From Guillardia theta CCMP2712 (lineage: Eukaryota > Protista > Cryptophyta): a stretch of 60,164 nt of DNA. The stretch spans positions 155,247 to 215,410 of the forward strand of contig NW_005434645.1 in the NCBI RefSeq assembly GCF_000315625.1, given 5' to 3'. Shown one piece after another: positions 1 to 60,164 of the stretch. The notes under the pieces were generated by a model. That model was not told where the DNA came from, ran no database searches, and was given only the letters and a program-made list of their open reading frames with translations. The stretch's first letter is position 1, and every line of letters begins with the position of its first letter. A program made the position numbers and the translations under genes.

Positions 1-282
1 GGAGGGAGGGAGGGAGGGAGGGAGGGAGGGAGGGAGGGAGGGAGGGAGGGAGGGAGGGAGGGAGGGAGATTCACATTTACCTGCAAGTAATCAGGGGGAC
101 GTGTTGGTAGGAATGCAGGCAGGCAGAGTAGTGAAAGGAAGAGAAAAGAAAGGTTGTGGAACGATTGAACAGGAGAAGTGGGGCAAAGCTTCGAAATCCT
201 GTCATTGACTGTCTGGATTCAGGGCATAGAGCATGTAAATGATGCTATCCACTTGAATAGAAGATATTTAAGGGGTCAGGAA

Positions 283-3200
283 ATGAGGCAAGTCCAATTT
301 TACGACGAAGATGAGGAGTACGGCCTTCCGGAGGGAGAGGTGAAACAAGCTTGGCTCGTTACCTCGCAGCGTGCAGCAAAAGCCAAGCCAACAGATGAGA
401 TCCCTCTCGACGATCTGCACCACCTGCGTAAGACCACCGTTGCGATCCAGTCGGCAAAGACGAGAATCGATCGAGAGGAACCGAGGACAGCATCGAGATG
501 GCGAGGGAGGAACTTCTTCACAATAGCTCGCAAACATGCTGAGAGAGAAGTCTTGAGCACAGCCAAGCAAAACCTGAGGATCGCGAAGAAGCGAGCTCAA
601 ACTTCCTTCACCTTGTCGGAGAGAAAGAAGAATGAGCAGGACTACGTGACTCACCCGAGCCTGCTGCAGCGGAGGCTGGGGAGGTCAGCCACCAAGGAGA
701 TTCAAGAGTGGAGGCCGCGGGAAGGGAAGGTGGGGTTGACCATTCGAGAGATCCATGACACGTCCACCTGGAGCCTGAAGCCGCCATGGGTGAAGAGAAT
801 TTCTCAGGACAAGCTGCTCCGCAGGGGAGCAGTGCGGCCGGAAAAGGCGACCGTGCCAGCCATGAAGTTTGGGAACAAGGACGTGTCCAAGGTAGTGAGA
901 TCAGAGAAACTGTGGGTGCATGACTCTCGTCCTTCTCTTCCCTCCCTCCTCTCTTCCTGCAGGTGTTTGGCGCGGACCTGGATCTTGATCTCAGCCTGGG
1001 CCTCGAAGCTACACCTCGTGGAGTGCTGCTGGGGGTGAAGGGGGTGAAGAGAGATGACCTGATGACCAGCGGTCCGTCCCAAGTGCTCTCCTATCCTGCT
1101 CCTCGTGTTTTCACACGCACACCCTCCTTTGATCCCGTTCATCTGCCCTCCTTCATTCCTCCGCCCTGCTTCATTTCAATTCAGTTCATTTCAAGATTCC
1201 TCCCACGATTGACGATAACACTTTAGGACACACGATCCCCCACTCGGTGATGGTGAGAAGCAGAGAAAATGCGCATCGACCAAGCAGGTAAACACGACTT
1301 CACACTGTTCGTGGCGATGAAGCTTTCTCTGCAAGAAACCGGACGTCTTTCAGGGCGAGGAGGGCGAGGAGCTTGTCTCCTTTCTCAGTGAAGAAGAAAA
1401 TGGCAGCAGGGCGGAGCCGATCGATTTCTCCGACCTCGTCCAAGAGTGCGGACGAGCGCAGGAGGCAAACATTGACAGTCATCAAAGAGAAAATCCTGGA
1501 CACGATCGTTTCCTTTGACCTCTGGAGCGAGGAAGGAGTTCTGATGGCAATGGAGGATGCACTCCTTGCCCATCCGCAGGTATGCCCTGCCGAGCTTGTC
1601 CCTCCCAACCATTCTGACGCATCCATGGCTGCAGGTCGAGCATAGTGTCCTCCTGGAGGAACTACGGCAGCTGGGACGCGAGCTGGGTGTGGATACAGGA
1701 AGGCTGGAGCAAGTCAACGATGACCAGTCGAGCACGGGGATCCATGTGGATGTCAAGAGATCTTTGAAGAGCAACAAGAGTGCTTTCGAGTCATCCTCGT
1801 CCTCATCAGACTCAGACACAGACGAGGTAACGATATTCTCCCTTTCCTCTCATTCGTTTTGGTGCTTCTGCTTTTCCCCAGCTCCGATCCCTCTCCTCCC
1901 TCACAACTTTTGCCACAGTCTGATCAGGAGAGTCAAGGAGGAGTGTGGTCTCGCTTCCGTTCCCGGTGCTTGCTTGCTTTGACATTTCATCGACGTGACA
2001 TTGAGCGAACCTCTGTAGAGCACTGAAGATTTCGACGGAGGAGGAAGACGTCGAGGGCGAAGTTGAGGAGGAGGTGACTCGAGCCTGTGTTGTCCTGTGC
2101 AGTGATCATGGTGGATAGGAGATTGTGCTGGGTGATAGCTCGCAGCTGTCGCTGGATGAAAAAGTGAGGTCGGTAGCAAGGGGTCTGAAGGAGAAAAAGG
2201 TTCACTTCTTCGACGAGCGAGCAGACCAGGTTGTGTGGAGATGGTTTGATCCTGCAAACACGTGTGATGATGAATCTTGTGCTTGTACAGGAGGAGGAGG
2301 AGGAGGAGGAGGAGGAGGAGGAGGAGGCTCCTGGAGTCCGAATGCAGCTCCTAGCCTTCACTGATGAATTTCTCCTCTCGGTAGCTACACGAGATCGCAA
2401 ATTTGAGCATATCATCGGTAAGAACGCACTAGATCTTTGCGGAAGGAAATGAAGAAGGGTGCAGGAAACAATGTGACTGAGTTGAAGGAGTGGGACGATA
2501 TGGAGGACGAGGAGAGAATGAGGCTCTGCATCTCCGACCTGGAGGAGCTGAGTCAGAGGAGAAGGGTCGAGCAATTCTCCCGTCTCTTCCAGTACGCGTC
2601 TGCCATCCGAAGGATCTACGGCTCTGTGGTGAAGCAGGAGGAGACTTGGGGGCCCTGGGGACCGGAGTGGTTGGGGGTTGTGGATGAGCACAGCTGCAGT
2701 GCGATCGGGCAAGAGTGGAGGGGGATGGAACTGGACGAAAGGATGCGGGTGAGATCCTGAAGTTCACGCTAAGTAGCACAGCGCTGAGTTCGTCCTGCAG
2801 TGCTGCATGTCAGGGTTGAGGAGCAGGACGTGCGTGGAATGGGCGATCAGCGAACATGATGAAAGGGTTGCGAACGCGATCGACGGTGGGATTGCTCGGG
2901 CTCACTGATATGTTTCCTGACGGCAACGTACCTGCAGCCAGCATGCTCGTCGAAGACAAAGAGGAAGAGATGGAGGCGTCGAATCGGAGAGAGCTCAAGT
3001 GGTTCGGGGATGCGCAGAGAGACAGGGACAAGGTTTCGGAGGGGGAGGAGGAGGAAGAGAGGAGTTTGAGCTGATGTGCACGGTGTCAGGAGGCGGAGAG
3101 GATACAGCGTGTGAAGGCATTTGCTACGGGGAAGGAACTTGAGGCTCGGGCGGGGAAGGTAGATGGCTAGTCTCCAGCTCCTCATCTCAGTCTTCCCGAC

Positions 3201-3768
3201 AGGCGATGAAGTGGTATAGGAGGAAGAAGCAGGAGCTGATTGAGATGATCCGCGATCATGAGAAGGTCGTACCGCTCTCTCTCTCTCTGTGCCTGTCCCG
3301 GTTCACATTCGCCATGCAGAAAATGCCCAGAGACGTCGGGCAGACGTTGACCCTCCGTCCTGGAAAGAATGGTGAGAAGGCGGTGCAGGGCGCGTGGGGA
3401 GGATAAGGAAATGGCAGGCGGGCATATTAATCAGGTGCTGGCTCGGCAGAACGTTCAGTTCCGTCCCAATCCCTTCACGTACTCGGTACGCTCAATCTGA
3501 AAGATTGTGAACGAGATCTCTGTCTCTGCTTCTTCTTATCCTTTCCTGTCTCCCGCCTCCTCCTCGGCTCACTACATGCTCTATATTCTCGCCTGACTCA
3601 CCCGTTCATCTACTTCCTTATCTTGTTCTGCTTCAGGATCCTGGAATCGCGTGGAAGTTTCAAGTTCAGCAAGATAGAATTGTCAAACAGGAACTCCATG
3701 TCTATGACGGGCAACAACGGTTTGACTCGCACTGCAGAGGAACTTGGTTCGAAGAGCATTACAAATAG
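283..3768 (+). CDS. Multi-exon hypothetical protein (boundaries uncertain; may join the next gene)
   Basis: ATG at 283 opens ~200 codons to a GT donor at 892; acceptor at 962; many further short exons with GT/AG borders and coding-like composition. No family recognised; the 3' end (TAG 3766-3768) is tentative. Confidence 0.5.
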
Positions 3769-3935
3769 CAAAGCAGCTCAAGGTAATTCATCATCGGATG
3801 CCCATTCTTCGATACCTCTTTGTTCATTGACGATCGCATCCACTATCCTCTTGGAAGTTTGTCAGACTGCACAGATCGCAGTCTTCACTGTCTACATGAC
3901 TCAGTTCTTTTATTCTCACACAGAATTTCTTCACA

Positions 3936-6313
3936 GGCGGATGCTCTCTCTCTCCAAAAAGGACTTCCCTCCAGCACCGTGGTCTCCTTCGACCCTCAAC
4001 CCTCATCTCCCTTACATATCACAGGTGGAGCTCCCGGGAACAGATCGGAAGGCAATCAGGCTGATGAAACAGGTGCGTATTCTGTTGCATCCCCTTGCTC
4101 GTCTGATGTTTTGGAGCAGAGAGTGGAGAAGGACGAATCGCTTAGTCTTCCGGTGTCATCATTGTCCTCCCCTTCTTCCTCCTTCTCCTCTCCTTCCTCG
4201 TCCTCGTTCTCGTCTCCTTCCTCCCCATCCTGCTCCTCCTTCTCTTTTTCTTCCTCCAACTGCGATCTCCACATCTTGGTCGGCTCACAGTGAATCAGCT
4301 GCGGGAGTTGAGCCAAGAGATTCAACAGCGAAGTGACCAGGCAGAAAGGGTGAGACTTTCTTGGAATTCTTGACGCCCATAGACCCCTTTGCCTTCTTTA
4401 CCTCCTTTACCTCCTTTACTTCCTTTACCTCAACCTTCTCCTCCTCCGCCTCCTCAACCTCCTCCTCCTCAACCTCCTCTTTTGACTTTGCCTGCTCTGT
4501 CCTACAGAAGCAGCTGGTGAAGAAGAAGCCCGATCGTAAGGGGATGGACAGAAGCGAGAGGCTTTGTGAGTCTCGTTCTGCTGCTGCCTAGCAATGCTCT
4601 TACGTGCACTCAGACCTCGACAGCTTCGTCCACACCGCAAACTGGAAGACTCCAGCTGGGGGAAGTCACTTCCGCAACGGAGGTTCAGAGAGGAGAGAAG
4701 GTTGCACGTGCGGTGACAGGCCTCAGACTCTGCGTACAAGCTGTGGAACAAGCCGACTGGACATCCGGCACCTTCGCTGCATGGCGGGGTGAACGGGGCA
4801 TCCCGTGCTCCCGCAGACAAGGCACGGCAGCCCTTTCCTCTTGGATCCTCCATGACTCTGTGGGTTCCCACAGGCAATGCATGAAAGTATCCTTGCTTCA
4901 AACCTTCGGATCAAAGCGAGGCAACAGCAGCAGGTGACGGGAGCTGTTGTTCTACATGAGTTCAGCTGGAGGCTTGTTGAGATCTCACGTTGAGCACTGC
5001 AGATACCTGGCGATTACGAGATCATTGTCTTGAGAATTCTGGGATTCCCAGAAGGTCTTTTTGCTCCTCCTCGCCCTGCCCCTCCTCCTCCCCCTCTCCC
5101 TGCCCCTCTTCCTCCACCTCTCCCTGCCCCTCCTCCTCCCCCTCTCCCTGCTCTCCAATGTGACCAATAGTCGTCAGGCTCGAAGAAGAAACTCTTCAAA
5201 CACTTCAGCAAGAGCATCGGCAATCACAAGGTTTGATGCCAGCAGTATTGCTCCTTCTCCTCCCTCTCCTCTCCTTCTCCTCTTCTCCTCTTCCTCCTCT
5301 TCCTCCTCCTCATCTACCCGCCCTCCCCCTCCCCTCCTCCGCCTCTCACGCTGCTCTCAAGGCGCTCAGTGCAGCATGGCTCAAGTTCAGTTTCAAGAGA
5401 TACGGTGTGGGCGTTCATGTGCCTAATTGGCGCTTCTCTCCTTTGACCTCCTTCTAGGTGCTGTGCACCTCAGCGTCCCGAGGGATACGGCCGGAGGATG
5501 GGTGATGAATGAGGTGAGTTCGTCCTGTGAACCTCGTAGACAACATCGGTGGTAGTGGTGATGATGATGGTGATGAGGAGGAGGGGGGGCAGGAGGAAGA
5601 ACGGGGAGGGGGTAGGGAGGAAGAGGAAGATAAGGAGGAGCAGGAGCAGGAGCAGGAATCTGCGTTGATGGTGGTTGTGCAGGGCATATGTGTGTCGTTC
5701 ATCACTAAGGTCTCTCTTTTTCGCTCCTGCTCCTGCCGTCTTCACGTGACAAGCTGCGCAGGAGGATGCGCTGAAGGCGGTCAATGCGCTGCAGGTCCAG
5801 CAGCTTTGCCCAAGATGTTCACCCGACCATGATGCTGATGGTGCAGGAGGGAGAAACGCACGTGCTACCTGAGATCAGCAACTTCGACTTGGTACAGCCC
5901 CATTCCCAACCTTTGACTTCTCCTTTTATCTTCTTGCTTGCTCCTCCCGTCCATGGCGCGATCCTCGTCTGCTCGTTCGCTCCTCTAGCCCTAGCCCTTC
6001 CTTCTCGTCCCCTCCCCTCCCATCCTTCCCTCCTTCCACTCCTCTACCTCCCGCTCCTCCTCATTCTCTTCTCCCATTCCTCCTCCTCACTTCCTCCTCC
6101 TCCCCACCTCCCCACCCCCCCCCCCTTCCTCCTCTTCCTCTATCCTCGTCCTCCTCTCTTCCTCCTCTTCCTCTATCCTCGCCCTCCTCTTCCTCTATCC
6201 TCGCCCTCCTCTTCCTCGTTCGCTTCCCTTCATTCCTCGCCTCATCTCTGCTGCAGGAGCTCGAGCTCCGATCTGGCCAGGAGGGCGATGCTCAACATCA
6301 ACTGCCAGCCTAA
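3936..6313 (+). CDS. Multi-exon protein with C-terminal degenerate RRM-like domain (5' end uncertain)
   Basis: Manual splicing gives IIVLRILGFPEGSKKKLFKHFSKSIGNHKALSAAWLKFSFKRYGAVHLSVPRDTAGGWVMNEGICVSFITKEDALKAVNALQ..., which follows RRM spacing (F..YG.V..V.VPRD..G..V.F...EDA..A..AL). Stop TAA 6311-6313. Confidence 0.5.
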
Positions 6314-6439
6314 CAATTTCAGGTGTTCTCCTTCAAATATTCCTGTAAACTTTGAAAATCATATTTACTGTAAATTTATATTAAATCCGAGTCGAGGGAA
6401 GGGGCGCATCGCAGAAACGCGAGCAGAAGCGGAGCAGAG

Positions 6440-6471
<32 letters not shown>

Positions 6472-6633
6472 GGACGAGGAGCAGAACGAGGACGAGGACG
6501 AGGAGAAGGACGAGGACGAGGAGGAGGACGAGGAGGAGGAGGAGGGAAGTGGGTGCTTGAGCAGATCTGCTGGCAAACTTGACCGAAAGACACCATTGCT
6601 TCCTCTGCTCCTTTCCTGATCGTCGTCCTGGCC

Positions 6634-9077
6634 ATGACCGCGCAATGTTCATCGCTGAAAATCGATCTTCCGCAGCTGGATAGCTTGAGTCCCGTGTATG
6701 ATATCCAGTGCAAACTCATGGAGGATCTCAAGCTGGGTAGCAGCTACAGCGTGAGCGAGGGCGACATGGTTCATCCTGGGCTGATGGACGCTCTTCGTGT
6801 GCGGATGCTGAGCCAGCAGGAAGCATATTTCTTTCAGGGAGAGGAGAGGGAAGGCAAGGAAGCGGTAGGTTCTCAGCGACTGGGAGAGTTGAATCCGCAG
6901 AACGAGAGATCCAGTCTCGAGCTCCTGAAGAAGCTGCTGAGAGGTCTGAAGCTCTCCTGCCTCTCTCCCATTCACTCACTCAGCTGTTTCCTCCCCTTGT
7001 TCAGATCAACACGGACACAATGGTGGTCTGGTTGAAAGCGCATGGAAGGTTGTAGAGAAGGCATGCTCTTCCTTCTGCAGCAAGTCTCAGTGCTCGTCTC
7101 CCATGCAGTCCATGGAAGATGAAGAAACAGCGAAGTACATCGAATGGCTGAGAGAGCACGTGAGTGCGTTATGTTCACATTCAACTCAACTGACAAGTTT
7201 CGCGCTTCTGCAACCTTGCAGGATATCAGTGACTGTGTTGGGTTGGGATACTTCCAACACAAATCGTCGAGCGCAAAGGAAAAGGAGTCGATGGAGCGAG
7301 GAGTCCTGGCGCTCCGAGACATCAGAGCAGGTAGTTTGATGCGACTGAGGCAGCAGTGGAGAAATGTCCATTTTCATGATGTTGAACTTTCAGATGAGGT
7401 TGTCTACAGCATTCCTGTCGATCACTTGCTGTGCGTCGATACAGCACTCAAGTCAGATATCGGTAGGATGATGGTTTGCGTCGGCGGTTCCTTGAAAGCT
7501 CCTGTGCCCAGGGCCAACCTTCTTGGAAATTCGAGCAAAGATGAAAGAGGTGAGGTGTGAAGAAGATCGGAAGAAGAATTGACTCGTGCTGTTGGCAGAG
7601 GTGGCTGGAGAGGAAGGAAAAGAAAGCTACACAGCAAGCTGAACAGAAGGCGGGACAGGAAGAGGGGGATCAAGAGGAGGGGGAGGAGGAGGAGGAGGAG
7701 GAGGAGGAGGAGGAGGAGGAGGAGGACGAGCTTCATGATGATACTATTTCGATGCTGTTCCTTATCCATGAGATGAAGACCAAACGAGAGACATCCAGGT
7801 GGAAAACTTATTTCGACTTCCTCCCAGGCAAGTTTGAGACGGGAATCTGCTTCGAGGAGGAGGAAGGCGGTGGGCTGAACCTCGACGAGGAGCTGGCAGG
7901 AACTGGTTTCGTGCAGAAACGATGGAAGGAACGAGAGGTGGTAGAGCATACCTACAACATGCTTTTCCCTTGGTTAACAGAGGAATTTCCGCAAGTGTTC
8001 GATCGGGAGCACTTCGACTTCCAGTCCTTCATGTGGGCCAGAGGCGTTTTCGACACTCGTTGCGTCACGGTCAAGTTTCCTGCAGAGAAGACGGGCAAGG
8101 TCGGTGTCGACAACAACGGTGAAGGCGAGAAGGGCACGCGTGACGTGACATGCCTCGTCCCTTGGGCTGACATGTGCAATCACCACCCGTATGCTCAGCT
8201 CAACAAACCAAGTCTTGACCCTACAAGGAAGTTCCTTCAATTCTGCACGATGGCGCCGATCAAACAGGTAAAGGATCCTTCCCGATTTCTTCCCTGCTCC
8301 TCCCGCTGAGCTGCCTCCTCCTCCTCCTCCTCCTCCCCCTCCTCCTCCTCCTCCTCCTCCCTCCTCCTCCTCAATTCCCTTCCTTTCTCTCGCCCTCTCC
8401 CTCTCTTCTCTCCTCATCCCCTTCCTGCAGGGCAGCCAGGTCTTCCTCAACTATGGCCCTCTCGACAACACCCAGCTTCTCCTCTACTACGGGTACGCGG
8501 AGCAAGACAATCCTTACCAGACGTACGCGATAGAGCTCGAGCTCCCGGACGATGAACTTCGCCTCATGAAGCAGCTCATGCTAGTTCACTACCGATTTCA
8601 CGACAGCCATCATCTGCGGGACCGGGGAGAGATCCCAGCTGCCCTCCTCGCCGCCCTCCGCATCTGCCTCATGGACAAGGAGGACATGGATAGGGGGGCG
8701 AGGGAGGGAGAGGCTAACCCGCTCGAAGGACGGATATCGAAGAGGAATGAGGAGGACGTACTGCGAACTCTGGAAGATACAGTGAGCTACGTTCTTGGTA
8801 CGCTCCCTGAGGAGGAGGAGGAGGAGTTAAGGGGAGGAGAAGCAGCAGCAGCAGCAGCTCGCTTTTCTTGCAAGGAATCATCGCGTACAGGCAAGGGCTG
8901 AAGAAAATCCTGCTGTACAACCAAGAGAAGATTAAGAGTTTGCGCGCTGCGTGTGAGGAGGAGGAGGATGAGGAGGGAGGAGAGGAGGGAGGAGAGGAGG
9001 GCGGAGGAGACGCAGAAGCAATGGGGGGAGGAGAGGAGGGGGGAGGGCCAGCTTCGAAGAAGATGAGGAAAGAGTGA
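6634..9077 (+). CDS. SET-domain protein-lysine methyltransferase, Rubisco-LSMT/SETD3/SETD6-like (multi-exon)
   Basis: RGVLALRDIRAG, SRWKTYFDFLP, FMWARGVFDTR, LVPWADMCNH, QVFLNYGPLDNTQLLLYYGY motifs, then an LSMT substrate-binding-like region (IPAALLAALR..ISKRNEE..AYRQGLKKIL). A putative intron at ~8782-8830 restores the frame to TGA 9077. Confidence 0.9.
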
Positions 9078-9303
9078 GGGAGCTTGGAGGAGGAGGGAGC
9101 GGCAGTGAAGGGCCCAGCCGGGGGGAGGGGGGGGGGAGTGGAAAAGAATGAGGTGAAATGAGGGGGAAGCATCAAGAAAAGAGAATTGATTTGATATGGT
9201 AACAAAAGACAGGACACAATCGCTTCCTCCTCCTCCTCCTTCCTGCATCGGCTCTCATACTCCTACTCCTACTCCTCCTCTCCTTCTTCATTGTTCCTTT
9301 GCC

Positions 9304-9699
9304 TCAGTTCTTCTTCTTCTTCTTCGGCGGTTCTTGACTTGCTGCTTCCTCCTCCTTTTCTTTGCTAACAGCCGAAAAGCCTCCGTATACCTGCGCTGTT
9401 CGTGAGAGGAGGAAGAGGAGAGGGAGAGAGAAAGGAGTGGGGGTGGGGAAGAGGAGGAAGAGAAGGGAGAGAGAGAGACAGACGGAGAGAGGGAGAGGGA
9501 GGGAGGGAGGGAGGGAGGGAGGGAGGGAGAACAGAAGCAAGAACGACAGAGTGAGGATTAAAGAAGAGTGTGGAGGGGGAAGGGAGGGAGTTGTGGGGGA
9601 ATACCTCGAGAAGCTCGAGCTGCAGGTTCGTGCGATGCATCCTGCTTGTTGAGACAGAGATCCGAATCTGAGGACACCAAGAGGAGACGAGAGGGTAGA

Positions 9700-9751
<52 letters not shown>

Positions 9752-12700
9752 AGAGGACGAGGAAGTTGAGGAGGAAGAGGAGGAAGAGGAGGAAAAGGAA
9801 GTAAGAACCAGAACTCCCTCCAGCTCGTGCCCACCTTGACGCGGTCAAGGACGCGGATGCTTCTGGAGGGGGAGGAGAGGCACATGCCGTCGGCGTCGAG
9901 CTTGTACTGGGAGCTTCCCTTCTCCTCGAGGATGACAGGAGACTCGAGACCGTACCTGCAGCAGGTGGGGCGTAAGATGGCGGGAGAGAGGGAGAGGAGG
10001 AGGGAGAGGGAGAGGAGGAAGAGGAGGGAGAGGAGGAGGAAGAGGGAGAGGAAGAAGAGGGGGGAGAGGACGAAGAGGACGAAGAGGACGAAGAGGACGA
10101 GGTAGAATAATGTTGAGAGGAGATGAAGGAAGGAGGAAGGAAGAGGAAGAAGAGAACAAGGAGGACAAGGAGAGAACGTACTTTGGGATCAGGACAACAA
10201 TTCCATTCTTTCTCAATCTCATGACATAGGCCTCTTCCTCCACCACCTGCAGTAGATCTCAGACACGACCTCCTCCCGACCTGCTTCCCCTCCCCCTGCT
10301 TGCTGCTGCTGCTGCTGCTTCTGCTGCTGTCCCTTCTCTTCCCTCCCTGCTCCACCTCCTCTTCGGCTTCCTCCTCTTCCTCGTCCTCCTCCCTCCTCTT
10401 CCTCTTCCTCTTCCTCTTCCTCTTCCTCTTCCTCTTCCTCTTCCTCTTCCTCCTCACCTTGTTCTTGAAGAAAACATGAGCATGGAGCTCGGTTGAAGCT
10501 CGTCCAGCAAACTGAGACAACATGTGAGGGGAGGCACAGGAAGCAGCAATAGAAAGAGCGAGAGGAAGAGGAAGAGGAGGAAACGAATAAAGGGCAAGAA
10601 TAGGAGCAGGGGCACCAACAGCACCAGCACAAGAGGAGGAGCAGGAGGAGGAGCAGGAGGAGGAGNNNNNNNNNNNNNNNNNNNNNNNNNNNNNNNNNNN
10701 NNNNNNNNNNNNNNNNNNNNNNNNNNNNNNNNNNNNNNNNNNNNNNNNNNNNNNNNNNNNNNNNNNNNNNNNNNNNNNNNNNNNNNNNNNNNNNNNNNNN
10801 NNNNNNNNNNNNNNNNNNNNNNNNNNNNNNNNNNNNNNNNNNNNNNNNNNNNNNNNNNNNNNNNNNNNNNNNNNNNNNNNNNNNNNNNNNNNNNNNNNNN
10901 NNNNNNNNNNNNNNNNNNNNNNNNNNNNNNNNNNNNNNNNNNNNNNNNNNNNNNNNNNNNNNNNNNNNNNNNNNNNNNNNNNNNNNNNNNNNNNNNNNNN
11001 NNNCATCTCCATCTCCATCTCCATCATCATCATCATCATAGCATCTACCTGCAGTTCGCCAGCAACATCATTTCCTCAACCATCGAGTTTGTTTCTTTCA
11101 GCACGTACATCCCGACTGTCAAACTTCTTCAGCTCCAGTGGGCAAGAGAAAAAAAAGTCAAAAAGACCATCGATGGGATCGTGAGTGACTGAGTCGAGCT
11201 CGAAGCGAACCTGAACTTCCATCAGCTGCTCCCTTCACACTCTCCTCTCTGATCTCTGATCTCCTCTCTCCTCTCCTCTCTCCTCTCCTCTCTCTGATAT
11301 CCTCCCTCTGATCTCCTCTCTCTCTCTCTCTCCTCTCCTCTCTCCTCTCCTCTCTCTTATCTCTCCTCTCTCTCCTCTCTGATCTCCTCTCTCCTCCTCC
11401 TCCTTCTCCCCTGTTTCTCCTTCTCCTCTCCTCTCCTCTCCTCTTTCTCTCCTCCCCAATCCTCCCTTTTCCCATCATGACTACCTCCTGCCTGCTGCCT
11501 GCTGCCTGCTGCCTGCTGCCTGCTGCCTGCTGCCTGCTGCCTCCTGCCTCCTGCCTCCTCCTCTCCTCCCCCGTCCTGTCCTCTCCTTCTTTATACCTCG
11601 GGAGATGCTAACGTCAAGGCTCCAGCCGTCACTCGCTTCTGTCGAAGTTTCCTCGTCATGTCCCGCATCAGCCGAAGATCCTGATGCCAAAGTGAGACGC
11701 TCCTTGCTCCTTGCTCCTCGCTCCCTCTACCTTAGCAAGCAGTGACTGATCCTCCTCGTTGTCGATCATTTCCTAACAAGGGCGTCACCGACGTCTTTCC
11801 TCTTCGCGTCGTCGAACTCACTTGAGCTTGTCCGTACGTCATCGCAGCTACAGATTTGATGACAGACCTATATCATCATCATAAACTCCATCATCATCTC
11901 CACCATCTCCATCATCTTCATCATCGTCATCATCCCCATCATCATCATCATCATCATCCATCATCATCATCATCATCTCCATCATCGTCATCGTCCCAAT
12001 CATGGTCATCATCTCAAATTTGTTCCACCTGTGAAACTTCACATCCAGTATCTCAGCAGTCTCAACGTCCAACGTCCAGATGACTGAGAAAGCAAGCCTC
12101 TCAACCTGCATCACTGTCATTATCCCTCCTCCCTCCTCTCTCTCTCCTTCCTCTCTCCTCTCTCCTCTCTCCTCTCCTCTCTCCTCTCTCCTCTCTCCTC
12201 TCTCCTCTCTCCTCTCTCCTCTCTCCTCTCTCCTCTCTCCACTCTCCTCTCTCCTCTCTCCTCTCTCCTCTCTTATTGCGATGTCAGGTCATCGGAGAGA
12301 TTGCCTTCCTGCTTCCCAACTTGCGCGTGCAAGTGGATTACGTTGCGAACCAAGACTCGATGGTCTATACCCTGGACAAGGAGCACNNNNNNNNNNNNNN
12401 NNNNNNNNNNNNNNNNNNNNNNNNNNNNNNNNNNNNNNNNNNNNNNNNNNNNNNNNNNNNNNNNNNNNNNNNNNNNNNNNNNNNNNNNNNNNNNNNNNNN
12501 NNNNNNNNNNNNNNNNNNNNNNNNNNNNNNNNNNNNNNNNNNNNNNNNNNNNNNNNNNNNNNNNNGTAGCATGTCGATGCGTTTCTGCACGAGGTAGACG
12601 GAGGTTCCTCTGAACCTGCGAGGAGGAGAATGACGTCAGAGATGGGAAGCTGAGGGAGCGAGGAAGGCGAAGATGAAGAGGAAGAAGACGAGGACGAGGG

Positions 12701-12808
12701 ATAAAGGGAGTAAGGCGGGTGAGTGGGGAAGAGAAAGGCGATGGGCGGAGATTGAGGGCTAGGAAAATGAGGGCCAGGACACGGTGGTGGTGGAGGAGGA
12801 GCAGAACG

Positions 12809-12847
<39 letters not shown>

Positions 12848-14717
12848 GGAGAAGAAGCAGGTGCAGGAGCAGGAGCAGGAGCAGGATCAGGGGAGAAGAA
12901 GCAGGTGCAGGAGCAGGAGCAGGAGCAGGGGAGAAGAAGCTGTATCATCTTGTTCACCTCGCCTCCTCGTCGAGCGGGTTGTTGGGAGCCACAAAGTGGG
13001 TGACGTCAGCGATGTGAACTCCCATCTCCACCCTCCCCTTCCCCAGCGGCTTCACGTGCAGAGCGTCGTCAATGTCCTTGCAGCCGGGGGATCGATGGAG
13101 CAAACCCTGGTGCAAAGGTCAGAGGAGGGATAGGAGGGAGAGTGAGGCGAGAAGAGGAGGAGCAGGGAGTTGTGGATCACTGGAAATGATATCTTCCTTC
13201 CATCCTCTCTCCCTTCGCTCTCCTCTCCCTCCCTCCCTCCCTCCCTCCCTCCCTCCCTCCCCTCCCTCCCTCCCCTTTTCCTTCCCTCCCCTCTCCACAC
13301 AACTCTTGCCCCACCTGTATCCCTCCCGCAGATCCACGCGCTTCCTGATCTCCTCCTCAGGCACCTCCCACTCCCCGTTGGGCCCGACGGGAGGAAGGAG
13401 CTTGAAGACAGCAGGAGCAAACTCTCGGATGCACACGTCGTGCTCGATCAAGATCACCTCGCTTTCGCACTGGATGTCCCCGATGTCCCCGATCGTCCTC
13501 ACGTAGTGCCCGCTGGGGAACTTCGAGTCTGCCTCCCACGAGTCGATCGCTACCAGGATCCTCTTCTCCAGCAGCTCCTCCACCTGCCGCGTGAAGATGC
13601 GGACCTTTGGGATCTGCTTGCTCACGGGAACGAACAGGACGTGCTTGTCTCTGGGGTTCAGGGGGGGCTCGATGCTGCCGCAAAATGGTCGCCATGCTCG
13701 CTTCATGATCCCCACGACCTTGGCCGTCGGTCGGAGGTCAACCTCACTCACTGTCTCCTCCTTGGCAGCGTCTTTCTCCTTCTCCTCCTCATCTAGCTCC
13801 TGTACGATCACCTGCCTCGGCGCCCTCCACTGATCCTTGGGTAGGATCTCGACTACAACCTTGTCCAGCTCCATCGCTCTGTTCAGGTTCAACCTGCCGG
13901 ATACCAGGAGGTCGCGGGAGCTGCTTCCTGTGTCCTTATCCTTCCCGTGCTTGTCGTCCTTCTTGGCACCGTGCCTCGTCTCCGTCGGAACCACCCAACC
14001 CTCCGTCGCGTTGTCACGAGCCATGTGCAGGGTCCCGATGACGAACCGACCCTGCCTGACCCCATCCTGGATCTCCATGGCGGAGAGATGAGGAGGATAG
14101 CTCACTTCCTTGCCGTCGGGCTTCCTCGCTGCATCCTCGTCCGCCTGATTCGTCGCCAGGTACTCGCTGTATTTGGCTGGGAGGTGCTCCTTGGTGAAGT
14201 CATGCACTGTGTAGCATGAAATCCCCTGCTCGATCGCTCTCGACCTGCAGTCTCTGTCGTTGGTCAGCAGGAAAACCTCCCGCTCTCCCTCGAGCTGCCT
14301 CTGGAACCATGCTGCAGCTACTCGGATGGCCCGGTCGTTGCAGTCGTTGGGGCTCTCTCCAGGAAGCTCCTTGACAAAGGTATCGTTGTGGTGCTCGTTG
14401 GCGAACACGAACACCCTCCTTCCGTGAGCTTGCGCCATGCCCTTCAACCTCTTGTACATGGCGAGGTTTCTATGCTTGACCTCCGACAGCACCGTCTGAA
14501 GCAGGATCACGTTGCTCAGCACACCCTCCGAAGTTGTCACTTCCAAGAAGTCCATCTGGTGGAGGGCGACATTGGTGTCTATCACCACACACCTCCCATC
14601 CGACCATCCGCCATCGGGCTCGGTAGGAAGATCATCTCGAAGGTAGTGCTCTCGTATCACTTTCTTGACAACTCCCCTCCTGGTTTTCTTGATGAAGATT
14701 TTGCTCTGCCGATCCAT
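9304..14717 (-). CDS. DIS3: Exosome complex exonuclease DIS3/RRP44 (multi-exon; part of the RNB domain falls in gaps)
   Basis: IREHYLRDD; PIN motifs [26 protein letters not shown]; cold-shock region [13 protein letters not shown] and [17 protein letters not shown]; RNB motifs [69 protein letters not shown]; S1 exon [20 protein letters not shown]; C-terminal PPKKKKKN. Confidence 0.95.
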
Positions 14718-14884
14718 CTTTCCGGTCCTCTATGAGCTATACGATCTCCCCCACCCCTGATCAAGCTCTCCTCTCTCCTCTCTCCTCTCCTCTCCTCTCC
14801 TCTCTCCTCTCTCCTCTCTCCTCTCCTCTCCTCTCTCCTCTCTCCTCTCATTTGATTCATTCTGGTCATCCAACATCCGCGGTT

Positions 14885-15540
14885 CGAACAGTCGGTCACT
14901 GGCCTCGCAGGCTGGGCCCGGCCACGGCGGGGCCCCGGAAGGCCAAGGGTCGGGCCCCGGGCCGGGCCCGGAGCAGACCCGGTGGGCTGCGATGGACTCA
15001 CCCTAGAGGACATTCTCGTCCTTTGACTCGGATAGCAGCCGCCGATTTATTAGTATTTAAAAGTCAGTACTACCGTAGACAGTAGTATAATTTTTAAAAC
15101 TTTCATCCGAACAGAGACGGACCGTCTGTTTTACTTATAGCCGGATACCTAATCAGAAATCATTTTATCAGTACTATTGCGACTGTTATAATCATATACA
15201 CAACATGGTACAATATCTCTCTAAATTGAATATACGGAGAGGTTGCTGGTACGGCAAGATAATAAAGATTTTTACCATGTACTTTACTACTTTTAGTCCA
15301 GTGATGTCGTACTGGTAGCTACCGCAGGCTTGTGACCTGGGGTGGGGGTGACTACCCCACCCTATGAAGAATGGGTGGTGGGAGGATTTTGTTGAAAATG
15401 ACCGGGTTGGGGCTATTTTCATCCCCCCTTTTCCCATTGAATATCCCTAGGTCCCCCCTAGGGTACCCTAGTAAACTCGGAGTAGGATCGGGGTAGGTGG
15501 CTAGGAAGGGGATCAGGGGTGGGGAGGAGATGGGGTCTTG
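14885..15540. promoter_or_regulatory. Intergenic element: GC-rich core + AT/GTAC motif + G-run arm, between divergent DIS3 and the small gene
   Basis: GGCCCGGG-rich core 14890-14990; TTTAAAAGTCAGTAC at 15056-15070; GGGGT-rich arm. Function inferred only from position. Confidence 0.45.
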
Positions 15541-15608
15541 TTCTATTTCGGGTTTTTTTTTTCAGGGGTACAAAAGGACAAGGGTAGGAGCGGTAGAGCA
15601 GCGGAAGC

Positions 15609-16178
15609 ATGTTCTCCTGCCTTGCTGAGTCTGGTGAGTGTGGATGTGGGAGGAGGAGGAGGAGGAGAGAGGAGGAGGAGAAGAGATATGGACGCGAAGA
15701 GAGAGGAGATGGTCGGGTAAAGATGGGTCGCATGTTGTTTTGGAATGTCAGGAGGGATCCTATCTGCCGTGCTGTGCATTTGTGGCTGTTGAGGTGGCAC
15801 AGTGTTTTCTTGAGAGCTGCACAAACAAGTGTTGTTTTTCTATCTCAACGATTGTTCTGTCTTGCACATGGTTCCTCGTTGTTTTGGAGCATCTTTGCTG
15901 ACTTGTGATGGCAGTTGCCTTCGATACCGGCTATGCCGGCTCCAGCGGCATCCAGCCGCAGTCCTGGGTGAACGGCAACGGAACCTCCTACATCTACTTC
16001 GGTTCCGGCCAGTTCGACGGACAGGGCTCTGGACATGACTACATGGGCACCGTGAGTTTTTCCTCTTCTGATGTTGTTCTCCTGACTATCTCTTCAGCTC
16101 TACATGCCCCCAACCGGCTACGTCAACAACTGCGATGGTGGCCGCAGCCACACCTATTGCGATTACCGCCAGGAGTAA
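15609..16178 (+). CDS. Small (~80 aa) Gly/Tyr-rich hypothetical protein, 3 exons
   Basis: Exons 15609-15633, 15914-16051 and 16098-16178 have GTGAGT donors and CAG acceptors and splice in frame to MFSCLAESVAFDTGYAGSSGIQPQSWVNGNGTSYIYFGSGQFDGQGSGHDYMGTLYMPPTGYVNNCDGGRSHTYCDYRQE*. Strong C-ending codon bias. Confidence 0.7.
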
Positions 16179-16306
16179 ATGGTTGGAATAGAATAAAACT
16201 AAGAGTCAATCATTCTCTGTCTCTCTTTGACTATCTTTCGGTCTGTCTGTATTTTCACATGTCTGTTTGTACATCTTGTACACGTAGCTACACCACAAGG
16301 GTCTCA

Positions 16307-19300
16307 TCAAGATCGTCGATCTGCTGCGAGGTCCTCATCTGCCGCACTTGCGTCCTGCAAGAGATGTCAAGGAGCAACCAAACAGCACCTACGTCCACTT
16401 GCCTCAGCTCGTTCCGCTGCCTCCTCAACCGCTGAGCCTCTCCCGTATATTCGCTCCTCAGCCTTGCTGCTGAGATTCCAACCTGCTCCTATCGCATCAG
16501 AGGTGAAGACAGACGGGAGGTGTATGACGGCAGGACCGTAGCCGCGGCTTGTCGCGAGTGCTCCTCGCTCTGAAGCAAGTACTCGATGCGCAGATCTCGC
16601 CGTATCACCTGGTGCCACGTCACGAAAGGGAGCAGGAGAGGACAAGAGGAGAGGACAGAAGGGGACGAGAGGAGAGGAGGGGAGAAATGCGAGAAAAGAG
16701 AGGAGGCAACAGGAGGAGGACGATGCCTTGTCTTTCAGCACTGCGATCTCCTGCTGCAGCTCTTGGATCATGCCGTCCTTGCGAATCTGTGTGCCCTTCA
16801 CGCCATTCCCGCTCCTCATCTCCTTAAGGTCCTTGTACACCTGCACCTCACGCTCAGTTGCAGGCGCGCGCAGCAGCAGCTCCAACAGCTTCGCATCTTG
16901 CCGTCGCCTCGTCCCGCTCCTCCTTCACCTCCTGCAACTCTGCTTGCAGCCGCTGGTACTCGTTCCTGAGCTCCTCGTAGGCCAGGTGGCAATCCTGGTG
17001 CTCGGCCTTGAGCAGGCTGAGCATATCCATGCACTGCTGCAGGGTCGTCTTGGAGTAGCAGACGCTGCTGCTCTGCACCACCACCGACGCGCTCAGGCCC
17101 GTCAGGAGGAGCTCGAGGCGCTCACAGCATCTCAACGAGCCGAGGACGAGCGCCTCCAGCTGCTCTCCTCCTGACTCTGCTGACTGGATGGCCTGCATGC
17201 CTTCCTGCCTCGCTGCCTCGGCCTCCTCCCCTGCCCGCCTCGCCTCCCTCCTCGCCTCCTCCACCTCCTCCCGTAGCCTCGCCTCCCTCTCTGCCCCCTC
17301 CTCCCTCGCCTCCGTCGCTGACCGCCGCTGGTCCGCGAGCTCCCGCGCCTGGAGCTCGATCTTCCTCTCGAGGTCGGAGGCGAGAGACTGCTGGTAGGAG
17401 ATGTCGAAGACGAAGCCGTCCTGTACTCGCCGCAGCTCTGCCGCCAGCTCCGCTACTTGCACCAGCACTAGCTCTGCATACGACTGACACAGGCTGTCCC
17501 CGAGCGCGCGATGCTGGTTCGACGNNNNNNNNNNNNNNNNNNNNNNNNNNNNNNNNNNNNNNNNNNNNNNNNNNNNNNNNNNNNNNNNNNNNNNNNNNNN
17601 NNNNNNNNNNNNNNNNNNNNNNNNNNNNNNNNNNNNNNNNNNNNNNNNNNNNNNNNNNNNNNNNNNNNNNNNNNNNNNNNNNNNNNNNNNNNNNNNNNNN
17701 NNNNACGTCTGCTGCAAGCCTCTCGCCTCCTCCCTGTGCTCGCCCCGCCTCCCGCCGAAGCTCCTCGATCGTCTCCTCGAGCCTCCTCTCCCGCCCTGCG
17801 GCCTCGTCTGCCTGCCGCTTGGCCCTCCCGTAGAGTCTCCTGCCCTGCTGCTGCTGACGAGCCGACGAGCTGCAAGCACTCCCACGTGCTCAGGCAGCTG
17901 GCGAGCGCCTCCTCTACCCTCGCCTGTATCCCTCTCATCCTCTTCCACGCCCTCACGGTACACGCGTGACGCTTGCTGCCTCGCTGCCTCGGCCTCCTCC
18001 CCTGCCCGCCCCGCCTCCCTCCTCGCCTCCTCCACCTCCTCCCGTAGCCTCGCCTCCCTCTCTGCCCCCTCCTCCCTCGCCTCCGTCGCTGACCGCCGCT
18101 GGTCTGCGAGCTCCCGCGCCTGGAGCTCGATCTTCCTCTCGAGGTCGGAGGCGAGAGACTGCTGGTAGGAGATGTCGAAGACGAAGCCGTCCTGTACTCG
18201 CCGCAGCTCTGCCGCCAGCTCCGCTACTTGCACCAGCACCAGCTCTGCATACGACTGACACAGGCTGTCCCCGAGCGCGCGATGCTGGTTCGACGCTTGA
18301 GCCTCCTGTCCGGCCGTGATCGTCAGCGCAAGAAACCTCCTGCTCCTGCTGCCCCCTTGCTCCTTCCCTACTCCCTCTGCTCCCCCTTTTGCTCCCGCCC
18401 CCCCCTCCNNNNNNNNNNNNNNNNNNNNNNNNNNNNNNNNNNNNNNNNNNNNNNNNNNNNNNNNNNNNNNNNNNNNNNNNNNNNNNNNNNNNNNNNNNNN
18501 NNNNNNNNGATATTTGCTCATGGGGGGAGGATCAGAACACGTATAGGATGAGGACGAGGGATTGGAGGAGCGGTGAGAGCGGGAAGGAGAGGAAGCAGAG
18601 AGAGGAGAGACAGCAGAATAACCAAGGGCGAGGGCAAGGGAAAGGGAGAGGGGGAGGGGGAGGGGGACGGGGTCACCTCCGTCGCTGACCGCCGCTGGTC
18701 TGCGAGCTCCCGCGCCTGGAGCTCGATCTTCCTCTCGAGGTCGGAGGCGAGAGACTGCTGGTAGGAGATGTCGAAGACGAAGCCGTCCTGTACTCGCCGC
18801 AGCTCTGCCGCCAGCTCCGCTACTTGCACCAGCACCAGCTCTGCATACGACTGACACAGGCTGTCCCCGAGCGCGCGATGCTGGTTCGACGCTTGAGCCT
18901 CCTGTCCGGCCGTGATCGTCAGCGCAAGAAACCTCCTGCTCCTGCGTGCCCCCTTGCTCCTTCCCTACTCCCTCTGCTCCCCCTTTTGCTCCTGCCCCCC
19001 TCCCTCCTCCCTCCTCGCCTCCTCTCCCGCTTACCCGCTGGCTCTGGAGCATAACATCCTTCAGCTCCTCGCACGTCTGCTGCAAGCCTCTCGCCTCCTC
19101 CCTGTGCTCGCCCGCCTCCCGCCGAAGCTCCTCGATCGTCTCCTCGAGCCTCCTCTCCCGCCCTGCGGCCTCGTCTGCCTGCCGCTTGGCCTCCCGTAGA
19201 GTCTCCTGCCCTGCTGCTGCTGACGAGCCGACGAGCTGCAAGCACTCCCACGTGCTCAGGCAGCTGGCGAGCGCCTCCTCTACCCTCGCCTGTATCCTCT

Positions 19301-22300
19301 CATCCTCTTCCACGCCCTCACGGTACACGCGTGACGCTTGCTGCCTCGCTGCCTCGGCCTCCTCCCCTGCCCGCCCCGCCTCCCTCCTCGCCTCCTCCAC
19401 CTCCTCCCGTAGCCTCGCCTCCCTCTCTGCCCCCTCCTCCCTCGCCTCCGTCGCTGACCGCCGCTGGTCTGCGAGCTCCCGCGCCTGGAGCTCGATCTTC
19501 CTCTCGAGGTCGGAGGCGAGAGACTGCTGGTAGGAGATGTCGAAGACGAAGCCGTCCTGTACTCGCCGCAGCTCTGCCGCCAGCTCCGCTACTTGCACCA
19601 GCACTAGCTCTGCATACGACTGACACAGGCTGTCCCCGAGCGCGCGATGCTGGTTCGACGCTTGAGCCTCCTGTCCGGCCGTGATCGTCAGCGCAAGAAA
19701 CCTCCTGCTCCTGCTGCCCCCTTGCTCCTTCCCTACTCCCTCTGCTCCCCCTTTTGCTCCTGCCCCCCTCCCTCCTCCCTCCTCGCCTCCTCTCCCGCTT
19801 ACCCGCTGGCTCTGGAGCACAACATCCTTCAGCTCCTCGCACGTCTGCTGCAAGCCTCTCGCCTCCTCCCTGTGCTCGCCCGCCTCCCGCCGAAGCTCCT
19901 CGATCGTCTCCTCGAGCCTCCTCTCCCGCCCTGCGGCCTCGTCTGCCTGCCGCTTGGCCTCCCGTAGAGTCTCCTGCCCTGCTGCTGCTGACGAGCCGAC
20001 GAGCTGCAAGCACTCCCACGTGCTCAGGCAGCTGGCGAGCGCCTCCTCTACCCTCGCCTGTATCCTCTCATCCTCTTCCACGCCCTCACGGTACACGCGT
20101 GACGCTTGCTGCCTCGCTGCCTCGGCCTCCTCCCCTGCCCGCCCCGCCTCCCTCCTCGCCTCCTCCACCTCCTCCCGTAGCCTCGCCTCCCTCTCTGCCC
20201 CCTCCTCCCTCGCCTCCATCGCTGACCGCCGCTGGTCCGCGAGCTCCCGCGCCTGGAGCTCGATCTTCCTCTCGAGGTCGGAGGCGAGAGACTGCTGGTA
20301 GGAGATGTCGAAGACGAAGCCGTCCTGTACTCGCCGCAGCTCCGCAGTGAGCTCACTTGCGAGGGTCTTGATGATCGTCAGCTCTGACTGGGCTGACAAG
20401 AGCGTCTGCTGCATCACAGACTGAGTGAGGAACATGTCACTGACAGTGTCTTGCTCACCACTTCACAAGATTCTCCTGGTGGACGAGACTGGCATCCGCA
20501 TTGGTCGCACTGCGGTCAGCAGCGTCAGGGAGCCGCGGAGAGGAAGAGAAGCGGTAGAAGGAAGAGAGGAGAGGAGAGGAGAGGAGAGGAGAGGAGGGGA
20601 GAGGAGAGGTGAGGAGAGGAGAGGTGAGGAGAGGAGAGGAGAGGAGAGGAGAGGAGAGGAGAGGTAGAGGGGAGGTGAGCGAGAAGGAGAAGAGAGGACG
20701 TAGAGAAGGGCAGGGACAGGACTGAGGAAGGAGGATGAAGGTATACGACCATACCCGATCTGCATCAGCTCTCACTCGCTCCTCCGCCTTGCCCTCACCG
20801 CAGGCGAGCTCCTCCATCACCCCGAAGCTGACCCGCCGCTTCACCTGATCGCTCTCCTGCAGCTGCTGCTCCACCAGGCTCTGCAGCTCCTGTTTGTGGA
20901 GCTCGAGGGAGGCATGGGCTGATCTGAGGGACGAGATGCTCTCTATCGTGTGCTCCACCTCCTCCTCGATCACCCTGCACATCTCCTCCGCCTCCTTCAC
21001 CCTGTCCGCCACGGCCGAGATCGGAGCACCGAACGGAGTCCGGATGGTGGAGATGGGGCTGTAGAAGACCGAGGAGCCCTGGGTGTCGCTGAGCGAGCAT
21101 ACCATCCTCTTGCCAAACGATCGGATAGAGTTCTCGTGCTCCGTGAATACCTTGGACATCAGCCTTTCAACCTCCTCCTCCACGTGCTGCTCTAGCTCTC
21201 TCCCTTCCCTCTCCATGACCTTGAGCTGCTGCTCGAGCGAGGAGTTCCGTTGCCGCAGCGCGTTCACCTCCTGCTCCCTGTCCTCCAGCAAGGCCTTCAA
21301 GACCGAAAGCTCCACCAGCAGCCGATCTCTCTGCCAGCAAGTCAGCCACCCATCGCCCATGCCTCCCTCCTCCTTCACCTCCGCTTCTGCTGACTTCACC
21401 GCCTCCTCCCTGCTCTCCCCTCCTCCCGCCTCCTCCCCTCCTCCGCGCTGCGCAGCCATCGGCATGCTCGGGGGGCTGGACGAGCCCATGCGGGCAGCAG
21501 GATGGATCTGCGAGAGTTCTGCGGAGGACTCGAAGAAGCAGCTCGACTTGCTCGAGAGCTGGGAGACCTCCAGCTCGAGCCCACGGATTTTCTCCTGGAG
21601 GACGAGAATCTCGTTGTTCCTCCTCGAGACGATCGTCTGCACGGCCTGTAGGTGGACGGACTCGCTGCCTCCTCCCTCCCTCCCTCTCACCCTCCACAGG
21701 GTACCCTCGAGCTCTTCCATCATCCCCTCGAGATGCGAGCAAAACGCATCAAGCTCTCCCCGCAGCTCCTCCATCCCGCCTGCGCTCGCACTGACGTTGG
21801 TCAAGGACTGGATGTCCCGCTGCTGCTGCGAGATCGTCGACTGCGCCGCGCGCAGCTGCTGCTCGAACCTCTTCTCCTGCTCGAAGAGCATTTGGCTCAT
21901 GCGCTCTACCTCCTCCTCCGCCCCTCCTGTCGACAGCGCTTCCTCCTCCCTCCTGTGCGTGAACGACTCCTCGAAGAGGTCGATCGTCCTTCCCGCCTCC
22001 TGCCAGCACGCGTCATCCCCGTCCTCTCAGCAGCGGCAGCCTCAACACGCACCTTCAACCTGCTCTCCAGCACCTCCTTCTCCTCCCTCAGCCTCCTCTC
22101 CGACTCCACCGTCCTCTTCAGCTCCTCCTCCAGCGCCGACTTGGAGGAATCCAGCTCCTCTACGATCTGCCGGTGCGCATCTTCAAGCTGCTCCAAGGTC
22201 TTCTTCATCATCATTGCCACGTGCTCCTCCTGCTCCTCGTTCTTCCTCTTCTCCCTCAGCTCCGCCTTCAGCCTCCACTCCAGCACCCTCTTCTCAGCTC

Positions 22301-24174
22301 CAAGGGACTCCACCGAGCCCTGGAGGACCAACAGCTCCTGCTTCAGCTCCCTCAGCTCCTCCACCTGCTCCTCCGACTGTCTCATCAGCTCGAGCAGAGT
22401 CTCAACCTTGGACTTGGTCGTCACCATCGCGTCCTCCGTTGCCGACAGCACTGCCTCCATGTGCTCCATAATCGCTCTCAGCTCGTCCGAGCGCCATCCC
22501 TCCCTTCCATCCTCCTCCTGCTTCGGCGCCTCCTCCAGCCTCTCCGACAGGACCGCGTCAACGGCGCTGTCATGCCCGGACGCATAGCTGGTGTTGGCCG
22601 TGGAGTCGTCCGACGAGCTGGACAGGTGCTGGGACGCAGCCTGTTGGACGTCGCTGCAGTCCGAGGAGAAGGTCGTCTCGCCCAGGTTGAACAGTCTGCA
22701 AGAGCAAACGCTCGTCAGTCTCACACGTCACATGGCAGAGAGAGGGAGGGGAACGCACATCACTTGCTCCTCCTGTGAGGCTGCGGCGAGCGGCAGCGCC
22801 TGGAAGTTCCTCTCTGCATGCACCCGGTCGACGTAGCCCAGCGGCTTCCCGTTGACGAAGAGCATGACGACCCCCTTCCTCTGGATGAACCCGCACCCTA
22901 CGATATCTCCATCCTTGAACAGCTTGCTGGGAGCTGCTGTGCTGACGTCGTCGCTGAGAACCACAGACAGCGCCTGTCCACCGTAGGAAGCGACGCCGTT
23001 GTCGTAGACCACAAGCACCTTTCCCTTCATCTGCGTGTGCAGAGCCCCCTTGGCCAACTTCCCATCACACAGGAACAGCCCGACCCGGCCTGTGCTGGGG
23101 GGTTGTGAAGGTCAAGGACGTCTGATACTTTCAACCGCTCCAGGCGGCTGTCCAGAGAACGCACTCCATTCCTCTCCCGCATGCTCTCCTTGCTCGAGGG
23201 TAAGCATGAGAAGGTGACCTCGAAGTACTGGATGCCCTCGCTCAAGGGGAAGGACTCGTGTTTCATGTCGGACAGGGCCCTCCGCACATGCAGCGTATCC
23301 AGCCCTGCCGGCCCGACCTTCTTTGCTACAAGGTGGTTCCCAAACTTGAGCCTCTTGAAGTGCTTGTCATCGAAGGCCATCAGGCTGTTGCACAGATTGT
23401 GCGTGAGAAGATTCTCGCTCGTCTTGAACACCCTGTTCTCTGACGAGGGAGGCCTCTTCGTCAGGTCGCATGTAACGATGCACCCCTCCGAGCACAGCAC
23501 AACGACGGGCACGCAGGCCATCAGGTCAGCCACCAGCGCAGGAGAGACCTTCTCGCTCTTGATGCGACGTCCGTTCTTCACCACAAACACACTCTGACTG
23601 TCTTGGTCGACCCCCATGCCGATCGTGTCCCCGGCACCAAACGAAGCCAGGCTCTTCCTTAGCATTGATGTTCTGTGCCGTACAACCCACTCGTCCGGCT
23701 CCACCCTCACGATGAGCTCCTCCAAACTTGGATTCCTGCATCCGTCAACATTCAGAGGAGCGCTCTCATCTCTCAGAAAGCAAGTCACCTTGAATCTGCG
23801 ATCTTTGGAGGCGCAAAACCCACAGATGGCTTTGAATCGCTCCGACCCCGATCGGGTATGTTCACCAGCCTCACCTCCACGTAGGGCTCCTTCAAGGATG
23901 AGAGCTGCTGAGAGAGCACGGACACCAGAGGTCGTGTGGCAGTTGGAGACACATGCTGTATGGTCCTGTCGTCGGCGAACAGAAATATCCCAGGGGGTAC
24001 CCTCCATCGCGCTCGAGGACTTCCAGCAGCTGCCTCGTTGTGCCCTTCTTTCGAACCCTGCATCGTGCTTCTTGTCGTTTGTGCTGAGATGACTGATGCC
24101 TCCTAGTCCTCTCTCCTCTCCTCTCCCCTCCCCTCCTCTCCTCCTACGTTCCCTTCCTGACGGCGTTTGTCCAT
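16307..24174 (-). CDS. Large multi-exon protein: two N-terminal SPRY/B30.2-like domains + long coiled coil with internal tandem repeats
   Basis: SPRY signatures PYVEVRLV..SVGF..FGAGDTIGMGVD..VFVVKNG and QYFEVTF..FKDGDIVGCGF..MLFVNGKPLG, then E/Q/R/L-rich heptad exons. Likely ATG at 24174; stop near 16307 is tentative. Confidence 0.75.
17205..20345. repeat. Tandem array of ~768-bp near-identical units (at least 4 copies, interrupted by two gaps)
   Basis: The landmark gagactgctggtaggagatgtcg recurs near 17385, 18155, 18750, 19520 and 20290; contiguous copies are 768-769 bp apart. Each unit contains coding sequence plus an intron (GTAAGC...CAG on the - strand). Confidence 0.9.
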
Positions 24175-24199
24175 GAAAGCCTCAGTAGCACATCACTGA

Positions 24200-25540
24200 G
24201 TCACGATCGGGGGGGGGTAGGAGTTTTATGGTAGGGGTAGGGGGTAATTGAAGGGAGGATGAGGGGGTAGTTTTGAGTTCGCAAAACCTGATAGAAACCA
24301 GGTGGGGTAGTGAAAATGAGGGGTGATGATCACCATAAGGTGCAAGTGAAAGGTCCTACGGTGGCGGGGGTACCCTTAGGGCCTGTCAATCACCGTCACG
24401 TCAAGCTCTCGGGTGGGTGGGGGTAAATCCAATACCCCTGATCAATGGGGTACTTGAGCAATAATGTGGGGGTGGGGTCAACCAAATGGTGGGGTCCGAG
24501 TGGCGCACTAGACAGTTGAAGGTTTGAAATCCAATGGGCGGGGATGAGGCTCAGCATATCGGTACTAGTGACTCTCAGTGACTAGTATCACGGTCCGCCC
24601 CGGCCCGGACCGGGACACTCTCGCTGAGTCAGTACGGTCGTGCCGGCCGGCAGGCCGCGGCCGGGTGCCACGCCGGTGAGCGCGCCGCCGGTCACCGGGT
24701 CAGTCGGGTCGCCGGGCTAGCGCAGGAGCGGTCGCCACCCCGGCTGACCCCGGGCCGGCCGGCCGGCCGGCCCCACGCGGCCGCCCAGCCTTCAAGGCTC
24801 GGCGGCCCGGAGCACTTGAAACATCATGTTAGTAGCTTGTATGGTAAACCAAGTTAAAAATCAGTACTCCGAGTCTGGCTACCGTAGTACGGCGGCCCCC
24901 GGCGGCGGGACCGTTGCCGAACTTCGGAACTCGGAACTTCCGTTGTCTGCGGCTGTGGGCCCGCCGTGACCGTGAATGCTACCGTACCGGCCCGGGCCGG
25001 AGGCTCCGGCGGCACCATTGAGTCAAGCCTTTGAGTAGTGACCGGCGTACTCACGGTAATCAAAAAGTTGAGTCAAAGGAGTGCGTCACAAACATCACAG
25101 AGGAACTTTTCTGGTGGCCACTCAAGTTGCTTCAAGTCCGCCAGTGAGGCTCCGCCCCGGAGTTACGGGTAAGAGAGTAATGACCTCTCTTATAAGTGTG
25201 CATACGCATAGGCCCTATGAGCTAGATAAGACCAGGGTCCTAGAGTGACTAGAAACCAATGGGGTACTTGAACAGGTACCACCCCACCCTTGTATCTGAA
25301 TAGAGATATGGGGGTGCTAGGTAGGAAACGGGGTTGAGGGTCGTGGGATGGGAGGGGGTGGGTGGTCACCGTCTAGGAGTGGGTGCCGCATTTTCAACGA
25401 TAGCAAGTTGACTATACAGGGGTGGGGTGGGTTGGGGTAGGGGGTAGGGTGGGGTGTCGGGAACCCTTGTGGCGGCCTCCCTGGAGGCCTTGCGACTGAT
25501 GGAGGAGGAATGGGGGGGGGGGGGGGGGGAGAGGAGGCCG
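24200..25540. promoter_or_regulatory. Intergenic element of the same architecture between divergent SPRY and STAG-like genes
   Basis: G-run arms, GC core 24590-24810, AAGTTAAAAATCAGTAC at 24851-24867. Confidence 0.45.
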
Positions 25541-26040
25541 GGTAGGAAGGAGAGAGGAGAGGAGAGGATACGTCTTGTGGGAGTCGTGCTCTAGGACGAG
25601 CTTGTTGGAGCCGTGAGCTGTTCTTCGAGGTTGAAAGAGGAGCGAGGCAGAGTCGAGGTTGCGAAAAGTTTGTTGTGCGGCCTCTGTAGGCGACGAGGAG
25701 CTCGATTCATGAGGCAGATGGACGAGGATACGTGAGACAGTTGACTGATATGACAAGATAAGAATGTTTCCTGCGTATATGCTTCCACTTGTTGAGGGAG
25801 TTGTGTGTTGAGGGTTGTCCCGACAATCTCGTAGAAAGTAAAGGCCTCCAATTGCCAAGTGAGTGTCAGAAGGGAGAAGCAAGATCTGGATAGAGGAAGT
25901 TGACCAGAACTAAGAGATGAGCGATAGTCTCACTTGATATCTGCTCTCTGCCATATGACCTCCTCAACACGAAGTTGTCTCTGACGTCTTTCCGGCAGAA
26001 ACATGCTGATCAGAGGGTCGATCCGTTTCGGATAAGCAGC

Positions 26041-26662
26041 ATGAGCGAAGATGCTCCTCCTCCGTCCGGCTGGAGCAAGGATCGAGCGAAGCAGAAGACA
26101 GCAAGGCGCGCTGGAAGGAGGGAGGGACGAGCTTTGCAAGGAGAGGGAGGAGAGGATGTAGGGGGGGCGGTTGGGCTCCCGGCTGGGGGCAGATGAAGGA
26201 GGAGGTAGACTTGAGCAAGATGCCGCTGCTGAGGCTGGACGAGGCGACTCTGCTCGAGATCTTCGTGAGGTTGGGGGTAACAGNNNNNNNNNNNNNNNNN
26301 NNNNNNNNNNNNNNNNNNNNNNNNNNNNNNNNNNNNNNNNNNNNNNNNNNNNNNNNNNNNNNNNNNNNNNNNNNNNNNNNNNNGAAATGAGAAGGAGAGG
26401 ACAAGACAAGACCAAGCAAGGCAAGAGTCAGTAAGAGGGATAGGAGAGGAGAGGAGAGGAAGAGGCTTAGCAAGAAGAACACAAGCAAGACAACAGCAAA
26501 GGACAGCTTGGTAGCCCTCCATCTCCTCCTCTCACATGGCAAGCATCAGAGCCAATCGGCAGAGAGAGTTCTCCCGCTCCTGTCGCTCTATGCTGTTCTC
26601 ACTCGGCTGCGGACATCGTCATTGCCAGCCCCTCCTCTTTCCCTCCCCCGCTATCTCCCTTG

Positions 26663-26752
<90 letters not shown>

Positions 26753-27158
26753 TTCACTCGTGTGTCCATACCATCCATCTTGCTCTTCCTTGACACCCCT
26801 CCATCATGCCTCCCCCGCCTCCTTGTTTCTTCTGTCGCATCTCATTCCCTCCCTCCTCTCCCTCTTCCTACTCGCACACTTCACGCTGAACGCACGACCG
26901 CAGGGGAGAAGTGGGTCTGCAAACTTGAGGTCCGTAGGAAGAGCAGGAGCCCGGAGGCAGCTGGGCAGGAGCAGGGGCAGGAGCATCAACCCTCCCAGCA
27001 GGGGCAGGAGCAGGAGGAGGGTTCTTCGAGCGTCAGGATCTTGCGGGTGGAAAGTGCCTTCCAGCAGGATCATCCGGGATGGTTTCACATCCTCTCTGCT
27101 CAGGTACTCCTCTCTTCTTCTATCCCTTTCCTCCTTCTCCTGCTCCTCCTCCTGCTCT

Positions 27159-27191
<33 letters not shown>

Positions 27192-30100
27192 CGCTCCTCC
27201 TTCATGAGCCGGTCAGCTAAGCAGCTCATTAGGTTCACCTTCTCCTACCTCACAAAGATGTTCTCGGGCCCGTCTCTAACGGAGTTATCGCCCTGGGGAA
27301 GGTTCCAGCAGGACTGCAGGTGGGCAGGAAGGGAAGCTGATAGATAGGGGGAGTGAGGAAGGGAAGCTGATAGATAGATGCCCACCTGCAGTCCTGCTGG
27401 AACCTTTCCCCAGGGCAGGACTGCAGGTGGGAAGCTGATAGATAGGGGAGGAAGGGAAGCTGATAGATAGGGGGAGTGAGGAAGTTTGCACACAGCAGCA
27501 GCAGCAGCAGGAGGAGCAGGGAGGGATTAGCAGCAGCAGCAGCAGCAGCATCAGCAGCAGCATCAGCATCAGCATCAGCAGCAGCAACAGCATCAGATAG
27601 ACAGAGGAGGAGAAGGAGAGGAGAGGGAGGAGCACGAGCAGGAGGAGGGAGGACGAAAGCTGTTTCTGACTTTGAACGAGCAGATCCATGTTGACATCCC
27701 CGAGGTGAGGAAAGGAAGCACCCTGTATTCGTGCAGCACGTGGGAGCATGAAGATGAGTTCTCCGTGTTCGGGACGGTGAGGGAGGAGGAGAGAGGAGAG
27801 AGGAGAGAGGAGGAGGCTCACTTTTTGTGTTTTACAGTTGGATGAGAATGTTGTAGAAAAAGAGTTGCTTCCGCTTATGGAGCCGAGGCAACATCCGAGC
27901 TCGTCCTCATGCGAGGGGAGGGAGGAGGGGAAGAGGGAGGACAGGAAGGAAGAGGAGGAGGAGGAGGAGGAGGAGCAGAGGAGAGATGGAGCTCAGAGGA
28001 CGAAGCTGGTCCTGTTTCTTCGTTCTCTGCAGAGCAGCAGGGAGTTCTTTCGGGGACTTTACGGCAACCTGATCTTCTGCTGCAACGATGGGTTTGATCG
28101 GGGAGACGAAAGACTGATCTCCTGCCGCATTCAACGAGCAGCAGACGTAAGTTGAGGAGGAGGAGAGGGAGTGAGGAGGAGGAGGAGGAGGAGGAGGAGG
28201 AGTGAGGAGGTGGAGGAGGAGGAGAAGAAGAAGATGGAGTAGGAGGAGAAGTAGGAGGAGTAGGATCAGGAAAAGGAGGAGGAGGAGGTATCAAGTACCA
28301 CCCTGTTGAGGAGGAGGAGCAACCCTTGATCTCCCTGACTCTTCTCTCAGATCTGGTGGCAACTCTACTCCAGGCAGTCCGGCATGGCCGTCCATCAGTT
28401 CGTCGTCTTCATCCTCCAGTGCGCCGGCAGCTACCGCCAGCTCTCAGCACAGCACTTCGTCCAACCCGAGCTGCGCACCAGCGGCAAGGAGTGCCGATGT
28501 CAGCAGCCGTCCACCTGCCCGAGCGTCATCGAGATCCACGTCGCCCAACTGGTTGCCCAGCTGAGCCACGACCAGCTGAGAAACCCCAACTCGTACCTAG
28601 CACCCGTCATGGTGAAGGAAGAGATGTGGAAGACCTTCAGGTTGGCCTCCTACACCCTCTGCTGCTCCTGCCCCTGCCCCTGCCCCTGCCCCTGCCCCTG
28701 CCCCTGCCCCTGCCCCTGCCCCTGCCCCTGCCCCTGCTCCTGCTCCTGCCCCTGCTCCTGCTCCTGCTGCCCCTGCTTGTTCTGCCCCTACCTCTCCTTC
28801 TCCTGATCCATCATATCTCCTCTTCGTGTGCTTGAGCTTCACTTCTCCTTCCCCCCACCCCCCGGCCTTCCTCGCAAGCTCCTCCCTCTGACTTGTCCCA
28901 GGACTCTCCTCAAGCTCTTCTGCTTTGTGTGGGTCAAGAGCGCTCCCTCCTCTCTCCTCTCTCTGCTCCTTCACGACCATCAGTGGTGGAACTGGATCTC
29001 AGGTCTCAGCAACGCCAAGTTCCTCCCGCTCCGCTTCTCCTGCCTGTACATGAGCATGGAGTTCCTCAAGGCCCTCGCTCGAGCAAGCAACGACCTCCAG
29101 GAACAGAGCGCTGCTCTGTCGCGGGAGATGGTCATGCTGGACATGCGCGAGGAGGACGGGCAGGGGGAGAGGGAGGAGGGGCAGGGAGGAGGAGGAGGAG
29201 GAGGAGGAGGAGGAGCTGGAAGGGAGAGAAGATTCGTTGCTGCTACGAGCAGCTTGGTGGATGTGATTAGAAATCTGGAGGAATTCGCCTCCTGCAGGGA
29301 GAGGGAGGAGAAAGCGAAGAAGGACGCAGAGGAGGAGGAAGAGGAGGAGCGCAGAGAAGTAAGGCGAAGGGAGGAGGAGGAACTTTCAGCGTCCCTGCTG
29401 GCAGCAGCAGCTGCTGAGGAGGAGGAGGATAGGCAGCTGCTGGAGAAGATGAGGACGAGCTTCGAGGCGTCTCAGAACCTGCTGGTGGACTGCGAGGGCA
29501 GCACGCATCCTGTCAAAACTATCTCTCTCTTCCTCTCCTCCTTGTACATGCTCAACAAGCACGTCGTAGTCGTCTGCAGCAAGGTATCCCCCTCCATCCT
29601 CGCTATCCTCCCTCCGTCCTCCGTCCTCCTTGTTCTACTCTCTCGCTCCTCCTCCTCCTCCTCCTCCTCCTCCTCCTCCTCCTCCTCCTCCTCCTCCTCC
29701 TCCTCCTCCTCCTCCTCCTCCTCCTCCTCCCACCACCACCACCACAACCTTCTCCTTCTTTACTCGCACCCTCATTCTTACTCACTGCTTCGCCCAGGAG
29801 AGTTTTCCATCCTGGCGAGATGCGCTTGTCAAGCGGCAGATCGCCATCACCATCATGGACGTGGACGCGAAGATTTTCTCCTCCTCCTCCTCCTCCTCCT
29901 CCTCCTCCTCGTCATCGGCCGCCGCCTCCTCTCACGGATGCCACGTGATCTCCAACGATCTCTTCGACTTCGAGAGGATCCGCAGCGCAGAAAAGTCTCT
30001 CCTCCTCCTCTCCTCCTCCTCCCTCCTCCTCGACACCATCGTCGACCACCTCGTCCTCGACTGCCTTGTCTGGGATGATGCTGGAGCTTCATCCTCCTGC

Positions 30101-31957
30101 TCCTCCTGCAGCCGTTGCGCTGCTCGCCGGCGGCACGAGATGTTGGACGCCTTCGTCAGACGCTCATCCAGCGATCGCATGAGGATGATCGTAAGCTCGA
30201 GCGTCAGCCTTCTCAGTCTGCAGGATGTGAAAATCTTCTCAGGAGAGGAGGAGGAGGAGGAGGAGGAGGAGGAGGAGGGGACTGGGGGGCAGGAGAGGAT
30301 GACAAGGAGGATGATGATGGGGCTGACCATGGAGGGCGGGGAACTTCTCTGCTGCCTTCATTCGTCTCTCCGATCCTCCGACCTCCTTCATCCTGTCAGG
30401 ATGGATCAGAGGAGCAACGGGCTGCTTGCGCGGCTCCTGCACCGAGAGCTCCTCCTCCTCCAGCAGAACAGCGTGCGATACCCGCAAGGGGGCGGGAGGA
30501 GGACGAAGGAGGTGAAGGTCAGCCGGGGAGACAGCACCTGGCGCCTCGACATCGAGCAGGAGAGCATGAGCGTGCGAGAGCTGAGGAGGAGGATCAGCAA
30601 GGAGGGGGGGGAGTGTGTTGCCAGGCTGTACTTCAGCGATGGGAAGGCGAGGGGGGAGGAGGAGATGGTGGTGGAGGACTACGTCCCGACATGGCGAGGA
30701 GCGACGGTGCTCTGCGAGGAGATGGAGGAGGCGGGGCCGAGAGGAAGGCAGTGCTGCAGGTGTAGGGGGAGGAGGGAGCAGCTCTCAGCTAGCATGGAGG
30801 GAATCAAGACCCGCCTCCTCCTCCTCTCGTCGCTGCAGCAGCAGGTCGAGGACAGAGTCCTCCTCCTCCGCTCCCGAGATCTGCACTACGTCATCCGGAG
30901 CAAGACGTGCAAGGCGCTGGGCACCTGCCTCCGCATCGCTCCCTCCCTCTTCCTCCACGCTCGCACGATGGACCTGCTGGCTTGCTTCCCCTCCGACTCC
31001 CACTCGGCTGTCAAGAGCACCGCGCTCTGCGCTCTTGGCCGCTTGCTCGACCAGCTGCCGCCGGCTGCTGCCCAGGAGGAGGAAGAGGAGAGGAGAGTGC
31101 TGCTGGGCAAGCAGGTGGAGCCAGTGGTGCGGCTGTGCCGGTCAGAGGAGAAGAAGGTGATGGAACAGGCGTACGTGGTGTGCGCGAAGTTTGCGCGCAG
31201 GGGGCTGGTGGGGGAGGAGCATGTGCGGGAGCTGTGCGGGAGGATCAGCAAGAGGGAAGGCAGGGAGGCGGCCATGCGGTTCGTCAGGGAGCTGTTCTTC
31301 GGGGAGGAGACGAGGAGTCGGGAGAGCGCGGGAGGAGCAGGAGGGGAAGGAGTTCTTGCCTTCGTGAGGGAGGAGGAGAGGGAGCACGCAGGAGGGGTCC
31401 TGCGGAGGGTGAAGGCGCTGCTGTACAGGGTGGAGCTGATAGGGGAGAGGACAGGAGGGAGCAAGTCTTACATCCTGTCGCAGCTGATGAGCGGAAGGGA
31501 TGCGGCAGCTGGCATGCTCAGCGACGTCGTCCTCCTCCTCCTGTGCTTCCTCCTCTCGCAGGAGCTGTCGCTGCTCCCTCTCGAGAGGGTCGAGCTGCTG
31601 GAGGGCGACGCTTGCTCCCTTCCTCTGCAGTGGGAGGCGTGCGCTCTTGAAGCCCTCCTGGTCTCTCTTGCCCATCACAAGCTGAGCAGGAGAGCCAGGG
31701 AGCCGCAGGAAGGAGGAGGGAACGACGTCGTGTGCGGGCTGCTAGACGCTATCGCTCGCTCCTCCTCCTCCTCGTCTGGGGACGGGGACGTGAAGGAGCA
31801 GGTGCGGCAGGTGCTGATGGAGGGCACTCCCGTGCTCCCCTCGTCGCTACAGGAGGAGGGGAGGAGGAGGTCGACGGAGCGTCTGTGTTGCCTCCTCGTG
31901 CAGCAGAGGGAGAAGATCTCGGAACTTGAGAAGATCTTTGCAGAGCATAGGGAATGA
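26041..31957 (+). CDS. Divergent SCC3/STAG (stromalin)-like cohesin HEAT subunit, multi-exon
   Basis: WWQLYSRQSGMAVHQFVVFILQCAG..YLAP..MWKTFR and WISGLSNAKFLPLRFSCLYMSMEFLKAL resemble the STAG domain; RSRDLHYVIRSKTCKALGTCLRIAPSLFL..SDSHSAVKSTALCALGRL resembles the stromalin conserved domain (RYRD..IR..CI..LG.W...P..FL..D...VR..L.AL..L). Confidence 0.7.
27290..27484. repeat. 37-bp inverted repeat with internal and flanking short direct repeats
   Basis: 27290-27326 is the reverse complement of 27379-27416 except for one extra T; GGGAAGCTGATAGATAG occurs four times. Confidence 0.85.
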
Positions 31958-32173
31958 GGTGTGAATAGAATGAAGAATTTATTGCTGCTCGAATTTCTTT
32001 CTCCTCCTCCTCCTCCTCCTCCTCTTCTCCCTCCTCTTTCTTTCTCTAATCAAATCCGCCTTGTTAGACCATATCCTTCACTCGCACATCCCCTCACCTT
32101 CCTCCTCCCCAGATCTCCCTCCTTCCCCCTGATCGCTCCTTCAACACAGCAAACTTCGCGCTCCTTCTCCTCC

Positions 32174-34609
32174 TCAACAAGCAGCCTCTATCACCCACAC
32201 GTCCTCCACGTCTACCTCATCCAGGTCCTCCATATCGAACTGCGTGCTCGAGTCGACCAGCTTTCTCCACTCCTTCTCCGCCTCCTCTCCGCCGTTCCTC
32301 TTCCCGTCCTCCAACAGCTCCTTCCCTTCCTCAGGCTCGCACTGCACGCCCACCGACCGCATCTGCGACAACCTCCTCTGCACGTAGGCCTTCACAGCCT
32401 GCCCGTACATGGTCCGCAGCCTGTCAGTGAGCAGGACTGTGATGATGGGGGCGACAGAGGCGCAGGTGAGGATGCCGAACCCCTCCTGTGCGCTGGTGGC
32501 CTTGGAGAAGCCGATGCCGATGGAGAGGACGAACGGGACGGTCACGGGGCCCGTGGTAACTCCGGCGCTGTCCCAGGCGATGTTGGTGAAGTCCTCGGAG
32601 GCGAAGATGGTGAGGAGGGAGGCAGCCGCGTACTTGCCAAGGATCATGTAGATGATGTTGACCCCGAAGAGAATCTTGGAGGACCCTGCTACCATCCCGC
32701 ATCCTACTCCCACACACACGGTGTACACGAGCATGTTCGCGCCGAACTGTCCCCCGCTCAGAAGCTCCACCGTCTTTCCCATCACCCGCAGCGCGGGCTC
32801 TGCGCGGGTGGCGAGGAAGCCAAGGACGAAGATGGTGACCATGACGATGGCGATGCCGGGGCCCTTGGCGTAGTAGGGGGAGCCGGGGAAGCTACTGGTC
32901 TCGAGGAAGGCGGAGGGGAGGAGGACTCCGCTCTGGTCACCGAGGGCGGTGAAACCGAAGCTGAGCCCGATGTTGAAGAGCGTCATGCCCATCTGAGACT
33001 CCAGGATGCCCAGCAGCAGAGAACTCTGTGCCCTCACCTTCTGCCAGAGAGAAAGTTTCACCTCCTTCTCCCCCTCCTCCTCCTCCTCGTCGTCCACAAC
33101 CAAGACCGACTCCTGCCTCCTGGTGATCCTCCCGTGGGGGTTGGAGGAGGTTCGGCCGAGCATCCCCACGGCGTTGGCGATCCTCTCTCTCCTCTCCTGC
33201 TTGCACTCCCTCCGCTGCTGAGTTCGGAACTCATTGATGCGCTTCTTGATCTTGGAAGAAATCTCCTCGTGCGTATTCTTATCCGCATCACGGAAGCACT
33301 CCAAGTTGCGGAACTCAGCGTAGCTGATCTCCCCGTCGTCGTCGAGATCGATCGAGGTGAAAAGGTCCTCCTTCTCATGCTCCTCGATGCCAATCTCCAG
33401 GCAGTCCACGGCATGGAAGAACTGCTCCTTGGTGATCGTCTCCGAGTTGTTGTCGTCGAGGCACTTGAAGAACGAGTACAGCTTGTCGGAGTGGTTGTTG
33501 AGGTCGGGGAGCAGCCCTGCCGGCGGCTGCACCTCGAACGAGATCTTGGGCAGCGGCTTCCACAGCACCAAGACGATCATGATGATCAGGAAGACGTTCA
33601 GGGGCAGGATGGAGCGGATGGCGAAGGTGAAAGCGCTCAGCACGAGCTGCGCATCTGTCTCCTTCACCTCCAGTCCAGTCTCCGTCCCGTTGAGCTGCGA
33701 GCAGTCGATCTTCCCGAAGTCTGTCCTGATGTCCTCCGACGAGTACCGCAGCGAGATGAAGATTGACATCAGCTCCACTGCGAGGATAGGGAACGTAGAC
33801 GCCAGCGTTATAATCCCAAAGCCCTCGAGCGCCTTTCCCTTGTTCTTCCCCGCCTGCTGCTCCAGCACGTCTCTGGCGTCCCTTCTCGCCGCGCTCCCTT
33901 TCATCACACCGATCCCGAGAGAGAGCAGGATCGGGACGGTCACCGGCCCTGTCGTCACTGCCCCGCAGTCCCACGCCAACCCAATCAGAGGGGATAGCTC
34001 GGGATTGCCCCACTTCATGTAGCACGCGCACGCGATGGTGGGGGAGAGGCCAAGGGCGATGAGCGGCTTCAGGGACCAGTTCCTAAGGAACCTCAGCACC
34101 CCGATCATCGCCGCTACCCCAACCCCCAGCCCGATGGACAGGACGAGGATCTCCGACATATCGTTGAGCACGAAGAAAAGGTAGGGGGTGTCGCATCGCT
34201 TCACCAGGTTGGCAAGAGGCCTCAAGCTCGCAATCGCAGGCTCTGCATACGTGACGAGGATGCCGATGGCGCATGCGACGACCAGGATGTACCTCACCTT
34301 GAACTGCTCCGGCAGCTGCTGGCCCAGAAGGCTGCCCAGCGGCATGATGGCGACGCGGAGGCCATCGACGAAGAGAACAAGGCCGACCATGGCGGAGATG
34401 AGGCCTCCAGCTAAGGTGCCGGGGGAGTTGACGGTGCGCTGGAAGTAGATTCCGATGGTGATCACAAGGCACAAGGTGATGGGGACTACCGCCAGCACTT
34501 GCTCGTAGAATTGAAGGATATAGTAGAAGAACAGAGCCCGAGCCGGCGCTTTCCAATGCATTCGATCCCTAAGAAACTTGTCGGTACGGCCATATAGTTT
34601 TTGTATCAT
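32174..34609 (-). CDS. Membrane protein with two DUF1538 domains and an EF-hand pair between them (uninterrupted ORF)
   Basis: Two homologous halves carry AEPAI/AEPAL and AWDCGAVTTGPVTVP / AWDSAGVTTGPVTVP (DUF1538 signature) with many hydrophobic helices. EF-hand loops DDNNSETITKEQF and DLDDDGEISYAEF. First ATG in the ORF is at 34609; upstream exons are possible. Confidence 0.85.
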   Translation of the reverse strand: MIQKLYGRTDKFLRDRMHWKAPARALFFYYILQFYEQVLAVVPITLCLVITIGIYFQRTVNSPGTLAGGLISAMVGLVLFVDGLRVAIMPLGSLLGQQLPEQFKVRYILVVACAIGILVTYAEPAIASLRPLANLVKRCDTPYLFFVLNDMSEILVLSIGLGVGVAAMIGVLRFLRNWSLKPLIALGLSPTIACACYMKWGNPELSPLIGLAWDCGAVTTGPVTVPILLSLGIGVMKGSAARRDARDVLEQQAGKNKGKALEGFGIITLASTFPILAVELMSIFISLRYSSEDIRTDFGKIDCSQLNGTETGLEVKETDAQLVLSAFTFAIRSILPLNVFLIIMIVLVLWKPLPKISFEVQPPAGLLPDLNNHSDKLYSFFKCLDDNNSETITKEQFFHAVDCLEIGIEEHEKEDLFTSIDLDDDGEISYAEFRNLECFRDADKNTHEEISSKIKKRINEFRTQQRRECKQERRERIANAVGMLGRTSSNPHGRITRRQESVLVVDDEEEEEGEKEVKLSLWQKVRAQSSLLLGILESQMGMTLFNIGLSFGFTALGDQSGVLLPSAFLETSSFPGSPYYAKGPGIAIVMVTIFVLGFLATRAEPALRVMGKTVELLSGGQFGANMLVYTVCVGVGCGMVAGSSKILFGVNIIYMILGKYAAASLLTIFASEDFTNIAWDSAGVTTGPVTVPFVLSIGIGFSKATSAQEGFGILTCASVAPIITVLLTDRLRTMYGQAVKAYVQRRLSQMRSVGVQCEPEEGKELLEDGKRNGGEEAEKEWRKLVDSSTQFDMEDLDEVDVEDVWVIEAAC

Positions 34610-36124
34610 GTTGCCAAAACAAGACAATCTCCGCTACACGTGTAACAGTTGGAAAGCAATCCGAAGATCTCACACGTCCACAGGAGATGTCAACACTTGC
34701 ATCAACCAGATCCGCACTCGGAGCCAAGAAAGCAACTTGTTACAGCTGGAATCAGAATGACAGCAGTCTTTCAAATCGATGCGAGCGTATGAATCAGGAT
34801 AGATGAATGCCTTGAAAGTGTTGAGGAAGACCCAAAGCTGGAGTGTGTAGCGGAGTAAGGGGAGGAACGAAACTACCTGAACGAAGAGAACCAAGAGGAG
34901 AGCAAGAAGGAGGATGCACAGAAGTAGCGAGGATGCAAGAATGGAGCGGAAGAAGGCGGAGAAAGGGGATGACGCCAAGACAAATCGCGCGACTGATGGC
35001 CTCTGGTAGGGATCAAACCATCGTCGGCATTGGCGTTCGAAACGTAAGTGTGTTTTTAGGGGTGGGGTGCAATTCTTGACGGTGGGGTACATGAAGTCTA
35101 GGTAAGGGTTCTATTCCTGATATTTTGTGGGAAAGAGGGGGTAGGGTGATGAAGGAAGGGGGTGGGTATCATGCTGGGTCCGATTGTGTAGCAGCCGCAC
35201 AATAAAATGTATGTAGCAGAAACTTGTAGGTGGGGTCATTCCAAACAAGGGGTAGTAGTTTACAGAGCATTTGAAACCTCTTCATATGACCCCCCTTTGC
35301 TCATTAAAATGAGGGGTACAAGAATGAATGTTCCAAATTCGTGTGGGTAGGGTGACGAGTTGTAGGGTATACATACTGGTGGGGGTACATTTGAAGCCCA
35401 GGGGGTGTAGACGGGTGGGGTAGTGTCCCTGGGTCTATGACCACCGAAAAAAAACAGTGGGGGACTATCAAGCCCGAGCCCCACGGGGGTGGGGTAATGC
35501 CACCGGTGAATTCAAAAATCTCCAGGAATGTATGGGTAGGGTACTCTGAAACATGGAAATGACCGGGTAGTATGGCAGAACAAGGTAGTCAGTGGGTGGG
35601 TATCATCTCTCAGGGGTATGTTTGCTACACCTCAACCTAAGGAGAGGGGTCCATTCCACATTTCCTGGAGCAGGAGGGGGTGGTGAACAGGAGTTGAGGG
35701 GTTTAGGGGGGTGGTCACGGACTTTGGGTAGTGATAGTCCGATACAGGTACGAGTTGGGCCCCCAGGCGCCGGCCCTCAGGTCCGATGAGCCCGCCTCAC
35801 TCACGCTGCCGCCGCCGCGGTGACTCTGATTTTCACTCACGAGTCACTGAGCGGCGGCCGCGGTGACCGCATTTCGAGTCTAGCATCGNNNNNNNNNNNN
35901 NNNNNNNNNNNNNNNNNNNNNNNNNNNNNNNNNNNNNNNNNNNNNNNNNNNNNNNNNNNNNNNNNNNNNNNNNNNNNNNNNNNNNNNNNNNNNNNNNNNN
36001 NNNNNNNNNNNNNNNNNNNNNNNNNNNNNNNNNNNNNNNNNNNNNNNNNNNNNNNNNNNNNNNNNNNNNNNNNNNNNNNNNNNNNNNNNNNNNNNNNNNN
36101 NNNNNNNNNNNNNNNNNNNNNNNN

Positions 36125-36284
<160 letters not shown>

Positions 36285-36508
36285 GGAGGGAGGGAGGGAG
36301 GACAACAATTGAGGAGAGAGTGTGTGTAAGGAGATGGTTGAGGGGGTGAATGAAAAGTAAACGAGTATCAATTTTCGAGGATGAGCAATTTTTTGCAATC
36401 CAAGCATGCAGTGAAAAGTGCATCACAACTGACCAGACATGAAACTTGTGTGAGAGGAAAACTCTTCAATTGCTATCGGAGTTTCTAATCTCTGATTTGG
36501 CGCACAGA

Positions 36509-37178
36509 ATGAATGGACGTTTGCTCGCCGTGCTCACCACCTTGATCAGTTTCCAGTGTTCTTGTGCGCAGCTGGAGTTCTCGAAATGTTACTCCGTGAG
36601 CAAGTCAGGAGCGTTCGGTAAGTTGAGAGGAGAGAGGAGCAAGCGCTGACGAGCGAGGGCAGGAACGTGCGGGACTGTTTCCTACAACTTCAAGTTCTGT
36701 GCCCGATCGCAGGACGAGGCAGACAATCAGGCAGACGTCATCATCCTCGCCAACTCTAACACCGCCCCGAAGACAGAGGAAGACTGCAAGAGCCGAGCCA
36801 TTTCGATCTGCGGATCTCAGGTCAGTGAGAGGAGGACCTGTTGGAGCGACTCTGGATGCTGATGCTGAGCAGGCCAAGGAGGGGGTTACATGCGCGGACT
36901 ACTGCAAGTTCTCCCCGGGCAACACAGTGCAGTGTCAGAACGACGGGGACTGCCTCGCAAAGCGTTCCACGAAGACCTGCTGCTCCTTCTACACCTCCAT
37001 CTTCACTGGGCTCTGTGCCATGAGCGCAAGCGACATACAGCTCAGGGTCACGTCCCTTGAGAGCAACTCCACCTGCCTGTCAAAGGATTGCTACTCCGCT
37101 GCGAGCTCGACCTCTTCCAGCTCGCTCTGGTTGACAACCGTCGCCTTGCTGACCTCTCTTGCTCTGCTCCGCTTGTGA
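36509..37178 (+). CDS. Small secreted Cys-rich protein with probable GPI-anchor signal (3 exons)
   Basis: Signal-like MNGRLLAVLTTLISFQCSCA; donors GTAAGT (~36618) and GTCAGT (~36821); many Cys; C-terminus SAASSTSSSSLWLTTVALLTSLALLRL* fits a GPI signal pattern. Confidence 0.7.
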
Positions 37179-38740
37179 AGCGAAAGTTTTCATCCCTCCG
37201 GGAGGGTCGAGAACGCCGGTCATCGACGTGCAGGACGTCCTGCGCAGGATGCGGTAGGAGGAGGGAAGGTGGGCAGAGCGAGCCCCGAGCTCTTGACTGC
37301 TTCATGTACTTTTTGGGGTTGTTGATTTTCTTGTCTGTTGTGCTTTCTCCTCCAAAATGAATCAATCGTGAAGGGAACAGCATGACTGTGAAGTGCGAAA
37401 TCGTCACTTGCATCATGGAGCAAACCAAGACTACATGGCAGTCAAAGACACGACGACTCTTGTAGCTGACTGATGACCACTGGCGCTGAGCGCTGGCAGC
37501 CCAGGAGCCTGGAGGGAGGCCCCGGGCCCCGCGGCGATCTCCGACTGGTCCAGTCACTCACTCCTGGTAGAGATTTGCACCACCCTTGTATCGTGTGCTC
37601 GGTGGAGGGACTCACTGTAGTAGTACGAGACAACCTGCCTCAGAGTACCAATAGGCTCGCTTCCGGGGCAGCGCGACATTCCCAGGGCAGCTACATACGA
37701 GTAAGGGAGGAGGCAGCAATGCATCAAGTCCGTTGACATGTGGCTCTAGCTAGAGCTAGGTTTGACTAGCTTGACTAGCTCAGTCGCTCAGCGAGTTTGT
37801 GAGACTTGACTTGTTCGTTCCTGAATGCATCAATACAACCTAGATCTGTGTCTGGAGACATAGCAAAGAATATCCGCGTCCTCTCGCCGATCATCTGCTG
37901 TTCTTCCTGTCCCCTAGCCCAGCTCGCCGGCCCCTGAAGATCGCACCGGAGGGAGGAGGAGGAGGCGTCTTGGGCTGCGACATCATGTCACTCTCCCCCT
38001 CTCATGCTCTCTGACCTGACCTGAAAGTTGGCAGCAGCAGCAGGTAAAAACGCTTGCTCCTCCATCGCTTCGCCCTCTGGCTTCCTGGTGGCCTGAAGTT
38101 CCATCAGAGCCGTCCGGGCAAGAGAGGACAGAGGACAGAGGATGAGAGGGAGGAGGAGGAGAGGGAGGGAGGGAGGAGGAAGTGAAGGTGTTGTAGACGC
38201 ACCCCCAGCTGTTGCTTCTTTCCTTTTTCCTCCTCTAGGGCGCGAAGGAGTTTGACGACATGGCTGTGCCCCTGCCGCCTGATCAGCAGATAGCGAGTGG
38301 GCAGCATGTGAGGAGGAGGAGGAGGAGGAGGAGGAGGAGGAGGAGGAGGAGGAGGAGGAGGAGGAGGAGGAGGAGGAGGAGGAGGAGGAAGAGCAGCAGC
38401 AGCAGCAGCAGCTGGAAGAAGAAGAATCATGCTCTGAATCTGTTTGTAGCTCCTCAGTCGCAAGAGGACCTGCTCCTGTTCCAGTCAACTTTCGAGAAGC
38501 ACATGAAGAGAGTCTCGTCGTCCCATCAGTCAAGTCAGGAGGATGGCGAGGCTGCGGAGGGAGGAGAACCGACAGCTGACGGCCTCTCGGACGATACAAC
38601 GTCCTCCTCCTCCTGGACAACAGACTCCTCCAAGCTCATCGCAAGTATGAGGGACGAGATGAACTTTCTGTTCGTCCGCAAGAACTTGAAGGAGATGAGA
38701 GAGCATGCAAGATTGCTGCTAACCAGTATGCGAATCATCT

Positions 38741-38975
<235 letters not shown>

Positions 38976-39627
38976 TCGCTACTTTCTTCGAGACGCCGCC
39001 TGCATCGGACAGCCACACAAACTTTAACTTTAGAACTTTACACATAAACTTTCCCCACAAACTTTCAAACTCTCCCAAAGTGTTTTGAACCCCAGAAAGA
39101 CAACAATCGTACCCCACCCCCCTCACATCACCACCCCACCCCTTGAAACGCTCACACCCCTCCGATCCCTGAATGAAATGACTCGGTAAGGTTGTACCCA
39201 CCCCACCCTATGTCCATGGGTACCCCTCCTCAAAGGCTCCAATCTNNNNNNNNNNNNNNNNNNNNNNNNNNNNNNNNNNNNNNNNNNNNNNNNNNNNNNN
39301 NNNNNNNNNNNNNNNNNNNNNNNNNNNNNNNNNNNNNNNNNNNNNNNNNNNNNNNNNNNNNNNNNNNNNNNNNNNNNNNNNNNNNNNNNNNNNNNNNNNN
39401 NNNNNNNNNNNNNNNNNNNNNNNNNNNNNNNNNNNGTGTTGCCGTTCTCCCTCGCTTCCAGTCTGAAGGGGAGGGAGGGAAGAAGACAGGACAAGTGATG
39501 ATGATGTTGAGGGGGGGAGGAAGGAAAGTAGAGGAGGAGGAGGAAGAGGAGGAGGAGGAGGAGGAGGGAGGGAGGAAGGAGGAGGAAGGAGTCAGCACAT
39601 GGAGGAACCAGCATGGACAGGCTCTTA

Positions 39628-40529
39628 CATGTTCGCCCCGTGCTTCCTGAGAGCTTCGAGCCTCGTCACATCCCCCTGGTGCGCTGCTGCAAAGATCTTC
39701 TGGTCGCTGACATCCAGGTGTTCCTCCTTGTCCTGCACTGCGACTGACGCGCCGCAGTGGGAGCAGGGGAAGAACATGCGGCAGCATCGAAGCTCGTGCA
39801 GCTGCAGGTTGGCCTTGGGGATGAACTCCCTGCAGAAGCTGAGGAGGGGTCAGATGCTGACTGGGACGGGAGGGGGGTTAGAGGAGAAGAGGAGGAGTGA
39901 ATGCGGGAGGGAAAGTTGAAGCAGGAGCACGGTTCAGAGAAAGGAGGAGGAGTGTGGGACGGCAGAATGAGCAGGTAAGAGAAGAGGGAGAGAGGAGAAG
40001 AGGGAGAGGGAGGGGGGAGGTGGAAGCAAGCTCCTCACCTGCAGACCGCCTGATCCGGTCGGAGGTTCTCCTCTCCTCCAGCTTGCTCCGCCACGTTCTC
40101 CCTCGACTTGCGGTTGGTGATGTCGCTCAGGGTGCGGGCGTGTGGCGGCTTCGAGCCATTCTTGTAGAACTTCTTCTGAAACTTCATCAGCGTGAAGACA
40201 AGATCGTTCCTGTTCCTTTTCATGGCGATCTGAAGTGGTGTGTCCAGGATCGCGTTCCGGATCGTCATGTCAGCCTTGCTCTCCAGCAGCAGCCTCGTCG
40301 CCATCGCATGCCCTCCCCGCACCGTCACGTGGAGCAGCCGGTCAGACAGCTGGTTGCTCGCATCGACGTCTCCTCCTCCCTCAATGTATCGACGCAAGGA
40401 CTCTACATCTCCCTGCTCAGCTGCAGAGAACGCTTCCTCCACGCTCACATCCCCCTTGGACTCTCTTGCACTTCCCCCCGCCTTGTTCGCCTCGCTGTCC
40501 TGCCAGACCCGCATGGTCCCGACTGACAT
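39628..40529 (-). CDS. Ankyrin-repeat protein with TRAF/XAF1-type zinc finger (3' part lost in the gap or continuing near 38200)
   Basis: AAEQGDVESLRRYIEGGGDVDA, LLHVTVRGGHAMATRLLLESKADMTIRN, DTPLQIA; next exon C(R)FCREFIPKANLQLHELRC..CSHCG..EEHL then AAHQGDVTRLEALRKHGAN. A possible later exon GHSHVVKLL lies near 38270. Confidence 0.8.
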
Positions 40530-41119
40530 GGTCCCGGTTTCACGTCATCACTATCTGCATTGTTACTTCACAACGTTGAAAACACAAGGCTAGAGGAAAG
40601 AATGAAAAAAAAAAAAAAGATAGCCCTCACTCACCTTGTTTCAATGCACGATGTCCGCCAAACCCAACCAAGCATTCATTTAGGAAATGCCTTGCCAGAC
40701 AACTGTCGACAAAGGATTTCATCATCATAGCAGGAAATACTTTCACAAGACAGACAAAAAAAGATTGTTGTCACAACATCAAGAAGCCAAGAAAGCGCTG
40801 ACTTCATTTTGATTTTCTTCGGGCATTTGTGTGATAACATCAGAATGAAACTAACTCTGCTTGATCTTCACCACTAATCATCAAATCGCTCCTATCTATC
40901 CTGTCTTCGCTTGCCTCGCTGAACATCCCCTACCCTTTTCATTATGCTCTCTTAATCCTTGTTTCATCTTTGCATCTAATCTCGATGCTGACATTCCTTC
41001 CTTACATCTCACCTCTCAACCCTCTACTCTCCTCCACCACATTCCCCCCATCTCCGCTCCCCACGCGCTGCTCCCACCCGCCGCCCTGTCCGTTCAGGCG
41101 TGCATCTTTTGAAAAAATG

Positions 41120-41620
41120 CGTGGGGGTTTCTTATCTGATGGTCTTGAGAGAGGGGTAGGGTCCAGAATTGTGGGAACGGGTAGGTAGGGGTGGTCAAGT
41201 ATGAATTCATACTCGAAAGTCAATGGGTGGATGTCCGGGGGTGGGGTGGTGAAAGGTCTTGAACCGCAAGGTAGTGGAAACGACTTCAGGAGGGGTACCA
41301 TCGACTGTTTCCCGAGGGGGTAGGGTAGTGTGTTAACGTACGGCAACGAGACTGGAACAATTTGGTACAGGTAGGGAGCAGCTCAGTCAGGGGGTGGGGT
41401 GGGGTACTCCAGTCAATAGGCCAGCGCCTCAGTCGTCCGGACTCCGGATGCGAACTCGGAACCCGATCGCCCGGGGCCCGCCGGCCGGGCGCAAGGAAAC
41501 CGTTGGAAAGTACCCTTTACTGAAAGTTAAGTTAAAAATCAGTACGAAAGTACCGTATGGGATCAAGTCAAGGAATACAACTTGAACGGTACGAGTATAT
41601 TAGACTTGTACTATGACAAA
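41120..41620. promoter_or_regulatory. Intergenic element of the same architecture upstream of the ankyrin gene
   Basis: G-run arm, GC core 41420-41495, AAGTTAAAAATCAGTAC at 41529-41545. Confidence 0.45.
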
Positions 41621-41639
41621 GAAATGCAAATGTCACTGT

Positions 41640-43928
41640 GAGTAGTGGATGAAAGGGACGCGACTCTGGCAGGCAGATCCGTTGATATTGATTTTCACTG
41701 ACACACACACACAGAGTTCTCCCTTCTGCCTCTTCCTCCCTCCGACCGGACTGACTGAGTCCCCCGACTCGGTCCCGCGGCCTTCCGGCCGAACTTTGAG
41801 TGCCTCAGCATTACTTGGAGCCTTCGCTGCTCTCGCTGTTGTCCTCGTTCCCCTTGCCCGCGTCGATCCTCTCATCCGTCCTCATTCCTGTTCCGCACAC
41901 CGTCATCCCGACATTCGCAAACCCCCCCCCTCCTCCTCCTCCCTCCACCACCACCTCTTCCTCCTCCTCTCTCACCATCTTATCAATGCGCGATATCCGC
42001 TCGATGAAGAGAGCGGCACGAGCCAAAGAGGCGAAGTACTTCTTCTTGCCGCGATGTTTGGCTAGCGTCCTCTGAGGAAGAGGTTGAGAACGGAGATGGG
42101 GAGAGAGGGGGAGAGAGGAGGGAGAGGTGCTGACGAATGAGGGAGGGAGCGAGGAGAAGAGGAAGAGAAGAGAGGGGGGGGGGGACTTCNNNNNNNNNNN
42201 NNNNNNNNNNNNNNNNNNNNNNNNNNNNNNNNNNNNNNNNNNNNNNNNNNNNNNNNNNNNNNNNNNNNNNNNNNNNNNNNNNNNNNNNNNNNNNNNNNNN
42301 NNNNNNNNNNNNNNNNNNNNNNNNNNNNNNNNNNNNNNNNNNNNNNNNNNNNNNNNNNNNNNNNNNNNNNNNNNNNNNNNNNNNNNNNNNNNNNNNNNNN
42401 NNNNNNNNNNNNNNNNNNNNNNNNNNNNNNNNNNNNNNNNNNNNNNNNNNNNNNNNNNNNNNNNNNNNNNNNNNNNNNNNNNNNNNNNNNNNNNNNNNNN
42501 NNNNNNNNNNNNNNNNNNNNNNNNNNNNNNNNNNNNNNNNNNNNNNNNNNNNNNNNNNNNNNNNNNNNNNNNNNNNNNNNNNNNNNNNNNNNNNNNNNNN
42601 NNNNNNNNNNNNNNNNNNNNNNNNNNNNNNNNNNNNNNNNNNNNNTCCGCCGCCGCCCTTTGACATCTGTAGGGGAGGGTCAGGGCCAGTAAGGGAGAGG
42701 AGAGCGGAGGAGGAGGGAAGAGATGGGAGGAGGAGATAAAGACAGCAGGGAAGAGAGGAGAGGAGAGGAGAGGAGAGGAGAGGAGAGGAGAGGAGAGGAG
42801 AGGAGAGGAGAGGAGAGGGGGCTGGACAGAGATAAGAGGGGGTTTGGACAGCAGCAAGTTCAACTGACCTCATCGTTGACGCAGGCAGGAGACAGGAAGC
42901 CTGACAGGCGGATGTCTCTGCAGATAAGCTGTGCAAGGGTTCTCTTCTCTCCTGTGCTCCCGTCATCCTACACAAGAGGACAAGAGCTCTTCACCCCAGT
43001 AGCTCCAGTTGACGCTCCCGTGCGCGTGCTCGTCGTTCTCGGGGACTGGTCTTAAGTATGACTCCTCCACCTTGGTTGGCTGATCCTGCCCGACTTGCGG
43101 GGCCTCGAGCTTTGCGGGAGGGTCGCTAGACGTCTTGTCTTGGTCTCCCGCATTGTTGGCCAATTCTTCCCCAGCAGGTTGAGACGAGCTTTCTTGCTCC
43201 GAGGTCGGAGGACCTTGTACTGTCTTACCATCGTCCTCCATGAGCTTCAACGCTTGCTCGATATTGTGCTGTGAAGCCCTACGATGCTTCATACTCGCCT
43301 CCTGTCCAGAAAATCAGGGAGATGGTGGTGGTGGTCAAGAAGGTGGTGATGATGATAATGACGAAGAGGAGGAGGAAGTGCAAGATTAGCTACAGAAGGA
43401 CGAGCAGAACTCACCGAGTAGGCAGCCGGATCTCTCGCTTTCCTCGCAAACTCTGCTGCTTCGGCATCGGTCGTTGGGGGTCCATCGCCCACATACCCCA
43501 AGTCTGCCACAGGATGAGCAGCAGGATGAGTGGAACAGGGCTGGAGGCACAAGTCCAGAAGCTCACCAGGATGATACGCGCAGGACTCCGTTGACAGGTA
43601 CTCGATGCTGACGACGGAGGAGTCAGACCTGGTCCTCTGCACCTGCTCCTGCTCCTGCTTGTCGACCTTCTTTTCCTGGACCTGTTCCCATGCGTGAGGG
43701 CGCGAAGGCTCCATGGGAGCGCAGAGCTTCGTCACCTTGTCCGCCTCATCGTCGTGACGGGAGTTCGTGTCGGCACCTGCGTAAGAGGGGAGGGGGATGA
43801 GGGGAGGCAAAGACGAGGAGTGAAGAGACAGTCACCTTCCTTGACCACCTTCATGTTCCCGTCAACATTGAACTGAGAGGCGGGACTTGGTGCTTCGTCC
43901 TGCTTGATCACAATCACTTTTGACGTAG

Positions 43929-44011
<83 letters not shown>

Positions 44012-45400
44012 CGGTGACCAACACCATCGTCGACTGCGTCCGAGTCATCGAACGACAGAGACTCCGAGCTGCGATCATGCACGTCCGTCCTCTCTCCCCT
44101 CGTCCTCCCGCCCTTCGTCAAGTCATTCTTCTTGATCCTCGACATCCCGTCGCGGTCGGGCGCCCCTGACCTCGTGCTGCTGTAGGGCGAAGGAAGGTGG
44201 CCCGGGGTGCTGGGCTTCGAGTACGCAGGCGTCTGCGACCTCGACTGGGGCCTCTGCTGCTCCCGCTCGCTTGTACTCCTCAAGTCAGAGGACTCGACCA
44301 GTTTCTTGTCTCTGTGCACGAGGCTCCTCAGGTGATTCATCTCCGTCTGAATCTTCTGCTGCTCCCGCAGACACTCGATCATCTCCAGCCTCGCAGACTT
44401 CAAGCGCCGCTGCTGCAGGAACAGCCGCATCTGAGCCTTGTGAATAGCGTTCTTGGTCTCCTGGTCGTAAGAATCGCCCCTGTCTCGCAGCCCTGACCCG
44501 GACATGTCGCTCGATCGGTCATGGTGGAGGGTCTTGGCCTGTATCTGCGCGAACTTCTTTGCCTCTGTCAGCTCCCGTTTCACAGCCAGCTCCTTCTTCC
44601 TCCTCCTCTTCGCCATCACTCGCGCGTTCTCGAGCTGCGACCTGAGCTCGGTGCGAGCTTGCGAGACGTACTTCTTGAAGTCTTCCTCCAAGTGCTGCGC
44701 TACCTCTGCCTTCTCGCTGATGATCATGAAAGCGTTGTCCTTCGTCCTCGCCAGATCCTGCAACGCCCGGCTGACGGCTTCCTGCTTATCGTGTAGAATG
44801 TCCCGCCACGCCACCGACAGCTCCTGGTTGTCAAGAAGTTCGTTCACGTAGCTGTTCCAATCTGTGCTGTCACTCTCCCTGTTGGACAACACGGTCAGCA
44901 GCGAGCGAGACGACAGCATCCCCGCACCAGTCGTTGAGTCCGCCATACTCGTCGTAGTCGTTGGAAGAAGACAAGTTGGAACTGCTGGTATGCAGGCGGG
45001 AGGAGTCTACGTCAACGTAGGACCTGTGCAGCCATCAGCTTCTCCTCTCCTCCTCTGCCACTGCAAGGGAATTGTACCTCCCATCAAACTCTCCGGAGCT
45101 GTTTCGATACGGCTTCGCATACCTGAGACGGTCACTTAAGACACCAACTGGAACAAACAGTCGCAAGGACCACCTGTCCTCTTGTCTCGGCAGTCTCTCC
45201 CGACTGTCGGAGGGAGTTCCTCTCTTGTCGCGTATGGGAGAGGGAAAGGAGTTTCTCGGGAGCAAGGAGTTGCTCTGACGAATGTGTTCTGACCTCATCT
45301 CTCCTGCTCCACAAGAGCAGGGAACGCGTTTGTGCTCCTGGCACGTGACCATCACATTAAATTCCAAACACCCGGCATGCTCCCTCATTTGCTTCTACCG
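41640..45400 (-). CDS. Multi-exon hypothetical coiled-coil protein with polyQ tract (ends approximate)
   Basis: 404-codon ORF 43732-44946 with heptad-like segments and (CAG)n at 43930-44010; more GT/AG-bounded exons down to ~41.7 kb. Confidence 0.55.
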
Positions 45401-46162
45401 TCAACTGCCGTACCCCTTGCTCCTGCTGTCTTCTCATGTCCTTACAGCGTCCATGTCGTACTCCTCAAAGTCCTCCTCTTTGCTCTGCACGTCTCAACTG
45501 CACACTACTTTCGTTGCTCTCAAGAGCAACAAGCATGGACTTTTCCATACCATTGCCTCGTCTCACTCTTCCATCTACCGATCCCCTCCCCCATCCCCCC
45601 CACCTCTTCTTCCTCTCCTCTTCCTCTTCCTCTTCCTCTTCCACTTTCCCCCCTGCATGTTAACCGTCAGTCAAGCATTTAGCAGGCGTTTTCTTCTCCC
45701 CCTCCCTGTTAGGTACGAACTTCTCCCCGTGTTGTAGCACAGGTAGCACCTGGTCATACCATACGTACGGTTGTGATTAGGTACGATACGAACTGGTCTC
45801 TGATATGTCTCTATGACATAGTAGCAAAGTTCCTAGGACATAGTTTAAGTACGATAGCTCCTACAGCCAGGGCCAGACAGACAGTCATCTATAAGACCCA
45901 GTAAAGTACGCTAACACCAATGAAGTCCTAGCATCATAGGACCTTCCCTACGTATTACTTAGCCCATATCTTAGAGAGGGGGACTTCCGGGTCACCAACG
46001 GGGACTAGATGTGATGGCCCCCAGGACCACCCCCCACCCATCTCAGACACCGCCAAAGTACCCGTCACTTTGTGGTTCGAGGCTCCGGCCCGGCCAGTAG
46101 AAGGGAAGTTCAGTGAGAGGCCAATCCGGCGGCCGGCACCAGGCCCCGGGTACCGGACGAAG

Positions 46163-46352
<190 letters not shown>

Positions 46353-46367
46353 CTCCGGGAGCAACAC

Positions 46368-47730
46368 CTTGATCAAAGCATGGTCGAAAGCATTTTTTCG
46401 AACCGAATCCTCAAAATCTTCTTCTTCGAGGATCTTCGACTGCGTCAAATACACAAAAAAATCGCTGACCGCTTCTCCTCTCCCTGTCTTTCCCCCTCAA
46501 ATTTTCCCTCCTACTCTCCCTCTCGTTCTCCCCCTTCATCTGCCCTTCTCTTTCCCCCATCTCCCTCTCCATATCCTTCTCCCTCCTCACTCACCATGTT
46601 CATCGACATCAAGATGGAAAATTTCTCAACGCTGAAATACTCTTGCGCAACACCTTCACCTGCTTGAGCGGAAACATCTTCGACCCTCTCCTCCTCCTAT
46701 TTCACACTGTCAACAGATTCATCCATCTTCCCCACCATCTGCCGCTCGTTCCCTCCTCGTTGGTCTCCTCAGTTTTGCTACCCTTTGCTCATTTCTTCTC
46801 CTCTCTCCTCTCCTCTCCTCCCGGCTCCTCTCCTCTCCTCTTAACTCCTCTCCACTACACTTAATCACTAACACTCTAACCTCTCGGCTCTCCCCGTCTC
46901 CTCCCCTCCCCTCTCCTCTCCTCCTCCTCTCCTCTCTCTCTCTCCTCTCCTCTCCCTCCTCTCCTCTCCTCTCTTCTCTCCTCTCCTCCCGTCTCCTCTC
47001 CTCTCCTCTCCTCTCCTCTCCTCTCCTCTCCTCTCCTCTCCTCTCCTCTCCTCCTACCCTGAACGGAAGGGGCTCATATGACAACGGTTGCTGCAGCATG
47101 GATCGCTTCCATGGAACCCGCTGTGAAATGTTAGAGGAGAGAGGAGAGAAGGGAGAGGTGGGAGAGCAGGAGAACAAGTGGCTTCAGCATGAGGCACGGA
47201 CCTCTCGGAGCTTCGGGATCGTAGCTGCTGTCTGGTTGGCAAACACCTCCTTGGAGATCTTCTTCTCGATCCCCGTTGTCAACATCACACGCATCGCCCT
47301 GTCCTGCGCCGCCTGCTCCCTCCCCGCGAAGCTGCGGGGGCGACCGTAACCCAGCGGTTGCTGGTGAGTCTCGAACTTCTCCCTCATCTCTTGACGACGG
47401 TCGTCGGTGAGCTTCGCGTCCAACGTCGAGATCTTGATGTCGCTGAGCCTGCAGATCTCCGTCAACCCACCGCACAGCAGCAAGCGCACAGCAGCAGGGG
47501 CCTGCTCCCATGCCTGCCCTCGAGCTCTTTGACCATGGTTTGATCGCTGATGTGGTGGCGTTGTGGATAACTGGAGGAGTACAGTCCCATCAGCTGCCTC
47601 TCCACATCTTCACCGCTCTCCTACTCTCATCTTCTGCTTCAAAGTTCGCTCGTAAACGCGATGCTCCTGTTTATCCATGGGCCTTTGAAAGCGCCCATCG
47701 CAAGGATCCTCACCAGCACGCGGATCAGCA
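46368..47730 (-). CDS. Multi-exon hypothetical protein (partial, ends uncertain)
   Basis: Coding-like exons (LSDIKISTLDAKLTDDRRQEMREKF..IPKLRE; RVPWKRSMLQQPLSYEPLPFR; YLTQSKILEEEDFEDSVRKNAFDHALIK) with GT/AG borders. No family recognised. Confidence 0.45.
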
Positions 47731-48216
47731 GGCAGGAGCCATGATGGCCGGACAGCCTTGGCCGCCACGTTGTGCCATGTTGACTCACAATGTGCTTCTT
47801 AAACACGTTCCCGACCTCTCTTCCCCCTGATCCTGTTGGAGGAGGTGAGATGACAGATGTATACAGAGTTTGCCTTTGGTACACCTTCCTAGCTTATCTA
47901 CACTCCTTGCAGCGATCCCCCGCACAACTAATCGTTCTGGCATTCCGAGGGGGGGGGGGCGGCCGTGCCCGGCCCGGTGGGCGGCCGTGCCTCAGGGGCC
48001 AGGATGCAGCCGCCAGAGGCTGCCCCGGCCCGCGAGGCGCCTCGGCTCAGCCGGGCTCGGACCGACTGACCGTGACTCACTGTCAAGCAAGGCCTTGCTA
48101 CATACTCGGAAGCCTTTTATGTACGTCTCTGACGCTTCTGCTTATGAGTACCTGAGCCTATTCCTACGGATACTTTGAGCTTCAAGTACTGGACAGTGAA
48201 AGCCACTCAGCGCCCA

Positions 48217-51200
48217 TCACAAGCTTCCCCACACGAGCACTGTGGTGTCGTCTGATCCTGATACAAGCATGCTGCCGTCCTCCGACCATGCGACATCAGT
48301 CACGCTCTTGGTATGTCCTCGAAAGCACTTGATCTCCTTCCCGCTCCTCGCCTCCCACACCCTCACCGTGCAGTCGGATGATCCTGAGGCGAGAAAGCTC
48401 CCGTCCCTTGTCCATGCAAGGCAGGTGACGCTTCCTTCATGTCCCGTGCAGCAGCTCACTCTCCTGCCGCTGCTCATCTCCCACACCCTCACAGTCTTGT
48501 CCTCTGACCTCGACGCGAGCATGCTCCCGTCTCTCGACCATGCCACACCAGTGACTTGGTCCTGATGTCCCTTCAGCCACCGCCACTGCTTGCTGCTCCT
48601 CACTTCCCACACCCTCACAGTGAAGTCCGATGAACCTGCAGCTAACAACTTGTCATCCTGAGACCACGTCGCATCTGTGACTATCACGAGATGCTCTTCA
48701 AAGCATCTCAACATCTCGCCGCTGCTCATGTCACATACACTCACTTGCCCTTCAGACGTGTGGGTCGCAAGCATGCTCCCATCGTTTGACCAAGCAATGC
48801 GCGTCAATCTGTGTCCTTGCAAGCATCTGATTTGTTTACAGCTGCTTCTCTCCCACACCCTGACCGAGCTGTCCCATGACAAGGCAGCGATCAACTTGCC
48901 ATCCTTCGACCACGCAACCTTTCTGACAACAGATACGTTTCCCTCAAAGTGTCCTATCTCCTTCCCGCCAGGTTCTTCCCATGCTCTGACCGTGAAGTCG
49001 GATGCTCCTGCAGCTATCATCATGCCCCCTTCTTCAGACCACATAACGCTTATGATACTGTTTTCATCTTCTTCCGTGCACCACACCTCGTTGCCGCTGC
49101 TTGCCTCCCATGCTCTGACCGTACCGTCCGATGACCCCGCGACCATCCAGTCTTGGTAGCGCCCGCTCACATTCGTCAAGGCGAGGCACGTGATGCTGCT
49201 GCCTTGTCCCTTGAAGCACCATACCTGCTGGCCGCTGCTTGGCTCCCATGCTCTGACCGTACCGTCCGATGACCCCGCGACTATGCGGTATTGGAAGCTC
49301 TCGCTCACGTTCAAGCTAGTCAAGGCGAGACACGTGATGCTTCTGCCTTGTCCCTTGAAGCACCATACCTCGTTGCCGCTGCTTGCCTCCCATGCTCTGA
49401 CCGTACCGTCCGATGACCCCGCGACTATGCGGTATTGGTAGCGCCCGCTCACATACAAGCTAGTCAAGGCGAGACACGTGATGCTTCTGCCTTGTCCCTT
49501 GAAGCACCGTACCTCGTTGCCGCTGCTTGCCTCCCATGCTCTGACTGTACCGTCCGATGACCCCGCGACTATCCAGTCTTGGTAGCTCCCGCTCACGTTC
49601 AAGCTGATCGAGGCAAGGCACGTGATGCTGCTGCCTTGTCCCTTGAAGCACCATACCTGCTGGCCGCTGCTTGGCTCCCATGCTCTGACCGTACCGTCCG
49701 ATGACCCCGCGACTATCCAGTCTTGGTTGCTCCCGCTCACGTTCAAGCTAGTCAAGGCGAGGCACGTGATGCTGCTGCCTTGTCCCTTGAAGCACCATAC
49801 CTCGTTGCCGCTGCTTGCCTCACATGCTCTGACCGTACCGTCCGATGACCCCGCGACTATGCAGTATTGGTTGCTCCCGCTCACGTTCAAGCTAGTCAAG
49901 GCGAGGCACGTGATGCTGCTGCCTTGTCCCTTGAAGCACCATACCTCGTTGCCGCTGCTTGCCTCACATGCTCTGACCGTACCGTCCGATGACCCCGCGA
50001 ATATGCAGTATTGGTAGCGCCCGCTCACGTTCAAGCTGATCGAGGAGAGGCACGTGATGCTGCTGCCTTGTCCCTTGAAGCACCATACCTGCTGGCCGCT
50101 GCTTGCCTCCCATGCTCTGACCGTACCGTCCGATGACCCCGCGACTATGCAGTATTGGTAGCTCCCGCTCACGTTCAAGCTGATCGAGGCAAGCAACGTG
50201 ATGCTTCTGCCTTGTCCCTTGAAGCACCGTACCTCGTTGCCGCTGCTTGGCTCCCATGTTCTCAACGCGGCATCATCTGTCAGTGCTGCAATCACTTCCA
50301 GTTTCGGAGAGACCATTACGTTCTTGATCTTGCTTGTATGATCTGTAAAACATCTGATCTCTCCCCATGTCGTATACACACTCGCATCCTCCCTTGCAAA
50401 TGGTGAGCTGGTTAGGACCGGATTGACCCTTGAATGCAAATGTCTGTTGATTGATGTTTCAACTCTTGCTTGGTCTACTTTCACTGTCAGCACATCTTCA
50501 CTATCTGACAAACACTCACCTGCTGATGTGCGGGGGGGTAAAGGGGGCAACATCTGGTTGCGGTCTACGAGCAAACTGATGGCTACAGCAGCAGCAGTCG
50601 GCCTAGTCAACTCATCGTAGTCTAGACAGCATAGGGAGAGCTGCTTCCACACTTGATCGCCTGGCAACCCTTTCAACACTTCAGCTTGCTCCTCTCTGCT
50701 TGCTGGCGGCTTCTCTCTGGTCATCACATACATCATGACAAGACCGAGGGAGTACACATCCGACGCAAAGCTCGCAGTCCCTCCCGTCCTTTGCTTTGGG
50801 GACATCCAGCACAAGTCTCCTTGCTTCACCGACCCTGTCGCCCTCGCGATCAGCTGCCTTGTCTTGTGGAGCTCAAACCCCACGAGCTTCGCCATGTCGT
50901 CAGCCTCAACCATCACATTTTTCGGCTGCAAGTCTCCGTGTACCATGCCGAGCAAATGCAGGTACGCAAGCCCGTTCGCCAGCCCTTGGATCACCGCACG
51001 CCCTCGAGCCTCTTGCTCGCTCGCATCGGCAGGTTTGAGAATCAGGTCCACGAAGCGATCGAGGGGCTGCTGCTGCATCTCCGTCAACAGCAGGTACCAA
51101 GGGTCTCCATGCTCGTCCGACAGGATGGCGCCGACAAGGCGAACGACGTTGAGGTGAGACATGCTGAACAGAAGCTTCGTCTCTCGCAAGAACTCCTTGC

Positions 51201-51915
51201 GCATCGATACATCGCCGTCAAACACTTGCGGGTCGTGTGGCTCCAGCACCGCTACCTCAGCTCCCTCATACCTCGCATGGTATACCACTGCGAAGCCTCC
51301 CGTGCCGAGGATCCGCTTCGGCTTCCCTCGACCAGATGTCTCCACCTGAAGCTTCGAAGGGTCGAGCGCCCATGCTTGCTCCTCTGCCTGACTTACATCT
51401 CCATCTACAGCTGCTTTCATCTTGCTGTAAGTGGGATTGTTTCCAAACATGAGCTTTTCTACCTCCTCTCCCTCCTCCCCAGCAACATACCCAGCAAGAG
51501 CACGCATGAGCCTTTGCACTACTGAGAAAACTTCCGACCTCTTGCCTGCTAGCTCAGCCTCAAGCTTGCTCGTGCTTCCAAGCAAACGATCTAAGGGAAG
51601 AGGCTCGCCCGAACGGGTCTTGCCTTTCTTCTGGATGAACACACGCAGGGCGGATAGGATGCAGCAAAGCTCATTGATGGCAACATCAACGAGGCCCTTG
51701 ACCTCCTTGTCGAGTTGTTGGTACTCTTGACGGAGCAGAGGGTCAACAATCTCCTTCACTTCGATCGCAAGATCGCGGAGCTCCTTCTGGTTGTTGGACA
51801 CCACGTGCGCCTCTTGCCACAGGCTGACCAGGTTTGATCGTATCAATACAAGAACATCTGACATGTCGGATAACCTGGGAAAAGATATCAGATATCGATC
51901 GAAGGAGCTCAACAT
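48217..51915 (-). CDS. MLKL-like four-helix bundle + pseudokinase + ~16 WD40 repeats (intronless, 1232 aa)
   Basis: N-terminal helical region (aa ~18-140) patterned like MLKL-NTD/HeLo. Kinase fold with GTGGFAVVY, but VAVL for VAxK, HGDLQPKN, and KLVGFELHKT for DFG. Then 1 + 8 near-identical + 7 divergent WD40 repeats (GH..VT.VAWS.DG..LASGS.D.TVRVWE). Confidence 0.85.
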   Translation of the reverse strand: MLSSFDRYLISFPRLSDMSDVLVLIRSNLVSLWQEAHVVSNNQKELRDLAIEVKEIVDPLLRQEYQQLDKEVKGLVDVAINELCCILSALRVFIQKKGKTRSGEPLPLDRLLGSTSKLEAELAGKRSEVFSVVQRLMRALAGYVAGEEGEEVEKLMFGNNPTYSKMKAAVDGDVSQAEEQAWALDPSKLQVETSGRGKPKRILGTGGFAVVYHARYEGAEVAVLEPHDPQVFDGDVSMRKEFLRETKLLFSMSHLNVVRLVGAILSDEHGDPWYLLLTEMQQQPLDRFVDLILKPADASEQEARGRAVIQGLANGLAYLHLLGMVHGDLQPKNVMVEADDMAKLVGFELHKTRQLIARATGSVKQGDLCWMSPKQRTGGTASFASDVYSLGLVMMYVMTREKPPASREEQAEVLKGLPGDQVWKQLSLCCLDYDELTRPTAAAVAISLLVDRNQMLPPLPPRTSAGECLSDSEDVLTVKVDQARVETSINRHLHSRVNPVLTSSPFAREDASVYTTWGEIRCFTDHTSKIKNVMVSPKLEVIAALTDDAALRTWEPSSGNEVRCFKGQGRSITLLASISLNVSGSYQYCIVAGSSDGTVRAWEASSGQQVWCFKGQGSSITCLSSISLNVSGRYQYCIFAGSSDGTVRACEASSGNEVWCFKGQGSSITCLALTSLNVSGSNQYCIVAGSSDGTVRACEASSGNEVWCFKGQGSSITCLALTSLNVSGSNQDWIVAGSSDGTVRAWEPSSGQQVWCFKGQGSSITCLASISLNVSGSYQDWIVAGSSDGTVRAWEASSGNEVRCFKGQGRSITCLALTSLYVSGRYQYRIVAGSSDGTVRAWEASSGNEVWCFKGQGRSITCLALTSLNVSESFQYRIVAGSSDGTVRAWEPSSGQQVWCFKGQGSSITCLALTNVSGRYQDWMVAGSSDGTVRAWEASSGNEVWCTEEDENSIISVMWSEEGGMMIAAGASDFTVRAWEEPGGKEIGHFEGNVSVVRKVAWSKDGKLIAALSWDSSVRVWERSSCKQIRCLQGHRLTRIAWSNDGSMLATHTSEGQVSVCDMSSGEMLRCFEEHLVIVTDATWSQDDKLLAAGSSDFTVRVWEVRSSKQWRWLKGHQDQVTGVAWSRDGSMLASRSEDKTVRVWEMSSGRRVSCCTGHEGSVTCLAWTRDGSFLASGSSDCTVRVWEARSGKEIKCFRGHTKSVTDVAWSEDGSMLVSGSDDTTVLVWGSL
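49080..50258. repeat. Eight ~144-bp (48-aa) high-identity WD40-coding tandem repeats
   Basis: Unit VWCFKGQGSSITCLALTSLNVSGSNQYCIVAGSSDGTVRAWEASSGNE repeats with limited substitutions; the last unit lacks 2 aa. Confidence 0.95.
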
Positions 51916-52142
51916 GAGGTTAACAGGAATGAATGCTCGTCGAATAGCAGATTAAAGGGTTTGCCTCAAATACTATTCACTCCTGAGCAGCTACGTATAC
52001 CTCTCTTCGTGGGAAAATATTCTTTTCAAATCAAGATCAGGAAATGATTTGTCCTACTCTTCTCTCCCCGATCTTATGATCTTTGCTCTCTTCTAGAAAT
52101 ACTACTATACTCTGATGTACATAAATATTCCGGTGAGTCGTA

Positions 52143-52822
52143 TAGTCTTGTAGTCTTGTAGTCTTGTAGTCTTGTAGTCTTGTAGTCTTGTAGTCGTGTA
52201 GTCGTGTAGTCTTGTAGTCGTGTAGTCGTGTAGTCTTGTAGTCTTGTAGTCGTGTAGTCGTGTAGTCGTGTAGTCGTGTAGTCTCCTGGTCATGTAGTCG
52301 TGTAGTCGTGTAGTCGTGTAGTCTTGTAGTCTTGTAGTCTTGTAGTCTTGTAGTCGTGTAGTCTCCTGGTCATGTAGTCGTGTAGTCGTGTAGTCTTGTA
52401 GTCTTGTAGTCGTGTAGTCGTGTAGTCTTGTAGTCTTGTAGTCTTGTAGTCTTGTAGTCGTGTAGTCTCCTGGTCATGTAGTCGTGTAGTCTTGTAGTCT
52501 TGTAGTCGTGTAGTCTTGTAGTCTTGTAGTCTTGTAGTCTCCTGGTCATGTAGTCTTGTAGTCTTGTAGTCTTGTAGTCGTGTAGTCGTGTAGTCTTGTA
52601 GTCTTGTAGTCTCCTGGTCATGTAGACTTGTAGTCGTGTAGTCTCCTGGTCATGTAGTCGTGTAGTCTTGTAGTCTTGTAGTCGTGTAGTCTTGTAGTCG
52701 TGTAGTCTTGTAGTCTTGTAGTCTTGTAGTCTCCTGGTCATGTAGTCTTGTAGTCTTGTAGTCTTGTAGTCTCCTGGTCATGTAGACTTGTAGTCTTGTA
52801 GTCTTGTAGTCTTGTAGTCTTG
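52143..52822. repeat. 8-bp minisatellite (TAGTCTTG/TAGTCGTG with TAGTCTCCTGGTCATG variants)
   Basis: ~680 bp of tandem octamers; the 16-nt variant keeps the 8-bp register. Confidence 0.95.
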
Positions 52823-54302
52823 TATGTTGCGAGGTAGCTTCATGCTTGACCGAGCTCTCCTTCCAAAAGCTGCAGCCGCGGTGATCCACTCCTACTCCAC
52901 CCCTCCAGTATATCCTAAACACCCCCCCCCGCTCCCCCCCCCCCTCCCTTGTATACCAGATCCACCCCTCCGACAGATTGGGCCTATCTCGGTGACTGTG
53001 CCTCATGCCGGTTCAATGCAGCGAGTGCGAGGTGCTGCAGCTGCTGATGCTCCCGCGCCTTCACCTGCTTGTGCGACAGGTGTACATCGAGAGAGGAACG
53101 AGCGACTCGTCGAAATGCGTAAGCCTTGTGCTGTCGCTTCTTGTGCAGCTGACTTGAGCGAGGAGGCGGTGAGCATGTCTTGAATCGACCATTGTTGGGT
53201 TCTTTCCTTGAACTCTGGTTGGGTTAACGAGCATGACTGACTGAATGTACTGACAGTATGTGAGTTACTTGGACGAGCATGAGCAACTTGCCTGTCCCTC
53301 ACTCTCACCCGTTGTCGCATGTACGCACTCGACCTCTCGGCTTCATTCGGTTTCCAGCGGGTAAACATGACGAAGAGGAGGCGGAGAGGAGGTGGGATGG
53401 GGTGGAGGGGGAGGAGAGGAGAGGAGAGGAGAGGAGACACTTACTACATGCTGGTTATCGTTATCGGTATATGCGTGTGGCGGACTCGCGTGGCTGTTGG
53501 GGCTGGTAGTGGGTGAGTGAGAGGGAGGAAGGAAGAGGAGGCGAGGGCTGACTGAAGACTTCGATGCCGCATGGAACAATTGTTGGACTGTGAACCGAGA
53601 AGGCGGTGAGATGAGAAACAATCGCTATTTGGAGCTCTGACGAAAGTTGTTGATATGGGTGTTTCGGATTCTGAATGATTCGTTGAGGAAATGCAGCGGG
53701 TGAGTTGAAACAGTCAGTTACAAGCCAATGAGATGAGACTGACACATGATCTGCTGTTTCGAACTTGTGATCCGGTGGACATGTTTCGAACAGAACGTGA
53801 GTGCTAGAATTAGAGACGTTGATTCATTCATCGCAAAGATGCTGACCCGAACTTTGATTCTTTCATGTCACTTGGGGGAATGCGTTTGGGATCGGGACGA
53901 CAACAGCTGGTGAGAATGCGAGAGGAAGAGGAGCCGATCGTCAAGAGTCTGAAGTGATTGCTCTGGTACTTGCTGTCATGGGATCGCGGGGACTGCGGGG
54001 CGAAAGCGAGTGAGGATTCCACAAGAGAGGGGAGAAGAGACTGACGGATCGACCTTTCTGACATGCGATACCTTGACGGATGGATGCTTCGGATGCCTCG
54101 ACAGGAAGTCAGTTACATGTGCTTGTGGTTGTGATGGGGTTGGGGAAGGGGGGGTGGGAGGGGGGGCACACAGAGTCAGAGAGACACTGGGTGCAGTCGG
54201 GAAGGAGGATGTGGGGATTGAGGAGGATGCTCTGAAACGAAGCCTCACTGACTGATTGTTCCTCATGTATCGCTTGTAATCGCAATGGGTGCTTGTCGAC
54301 AG

Positions 54303-57300
54303 GCGGTATTTGCATCTGTGTGGCTTGATAGGAGGGATGAATGACTCGCGTCTGTTGTATCAAATGGTGATTTCTTACGGATCATTCGGTAACGTCACTT
54401 ACAGCGGGTACATGGCCGATCTTTAACTTGTCCTGCTTCTGACTAGTTTTCTTTGTTTTTTCCTTGTTCTTGACATGACAGTGTTGTGTAAGTTCTATCT
54501 CCAAGGAATCTTCATTTTCAATGACGAAACAAATTGCATACTCGAGAGACTGTCGCTGAGATGTTATCTTTCAGAATGTGAGTCCACACACTTGTCCCGA
54601 TTGCCTTTAGTCCCAGTCCGTGACAAGATGTGTTTCAGTGCCTCAAGATAAGCGGATGGCCCGATTATGATGAGGTGAATCGAGAGCGAAGGTGATGTCT
54701 AAAGCAACTGAACAACATGTGTGTTGTAGGATGGGTGTGAGTTGTGCAAGCAACGACGGGAGATAGAGTCGAAGCAACAAGATTTTTGGGAGAAGGAGAA
54801 GCAGAAGAAGGAGGAGCGAGAGGAGCGAGATCGATTGAAGAACCTAGACAGGTGCTGCACAATACGGCGAGCCGTGCAACTGGCGACTCGTCATTGGAGA
54901 ACAGCTGAGAGCAAAGGCGGGTACACACTGCAGCTGGATGAAGTGACCGCAAGGTTCTGCTGCCAAGAGTTCGAAGTTGGACAGGACGCTCACGACCTTG
55001 TGCTTGCATTGATCGACCACCTGAAAGGCGAGGAGCATGAGGCGTACAGTCATGTGCGCATGGCTTGGCAGCACGTGAGGTCGCAGGAGAACAGACATGT
55101 CGCCATGCAAGCTGAAGTGATGAGATGTGTGAGCGAAGAGAGCGAGGAAAGAGGAGGATCACTGAGCGAAGTCATCAAGAAGCGCGACAATGCCCGGCAG
55201 GAGCTGATAAGAGCATACCATCAGCTCGTAGAGACTCTGACTGAACAACGTCAGGAGACTTTGAAAGTTTTCGCGACAAGTCTCGAGCAGTTCGCCTGTT
55301 CAGCAGGCAATCTGCTGGACTACCTGAGACGAGGCGGATCTGTTGCCTTGCCGGGCCCCGATGAGCCAGAGGACGGGCTTGCAAGTCAGTCGTCGCTCTC
55401 GTCTGAGCATCTCCGAACGCAGGCAGAAGGAGCGACATCCAGAGTTTCTCAGTGGGTTCAGGGTGTTTGTGCAAGGTTGACCGCGGCGAGACAGGAGCGA
55501 GAGGAACAAGCTCAAGTCTACGCTGAGGGACTTCGGCGACTCTCATGCTTGTTGGACGGAAGTGACTCAGATCTCAGTGTCGAGGAAGCAACGAAGCTCG
55601 AGCGCTCACTCCCGGAGGTGCACATGGCGCTGGAGAGCATGTACCTGTCCGAAGAGGAAGTCTGGTCTGACCAGTCGCTGATCCACTCGTTTCCCATGCG
55701 CGACCTCGTGGAAGTGCTGCAGATGTCTTGTGCATGGGGACAGGAGGTGCTGTTCAACTTAGATCAGATGTGCAAGGTTGAAAGCGTCAAGGCCAAGGTG
55801 GTTGAACTCGAGGGCCTGCATGACCCTGAGGAGCTTCTCGAAAGGCGCACGGAGCTCAAGAAGGCAAGAGACGATGCGGAAGACGAGCTGCTGGACCTGC
55901 GGACTCCCCTGGAAAAGCTGCAGAGGAGAAGGCTTTCAACTCAGGAGCTTGAAGAGAAGATTGAGAAGGTGAGAAAGCAGCTGCTACTTGCCGTGAAGGA
56001 GCTAGAGGTTCAAGAAGATCGCCTATGGAGGCTTCTTCACTTCTACCCCGAGTACACGAGGCACCTCAAGGAGGCAGTGGAAGGAGAGAGCGTCGGATTG
56101 CCCGCAAGCTACGAGAAGTTTGACATGTTCGAGGTGGTCGAACGGTTGTCGCAAGCCGGGCACATGGGCAACCGTCACAATGTGTTCCGAGTGAGGCAGG
56201 GGGAGGAGGAGTTTGTGATCAAGGAGTACAGCCTGATGGAGGGGCAGCGAACGCGGAAGCGCTTCATGCTAGAAGCGAGCATTCTGCATCGCCTGGAGCA
56301 CCCTTACCTAGTCAGACTTAGCAGCGCGTTCGTGGAGGAGAGGCACGAGCATGGTGTTATGACCGTGAAGGGGTACCTTAAGATGCCCTTGTACGTCGGT
56401 GGGAGCCTGTGGAGCTGGATGCTGCGAGCGAAGCCGAGCAAGCAGCAGAAGCATCGGGTGCTGGCGCAGATCTTGCAGGGGATGGAGCATCTGCGACAGA
56501 ACCGGATCATCCACTGCGACATCAAGCCAGCAAACATCCTCATGACCAGCAATCACGAGCGAGCAGAGCCCAAGATTGCCGACTTCGACGTCTCGAGGGA
56601 GCAGGAGGACCACACGAGGGACTTGATCGCGACAGTGACGGCTACACAAGTTGTTGGGACGCTCACGTACATGGCACCAGAGCTGGTGGACCCGACCATG
56701 GCCAAGCGGAGAGCGTCACACAAGTCAGACATGTACTCATACGGGTTGGTGGTGGCAGAGTTCCTGACGGAGACAGCGCGACAGGAGGGGACGCGAGACA
56801 TGAGAGGAATGATTGGAGCGCTTGAGGACGAGGCTCGAGACCTCGTGGTCAAGCTGCTCGACGCCGATCCTCGCATGAGACCGTCTGCAGCTGAGGCCCT
56901 CACTCACCCGTATTTCAATCACTCCATGATCCTGGAGCGAGAGCAGGTCGAGAAGCAGCGCAAGGAGTTGCGAGAGCAGCATGACTCGGAGCTGGCAAAG
57001 GTCTTGAGCCAGCAGGAAGAGCTGGCGAGGCAGGAGAGGGAGGTCGACCTACAGAGGCAGCGGGTGCATGAGGAGGAGAAACAGCTGCTGCACCAGCAGA
57101 GGCAGCTGATGGCGCGAGGAGAGCAACTCGAATCTGAGGCCTTGTCAAGAAAGCTGCAGCTGCAGAAGGAAAAGGCTGAGATCACTCAGAAAGAAAACCA
57201 GCTGAGGAGTCAGCAGAAGAAGCTTGTGTCAGAGCTCAAGACTCTCAGTAGACAAGAGGCAGAGCTCGATCTTAAGGCAAAGGACGTCGAAGCTGAGAAA

Positions 57301-58077
57301 CTGCTGCTCGCAGACGATCGCGCGCAGTTCCATCCTCCCGTGTACTGGCAGCGGGTCAACCTGCATGGCCCCGTCAGTGTGAGGGTGAAGGTGGACGTGA
57401 CGCGGGAGTGGAAAGATAGGGTGCAAGAGCTGATGACGTCCACGTGTATCCAGCAGTACATCGGGCAGGGCAGAGACAACCAGGGCCTGACGCATAAGGG
57501 ATACAGGGTAGAGCGAGTGTTCCACATCCAAGACCGCAGCCTCTGGTTACCCTTCGCTGTCCAGCGCAAGAATGCCAGCCGATGGATCATGGAGTCGAGG
57601 AGGAGCCGTCCTAAGACCAAGGTGAGTACATGGCGAGACTGGATGAAGCGCGAGCTGCTCCAAGACAAGACGAGCAACGAGGTCTTTCTCTTCCACGGCA
57701 CTCGGCAGAACGTGGTTGACGCTATCCTGTCCTGCGGGCTCGACGAACGAGTCTGCAGCATGGGAGGCTTGTTCGGAGCTGGCATCTACCTCGCCGAGAA
57801 CTCCAGCAAGAGCGACGAGTACTGCGTGCCGGATGCCCGAGGCATCTGCTCCATGTTCCTCGTCCGGGCAGTGCTGGGCATGCCTTATGAAGCCGAGCAT
57901 CCGATGCCCAACACAAGGCTTCCTCCTGCGAGCGCGGACTCCCGTCCTCACGACTCGGTCATAGGAGTCACCCGCAGCACTCACCCGTCCGCCTTCCTGC
58001 ACAAGTACCGAGAGTTCATCGTCTACGACAGGCGGCAGACGTACCCCGAGTTTCTGATCGAGTTTAGGAGAGTGTGA
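54303..58077 (+). CDS. Coiled-coil Ser/Thr protein kinase fused to a tankyrase-like PARP catalytic domain (main exon 54730-58077; short 5' exons; start codon not found)
   Basis: Kinase motifs [62 protein letters not shown] motifs [51 protein letters not shown] (H-Y-E triad). Confidence 0.9.
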
Positions 58078-59056
58078 GGCAGGGATGAGACTCGTGGTGG
58101 GGTGAAGGGGCCCGGACAGCTTGCGCGAGGTAACAACAGGGAGCCAAGGGGCTACGATAAGTTGTTTGATTGTAATCGACATGTTACCTACTGTGCATCT
58201 GTGAAATCATTCACCCTGCCTCTCTCCTCCTGTTGGTGAACCAGTCAATCCACTGAGGATCCAGCGCGGCGACATCCGTATAGCGGCATGCGCTCTTGAA
58301 CACGAGAAAGGAGCGAGCCTGAGAGAAAAGACAAACGACAGTGAGCACTGCTGTCCCCCAAGCAGAGGCGGCCACGCGCGGCCGGACCACGGGGCCCAGT
58401 AACCGCCGCAGTGGGCCCGGGGCCCGGCCGGCAGCGGCTGAGCCTGGCAGCGGGGCCCGCTCCGAGTCGCCGGGTCGGCGGGCCTTGGCCTTTGTTAGTA
58501 GCAGCAAAGATTCACCCGATAATGTGGGGGGATATGCATGGAACCTGTCATGGCAGGGGAGGATGCGAGCAACCGGCGATGGTGATGATGCGGACAGCAA
58601 GAGGCAATGAGCCTGCAGCGGCAGGGAGATGAGATGAGCGCGATGAGGTTGAGCTTGTGAATTCCTCGAAGATGAGGGATCTTGATGAGAATCGTCCACA
58701 GGATCACGCGGATCAGAGCGCAGGGGGAGGGGAAAGGGAGTCGGCACGGAGGAGGGCGTTTGGTGGTCTAGCGAGCGAGATGCAGAGGAGAAGCCCATGT
58801 TAGCTTCTGATCATAATCTTGAAGCAACTTCCAGCGGGAAGGTGCAGCTTCCGCTGCTGCTGCGATGTTACAGTTGGAACCCGGTGCAAGGCCACAGCAG
58901 CTTGGCGGGACTGGATGCCGCAAGCAGAACAATCAGGGGCGGATGCTATCAGAAAGAAATACTACATGTTACTCTGAGCCAGTCGACCTCGATAGTACGT
59001 GAGCGCACCGTCTGCATTCAATAGCTCTTGCATTAGTCGATCGTGCGCCTTTATCC

Positions 59057-60164
59057 ATGTCAGCGCCCAAGACCATCGCGCTCTCCCTCTTGATAGTCCT
59101 TCACCGATGTTACAGCTTACCCTGCTCTCCACTTGGCTGTCGTCCTACCCTTGCAAGATGTTCTTCCTCCCATCGAGTCAAGTCAAGCTGCAGCGCGCAG
59201 GGGAGAAGCCATGTGCGGCTGCTCTTCTCCCACCTTCGTGGAGGGAATCAAACCGAGGAGCAGGAAGCAGAGGAGAACTCCAAGATCAACTACTCGAAGC
59301 TTGTGAGGCAGGCGCTCCCATGCTTGTGGCCGCAGGGACTCTTCCTCCAGCTCCGCGTTGTCCTCTGCGTCTGCGCGCTTGCGATCTCACGAATGGCGAA
59401 CATAGCCATTCCTCTCATCTACAAACGAGCGGTGGACCTGTTGGCTGAGTTCACCAAGGAGGGAACGCAGAGGAGCTTCTCCCCTACGAGCTTCTCCTCT
59501 CTCCCTCCCTTCACCCGGCAGGTCTCCTGCTACATCGTCGCCTACGTGGCCCTTAAGAGCTACATGGGCCTGCAGACTGACCTCAGAAACCTGATCTTCA
59601 CCCCCGTCGCCCAGCACACGCGCGAGAGGATCCAGCTCGCGGTGCTGGGGCACCTTCACGCCCTCTCTCACCGGTACCACCTGACGAGGAAGACAGGCGC
59701 GACGATCCATGTGAGGAGCTCTTCCCCTCTGGTGGGTTACAGGGCTTCTCCTGACGTACCTATGGCAGGTGATCGAGAGCGGGACCAGTAGCCTCCAGGT
59801 CTTGCTCTTGCTCTTTCCGGGTGTTGCGGGCCTGAACTTTGCAGCGCAGACGCTGCTGTCTCTGTCCGCCTTCCACGTCCTGCCGTCCCTGGTGGACGTT
59901 GCGCTTTGTGTGATAGTCTTCTCCTTGAGAAACCAGGCGAGGCCTCATTTTGCCCTCCTCGTCGCTAGATGCATGCTTGCTGCTGCTGCTGCTGCTGCTG
60001 CTTGTGATACTGATCCTGCCCGCTACAACCATCAACTTCTCTTTCTGATGAGTATCCCTGCCCTCTCCTCCATTCTTCTACATCAACAGGGAAGACTGGC
60101 CTTTGTCACCTCCATCACCGTCATCATATGCATGATTGTGACGTCAGTCGTGTCGGAGTGGAGG
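59057..60164 (+). CDS. ABC half-transporter, ABCB6/HMT1/ATM1-like, with N-terminal leader (runs off the window)
   Basis: LWPQG..LQLRVVLCVCAL..ANIAIPLIYKRAVD, DLRNLIFTPVAQ, LGHLHALSHRYHLTRKTG, (V)IESGTSSL match the TMD of this subfamily. The NBD is outside the window. Confidence 0.85.

Follow-up and report, generated by a model that had tools for sequence, protein, structure and literature searches.

A GFE-bearing predicted pseudokinase between a probable MLKL_N/HeLo-type helical bundle and a WD40 array in the cryptophyte Guillardia theta

Locus, transcript and WD40 region

The window, a 60,164-nucleotide stretch of Guillardia theta CCMP2712 DNA (contig NW_005434645.1), carries on its minus strand an uninterrupted ORF that holds all four altered kinase-motif sites (Table 1). 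Contigs from three runs (X1, X4 and X6) omit exactly the in-frame intron in the kinase–WD40 linker, and the spliced translation contains a single, terminal stop. In a contig of X1 an unaligned stretch of T precedes position 48103, which is evidence of polyadenylation. Spliced and polyadenylated transcript was found in contigs of several studies, and raw RNA reads were very few: sampling about 6% of the single genuine RNA-seq run used gave five. The gene is expressed: it is transcribed, spliced and polyadenylated. In the alignments every relative from other organisms starts at the second in-frame ATG (M18). A candidate first ATG (51913-51915, minus strand) would add 17 residues before M18; no ATG is present on the minus strand from 52100 to 51915. 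The rest of the window contains a Dis3-like gene, a DUF1538/EF-hand gene and unannotated ORFs, with no immune-type clustering apart from a divergent kinase–PARP gene.

Table 1. Features of the gene in window coordinates
Feature	Positions	Strand	Basis or remark
3' UTR up to poly(A) site	48103..48216	-	transcript contig of X1
Stop codon	48217-48219	-	
Coding region, 1232-aa ORF	48217..51915	-	ORF list; 1217 aa after splicing of the 45-nt intron
About seven ordinary divergent WD40 repeats, C-terminal	48220..49077	-	PF00400, 1.6e-87; propeller families
Near-identical WD40 units, 48 aa (144 nt)	49078..50262	-	TRF: 8.3 copies, 91% identity
Intron, 45 nt, in-frame, GT..AG	50475..50519	-	transcript contigs; kinase–WD40 linker
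Predicted pseudokinase domain, TKL-like	50530..51318	-	approximately ORF aa 200-462; PF07714, PF00069
SPK at APE position (family: SPE), in W-M-S-P-K	50794..50802	-	direct reading
GFE for DFG (GGG TTT GAG), in KLVGFELHKT	50872..50880	-	direct reading
Catalytic loop HGDLQPKN	50917..50940	-	direct reading; family alignment
Leu (CTG) for beta3 (VAIK) Lys, in VAVL	51244..51246	-	direct reading
Two brace-like helices	51385..51477	-	residues 130-140 and 144-160 from M18; AF2 model
Four-helix bundle (modelled)	51496..51864	-	helices 2-21, 26-44, 53-81 and 90-123 from M18 (ORF aa 19-140)
Second in-frame ATG (M18)	51862..51864	-	alignments of relatives

A Pfam scan of the whole protein gave kinase and WD40/propeller families only, with no NACHT or NB-ARC. 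Most of the differences among the near-identical WD40 units are nonsynonymous; they are confined to a few codons, where a small number of alternative states recurs. Compared with their consensus, eight units show 59 nonsynonymous and seven synonymous differences, counts raised artificially by a unit that is shifted and another that is partial. The C-terminal WD40 array, fused in the same transcript, would be the built-in sensor domain of the original prediction.

Kinase domain and origin of the GFE motif

Pfam placed the kinase domain at aa 200-432, above cut-off (PF07714, 1.2e-24, 87.5-92.1 bits; PF00069, 3e-24, 86.3-91 bits). With the domain so placed, the altered motifs fall at the genuine beta3, catalytic-loop, DFG and APE sites, and the family alignment puts them there likewise. 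All four (GFE, Leu for the beta3 Lys, HGDLQPKN and SPK) were found on the minus strand where the original prediction had located them. HGDLQPKN retains the catalytic Asp and the Asn and has Gly for the Arg and Gln for the Lys. With neither beta3 Lys nor DFG Asp, the domain is predicted to be a pseudokinase. MLKL is activated when RIPK3 phosphorylates its activation loop; the activation segment here contains Ser and Thr, and the Thr after GFE is absent from the two closest paralogs.

The gene belongs to a family that numbers at least nine genes in this genome; a further one comes from the cryptophyte Proteomonas, and metagenome contigs carry a few more. The family plan starts with an MLKL_N/HeLo-type bundle and a pair of brace-like helices and continues into a TKL-type kinase domain; the repeats at the C-terminus are, in this genome, WD40 in seven genes and armadillo-like in two. 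A word-indexed search with ORF region 1-480 returned only generic kinases (26-33% identity, in the kinase half) and no bundle–kinase–WD40 relative of 678-2156 aa. The family tree groups the three GFE genes in a single clade (100/100) that is nested among members with DFG or DLG; the ten members outside this clade combine DFG/DLG with VAVK and HRD (HKD in C51). The other two GFE genes, C112 and C99, are the closest paralogs; they read GFELVKV and keep the beta3 Lys in VVVK, the motif being VAVK or VAIK in all remaining members. The codons of the DFG paralogs are GAC TTT GGG.

The reconstruction shows an ancestral kinase of the family that was, as predicted from its motifs, canonical. Since the GFE clade is nested among DFG/DLG members, GFE is shown by this tree to have been acquired inside the lineage, once, in convergence with MLKL. 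On the same reconstruction DFG became GFE in the three-gene clade, with loss of the DFG Asp, and HRD became HGD. Two further changes, the loss of the beta3 Lys and SPK for SPE, are private to the window copy.

The best solved relatives of the window domain were RTKC8, EphA2, IRAK4 and CTR1, and those of the family kinase profile were CTR1, IRAK4, B-Raf and ZAK; MLKL lay outside the best 60 in both structure-database searches. Atlas neighbours were generic kinases. No preferential similarity to MLKL was seen, and by sequence the domain is a generic TKL kinase (CTR1, IRAK4, Raf). The human MLKL strings that the original prediction had quoted were correct where they could be checked: MLKL has GFE for DFG and an HGK catalytic loop, keeps K230 (PMC5104457), and has the activation segment VKLAGFELRKTQTS (peptide, PMC12377765).

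Two alternative histories bear on these motifs. One is that the protein is a true deep MLKL orthologue, its bundle, brace, pseudokinase and GFE inherited together from an ancestor shared with animal MLKL. The two proteins agree in the order of their domains and in GFE itself, eight of the ten residues around it match human MLKL (KLVGFELHKT vs KLAGFELRKT), and MLKLs are the best structural matches of the bundle. We nevertheless consider this history very improbable: the DFG/DLG, VAVK and HRD (or HKD) motifs of all ten members outside the GFE clade, the nesting of that clade among them, the GFELVKV and retained beta3 Lys of C112 and C99, the kinase profile closest to CTR1, IRAK4 and B-Raf, and HGD in place of HGK all argue against it, and the K-L-x and L-x-K flanks are common TKL context (paralogs read KLIDFGLSK). 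Inheritance of GFE itself from an MLKL ancestor is largely refuted, so that of the two origins proposed at the outset, deep MLKL homology or convergence, convergence stands and deep homology as argued from GFE does not. The other history, in which a redundant, functionless duplicate lost its catalytic residues under relaxed selection, is hardly credible either. It would fit the greater number of catalytic-motif losses in the window copy than in its paralogs and the scarcity of raw RNA reads, and is opposed by the intact 3.7-kb frame, the spliced, polyadenylated transcript, the conserved non-catalytic kinase core (family alignment) and dN/dS values of 0.20-0.29 against both closest paralogs in both domains. 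At a dN/dS of 0.2-0.3 the dead kinase is therefore still constrained; the gene encodes a young pseudokinase that remains under purifying selection.

N-terminal bundle and brace helices

Residues 18-140 are helical in two AlphaFold2 models. Four long helices form a predicted bundle, and the AF2 model places a two-helix brace between bundle and kinase domain (block pLDDT 69-83). By VIA, the N-terminal domain of human MLKL aligns as far as model residue 156. Human, mouse and Arabidopsis MLKL were the best natural structural matches. Foldseek set MLKL and AtMLKL (TM 0.42-0.66) apart from everything else (TM <0.35); the top fold matches included the structures of AtMLKL3 and AtMLKL2 (6ka4 and 6lba). 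NRG1 CC-R and Rx-CC were also among the structural matches of the bundle, and language-model and Atlas neighbours independently fell in the same superfamily. The proposal that the N-terminus follows the MLKL-NTD/HeLo pattern was thus borne out in helicity and in the structural comparison with MLKL.

At the sequence level the expected MLKL_NTD match was returned for some members of the family and not for the window copy. Pfam MLKL_N (PF22215) was matched by seven of 20 members, one of them above cut-off (P0010, the best, 28.4 bits against a cut-off of 27; P0002, 26.5 bits), and is the only Pfam family matched repeatedly across members; the window gene's own N-terminus gave no Pfam match at E up to 10. 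RPW8 was matched by one member (3.6e-6, under cut-off). Searched by word index, the N-terminus (region 1-195 of a 482-aa piece) gave no homolog, and P0010 gave no match against PDB sequences. MLKL was absent from the PDB sequence matches of the family N-terminal profile; the top match there, Prp19 (E 0.0046), is a coiled-coil match that we regard as chance. An hhalign comparison with the genome's bona fide MLKL_N proteins gave P 0.004 and a probability of 8.5%, from a shallow MLKL_N alignment; the search seeded with the genome's bona fide MLKL_N protein had returned only two Hanusia phi fragments, and the test is therefore shallow. A four-copy complex prediction (aa 18-177) scored 0.00, which is no answer and counts neither way on oligomerisation.

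The N-terminus could instead have no relation to MLKL/HeLo and be a generic helical or coiled-coil module for regulation or dimerisation, in a signalling scaffold of pseudokinase and WD40 without membrane or death function. We judge this unlikely, though with more in its favour than the two histories above: TKL pseudokinase scaffolds are common, helical bundles score middling against many unrelated and designed proteins, the hhalign probability is low and the window sequence has no direct Pfam match. Against it stand the repeated matches to MLKL_N and to no other family, once above the curated cut-off, the Foldseek separation, the independent agreement of language-model and Atlas neighbours, and the position at the extreme N-terminus, followed by brace and kinase as in MLKL. 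The best account of the N-terminus is an MLKL_N/HeLo-type bundle of four helices followed by brace-like helices.

Proposed function and comparison with known systems

Executioner four-helix bundles joined to pseudokinases occur in animals (MLKL), in seed plants and in some fungi, and the origin of this architecture, and whether its pseudokinase state is ancestral, are unsettled. We think it probable that the window gene encodes a single-chain protein with sensor (WD40), switch (pseudokinase) and effector (bundle), from a small cryptophyte-centred family and with a convergent GFE; the sensor–switch–effector function is inferred. WD40 propellers with near-identical, variable-position units would bind a ligand or partner. 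Such binding would trigger a change in conformation or oligomeric state of pseudokinase and brace, or else another kinase, such as a paralog that is still active, would do so by phosphorylating the activation segment, and the freed bundle might then act on a membrane to cause cell death or ion flux, as modelled on MLKL, plant MLKLs and fungal HeLo proteins.

More speculatively, the genome may keep a living series of the path thought to yield MLKL-type killers, the window gene being a single-chain receptor, switch and executioner. Bundle proteins with working kinases (C23 cluster, C44, C51) would then stand beside a young pseudokinase offshoot with MLKL's GFE, the WD40 array would recognise a viral or microbial ligand, and the bundle would trigger lytic death in a unicellular alga, possibly with active paralogs as RIPK3-like activators. 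We put this forward tentatively, as a reading that is more doubtful than not.

One protist genome holds the same bundle–brace–kinase plan both with kinases that appear to be active and with one inactivated recently, whose inactivation reproduced the GFE motif of MLKL, and offers a natural comparison set for the effect of the DFG-to-GFE change on the switch. The MLKL-like architecture would extend to cryptophytes, fused to a WD40 array of the kind that fungal NLRs use for recognition, with the kinase domain standing where NLRs have the NOD. If the bundle is lytic, the protein would be a candidate receptor for regulated cell death or immunity in this single-celled alga.

Like vertebrate MLKL, the protein has a predicted N-terminal four-helix bundle, brace helices and then a dead TKL-group kinase domain, with GFE for DFG in a similar activation-segment context. 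Its GFE was derived independently of that of MLKL, the catalytic loop retains the Asp in HGD where MLKL has HGK, its beta3 Lys is gone whereas MLKL retains K230, and a WD40 region of about 750 aa follows the kinase, where MLKL stops. We know of no RIPK3 or RHIM partner for it. A HeLo-type bundle, brace and pseudokinase are also the plan of the plant MLKLs (AtMLKL1-3), immune-related, non-animal proteins described from seed plants (Mahdi et al., bioRxiv 10.1101/681015). These differ in their five-helix brace and serine-rich tail, where the window protein ends in a WD40 array, and the window gene has active-looking kinase relatives in the same genome.

In fungi, HELL domains are fused to kinases or pseudokinases, and HeLo-NACHT-WD40 NLRs of the HET-E/NWD type occur (PMC12881547, PMC10197012). 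With fungal HeLo/HELL proteins the window protein shares a HeLo-type N-terminal effector bundle and, with some of them, a kinase or pseudokinase; with the HeLo-NLRs it shares a C-terminal WD40 array of highly similar units with few variable positions. It differs from the latter in having no NACHT/NB-ARC oligomerisation domain, in the central position of the pseudokinase and in its cryptophyte lineage. Plant RPW8, CC-R and NLR CC domains would belong to the same helical-bundle superfamily; those bundles are fused to NB-ARC-LRR, whereas the window bundle is fused to kinase and WD40.

Gene structure, expression and neighbourhood

The window gene is real and expressed. It consists of one minus-strand open reading frame (ORF), in which Pfam placed a protein kinase domain at residues 200-432 (PF07714, 1.2e-24; PF00069, 3e-24), followed C-terminally by about 17 WD40 repeats (PF00400, 1.6e-87). 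The gene was matched without differences by contigs from three public runs of different studies. That these runs are RNA was a guess, but their derivation from cDNA is shown by the spliced and polyadenylated form in the contigs (the tail appears as a run of T ahead of position 48103 at the end of one contig). Another contig reached past 52100. The spliced product has 1217 residues. The intron, the only one seen in the gene, is stop-free; were it retained, the linker between kinase and WD40 would be 15 residues longer and the protein still unbroken. In the one certified RNA-seq run the gene received 5 reads in about 6% of the data, so its expression is low there.

A divergent neighbour 2.8 kb upstream encodes a canonical protein kinase (PF00069, 7e-41) with a C-terminal PARP catalytic domain (PF00644, 1.4e-22) and is a possible functional partner. 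Much of the space between the two genes is filled by an 8-nt repeat, which gives spurious ORFs of the TTRLHDYK type. The exoribonuclease and DUF1538 genes are ordinary, and no immune-type clustering was seen among the window's other genes.

Features of the window gene and its surroundings (window coordinates)
Feature	Position	Strand	Basis
ORF, 1232 residues	48217-51915	minus	ORF list
144-nt tandem unit, 8.3 copies, 91% identical	49078-50262	minus	TRF
45-nt GT..AG intron, in frame	50475-50519	minus	Skipped exactly by contigs of all three runs
WMSPK, SPK	50794-50802	minus	Strand reading
KLVGFELHKT, GFE	50872-50880	minus	Strand reading
HGDLQPKN, catalytic loop	50917-50940	minus	Strand reading
VAVL, Leu at the beta3 Lys position	51244-51246	minus	Strand reading
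8-nt tandem repeat, consensus TAGTCTTG, about 85 copies, 86% matches	52143-52824		
Kinase-PARP ORF, 1111 residues	54742-58077	plus	
Dis3/Rrp44-like exoribonuclease fragment, PIN and CSD domains	13119-14717	minus	
DUF1538 protein with EF-hands	32174-34627	minus	

Family and N-terminal bundle

The genome (87.1 Mb assembly, 669 contigs) was searched with the N-terminal domain, giving seven matches by single-sequence search and nine by profile. Family genes are named here by contig. C112 and C99 share 66-69% identity with the window gene (contig C29) in this domain, C23 holds a cluster of four genes (38% identity), and C44 and C51 complete the nine-member set. WD40 ORFs directly follow the N-terminal-domain/kinase genes in seven of the nine; C44 (locus L015, G000:C44:298081-) and C51 (L016, G000:C51:-309191), which likewise join the bundle to a canonical kinase, continue into armadillo-like repeats instead. 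Weak ARM matches were likewise seen in the metagenomic relative P0017. The C23 bundle-kinase-WD40 genes (G000:C23:60172-75999; loci L022 and L025) include a head-to-head inverted duplicate (64456-65907, minus; 66486-67946, plus). Among 1.84 billion representative proteins, searched exhaustively with a HMMER profile, there were only 17 relatives, the full-length ones again combining the N-terminal domain with a kinase; by these searches the family is small and narrowly distributed. Relatives occur in the cryptophytes Proteomonas sulcata and Hanusia phi, so the source organism is a cryptophyte alga.

The N-terminal 190 residues of the window protein matched no Pfam family at E up to 10. When 20 family N-termini were scanned singly, MLKL_N (PF22215) was matched by seven (best P0010, at 28.4 bits where the cut-off is 27, then P0002 at 26.5 bits) and RPW8 by one (3.6e-6); no two members shared a match to any family besides MLKL_N. 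Given the 20-sequence alignment, AlphaFold2 (pLDDT 79.6, pTM 0.70) predicted a four-helix bundle (2-21, 26-44, 53-81 and 90-123, numbered from M18, the second in-frame ATG) plus two brace-like helices (130-140 and 144-160). Human MLKL came first in the structural comparison: Foldseek against the PDB placed its executioner domain (6zvo_A) at the top, with probability 0.97 and TM 0.66 by target, though E-values in this search were weak (0.67). Further matches were 2msv, 6zz1, AtMLKL3 (6ka4) and AtMLKL2 (6lba), all others having TM < 0.35. Language-model neighbours of the domain carry MLKL_N. Atlas structural neighbours were DUF7792, DUF7032 and PigL_N bundles joined to Arm repeats or fungal STAND-type modules; C44, C51 and P0017 recall the plant DUF7792/DUF7032-Arm proteins among them.

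Bona fide MLKL_N proteins that lack a kinase are present in the genome as well (C451, L017; C93, L018; C341, L019); their scores of 36.7-46.2 bits exceed the cut-off. At C451 and C341 the domain forms the C-terminal end of a protein of tandem repeats of about 28 residues, and the L019 copy shows an apparent frameshift within it. In a shallow profile-profile comparison the family aligned with these proteins in the expected register (P 0.004), but at a probability of only 8.5%. The bundle quite probably belongs to the HeLo/MLKL_N/RPW8 superfamily, a membership short of proof for the window's own sequence.

Pseudokinase and origin of the GFE motif

The motifs GFE, beta3 Leu, HGDLQPKN and SPK were confirmed by reading the strand, and the human MLKL motifs given in the original prediction were right where checked (PMC5104457, PMC12377765). 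Human MLKL has GFE for DFG, an HGK catalytic loop and a retained K230 (PMC5104457), with the activation segment VKLAGFELRKTQTS (PMC12377765).

The protein had been read either as a deep MLKL homolog or as a case of convergence. The decisive evidence came from the rest of the family. All ten members outside the GFE clade (the four C23 genes, C44, C51, P0001, P0004, P0012, P0015 and P0017) carry canonical motifs: VAVK or VAIK at beta3, HRDIKPxN in the catalytic loop (HRDITPQN in one C23 copy, HKDIKSQN in C51), DFG (DLG in three C23 copies) and SPE or APE. GFE and HGDLQPKN are common to the window gene, C112 and C99; the latter two retain the beta3 Lys (VVVK) and SPE, Leu and SPK being confined to the window copy. 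The maximum-likelihood tree groups the three genes as a single clade (100/100) that lies inside the DFG-bearing family, with the C23 cluster as its sister (91/94). Since this clade is nested among canonical members, GFE was acquired once and recently in this lineage, convergently with MLKL. The codons are GAC TTT GGG in DFG paralogs and GGG TTT GAG in the window gene. The K-L-x and L-x-K flanks are ordinary TKL context (KLIDFGLSK), and the Thr after GFE is missing in the two nearest paralogs. The best solved relatives were RTKC8, EphA2, IRAK4 and CTR1 for the window domain and CTR1, IRAK4, B-Raf and ZAK for the family profile; MLKL was absent from the best 60 for both, and Atlas neighbours were generic kinases. 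Judged by sequence, the domain is a generic TKL kinase, and these searches showed no specific kinship to the MLKL pseudokinase. The earlier interpretation is partly supported: bundle and pseudokinase stand, and GFE reflects convergence rather than deep homology.

The kinase domain is under continued selective constraint and is not in decay: bundle and kinase alike gave a dN/dS of 0.20-0.29 in comparison with C112 and C99. The four C23 genes, with VAVK, HRD and DFG or DLG, look catalytically competent.

WD40 array, possible mechanism and known systems

The array of near-identical units is followed by about seven ordinary WD40 repeats. Compared with their consensus, eight 48-residue units gave 59 nonsynonymous and 7 synonymous differences, the former count being raised by a unit that is shifted and another that is partial. 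At fixed positions the same few alternative states keep returning (NE/QQ, A/P, LT/SI, YC/DW/YR, S/R).

The protein's domain order, expression, derived pseudokinase state and continued constraint are established. Its mechanism is inferred by analogy with MLKL, with the MLKLs of plants (10.1101/681015) and with HeLo proteins of fungi (PMC10197012, PMC12881547). On this view the WD40 propellers would recognise a ligand or partner, the brace together with the pseudokinase would form a conformational or oligomerisation switch, which an active paralog may phosphorylate, and the four-helix bundle would then be freed to act on membranes.

Bundle-pseudokinase proteins are already known from animals and seed plants, and a mention of HELL-kinase fusions exists for fungi (PMC12881547). 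In the literature searched, we found nothing on a cryptophyte family, on a fusion to WD40 repeats or on active and inactivated members side by side. The WD40 array is similar to those that serve recognition in fungal HET-E/NWD NLRs; unlike these, the window protein, in which a Pfam scan of the whole sequence found no NACHT or NB-ARC, has a kinase domain in the central position.

Follow-up and report, generated by a model that had tools for sequence, protein, structure and literature searches.

A gene of the cryptophyte alga Guillardia theta CCMP2712 encodes eight tandem WD40 units of very high DNA identity, and this array is young and homogenised at this locus only. Most likely, it represents a recently amplified, recombining sensor propeller in a cryptophyte-specific MLKL-like family, with neutral amplification as a serious rival explanation. 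The gene lies in the window that we analysed, a stretch of 60,164 nucleotides of contig NW_005434645.1 (Table 1). Comparison with the paralogs indicates that translation likely starts at Met18 of the open reading frame, at position 51864. RNA support amounts to only 8 reads, making the evidence for expression very weak. The gene has a head-to-head kinase-PARP neighbour. The array blades, which account for half of the WD40 region, are predicted to build the first of two tandem C-terminal propellers. The N-terminal half appears to consist of a bundle of four helices, a pair of brace helices and a dead kinase.

Table 1. Coordinates in the window of the gene and of the features that it encodes
Feature	Coordinates	Strand	Basis or remark
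Whole gene	48217..51915	-	One uninterrupted ORF, 1232 codons; ORF list and translation
N-terminal helical module, aa 18-190	51346..51864	-	AF2 model; four long helices, then two short 'brace' helices
TKL-type protein kinase fold, catalytic motifs degenerate	50551..51345	-	Pfam PF07714/PF00069 at aa 200-432; PDB kinase matches
First WD40 blade, diverged, aa 505-553, upstream of the array	50257..50403	-	Model strands 36-60; paralog alignment
High-identity WD40 array, aa 554-935, eight units	49111..50256	-	TRF; unit coordinates; codon table
Array units 1-4	50113-50256, 49969-50112, 49825-49968, 49681-49824	-	Cut at GSSDGTVRA anchors
Array units 5-8	49537-49680, 49393-49536, 49249-49392, 49111-49248	-	Cut at GSSDGTVRA anchors
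Distal a-b hairpin ('finger'), unit positions 23-38, unit 1	50143..50190	-	DSSP of AF2 model
Finger, units 2-8	144 nt lower per unit in units 2-7; 49141-49182 in unit 8	-	
Seven canonical WD40 blades, aa 936-1232	48220..49110	-	Pfam WD40; model

A high-identity array with reshuffled variants

TRF detected a single array at positions 49078-50262 (period 144, 8.3 copies, 91% matches, no indels, score 1922), with repeat similarity running on to 49078, into the next blade. Seven of its units are 48 residues long (144 bp), and unit 8, which carries a 6-nt in-frame deletion inside the finger, the sole indel of the array, has 46 residues (138 bp). All eight are in frame within the intact ORF. The units are longer than the repeats that follow, as stated in the initial annotation, since each of the seven subsequent blades spans 41-43 residues. 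Pairwise amino-acid identity between units averages 83% and ranges from 76 to 96%; compared with the consensus, the units are 81-96% identical over 382 residues. Only 26 of the 144 nucleotide columns vary, corresponding to 18 codons with amino-acid changes and 2 with purely synonymous ones.

The initial annotation had described eight units nearly identical in DNA and differing by a few variant strings, a description that our analyses bear out. All strings listed (ASIS/SSIS/ALTS, EASSGNE/EPSSGQQ/EASSGQQ and GRS/GSS, as well as SYQYC, RYQYC, SNQYC, SNQDW, SYQDW, RYQYR, SFQYR and RYQDW) were found, and unit 1 has a further variant, EPSSGNE. The independent reassortment proposed for them was confirmed by the four-gamete test, with all four gametes present in 61 of 120 pairs of informative sites (Rmin 4), and in 23 of 45 pairs (Rmin 3) when possible CpG transitions were removed. 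The QQ variant occurs in units 2, 5 and 8. A higher-order periodicity of three units was considered and rejected, as the pairs 1-4, 2-5, 3-6, 4-7 and 5-8 differ by 13, 8, 9, 9 and 8 nucleotides, respectively, against 2-18 for adjacent units.

The synonymous divergence among units is low (pS 0.072), whereas dS between this gene and its nearest paralogs, C99 and C112, reaches 0.7-1.3; that between C99 and C112 is 0.18-0.29. The co-linear paralogs bear the same long type of unit in a diverged form (78% in the TRF analysis of C99). Searching the 87-Mb genome with three of the units yielded best non-self DNA matches of 73% (C99) and 69% (C112), and repeat exchange between loci was not detected in that search. 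The paralog units lack most minority residues of the array and do not correspond to the array units position by position, which indicates that these residues arose by new mutation and were not retained from older units. On the same grounds, we rejected an incomplete homogenisation of old units as the main source of variation. One 144-bp unit would thus have been amplified in tandem or homogenised recently within this single locus, presumably by unequal crossing-over or gene conversion. Fresh point mutations would then have been reassorted by continuing exchange between units, to yield eight blades with a common scaffold and differing residue combinations.

It is very improbable that the array was collapsed, over-expanded or made chimeric in the draft assembly. 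The short-read contigs of all runs do break inside it, unit number and order given here being those of the assembly, and a 2011 run gave no contigs over positions 49417-50004, as might be expected of an artefact. Against this, an independent 2021 run matched both flanks with 0 differences and contained exact pieces of 55-82 nt with unit-specific combinations of variants. The read depth of these unique pieces (55-68, versus 69-75 for the flanks) is close to single copy, that of shared pieces is approximately three times that of the flanks, and the reading frame is perfect across all units. The runs containing the locus correspond to the same strain (0 flank differences) or to short, low-depth metagenome contigs. 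A metagenome relative, X16, shows ~26 flank differences (11 synonymous and 15 not) at low depth and may include paralogs; it was left out of the selection estimates.

Placement of the variation and selection among units

In the AF2 model, DSSP assigns to the finger a strand a of 11 residues, a 2-residue turn and a strand b of 10 residues, compared with 6+6 in canonical blades; each strand is thus approximately 4-5 residues longer. In the model, the finger projects from the propeller face on which the a-b and c-d loops lie. Of the 18 positions at which the amino acid varies, 11 are in the finger: 11 of 16 codons vary in the distal hairpin versus 7 of 32 elsewhere (Fisher p=0.002, for a window, 23-38, chosen after seeing the data). 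For the set defined a priori, finger plus c-d loop, p=0.17. The c-d loop (positions 3-7) contributes 2 of the 18 variable codons, a single one of the 9 top-loop codons varies, at a d-a loop site, and no position differs between units in the b-c turn and strand c (positions 39-48). In the older units of the paralogs, entropy is likewise higher at the variable positions (1.61 vs 0.99 bits, p=0.0013), and the fingers of the paralogs differ in length as well. The variation is placed non-randomly, and the fingers may form a variable recognition surface of the propeller, with a putative role in binding. Mapping of the variable sites onto a predicted propeller, as had been suggested, reveals a cluster on a projecting hairpin, whose tips are modelled with a pLDDT of only 54-63. 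In HET-E, the top face carries the selected sites, which belong to the d-a loop and the b-c turn (PMC1805685). A HET-E-like variable surface was not recovered here, the variation being on the a-b hairpin and c-d loop of the opposite face.

A diversifying surface had been inferred initially, and an alignment of the units with dN/dS calculations had been proposed as a check. The dN/dS among units is ~1.1 (pN/pS 1.13) and close to 1 in every structural partition, and the 22 nonsynonymous and 6 synonymous changes fit neutrality (p=0.63), with eight units being too few for site-wise tests. As dN/dS does not exceed 1 in any partition and the counts are compatible with neutrality, positive selection is not demonstrated. 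What the counts do show is a difference from the ordinary blades of the gene, whose omega values of 0.12-0.27 are rejected for the units (p<=0.002; p=0.002 for omega <=0.27). The last three blades, at 0.12, are strongly conserved among paralogs, and raised dN/dS is confined to the array. Relaxed constraint fits the data, because structural residues are changed too: the WD tryptophan is replaced by Cys in units 3-4, and Cys-to-Leu and Val-to-Phe changes affect strands.

The N-terminal half and its family

The AF2 model of the N-terminal half (pLDDT 81, pTM 0.83) shows four long helices, and two short ones (132-140 and 144-153) that would form a brace linking the bundle to the kinase. In Foldseek searches, MLKL (4btf) was aligned over 454 columns, gaps included, versus 284-336 for the other matches listed. 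Matches of Atlas features, which we used as a lead only, all correspond to MLKL_N/RPW8 (0.75-0.84). The N-terminal module has no direct match in Pfam. One paralog weakly matches MLKL_N (E=0.059), and profile relatives give near-threshold matches to MLKL_N (E=5e-6; 26.5 bits for a cut-off of 27) and RPW8 (E=2.5e-5). PDB sequence-profile searches with the N-terminal domain, using two alignments, returned coiled-coil noise and did not find MLKL. In a second look with VIA-align at the model of the N-terminus and kinase, the matches were taken up by kinase domains and did not cover the bundle. Altogether, the architecture and the near-threshold family matches suggest an MLKL-like N-terminus, without a significant direct match.

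The kinase-fold domain is probably a catalytically dead pseudokinase, judging from its motifs: VAVLEP replaces VAIK, HGD (in HGDLQPKN) replaces HRD and GFE replaces DFG. The Lys, HRD and DFG motifs are present in paralogs C23, C44 and C33, and the lysine is lost in this paralog only. No NACHT or NOD domain was found among the best 25 of 59 matching Pfam families, those listed being kinase and WD40 families only. The proposal that an MLKL-like module takes the place of a NACHT domain is supported by the modelled layout and by this Pfam result, with MLKL_N evidence that stays below threshold.

The resemblance to MLKL (4btf) and to plant MLKL/RPW8-type proteins comprises the modelled four-helix bundle and pair of brace helices, followed by a kinase fold in which DFG is replaced by GFE and the HRD motif is degenerate, to which this paralog adds the loss of the VAIK lysine. 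In contrast with MLKL, a double WD40 propeller of 740 residues follows the algal pseudokinase, the algal protein has no significant match to Pfam MLKL_N and sister paralogs keep intact kinase motifs. We know of no long a-b hairpin in PDB 2ymu, described as a 'highly repetitive propeller structure', which is the structure that best matches the WD region in Foldseek (E 1e-36, TM 0.72 on target). Both are tandem propellers made of very similar repeats, but they are only 25% identical and the PDB title provides no functional link. In the same genome, the C23 cluster of four MLKL-like kinase-WD40 genes has the same N-terminal module and kinase (44-45% identity), then WD40 repeats, with locally duplicated units (126-bp period, 2.6 copies, 98%). 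Unlike in the gene under study, the catalytic Lys and HRD are retained in those genes, as is DFG for the most part, and their WD units are canonical, 42 residues long and devoid of fingers, with no homogenised eight-unit array.

The C-terminal parts of family members correspond to WD40 repeats, ARM repeats or a transmembrane tail, or lack a module. We place the protein in a family, most likely cryptophyte-specific, in which one putative C-terminal sensor module is exchanged for another (WD40, ARM, none). Word-index searches of protein databases yielded no close relatives: the array region gave generic WD40 matches of <=36% identity, and the N-terminus with the kinase gave generic kinase matches (<=31% among the best-scoring and <=36% in any listed row). 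This absence is weak evidence, because such searches also missed the paralogs of the same genome. A scan of metagenome contigs with the family alignment retrieved almost only unrelated kinases, L027 (36%) being the sole possible member.

Competing explanations and significance

Recent amplification and reshuffling of a variable-finger sensor propeller, in a cryptophyte-specific MLKL-like family, is the best explanation overall, to which we give about an even chance. The propeller would then serve a single-chain sensor/executioner for ligand sensing or autoinhibition, and the protein may act in immunity or cell death. In a more specific version, which we find unlikely, the protein would be a NOD-less innate-immune receptor in which the pseudokinase restrains an MLKL-type membrane-killing bundle and the hypervariable propeller releases it upon binding a pathogen or non-self ligand. 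Recognition would rely on a WD40 surface of a new kind, in which variable beta-hairpin fingers form a ring on the side facing away from the classical binding platform, and the amplify-mutate-reshuffle process would be convergent with that of fungal NLRs. By contrast, the array might be a neutral by-product, namely, a slippage-prone repeat amplified by unequal crossing-over under relaxed constraint and diversified by drift and random exchange, with no special recognition role. This is a possibility that we take seriously but consider doubtful. It accounts for dN/dS values and N:S counts compatible with neutrality and for changes to conserved residues of the scaffold, among them the WD tryptophan of units 3 and 4; the loss of the kinase lysine in this paralog only, the scant expression evidence and the similar partial arrays without evident pattern in other family members point the same way. 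It fits less well with the unevenness of the variation, including ten invariant positions (39-48), with its occurrence at positions that already vary among old paralog units, or with an ORF in which all eight units are in frame and the sole indel is an in-frame one within the finger.

The double propeller could also be an ordinary signalling scaffold that docks a (pseudo)kinase pathway outside immunity and cell death, with the array as a recently rebuilt platform. Judging from database matches, fusions of kinase and WD40 domains are frequent and most of them have no link to immunity, and the lack of a significant direct MLKL_N match agrees with this idea. Nevertheless, the layout of bundle, brace and GFE pseudokinase, the near-threshold MLKL_N/RPW8 matches of relatives, the swapping of C-terminal repeat modules as in immune receptor families and the restriction of raised dN/dS to the array make it distinctly improbable. 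Finally, the resemblance to HNWD-type arrays of Podospora noted in the initial annotation was confirmed inasmuch as the WD40 units of the algal gene likewise combine high identity with recombination (PMC1805685, PMC4986451). In Podospora anserina, the HNWD/NWD genes (het-d, het-e, het-r) code for NACHT-WD40 NLRs whose repeat domain is the presumed specificity or sensor domain (PMC1805685, PMC2873952, PMC4986451). High internal conservation has been defined as an identity of ~85% or above between units, over a minimum of 100 residues (PMC4986451), a definition under which the algal array falls as a borderline case (91% in DNA, mean amino-acid identity 83%), and the four-gamete test reveals within-array reshuffling as well. 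Shared traits are tandem WD40 units of very high DNA identity that differ at few codons, reshuffled variants, as in HNWD genes (PMC1805685), and unit numbers that vary between paralogs. True homology with the fungal HET-E/HNWD system, which would make the protein an NLR-type allorecognition receptor, is nonetheless extremely unlikely. Membership is refuted by the absence of a NACHT NTPase or NOD domain among the Pfam families listed, whose place is taken by an MLKL-like bundle and pseudokinase. The algal units are 48 rather than 42 residues long, with an elongated a-b hairpin. The sites that vary are on this hairpin and in the c-d loop, whereas the fungal ones, in the d-a loop and b-c turn, are on the other face of the propeller. 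The genome DNA search detected no inter-locus exchange, RIP and demonstrated positive selection are both lacking, the best database WD40 matches are <=36% identical, and the host is a cryptophyte alga, not a fungus.

Near-identical, reshuffling repeats are a hallmark of fast-diversifying recognition domains in fungal NLRs. To our knowledge, little is known of cell-death or immune-like systems in algae with secondary plastids. Arrays of near-identical repeats are rare in plant and animal proteins (PMC4986451). The present array is found in a cryptophyte alga, attached to an MLKL-like bundle and a pseudokinase without a NOD, and with its variation on another surface of the propeller. Should the neutral explanation be right, the locus would simply be a clear case of repeats amplified recently within a gene. 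As a sensor propeller, it would suggest that evolution has taken the amplify-and-shuffle route to new specificities more than once and that MLKL-type executioners can be coupled directly to a sensor domain. For the study of cell-death or immune-like systems in an alga with a secondary plastid, the locus also offers a concrete, testable case.

Layout, reads and surroundings of the array

The window gene is a single uninterrupted ORF, in which Pfam recognized a kinase domain and WD40 repeats reaching the C-terminus, and no family in aa 1-190. As the initial annotation had proposed, no NACHT or NB-ARC domain was found among the best 25 of the 59 Pfam families matching the protein. TRF returned one array (period 144, 8.3 copies, 91% matches, no indels), and cuts at the invariant GSSDGTVRA anchor delimited eight in-frame units, which confirms the WD40 array initially described; every variant string listed for it was found. 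Seven of the eight units have 48 residues and the last has 46 because of a 6-nt in-frame deletion; as had been noted, they are longer than the canonical WD40 blades that follow (41-43 residues).

Among the eight units, 26 of the 144 nucleotide columns vary, with 18 residue-changing and 2 purely synonymous codons. All four gametes were present at 61 of the 120 pairs formed by the 16 parsimony-informative sites (Rmin 4 within 144 nt), and after removal of possible recurrent CpG-transition sites 23 of 45 pairs were still incompatible (Rmin 3); the units are thus mosaics. Units 3 and 4 differ by only 2 nucleotides, which indicates very recent adjacent duplication. The array is an unusually clean, real, high-identity, recombining WD40 array.

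In a 2021 run labelled as the same species, the flanks (47800-49114 and 50220-52172) were matched with 0 differences, and exact 55-82-nt pieces came from within the array. Depth was 55-68 for unit-specific pieces, 69-75 for the flanks and about three-fold higher for pieces common to several units. Short-read contigs end within the array in every run, the count and order of the eight units resting on the assembly. A slightly diverged relative was present at low depth in a freshwater-metagenome run. Contigs of two runs have just 36 nt in common (49242-49278) and then run into other sequence; they probably represent reads of paralogous genes, not an alternative junction. The gene is likely transcribed, although documentation is weak: raw RNA reads gave eight matches, from 6% of one run, and 60-80% of its words occurred in several runs guessed to be RNA.

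Much of the space towards the head-to-head neighbour is occupied by a TAGTCTTG microsatellite; at ~50-fold the flank value in the 2021 run, its word depth shows that the motif is abundant genome-wide. Two further simple repeats lie downstream, and the divergently oriented neighbour encodes a second kinase domain.

Features of the window gene, its surroundings and paralogous loci (window coordinates unless a locus is named)
Feature	Position	Strand	Details
Window gene ORF	48217-51915	minus	1232 codons
Kinase domain	aa 200-432	minus	Tyr/Ser-Thr type
WD40 repeats	~aa 500 to C-terminus	minus	Pfam
TRF array	49078-50262
Eight array units	49111-50256 (aa 554-935)	minus	GSSDGTVRA cuts; conserved N-V-S tip motif
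Seven canonical WD40 blades	after the array	minus	41-43 aa each
Last three canonical blades	48220-48609 (aa 1103-1232)	minus	omega 0.12
8-bp microsatellite TAGTCTTG	52143-52824		85 copies
(AGGAGC)x31.7	46163-46352		perfect
(CTCTC)x50	46803-47053		imperfect
Second kinase domain	56254-56949	+	26% identity to the window gene's kinase
C112 paralog, frame break	L022 (C112:36000-45999), about 6540-6650
C23 WD region	L023, 6376-6701; L024, 3612-4282		126-bp period
C44 paralog	L025, 3067-5364		ARM-type repeats

Paralogs and the N-terminal half

About a dozen genes of this genome carry the same N-terminal module and kinase. Two paralogs, on contigs C99 and C112, are 69-70% identical to the window gene in the N-terminal half, co-linear with it through the entire WD region and built from the same long unit type, and their long units have diverged in sequence and in length (43-49 residues; TRF matches among the C99 repeats just 78%). 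The window gene is separated from the two paralogs by a dS of 0.7-1.3, and these from each other by 0.18-0.29; pS among the eight units is 0.072. Queries of the 87-Mb genome with three units gave a best non-self DNA match of 73%, and at that genome-wide level no inter-locus exchange of units was seen. Most minority residues are absent at the corresponding position of every paralog unit, and no positional correspondence between window and paralog units was seen. The low pS relative to paralog dS, the 73% best match and the new residues so point to amplification or homogenisation of the array at this locus, long after gene duplication; new mutations would have entered it afterwards and then reassorted.

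In the closest paralog on C112 the frame breaks between kinase and WD region, where an ORF of 480 aa gives way to one of 746 aa in a different frame, and one 48-aa unit is missing; a pseudogene, a small intron or an error in the assembly could each account for this. In the C23 cluster of MLKL-like kinase-WD40 genes, where L023 also includes a long run of N, the WD regions comprise 2.6 copies (98% matches) and 5.3 copies (76%) of a repeat; with young duplicated units there too, repeat turnover is a family trait. The C44 and C51 paralogs share the N-terminal bundle, have a kinase that looks intact and carry ARM-type repeats in place of WD40, the C33 paralog ends in a hydrophobic tail and the C21 paralog, whose kinase has K replaced by E and a DFR motif, has no C-terminal module. 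The family thus swaps its C-terminal modules.

In an AlphaFold2 model of aa 18-470 that drew on nine paralogs (pLDDT 81, pTM 0.83), four long and two short helices precede a kinase fold. In a Foldseek search mouse MLKL (4btf) ranked fourth, its alignment covering 454 columns including gaps versus 284-336 for the other listed matches, although the domains are oriented differently (rmsd 18 Å). The kinase motifs are VAVLEP, HGD and GFE, which make it a probable pseudokinase; the C99 and C112 kinases keep the lysine and share HGD and GFE, and K, HRD/HKD and DFG are found in paralogs further removed. A full library search with a profile of the N-terminal domain yielded no more than 19 proteins, one of them from the cryptophyte Proteomonas sulcata, and in all ten relatives scanned against Pfam the domain precedes a kinase. 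One relative matched MLKL_N (E=5e-6, 26.5 bits, cut-off 27), a second did so at 5e-4, and one matched RPW8 at 2.5e-5; language-model features placed the domain nearest MLKL_N/RPW8 clusters (0.75-0.84), which we take as a lead only. The 'MLKL-like module' of the initial annotation is supported as a description of the layout of the N-terminal half; homology to MLKL is probable, no direct sequence match of the window protein's own domain to MLKL_N having been found.

Variable surface and selection

The AlphaFold2 model of aa 495-1232, from an input alignment of two paralogs (mean pLDDT 73), shows sixteen four-stranded blades. Among PDB structures it resembles 2ymu most closely, a tandem propeller whose title is 'highly repetitive propeller structure' (E 1e-36, TM 0.72 on target). 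Strand a of the long units spans 11 residues (unit positions 19-29), their a-b turn two (SG, 30-31) and strand b ten (32-41), versus 6 + 5-residue loop + 6 in canonical blades; the extra residues thus build a beta-hairpin 'finger', predicted to jut from the face bearing the a-b and c-d loops. At the tip of the finger (positions 28-30) an N-V-S sequon occurs in seven of the eight units, replaced by Y-V-S in unit 6; glycosylation is not expected, since the protein lacks a signal peptide. In the model, the finger (tips at pLDDT 54-63) carries variable positions 23-25, 28, 31-33 and 35-38 and the indel. Positions 3, 7 and 8 lie in or beside the c-d loop on the finger-side face, position 17 is the sole variable one in a d-a loop, and all units have the same b-c turn (SDG). 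In the fungal HET-E repeats, to which the array had been likened, the four selected codons map to the top platform, within the d-a loop and b-c turn (PMC1805685). Variable sites thus cluster on one surface of the predicted propeller, but on the face opposite that of HET-E. With no NOD domain among the best 25 of its 59 Pfam families, the window protein is ruled out as a member of the HET-E/NLR family.

Across all unit pairs pN/pS is 1.13 (Nei-Gojobori), and the changes from consensus, 22 nonsynonymous and 6 synonymous, are as expected under neutrality (p=0.63). An omega of 0.12-0.27, that of the family's canonical blades, kinase and N-terminus, is rejected by this ratio (p<=0.002), and one of 0.36-0.44 only marginally so; constraint on the array is thus clearly relaxed or opposed. 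Positive selection was not demonstrated, and eight units are too few for site tests. Unit positions 39-48 vary neither in the window units nor in old paralog units. Conservation among the three paralogs is by far the strongest in the last three canonical blades, where long stretches are identical, which hints at a conserved role in partner binding or closure.

Origin and possible role of the first propeller

The main alternative, neutral amplification under relaxed constraint, is possible but on the unlikely side: the 22:6 ratio and an omega of ~1 in every predicted-structure partition fit it, but pure drift is at odds with the clustering of amino-acid-variable codons in positions 23-38 (11 of 16 versus 7 of 32 outside; Fisher p=0.002 for a window chosen post hoc, p=0.17 for an a-priori set), and with the higher entropy among old paralog units at array-variable positions (1.61 versus 0.99 bits elsewhere; Mann-Whitney p=0.0013). 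That the propeller serves as a non-immune scaffold seems improbable to us, and an assembly artefact very much more so, given the exact flanks, the exact array pieces and the flank-like unit-specific depth in the 2021 run.

The best-supported account, taken together with the function proposed below, has an even chance in our view. One unit would have been multiplied or homogenised recently within the gene, rebuilding the first propeller; mutation and exchange between units would then have yielded blades with differing finger residues, on a blade scaffold still under constraint. Judged by other repeat-bearing sensors and by the MLKL-like front half, the first propeller would most likely be a sensing or autoinhibitory domain with the fingers as its variable contact surface, close to the initial hypothesis of a diversifying ligand-binding surface.
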